The notes under the pieces: model-generated
What the model was told of the DNA's origin: nothing
The model's database searches: none
The model's input: only the letters and a program-made list of their open reading frames with translations
Shown here: piece by piece, positions 1-8,587 of the stretch
Position numbering within the stretch: the first letter of the stretch is position 1
Layout of the letters: each line of letters begins with the position of its first letter
DNA from: Tubiluchus corallicola
Taxonomy: Eukaryota > Animalia > Priapulida
Direction of reading: 5' to 3'
NCBI GenBank assembly: GCA_030141605.1
Contig: JAQGDQ010002527.1
Span: forward strand, 1-8,587
Length of the DNA stretch: 8,587 nt
Program-made: the position numbers and the translations under genes

Positions 1-4
1 TAAA

Positions 5-18
5 AATAGTTCGTTAAA
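5..18 (+). repeat. Left terminal inverted repeat of the DDE IS
   Basis: AATAGTTCGTTAAA is the exact reverse complement of 1345-1358. Confidence 0.9.
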
Positions 19-123
19 CATTTACATAAATATCTGACAATCAATAAAATAAATGTTGAAAAAATTAGGATAATCCCCTGATAATCAGTATCTTAAAGTT
101 GTTTTTGACCGACAATTTTAGAC

Positions 124-1341
124 ATGATTATCAAGGAAATATCAAGATATAAAGATCAGGTAAAAATGATTTTAAACCAAATGGAAGGAATAAATAAGTG
201 GCAATTCGATTTTATGCTAGACATCTTCGGACTATTTCTTAGTATCAAAGGAAAGATGAACTTTCTTCAATTTGGTAGATATGGAAATCACTGTGAGCAA
301 CGTTATAGATATCAATTTGAAAAAGGGTTTGATTTTATGACTTTTAACAAAGAGTCGGTAATCCATTACGCAAGCAACCATCAAGCCATAGCCTTTGATC
401 CAAGCTATATAAGCAAGTCAGGAAAGCATACATCTGGGGCTGGTTACTTTTGGTCAGGATGTGCCGGCAAAACAAAATGGGGCTTAGAGATTGCAGGAAT
501 AGCAGCCGTTGATATTGATAATCATACAGCTTTTCATTTAGAAGCTATTCAAACCCCTAATAATCTTGAAGCAGAAAGTCTGGTTGATCATTACGCAAAT
601 GTTTTGATTCAACGCAAGGACAATCTGTTATGTGTATCAAAATACGTTTTGGCAGATGCCTATTTTTCAAAGAATAAGTTTGTAACCAAGCTTTGCGAAA
701 ATGGATTTGAAGTGATTAGTCGCCTGAGAGATGATGCTAACTTACAATACAAATTTTATGGTCAGCAAAAAGCTGGTAGAGGAAGACCTAGAAAATATGA
801 AGGAAAGATTGACTTTGATAATTTAAAATCAAAATATTTTGAATGCTTTGAGCAAAACGAAAAATGCAAAATATACGGAGCAACAGTTTATGCAAAATCA
901 TTAAAACGAGATGTTAATCTTGTTGTTGTTTTTACAAAAGGAACATCCCGAAAGTGGTCTCACAAGTTATACTTCTCTACTGATTTGCAAATGAAAGCCG
1001 AGACGATTCTTGAATATTATCAAGCCAGATTCCAGATTGAGTTCATTTACAGAGATGCAAAACAATATACCGGATTGAAAGACTGTCAGGCAAGAAGTGA
1101 AAATAAATTACATTTTCATTTTAATGCGTCTCTTACTGCAGTCAATTTGGCCAAGATTAACCACTGGTTAGCTATACCAAAAATCAATAGAAATGCTTTT
1201 TCTATGGCCGATATAAAAACAATGTATCACAATGAATTACTGCTAAATAGATTTTTTAGCGTGTTCGCGGTGAGACCAAACTTAACCAAAAATAAATCCA
1301 AAATCAGAGAATTAATAACTTACGGCACTATCGCTGCATGA
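124..1341 (+). CDS. DDE transposase, IS4 superfamily (IS701/ISH3-like), 405 aa
   Basis: Motifs AFDPSY (D1), VLADAYF (D2) and YQARFQIEFIYRDAKQ (Y-R-E-K signature with the catalytic E), plus a GRGRPRKY basic motif. Flanked by inverted repeats. Confidence 0.92.
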   Translation: MIIKEISRYKDQVKMILNQMEGINKWQFDFMLDIFGLFLSIKGKMNFLQFGRYGNHCEQRYRYQFEKGFDFMTFNKESVIHYASNHQAIAFDPSYISKSGKHTSGAGYFWSGCAGKTKWGLEIAGIAAVDIDNHTAFHLEAIQTPNNLEAESLVDHYANVLIQRKDNLLCVSKYVLADAYFSKNKFVTKLCENGFEVISRLRDDANLQYKFYGQQKAGRGRPRKYEGKIDFDNLKSKYFECFEQNEKCKIYGATVYAKSLKRDVNLVVVFTKGTSRKWSHKLYFSTDLQMKAETILEYYQARFQIEFIYRDAKQYTGLKDCQARSENKLHFHFNASLTAVNLAKINHWLAIPKINRNAFSMADIKTMYHNELLLNRFFSVFAVRPNLTKNKSKIRELITYGTIAA

Positions 1342-1344
1342 TTA

Positions 1345-1358
1345 TTTAACGAACTATT
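1345..1358 (-). repeat. Right terminal inverted repeat of the DDE IS
   Basis: TTTAACGAACTATT, starting 4 bp after the transposase stop codon. Confidence 0.9.
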
Positions 1359-1461
1359 GAATAAGATTATTAACAAATTAAACCGCACAACGCGTTAATA
1401 ATAATCTGTGGCTATAGAATTAGTTATGATGCTAGTTGTAGTTCATGAATCTAAGTTCAAT

Positions 1462-1491
1462 CAAAATAACTTCGATTCAACATCAAGTTAT
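1462..1491 (-). terminator. Possible weak intrinsic terminator hairpin
   Basis: Minus strand reads ATAACTT-GAT-GTTGA-ATC-G-AAGTTAT followed by TTTG. The stem is AT-rich and the U tract is short. Confidence 0.3.
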
Positions 1492-1607
1492 CCACCGACT
1501 CCACTCTCCTAAAGGATTCCAATCCCCTCCATTGCACAACTGAAACTTATTACAAATCGGATTTGAAACCCGCATTTCCTTATACTTTCTTTTATGTAAC
1601 TACTTTA

Positions 1608-2957
1608 TCAAGCTGCTTCCAGACTGGCAATCTTTTTCTTTAGTTGATTGATTTTCTTGTCTTTATACTTCTGCTGAAAGTCTGCCAAAGCCTGTGGATT
1701 AAATGCTTCTTTATTTGATACCATTTTATAATAGATGATTGCACGTTTCCGTGCCGTTGCGACAACTGCCTTTGGAGCACCAGCCCTTGCCCGTATCCTG
1801 CGATAGTGGTCTACCAAGGGACTTTTACTTTGCCATAAACTATTGGCCGCCATCCGGAATGCCTGGCCTGCGTGGTGTCGCTTTCTTTTGATACGGCTAC
1901 TTATTATTTTTCCTCCTGATATTTTTGTATTAGGTGCCAATCCCAACCAAGAGGTGAAATGATGCTCGGTTTTCCATTTGGACATATCTGCTCCTGCTTC
2001 AGAAACTATTGTCAATGCACTTATTTCGCTTATCCCAAAAACCTCCGTTACATCTACGTCTAATATTTCTTTGAGGTAGGCAGTAAGGTTGTATGGAATT
2101 TTGTGCTTTACATTTTGGACTTTCCGTTTTACATTTGGAATCTCCGGAATCACACCTTCATTTTTTGATGCAATTTGTTCTATTAATTGCTGTTCTATTT
2201 GTTTATCGCATTCACCAATCATGCTACGGTGTTCGCAGAATAATTTGTAGCACTGTTTAAGTTCAAACAAATGCTCCGTGGTCCAATAGCCTTCCAGCGA
2301 TTTAACAATATCTTCACGGCTTGCTTTTATCCGCCTATCCCTCATATCGGCAAGTACTTCCGGATTACGTTCCCCTGCCAATATTGCTTTTAAAATGCAC
2401 TGCCCTGTTTTTCCATCTATGTCACTAATGACCGTATGTATCTTGATGTTCATCAACTCTAATGCTTTCTGCATCCGGTTTAAATAGGTTGATGATGTAC
2501 GGACAAGGTTTCTCCTGTGGCGGACAAGGCTCCTTAATGTCCTGGTCATATTGTCTGGTTGGAAACTGGCGGTTAGCAAGCCGCAACTATGTAATTTTTG
2601 TATCCATTCTGCATCGCTTTCATCGTCTTTCCTGCCGGTTACATTTTTTACGTGCTTTGCATTTACAAGGCAAACCTCAAATCCATATTCCTGCAACAAC
2701 AGGAATAATGCAATCCAATATACACCGGTACTTTCCATTGCTATTGAAGTGATGCCATTTTCTTTAAAACATCTTGCAATTAAATGCAAATCCGTAGTAA
2801 AACAGCCAAAAGCACGTACTTCCAACTCTCTAGCACTAATTGGATAAGCGACCATCATTTCTGTATCAGACACATCGATACCTGCAACATTGGGATTGAT
2901 TACCTGCAATTGTGAAATTCTTTTCACTTGTTCTTTCTTTGTTTGAATTTTACCCAT
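1608..2957 (-). CDS. IS110-family transposase/recombinase (RuvC-like DEDD domain plus C-terminal Tnp domain), 449 aa
   Basis: VAGIDVS, IAMESTGVYW and GRKDDESDAEW supply the D-E-D-D residues. SWLGLAPNTKISGGK carries the conserved serine. The C-terminal KAVVATARK helix is also present. Confidence 0.96.
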   Translation of the reverse strand: MGKIQTKKEQVKRISQLQVINPNVAGIDVSDTEMMVAYPISARELEVRAFGCFTTDLHLIARCFKENGITSIAMESTGVYWIALFLLLQEYGFEVCLVNAKHVKNVTGRKDDESDAEWIQKLHSCGLLTASFQPDNMTRTLRSLVRHRRNLVRTSSTYLNRMQKALELMNIKIHTVISDIDGKTGQCILKAILAGERNPEVLADMRDRRIKASREDIVKSLEGYWTTEHLFELKQCYKLFCEHRSMIGECDKQIEQQLIEQIASKNEGVIPEIPNVKRKVQNVKHKIPYNLTAYLKEILDVDVTEVFGISEISALTIVSEAGADMSKWKTEHHFTSWLGLAPNTKISGGKIISSRIKRKRHHAGQAFRMAANSLWQSKSPLVDHYRRIRARAGAPKAVVATARKRAIIYYKMVSNKEAFNPQALADFQQKYKDKKINQLKKKIASLEAA

Positions 2958-2983
2958 GACTTTAGATTTAAGTGATTACTAAA

Positions 2984-3132
2984 ATTGCCCCGTGCCTGAT
3001 GGTCTTTGAGCGAGTAAATCTCTTATACGGCATCCAACTGCCAATAGGCACTCTTAAAACCATACAGAACCAGACTACCATGTGATGTCTATGCACCATA
3101 GGAAAAGGACGGTTTTACCTGCATGGGGCAAT
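2984..3132 (-). ncRNA. Candidate IS110 bridge/seek RNA
   Basis: An 11/12-bp closing stem (3121-3132 with 2984-2995) encloses two stem/internal-loop/hairpin domains. It lies in the long non-coding end upstream of the recombinase, where IS110-group guide RNAs are encoded. Confidence 0.65.
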
Positions 3133-3290
3133 ACTTAAAGTAATGAATCGCATGTTATTCTCCAAGGGGCTGGATGGAAGATGCTGGGGGACTACCAAAG
3201 TGTAAGCAAAAAATATGCAAATTTCATTAACATTAGAAGATAACAATCAATGTACAACCAATCAGCAAAAGAATTACTTTTGAAAATTAC

Positions 3291-3578
3291 TTAGAGCCAT
3301 ATGTTTTGAATCAGCAACCATACAATCACTAAGACCACCAAAACCAAGAACCACTTCGGAATAACAACACTCTCTTTCAATTTCCTTTCATGATTTATCA
3401 AAAGCATTTCAAGCCGCTCGGTATTCAAATCAAACTTTAGTTTGGAAGTTTTGAGTTTATGCAGTTGTTTTTTTATTTCCGGGGCAATTTCGTTAATGTT
3501 TTTACTGGTTTCCCGAAGCATGTCAATTTCGTGAATTAAAATCTCCAATAGCTTTTGTTGTGATAATTGTTTTCTCAT
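3291..3578 (-). CDS. Hypothetical protein, helical/coiled-coil with a C-terminal transmembrane helix, 95 aa; probable mobilization accessory protein
   Basis: Starts 3 bp after the relaxase stop. Hydrophobic tail WFLVLVVLVIVWLLI. Confidence 0.75.
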   Translation of the reverse strand: MRKQLSQQKLLEILIHEIDMLRETSKNINEIAPEIKKQLHKLKTSKLKFDLNTERLEMLLINHERKLKESVVIPKWFLVLVVLVIVWLLIQNIWL

Positions 3579-3581
3579 GGC

Positions 3582-4376
3582 TTAAATTCTGAATTTGTTT
3601 TTACGTGCATGTATTTGATTTCTCTGGGACTCCTTCCTGTACTGGTTCCTGTACCGAATATGGTACTCGATGTTTTGTTGAATTAGTTTTTGTAGCCTGG
3701 CTGCGCTAAACGAGCGGTCTACCGTACTGGCTTTTATGGATTCTTTTCCAATATGAAATTTTAGCCCCACGACTTTACCATCCGAAGCTTGCTTTAAGTG
3801 GCAGCGAATGCCAAGGTGCTGCATCATTTCAGCATATTCAAAAATATTGCGTGGATTCTGGGGCAGTATTCTGCTATGTGCTTCTTTTATCTGCTCTCGA
3901 AGGCGCATTTCTTTTTCTATTTGTATTTCTTTGGCAGTGGTAAAGCCTCTGGCTTTCGCCATACTTTCGGCAATGCGTTGCGCCTTCTTGCTAATGAAAT
4001 GGTCTTTGTAAGCTCTCCCATTGTAATCAATCCGGTTCACAAAAATGTGTAGGTGTCGGTGGTCTTCATCGCAATGCAAAAATGTAATCGACTGGTTTTC
4101 TTTCAGGTTCATCCTTGAAAGAAAATCATCCGATAATTTTTCAAAATCCTTATTTGTAAGTTGTTTTCCAACCGGAATAGACGGGCTAAGCACAAACGAA
4201 ATTGTATTTCGTTGGCAGCGTGCATTTAAATTCTGAAAAACCCGGAACTCTTTTGCAATTTCTTTTCCGTTTTCACCAATTACGTTGTTACGGCTAATTT
4301 CAACAGCACCCTGTTTCTCCTTGGCATAATCGATGGCATTGGAAGCATGAGATATGCTTTGTGCTTTTCCAATCAT
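3582..4376 (-). CDS. Relaxase/mobilization nuclease (MOBP-like), 264 aa
   Basis: N-terminal Tyr motif AIDYA, motif II SFVLSP, and His triad FLHCDEDHRHLHIFVNRI. Lies directly downstream of mobC. Confidence 0.92.
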   Translation of the reverse strand: MIGKAQSISHASNAIDYAKEKQGAVEISRNNVIGENGKEIAKEFRVFQNLNARCQRNTISFVLSPSIPVGKQLTNKDFEKLSDDFLSRMNLKENQSITFLHCDEDHRHLHIFVNRIDYNGRAYKDHFISKKAQRIAESMAKARGFTTAKEIQIEKEMRLREQIKEAHSRILPQNPRNIFEYAEMMQHLGIRCHLKQASDGKVVGLKFHIGKESIKASTVDRSFSAARLQKLIQQNIEYHIRYRNQYRKESQRNQIHARKNKFRI

Positions 4377-4663
4377 TGCTCAAATTTTCCGAGGTGGTTT
4401 AATCAGCTTAATCACTTCTTCCAGTTCATAAATATAAAAGTGTTTTATTAAATTACCGATGATTTAAAATTCCGGTGGTAGGCATGCAGGTTGTTGTAAA
4501 CATCTAATTCTTCCGGTGAAAATCGCAAAGTGACTTGCATGTTCAAGGCAGCACGGCGCGAAAATTCACTGGTGCTTACGCCGCATTCTTTTGCAGCCAG
4601 GGCAATAGCTTTCTTCTCGGAACGGCTTACCCTAAATGAAATATATTTTGTTCTGACATTCAT
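4373..4663 (-). pseudogene. mobC: Frameshifted MobC-like ribbon-helix-helix relaxosome accessory protein
   Basis: N-terminus RTKYISFRVSRSEKKAI...CGVSTSEFSR is RHH-like. The ORF stops at 4448. A shifted frame from ~4461 continues IGNLIKH...ELEEVIKLIK. A second shift at ~4397 gives HLGKFEQ*, whose TGA overlaps the relaxase ATG (ATGA). Confidence 0.75.
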
Positions 4664-4708
4664 ATTTAAAAAAATTTAGCATTAAACTTTAAATTGGATT
4701 TTTTCTTC

Positions 4709-4763
4709 TTTGCGAGCTTGGGAGCAAAGTGGGAGTGACATAAGTGCAACGTTGTCACCTCTC
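4709..4763. other. Candidate origin of transfer (oriT)
   Basis: GC-richer intergenic patch just upstream of mobC with inverted repeats TTTGC/GCAAA (4709-4713/4724-4728) and GTGACA/TGTCAC (4735-4740/4753-4758). The position is typical for oriT; no nic site was identified. Confidence 0.5.
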
Positions 4764-4783
4764 GAAATAGAAATAGCTAACCG

Positions 4784-5682
4784 CTACAGCCTATGTTGTC
4801 GTCGATTCGAAGTGGTTAGGTATTCGTTCAGGTCTTTTTTGAAACCATAAATTGCAGACATGTCAACACTGTTGTTAAAGTCTGCCAATAACTGTTTTGT
4901 TGCTTTTTTTCCTGCAAGGTCATTATCTAAATACAGTCCAATTTTAGTATATCTGGATGCAATATTTTTAATTCGGCTGATAAATGAAACAGAATTCAAA
5001 ACGATAAAATCCGACTTTTTGGGTAGGTCAGGATAAAGGGAAATCAGACTGAAAAAATCAGACTGAAAAAATCAAACATTCCTTCGGTAATTGCCAACCT
5101 GTTATTCGCTTTAGAAAAAAAGGAAAAATCTTTTGGAGCTGCAGCATTTTTATAATATGAGTTTCGAAGCTCCCAACCGCCGGAAACATTTTTCAACCCG
5201 ATAGCAAAATAGGTCGAGTTCTTAAAATTGTAATGAACCTGTTTTGCATATTTCGTTACTTGCTTCGGATTAACTTTTCTTTTCAATAAATAATTAAGTA
5301 GTGCAGGATGTTGAATTGGCAAAACCTTTTCAATCTTTATTTCATCTTCCGGTTTCAACCCGGCAAAAGTATTTTGCTGTTGAAAAGAGAAAGATGGAAC
5401 TGTATTTTCGAGAATAGCCAATGATTCCTGAACGGTACATTGGTGTTTCATTTCAATTACCAAGTCGATAATGTTTCCTCCTTTACCAAGACCATGGTCG
5501 TACCATCGGTTTAAAATCTTCGAAACCTTAAAAGATGGAGTACTTTCTTTACGAATCGGACTTAAATACCAGGCTTCTTTTTGGTTCTCCCGGAGAGGAG
5601 AAAATCCGTTCTTTTTTAGAAATTCAACGATTGATATTTCACGAGCTGTATCGCATTGTAGTTTTTCTTTTTTCATGAGCAA
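4784..5682 (-). pseudogene. Toprim-domain DNA primase with an N-terminal zinc-finger-like domain, frameshifted by a 14-bp tandem duplication
   Basis: ORF 5044-5682 contains YLSPIRKESTPSF..WYDHG and ITEGMFD; ORF 4784-4999 contains YLDNDLAG. Removing one AAATCAGACTGAAA copy fuses them without stops (EGMFDFFSLISLYPDLPKKSDFIVLNSVSF), giving 294 aa from the TTG at 5682 or 292 aa from the ATG at 5676. Confidence 0.9.
5041..5074. repeat. 14-bp tandem repeat, 2.4 copies
   Basis: AAATCAGACTGAAA at 5041-5054 and 5055-5068, then AAATCA at 5069-5074. Confidence 0.95.
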
Positions 5683-5707
5683 TTTATTTAAAAATTGAAA
5701 TTCTGCC

Positions 5708-5887
5708 TACCTACTTGCCTAAATCCATATATTCAAATGGTTATGGTACAGGTAGGAGCTTTTTTTATCCTACCTATCTTACCTTTTAGGTAACTTAGGT
5801 AGGTTTAAGGTAAGTTGATATTCATTCATCTTACCTAAACAGAACATAGTGTTTATAATACTTTTGGAACCTTTAGGTAACCAGGTA
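5708..5887. repeat. Cluster of ten AGGTA/TACCT pentamers with a central palindrome; candidate replication origin
   Basis: TACCT at 5708, 5771, 5780 and 5832; AGGTA at 5750, 5788, 5797, 5808, 5875 and 5883. A 14/16 inverted repeat pairs 5769-5784 with 5788-5803. Confidence 0.75.
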
Positions 5888-5926
5888 ACTTATTTTATGC
5901 TTTTTATGCAAAAAAGCTAAAGCATA

Positions 5927-7096
5927 TTAATCATTGCCAAAATGTGCTTTGGCAAGGTATCCCCACACTTGTCTTTTAGGATGCTTGATTCTTTGGAAGT
6001 TAAATCCAGACAAAGCTTTACCTATATTTATATGGTTTAGTCTCAGGTTTACAAAACCTAATGCAATTTCAACATCCGAAGCAGTTACAAAATCATCCAT
6101 GTCTTGAGACTTCTCATAGTACCTCGCAATTAATTCCTGTTCAGTTGAAAGCCTTGTGTACTTCTTGTTGCGTTCTTCGTTTTCAGTAACGTCTTTCAAG
6201 GATAATTCCGGGTTGAAATCTTTTGAACGGTAGGCATAGTGGCATGCTTGCTTCCAAACTTTATCAATATCAATAACATTTGAATATTCAAAATCGATTT
6301 TGTCTTTGAGCTCAAAGCAAAGCCAACGGACAGAGCCGGTTTCATCACTAAGAAACGAAGCCATGTTTGTGGAACCGATAAAAGAACAAATCCGGGGCAG
6401 GGTAGTGTTCTTTTTATCGTATGGCAACCTTTCGTTAATAAATGTTTTGGAGAAAAAAGCTTTGAGTGCATTTACATCCTTTTTGGAAAGCACCGCCAGC
6501 TCATCAAGATTAAGCAGGAAATTCCGGCACAATTGTATCCTTGCATCTTTGTCGTTGCTTATATCTTCAGCCATGTATTCCGATAAAGTCGGAGGACACA
6601 AAAATCGGCACCAGGTTGATTTGCCGGAACTTTGTCCTTTATGGCTTAATATAAATGCCTGCTTGTTGAAGTAACTTGGTTCAAGAGCACATTTTACCGC
6701 TCGAACCAACCATTTTCTGAAATGATAAAGAAATGCTTCGTCTTCATAAGTGGGAACATACGAGCAAAGATTTTTAATATGGTCTGTGCCATCCCAGTCA
6801 GGCAACGATTTAAAATAGTTTTGAATCGGGTTATGTTTTGCAATTAGTTCCGACTTTATGAAAATTTCCAGTTTCCCCGGAGAGATATCGATACCGGCTT
6901 TGGTTAACTCAATTATTAATGAATTGATATTTAAATAATGCCACAAGTTTTCATCATGTAACGAAATCTGAAAATCGTGCGATATTTCATTGTACCTGAT
7001 ATCGTATTTGTCAAACAAATAATCAGCAACATAATCGAAAATTGTTTTCTTTTTCGGATTAATAGCGACATATAAATTGCTTTCTTTTGCTTCCAT
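5927..7096 (-). CDS. VirE/VapE-like P-loop ATPase (putative helicase), 389 aa
   Basis: Walker A GQSSGKST, Walker B LLNLDEL, RLPY motif, SFIGSTN and DETGSVRW. C-terminal winged-helix-like segment (IGKALSGFNF...WGY). Confidence 0.9.
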   Translation of the reverse strand: MEAKESNLYVAINPKKKTIFDYVADYLFDKYDIRYNEISHDFQISLHDENLWHYLNINSLIIELTKAGIDISPGKLEIFIKSELIAKHNPIQNYFKSLPDWDGTDHIKNLCSYVPTYEDEAFLYHFRKWLVRAVKCALEPSYFNKQAFILSHKGQSSGKSTWCRFLCPPTLSEYMAEDISNDKDARIQLCRNFLLNLDELAVLSKKDVNALKAFFSKTFINERLPYDKKNTTLPRICSFIGSTNMASFLSDETGSVRWLCFELKDKIDFEYSNVIDIDKVWKQACHYAYRSKDFNPELSLKDVTENEERNKKYTRLSTEQELIARYYEKSQDMDDFVTASDVEIALGFVNLRLNHINIGKALSGFNFQRIKHPKRQVWGYLAKAHFGND

Positions 7097-7170
7097 TTTT
7101 CTAAATGTTATTGAATGATACCCTTGTTTGAAAAAAGGTTCTCGGATAAATAAAATTGTAGTAAATGGTT

Positions 7171-7458
7171 TTATGTTTTTTTATTCTCAATTACGAAATT
7201 GAGAGCATCTTCTTTTATTTCATCAGCCGATTTTCGGGCATTCTTGAGTAACCATTGATTAAGTTTTTCCTTGTCAAAAAATATAACCTTGCCATTGGGT
7301 TTGGAATGTGGGATTACCCCGGAGGAAGTTAGTTTGTACAGATAACTGCGAGATAAGCCAGTGTAATCACAAGCTTCGTCGAAAGTCAATACTCTCTTAT
7401 TCGAAATTATGAGTCGCTCGATTCGGTCGAGCCGTTCTTCAATCTTTAAATTGTCCAT
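7171..7458 (-). CDS. Helix-turn-helix excisionase-like DNA-binding protein, 95 aa
   Basis: VLTFDEACDYTGLSRSYLYKLTSSGVIPHSKPNGKVIFF is typical of Bacteroidetes MerR-like/HTH_17 excisionases. It is the first gene of the replication/mobilization operon. Confidence 0.92.
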   Translation of the reverse strand: MDNLKIEERLDRIERLIISNKRVLTFDEACDYTGLSRSYLYKLTSSGVIPHSKPNGKVIFFDKEKLNQWLLKNARKSADEIKEDALNFVIENKKT

Positions 7459-7524
7459 TGTTTTAGCTTTAAATTAAACATTGAACAAAAGCGCTTTTGT
7501 TTTCTAATTGTCGATATCTGAAAG

Positions 7525-7555
7525 CAAACGTAAAGGATTAGAAAATAACCTCAAA
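7525..7555 (-). promoter_or_regulatory. Bacteroidetes sigma-A promoter for the excisionase operon
   Basis: Minus strand TTTG (7555-7552), a 19-bp spacer, then TACGTTTG (7532-7525): an exact match to TTTG-N19-21-TAnnTTTG, 66 bp upstream of the ATG. Confidence 0.8.
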
Positions 7556-7588
7556 TATGTATGGTAAGGTATGCCTATGTATGGCATA
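7556..7588. promoter_or_regulatory. Candidate regulator-binding site abutting the -33 box
   Basis: Direct repeat TATGTATGG at 7556-7564 and 7576-7584 (20-bp period), with an overlapping palindrome TATGCC-N7-GGCATA at 7570-7588. Confidence 0.5.
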
Positions 7589-7638
7589 TATAAGCAATCG
7601 TAAAAGTCAAGGTAAAATATTCGTGAAAGGTTCTTGGG

Positions 7639-7932
7639 CTATTTTTCAGAGGTACTGTGAATTAACTCTCTGATTTTCAGTTTTGGATTATTGTTTTCTG
7701 TTCTTTTATATAAATCGAATGTGCTTGGATTTATTTCAATTGGAGTACTTGTATTATCACAGAAATATTTTTCTGCAATTTCCTTTACTTTTTTTCTTTG
7801 AACCTGATTTTTCCTTTTCAATGCCGGAAAAATTGCAATTATGAATGTTAGTAGAGATTGCAGGTTTGCATCAGTATTGTTATTACCTCCCGTATCAGTC
7901 CAAATAATTCTATTTGTGTTATTAAGAGGCAT
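7639..7932 (-). CDS. Hypothetical protein, 97 aa; probably the C-terminal part of a frameshifted gene spanning 7639-8407
   Basis: Starts 4 bp after the upstream ORF stop. Its frame is open for several codons upstream of the ATG (..FIKL-M). Basic, helical composition. Confidence 0.55.
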   Translation of the reverse strand: MPLNNTNRIIWTDTGGNNNTDANLQSLLTFIIAIFPALKRKNQVQRKKVKEIAEKYFCDNTSTPIEINPSTFDLYKRTENNNPKLKIRELIHSTSEK

Positions 7933-7936
7933 TAGC

Positions 7937-8407
7937 TTAATGAAATGTGGTAAGAGAATTTATATCACAGTTTAGATAGTTGTCTAAAGTGGTGCGCAAT
8001 TTTTCAATAGATTCATCTTTAATTATCGATTCTAAAGGAGTCCTATTAATCTTCATGGATATGTCTTCTGCAATAGGTATCAGCTTGGATATAAATTTTT
8101 TGCTCCATGCAAAATGTAACAACAATGAACTGATAATCAGAATCAATAAAAAAAGTATCTGGAAAGCTAAATCAAAATAATACCTGCCGGAATATGGGTG
8201 ATTTTGCAATGCTAACCAGCAACCGTAGGCAATTCCACCGAATACAATATAAAATAACAACCTGGGTTTCTCCACATGTTTGTTCCAATTGAATTTCTGA
8301 TTGAGCATGTATGGAATGAAAACATGAAAAATATATTGGTATAAAAGGCGGGAAATAGGATATAACAGAATAAGGGAAAAGATTAGTTTGACGGTTGCTT
8401 GATTCAT
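7937..8407 (-). CDS. Hypothetical membrane protein with ~3 N-terminal transmembrane helices, 156 aa; possibly truncated by a frameshift
   Basis: Hydrophobic segments LIFSLILLYPISRLLYQYIFHVFI, LLFYIVFGGIAYGCWLAL and LAFQILFLLILIISSLLLHFAW, followed by a soluble helical region. Confidence 0.7.
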   Translation of the reverse strand: MNQATVKLIFSLILLYPISRLLYQYIFHVFIPYMLNQKFNWNKHVEKPRLLFYIVFGGIAYGCWLALQNHPYSGRYYFDLAFQILFLLILIISSLLLHFAWSKKFISKLIPIAEDISMKINRTPLESIIKDESIEKLRTTLDNYLNCDINSLTTFH

Positions 8408-8554
8408 AGTACTATGCTTAAGTGGTTAATACTAATGGTGTTTACTTTTTATTTCTCATCAACAATGCTAATATAAATCGCCAACTTTTGCAATACTTTT
8501 TTTTGACTAATATTTTCCTTTTAACGTCAATTTTGTATGTATCTGGTATGTATT

Positions 8555-8587
8555 AAAAGAAAAAAGAGCTACGAAATATTTCGTAGC
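8555..8587 (-). terminator. Probable intrinsic terminator of an upstream minus-strand gene outside the window
   Basis: Perfect 20-bp palindrome GCTACGAAATATTTCGTAGC (8568-8587), followed on the minus strand by TCTTTTTTCTTTT. Cut by the window edge. Confidence 0.65.

What the first reader, a model, noticed from the sequence alone, without database searches (positions are those of the whole stretch)
2984..3132. Candidate bridge/seek RNA with a closed three-way-junction fold upstream of the IS110 recombinase
Seen (minus-strand RNA): the outer stem AUUGCCCCAUGC/GCACGGGGCAAU encloses two domains. Domain 1 is AACC/GGUU (3114-3111/3071-3068), then an internal loop (GUCCUUUUC.. / ..UAGUCU), then a CUAUG..CAUGG hairpin. 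Domain 2 is AUGGUUUU/AAGACCAU (3063-3056/3006-2999) plus GAGUG/CGCUC, then an internal loop (CCUAUU / GUAUAAGAGAUUUACU), then a GGCA-GUUGGA-UGCC hairpin. Most inner wobble pairs are G-U on the minus strand, the transposase sense. Established: IS110 elements such as IS621 encode guide RNAs with target- and donor-binding loops in their non-coding ends. Inference: this is the guide RNA of a Bacteroidetes RNA-guided recombinase, and the long enclosing stem may mark a distinct architecture. An alternative pairing, CCAUGCAG/CUGUAUGG (3126-3119/3067-3060), competes with the outer stem.
Basis: partly seen in the sequence, partly recalled or inferred. Interest (0 to 1): 0.8.

Follow-up and report, generated by a model that had tools for sequence, protein, structure and literature searches.

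The report
Closed-junction bridge RNA, mirrored guides
This stretch encodes the predicted guide ("bridge") RNA of a small jumping gene: across relatives its two loops change in step with the DNA each copy sits in and with each copy's own end, so it likely steers the jump; the system is of a known kind, but its guides lie in mirror order to the textbook case and a conserved stem is predicted to close the whole RNA.

Summary
Real, and of a known kind. The region lies in the left end of a 1,605-bp IS110 element (1589-3193, minus strand, AG core at both ends, 449-aa recombinase). Loop 1's 3' side matches the left flank in 45 of 53 distinct guide/flank pairs (0 of 10,000 shuffles), its 5' side matches the right flank more weakly, and loop 2's 3' side matches the element's own right end in 104 of 106 loci. 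It is therefore a bridge RNA by covariation; binding and recombination were not tested. The outer stem covaries (7 of 12 pairs) and recurs with unrelated sequence in distant relatives, so the closed junction holds. Differences from IS621: guide order is reversed (IS1111-like, though upstream of the gene), the second donor guide seems reduced to about 3 bp, and the junction is closed. The recombinase resembles the ISPpu9 group (compared by eye). This scan already reported reversed-order bridge RNAs, one with a closing stem, on other DNA. New variant of a known kind; interest 0.42.

The parts
1589..3193 (-). IS110-family element, both AG cores included (1,605 bp)
   Evidence: Ends from conserved end motifs in about 100 homologues, six identical copies with different flanks in one genome, and two empty sites with a single AG
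1608..2957 (-). DEDD recombinase, 449 aa; D28, E75, D112, D115 and S347 present
   Evidence: PF01548 + PF02371; NF033542 222 bits, cut-off 140; motif positions; residue roles inferred from the IS621 sequence seen
3192..3193 (-). left core AG
3194..3198 (-). left target TTGGT (guide ATGGT; 4 of 5 match)
1589..1590 (-). right core AG
1591..1607 (-). right end (left donor), ends ACATAAA before the core
1577..1588 (-). right target, and right arm of the target hairpin (AAGTATAAG, 1587-1579)
3198..3206 (-). left arm of the target hairpin (CTTACACTT)
   Evidence: empty site folds with z -3.8, 1 of 300 shuffles
3150..3157 (-). candidate internal promoter element (TAAC at +35 to +39 from the core in 90 homologues; TAACTTTG in the 50%-identity group; degenerate here)
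   Evidence: likeness to the Bacteroidetes -7 element TAnnTTTG is recalled, not tested
3133..3139 (-). 5' arm of the extra outer helix P0
2967..2973 (-). 3' arm of P0, 10-16 nt upstream of the start codon
3121..3132 (-). 5' arm of the closing stem P1
2984..2995 (-). 3' arm of the closing stem P1
3068..3114 (-). target-binding domain (stem 3114-3110/3072-3068, hairpin 3098-3083)
3099..3109 (-). 5' side of loop 1: right-target guide (complement of the top strand: core plus about 2-4 nt, register variable; weak in this copy)
3075..3081 (-). 3' side of loop 1: left-target guide, 5 nt + AG, same sequence as the top strand
3073..3074 (-). UC after the guide: predicted handshake bases, equal to the first two bases of the left end
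   Evidence: 84 of 86 loci; invariant in the RNA, so no covariation; role inferred from IS621
2999..3063 (-). donor-binding domain (stem 3063-3056/3006-2999, hairpin 3042-3029)
3043..3045 (-). AUU at the 5' side of loop 2: possible minimal right-donor guide (core + 1 base, one wobble)
   Evidence: run of 3 pairs in 76 of 84 loci, 4 in 7, 2 in 1; no covariation shown
3020..3028 (-). 3' side of loop 2: left-donor guide GUAUAAGAG, 7 nt + AG; in this copy one further G-T wobble against the right end

Best explanation
The region encodes the predicted bridge RNA of an IS110-family recombinase, likely made as the 5' leader of the recombinase mRNA; its first loop matches the insertion site and its second loop matches the element's own end, so it likely guides recombination between the circularised element and the target at a shared AG core. 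SHOWN by sequence comparison: the element ends, the AG core, the two-loop fold closed by an outer stem, and guide/target and guide/donor covariation. Order in each loop: the top-strand complement comes first (5') and the top-strand copy second (3'), the reverse of IS621. Read from the other DNA strand the core is CT and the RNA-DNA geometry is that of IS621, including handshake bases behind the 3' guide and an ATA/TAT micro-repeat around the donor core. The simplest reading is the same chemistry with the RNA-plus-gene cassette facing the other way between the recombination sites. The long guides are the 3' ones (target 5+2 nt plus 2 handshake bases; donor 7+2 nt) and the 5' ones are short. INFERRED, untested: transcription from a promoter inside the left end, processing of the RNA, binding to a recombinase tetramer, strand exchange as in IS621, handshake pairing that favours insertion, and a second job of the closing stem in hiding the translation start as in ISPpu9. 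This copy sits in the loop of a small DNA hairpin that recurs empty in a relative's genome.
For: Left-target guide vs left flank, positions -5 to -1: identity 0.94, 0.92, 1.0, 1.0, 0.96 against shuffled 0.52, 0.31, 0.56, 0.30, 0.49; 45 of 53 distinct pairs perfect (from 84 loci); 0 of 10,000 shuffles; position -6 at chance. At least 31 changes of the 5-nt guide on a protein tree with 64 tips scored, so there were many separate reprogrammings. Right-target guide: run after the core 2.41 vs 1.23 +/- 0.11, 0 of 10,000 (75 distinct pairs from 77 loci). Donor guide vs right end: 104 of 106 loci, 11 of 13 distinct pairs, shuffled mean 1.1 and maximum 6. Structure: 93.4% of cells paired, 22 of 42 pairs with two-sided change, against 9.2 shuffled and at most 13 slid. 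Closing stem: own 3' arm is the best partner in 11 of 13 distant representatives. Right-end/AG/left-end junctions are assembled in L108, L110, L128 and L098. Catalytic motifs are present.
Against: No direct evidence of the RNA: all runs laid were contigs; one metatranscriptome contig covers 2814-3063 with 2 differences but shows no strand, start or end, and no circle or empty-site joint was seen. In this copy the right-target guide pairs cleanly only with the core and one base left of it, the left guide has one mismatch, the donor guide has a wobble that 104 relatives lack, the TAT micro-repeat reads CAT, and the protein has 9 private changes at otherwise conserved columns, so this copy may be less active. 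No real right-donor guide was found. The shuffles ignore kinship. End motifs and arm anchors were chosen by eye. No Rfam match and no PDB sequence match at E<=1.
Confidence: 0.88

Rival explanations
1. seekRNA mode: the transcript is cut and the working guide is the target domain alone (about 3114-3068); the donor loop acts separately or only in circle formation, and the closed junction is a precursor fold.
For: Short target-only RNAs dominate and suffice for ISEc11 and ISEc21 (PMC11187229); target-loop-only RNA is abundant for CazIS110-1; the right-donor guide here is rudimentary. Compatible with most of the best explanation.
Against: The donor loop covaries strictly with the right end and the closing stem is kept across phyla.
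Confidence: 0.2
2. The fold is only a translation-control element of the 5' leader, as described for ISPpu9, with no guide role.
For: In ISPpu9 weakening the leader fold raised translation 26-fold (PMC8450116); P0 ends 10 nt before the start codon.
Against: It cannot explain why loop bases track flanking DNA about 110 nt away and the right end 1.4 kb away.
Confidence: 0.03
3. The working guide is the antisense (plus-strand) RNA, like Asr9 of ISPpu9.
For: Plus and minus strands fold almost equally well (-48.8 vs -50.0 kcal/mol); ISPpu9 makes a stable antisense RNA over its leader.
Against: G-U outnumbers A-C 127 to 65 on the minus strand; the minus-strand reading reproduces IS621's loop geometry and handshake position, while the plus-strand reading does not (inference).
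Confidence: 0.03
4. The loop/flank identity is a DNA copying artefact (junction sequence duplicated into the left end), not RNA pairing.
For: Both long guides have the same sequence and strand as the junction DNA.
Against: The 5' guide matches as a reverse complement; identical elements with one guide sit at six sites that share the match (L008-L012, L019); the matches are confined to internal loops of a covarying fold.
Confidence: 0.02

Closest known systems
ISPpu9 / MITEPpu9 (Pseudomonas putida; PMC8450116, PMC12288879)
   Same: IS110 group; recombination at an AG dinucleotide; long conserved left box and short right box (43 and 16 bp there); long structured leader; insertion into palindromic repeats. 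The representative of the cluster labelled ISPpu9;ISPsy35;ISWpi13 in Durrant's Supplementary Table 1 shares about 45 of 85 residues of the RuvC part with this protein (counted by eye).
   Different: In the passages read, ISPpu9's guide segments are not mapped. No downstream ssr9-like copy in this window (one match of model R1). Antisense RNA and internal promoter not tested here. ISPpu9's own protein was not aligned.
IS621 bridge RNA and recombinase (PMC11208160, PMC13626964)
   Same: Upstream non-coding end; target loop then donor loop; each an internal loop capped by a hairpin; dinucleotide core (CT when read from the other strand); handshake-like bases after the 3' guide; ATA/TAT micro-repeat around the donor core.
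   Different: Guide order reversed relative to the gene; long guides on the 3' side; 5' donor guide about 3 bp instead of 8-9; both domains closed by an outer stem instead of a 5' hairpin plus two free stem-loops; protein 449 aa against the 315-330 aa of the IS621/Piv branch.
IS1111-group seekRNAs (ISEc11, ISKpn4, ISPa11; PMC11187229)
   Same: [quoted passage not shown]
   Different: RNA upstream instead of downstream; no 11-13-bp subterminal inverted repeat; protein far longer than 330-350 aa.
ISPpu10 (10.64898/2026.03.19.712850, abstract only)
   Same: Target carries a DNA stem-loop that could add specificity, as for this copy and L001.
   Different: A different IS110 branch; here hairpin targets are not clade-wide (median z +0.35 over 68 sites).

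Membership tests
IS110-family bridge recombinase system | DEDD RuvC domain plus Tnp domain with conserved serine | tested here: met
IS110-family bridge recombinase system | Long non-coding end with a conserved RNA fold holding two internal loops | tested here: met
   left end 234 nt, right end 17 nt
IS110-family bridge recombinase system | Target loop covaries with both sides of the target | tested here: met
   (left strong, right weaker and with shifting register)
IS110-family bridge recombinase system | Donor loop covaries with both sides of the donor junction | tested here: inconclusive
   left donor met; right donor only about 3 near-invariant pairs
IS110-family bridge recombinase system | Short core shared by target and donor; single copy in empty site and in the joined ends | tested here: met
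IS110-family bridge recombinase system | RNA is expressed, binds the recombinase and is needed for recombination | not testable with these tools
   only contigs available
IS621-type bridge RNA | 5' side of each loop pairs with the bottom strand (left), 3' side with the top strand (right), gene-sense frame | tested here: not met
   reversed
IS621-type bridge RNA | [quoted passage not shown] | tested here: not met
   closed by an outer stem
IS1111 group | Top-strand match before bottom-strand match | tested here: met
IS1111 group | Subterminal inverted repeats of about 11-13 bp | tested here: not met
   only TAT (80 of 91 left ends) and ATA (92 of 98 right ends); none among the 25 longest inverted repeats listed
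IS1111 group | Non-coding region downstream; transposase 330-350 aa | tested here: not met
   upstream; 449 aa
ISPpu9-like clade | AG core, long left box and short right box, structured leader | tested here: met
ISPpu9-like clade | Protein homology to ISPpu9 | tested here: inconclusive
   about 53% over 85 residues, by eye, to the cluster representative; no alignment to ISPpu9 itself and no tree with named IS
ISPpu9-like clade | Native internal promoter and antisense RNA | not tested
   only a conserved TAAC motif was noted

The most novel reading that the evidence does not exclude
A large, multi-phylum IS110 clade (ISPpu9-like) uses a bridge RNA that breaks the published IS110/IS1111 split: upstream position but IS1111-type polarity, as if the cassette had been inverted between the recombination sites. 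Its donor loop is effectively one-armed (9-nt left-donor guide, almost no right-donor guide, the left end being read by protein or by the target loop's handshake bases), and the closing stem both assembles the two loops into one junction and shuts off recombinase translation until the RNA is cut out.
Probability: 0.4. Interest if true: 0.62.

Novelty: new variant of a known kind. Interest (0 to 1): 0.42.

Why it matters
It supplies a base-level guide map, backed by dozens of natural reprogramming events, for a clade of bridge recombinases whose RNA guides were not found mapped in the papers read. It shows that guide order does not follow RNA position or the IS110/IS1111 label, which bears on how the two groups arose. 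A self-closing RNA scaffold native to Bacteroidota could be a useful editing part, though its short guides predict low specificity. The kind of system is established, large surveys already report diverse bridge RNA folds, and this scan met the reversed order elsewhere, which caps the surprise.

Tried and rejected
No genome is held for the window, so its own copy number is unknown. Rfam: 0 matches at E<=1. PDB by sequence: 0 at E<=1. Viral contigs: no relative. RNAalifold on the MAFFT alignments recovered the two domains and P0 but not P1; P1 was scored by direct pair counts instead, on a structure drawn from the window, so those counts lean towards it. Counting long-range pairs in single-sequence folds did not separate real from shuffled sequences; an enclosing helix was visible in the MFE of 22 of 25 loci (by eye), not in L150, L151 or L153; the arm-swap test replaced it. 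The donor-guide parse was wrong and partly wrong (10 loci mis-parsed; 94 of 106); one search is the corrected run. The 5' side of loop 2 holds a 10-nt copy of the donor junction in 28 of 85 loci, but it does not follow changes of the ends (by eye) and is absent from distant relatives: rejected as a guide. Hairpin targets as a clade rule: rejected (median z +0.35, 6 of 68 at z<=-2). The two-mismatch search for the empty site gave 10 hits against 19 for the control, so the count is no enrichment; only the two one-mismatch hits, both inside the hairpin, are used. Sequencing runs: contigs only, small shares in RNA runs, no joints; no habitat or expression claim is made. A discontinuous pairing of the window's 11-nt right-target guide with distal AAGG of the target is possible by eye but untested. 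No fold, complex prediction or tree with named IS proteins was run.

Full report
Setting. The flagged stretch lies 27-175 nt upstream of a 449-aa minus-strand ORF (2957-1608) with the two IS110 domains (PF01548, PF02371) and an NCBIfam 'IS110 family RNA-guided transposase' score of 222 bits against a cut-off of 140. The DEDD motifs and the C-terminal serine are present. No genome is held for the window, so I worked from relatives: 69 loci from named genomes, the close ones mostly Bacteroidota MAGs, the best 80 of 369 from metagenomes, and five plasmid loci. Viral contigs gave none.

Element ends. Relatives share a left-end motif starting AG-TCCCTCA and a right-end motif GTTAYATAAG-AG. One genome has six identical copies with different flanks. 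Several contigs contain the joined form, right end-AG-left end (L098, L108, L110, L128). Two empty sites in L001's genome carry a single AG. In the window the cores are 3193-3192 and 1590-1589, giving a 1,605-bp element with a 234-nt left end and a 17-nt right end.

The fold. Alone, the stretch folds only slightly better than shuffles (z -1.81) and Rfam has no match. On 69 aligned left ends (the window plus 68 of 81 distinct close homologues) a revised structure has 93.4% of cells paired and 22 of 42 pairs with changes on both sides, against 9.2 for shuffles and at most 13 for slid controls; the structure was drawn from the window, and the control ignores kinship. The closing stem has 7 of 12 such pairs. 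A covariance model from this alignment finds the RNA upstream of 50%-identity Bacteroidota relatives and, weakly, Nostoc (E 0.001), but not the Acidobacterial or Proteobacterial ones. In 13 hand-anchored representatives that include those groups, the 5' arm pairs best with its own 3' arm in 11, though the arms differ in sequence. So the closed junction is a clade trait. A further helix (3139-3133/2973-2967) extends the closure to 10 nt before the start codon.

The guides. Left ends and right ends were located by their own motifs, independently of the loops (106 sequences at 66% identity or more, 86 with left flank and guide, 84 with right flank and guide). The five bases before AG on the 3' side of loop 1 equal the five bases of the left flank in 45 of 53 distinct pairs; per-position identity is 0.92-1.0 against 0.30-0.56 shuffled; the sixth base is at chance; no shuffle of 10,000 reached the observed sum. 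The guide changed at least 31 times on a protein tree of 64 scored tips. The 5' side of loop 1 is complementary to core plus right flank: identity 0.51, 0.71 and 0.60 at the first three bases against 0.40, 0.34 and 0.33, and a best-register run of 2.41 against 1.23 (75 distinct pairs; tandem and AG-run flanks dropped). The 3' side of loop 2 equals the last bases of the right end in 104 of 106 loci down to 47% protein identity, and in 11 of 13 distinct combinations (shuffled mean 1.1); the exceptions are a mis-located end (L078) and the window itself, which has one G-T wobble. The two bases after the target guide equal the first two of the left end in 84 of 86 loci, the position of IS621's handshake bases (PMC13626964). 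The 5' side of loop 2 offers only about three pairs to core plus left end (76 of 84 loci) and no covariation was shown.

Polarity. [quoted passage not shown] Siddiquee et al. report the reverse order for IS1111-family RNAs, which usually lie downstream, and the IS621 order for ISEc21 (PMC11187229). This element has the IS1111 order with an upstream RNA, no long subterminal repeats and a 449-aa protein. Read from the other strand its core is CT and its donor reads ATA-N8-CT-N2-TAT (TAT in 80 of 91 left ends, ATA in 92 of 98 right ends), against ATA-N7-CT-N2-TAT for IS621 (read). My inference is unchanged chemistry with the cassette inverted relative to the sites, and guide lengths swapped between the loop sides.

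This copy. Its target is the loop of a DNA hairpin (z -3.8, 1 of 300 shuffles; L001 z -2.3), but hairpin targets are not general (median z +0.35 of 68). The copy departs from consensus in several places (guide mismatch at -5, donor wobble, CAT for TAT, nine private protein changes) and may be ageing. Public runs gave only contigs: one metatranscriptome contig runs from the donor domain into the ORF (2814-3063, 2 differences), which shows neither strand nor processing, and no joints were seen.

Closest known. ISPpu9 recombines at AG, has 43-bp and 16-bp end boxes, uses a native promoter rather than a junction promoter, and has a 244-nt leader whose fold limits translation 26-fold (PMC12288879, PMC8450116). 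The representative of the ISPpu9 cluster in Durrant's Supplementary Table 1 shares about 45 of 85 RuvC residues with this protein (by eye). That makes a double role of the closing stem plausible, but it is inferred.

Is it in print? A search for 'bridge RNA' + 'IS110' + 'three-way junction' found 0 papers; 'reversed order' occurred in none of the 30 papers listed of 51; the ISPpu9 search and the Bacteroid search showed no guide map for this clade in what I read. But Durrant et al. show six diverse folds and mention multi-loop donor structures in IS1111, and a 2026 preprint built 86 models, many deviating from IS621; I could not see those figures, Durrant's Supplementary Table 5 (not in the stored part of the file) or the preprint's supplements, and they may already contain this fold. 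What I saw: PMC11208160 outline, opening two parts, section 12, second part of the extended legends, supplement file 3 (search hits, part 1); PMC11187229 parts 1-5 (through the Discussion); PMC8450116 passages and section 18; 10.64898/2026.10.21.760802 section 8 and passages; passages only of PMC12288879, PMC13626964, 10.1101/2025.05.14.653916, 10.1101/2025.10.25.684509, 10.1101/2024.06.21.599552 and 10.64898/2026.08.14.744561; abstract only of 10.64898/2026.03.19.712850. The Bacteroidetes promoter consensus is recalled. Five earlier notes of this scan describe reversed-order bridge RNAs on other DNA, one with a closing stem and one naming ISPpu9; I had noted the reversed order before reading them and do not count them as support.

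Verdict. Observation partly confirmed, interpretation supported. A bridge RNA by covariation (confidence 0.88), a new variant of a known kind: closed junction, reversed order, apparently one-armed donor loop. Interest 0.42.

Noticed in passing
L007, L081, L128, L133 (also L143, L144, L126, L148): Some elements aim their target guide at the family's own consensus right end, and these carry a changed right end and donor guide of their own: 4 of 4, against 6 of 75 others (Fisher p 1.4e-4; L143 and L144 were mis-parsed into the second group and belong to the first). None of 79 elements has a target guide equal to its own end. Looks like sibling targeting with self-avoidance; kinship not controlled.
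   Followed up: partly
window 3198-3206 and 1579-1587; L001; L155:1500-1525; L156:1490-1520: The target of this copy and of L001 is the loop of a small DNA hairpin that occurs empty twice more in L001's genome, a REP-like repeat; one empty copy matches the window's left guide exactly. A contig in run X3 shows a relative with the same left flank, another the same right flank as L001.
   Followed up: partly
window 3291-7458: Mobilisable element on the minus strand: excisionase-like HTH_17, VapE-like protein, CHC2 zinc-finger primase-like ORF, NikA/MobC, relaxase and a 95-aa ORF; the IS110 sits just downstream.
   Followed up: no
window 124-1341: DDE transposase of IS701/IS4 type, below NCBIfam cut-offs.
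   Followed up: no
L152:2283-2483: Nostoc element has a second, weak match to the RNA model downstream of the recombinase (E 0.005), reminiscent of ssr9/MITEPpu9.
   Followed up: no
L150, L153: Proteobacterial relatives appear to sit in the A-run of an IS3-like element, with AC rather than AG at the left junction and the same AC in the 3' guide (by eye).
   Followed up: no
L047-L050, L053, L062, L066: Acidobacterial relatives insert just ahead of the start of what looks like another IS110-family gene (by eye).
   Followed up: no
L008-L013, L073, L090, L091, L106, L130, L132, L134, L137: A frequent target is a Bacteroidota repeat with the motifs TAATAAGGTT and CTACTAAGGTT about 25-30 nt apart, or their reverse complement.
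   Followed up: no
L117, L043: L117 has a left end joined directly to another right end without a matching target guide (possible donor-donor insertion); L043 is a hybrid of a close-type left end and a distant-type element.
   Followed up: no
window 3186: A contig of run X2 (same sample as X1) lacks one base in the G run of the left end.
   Followed up: no
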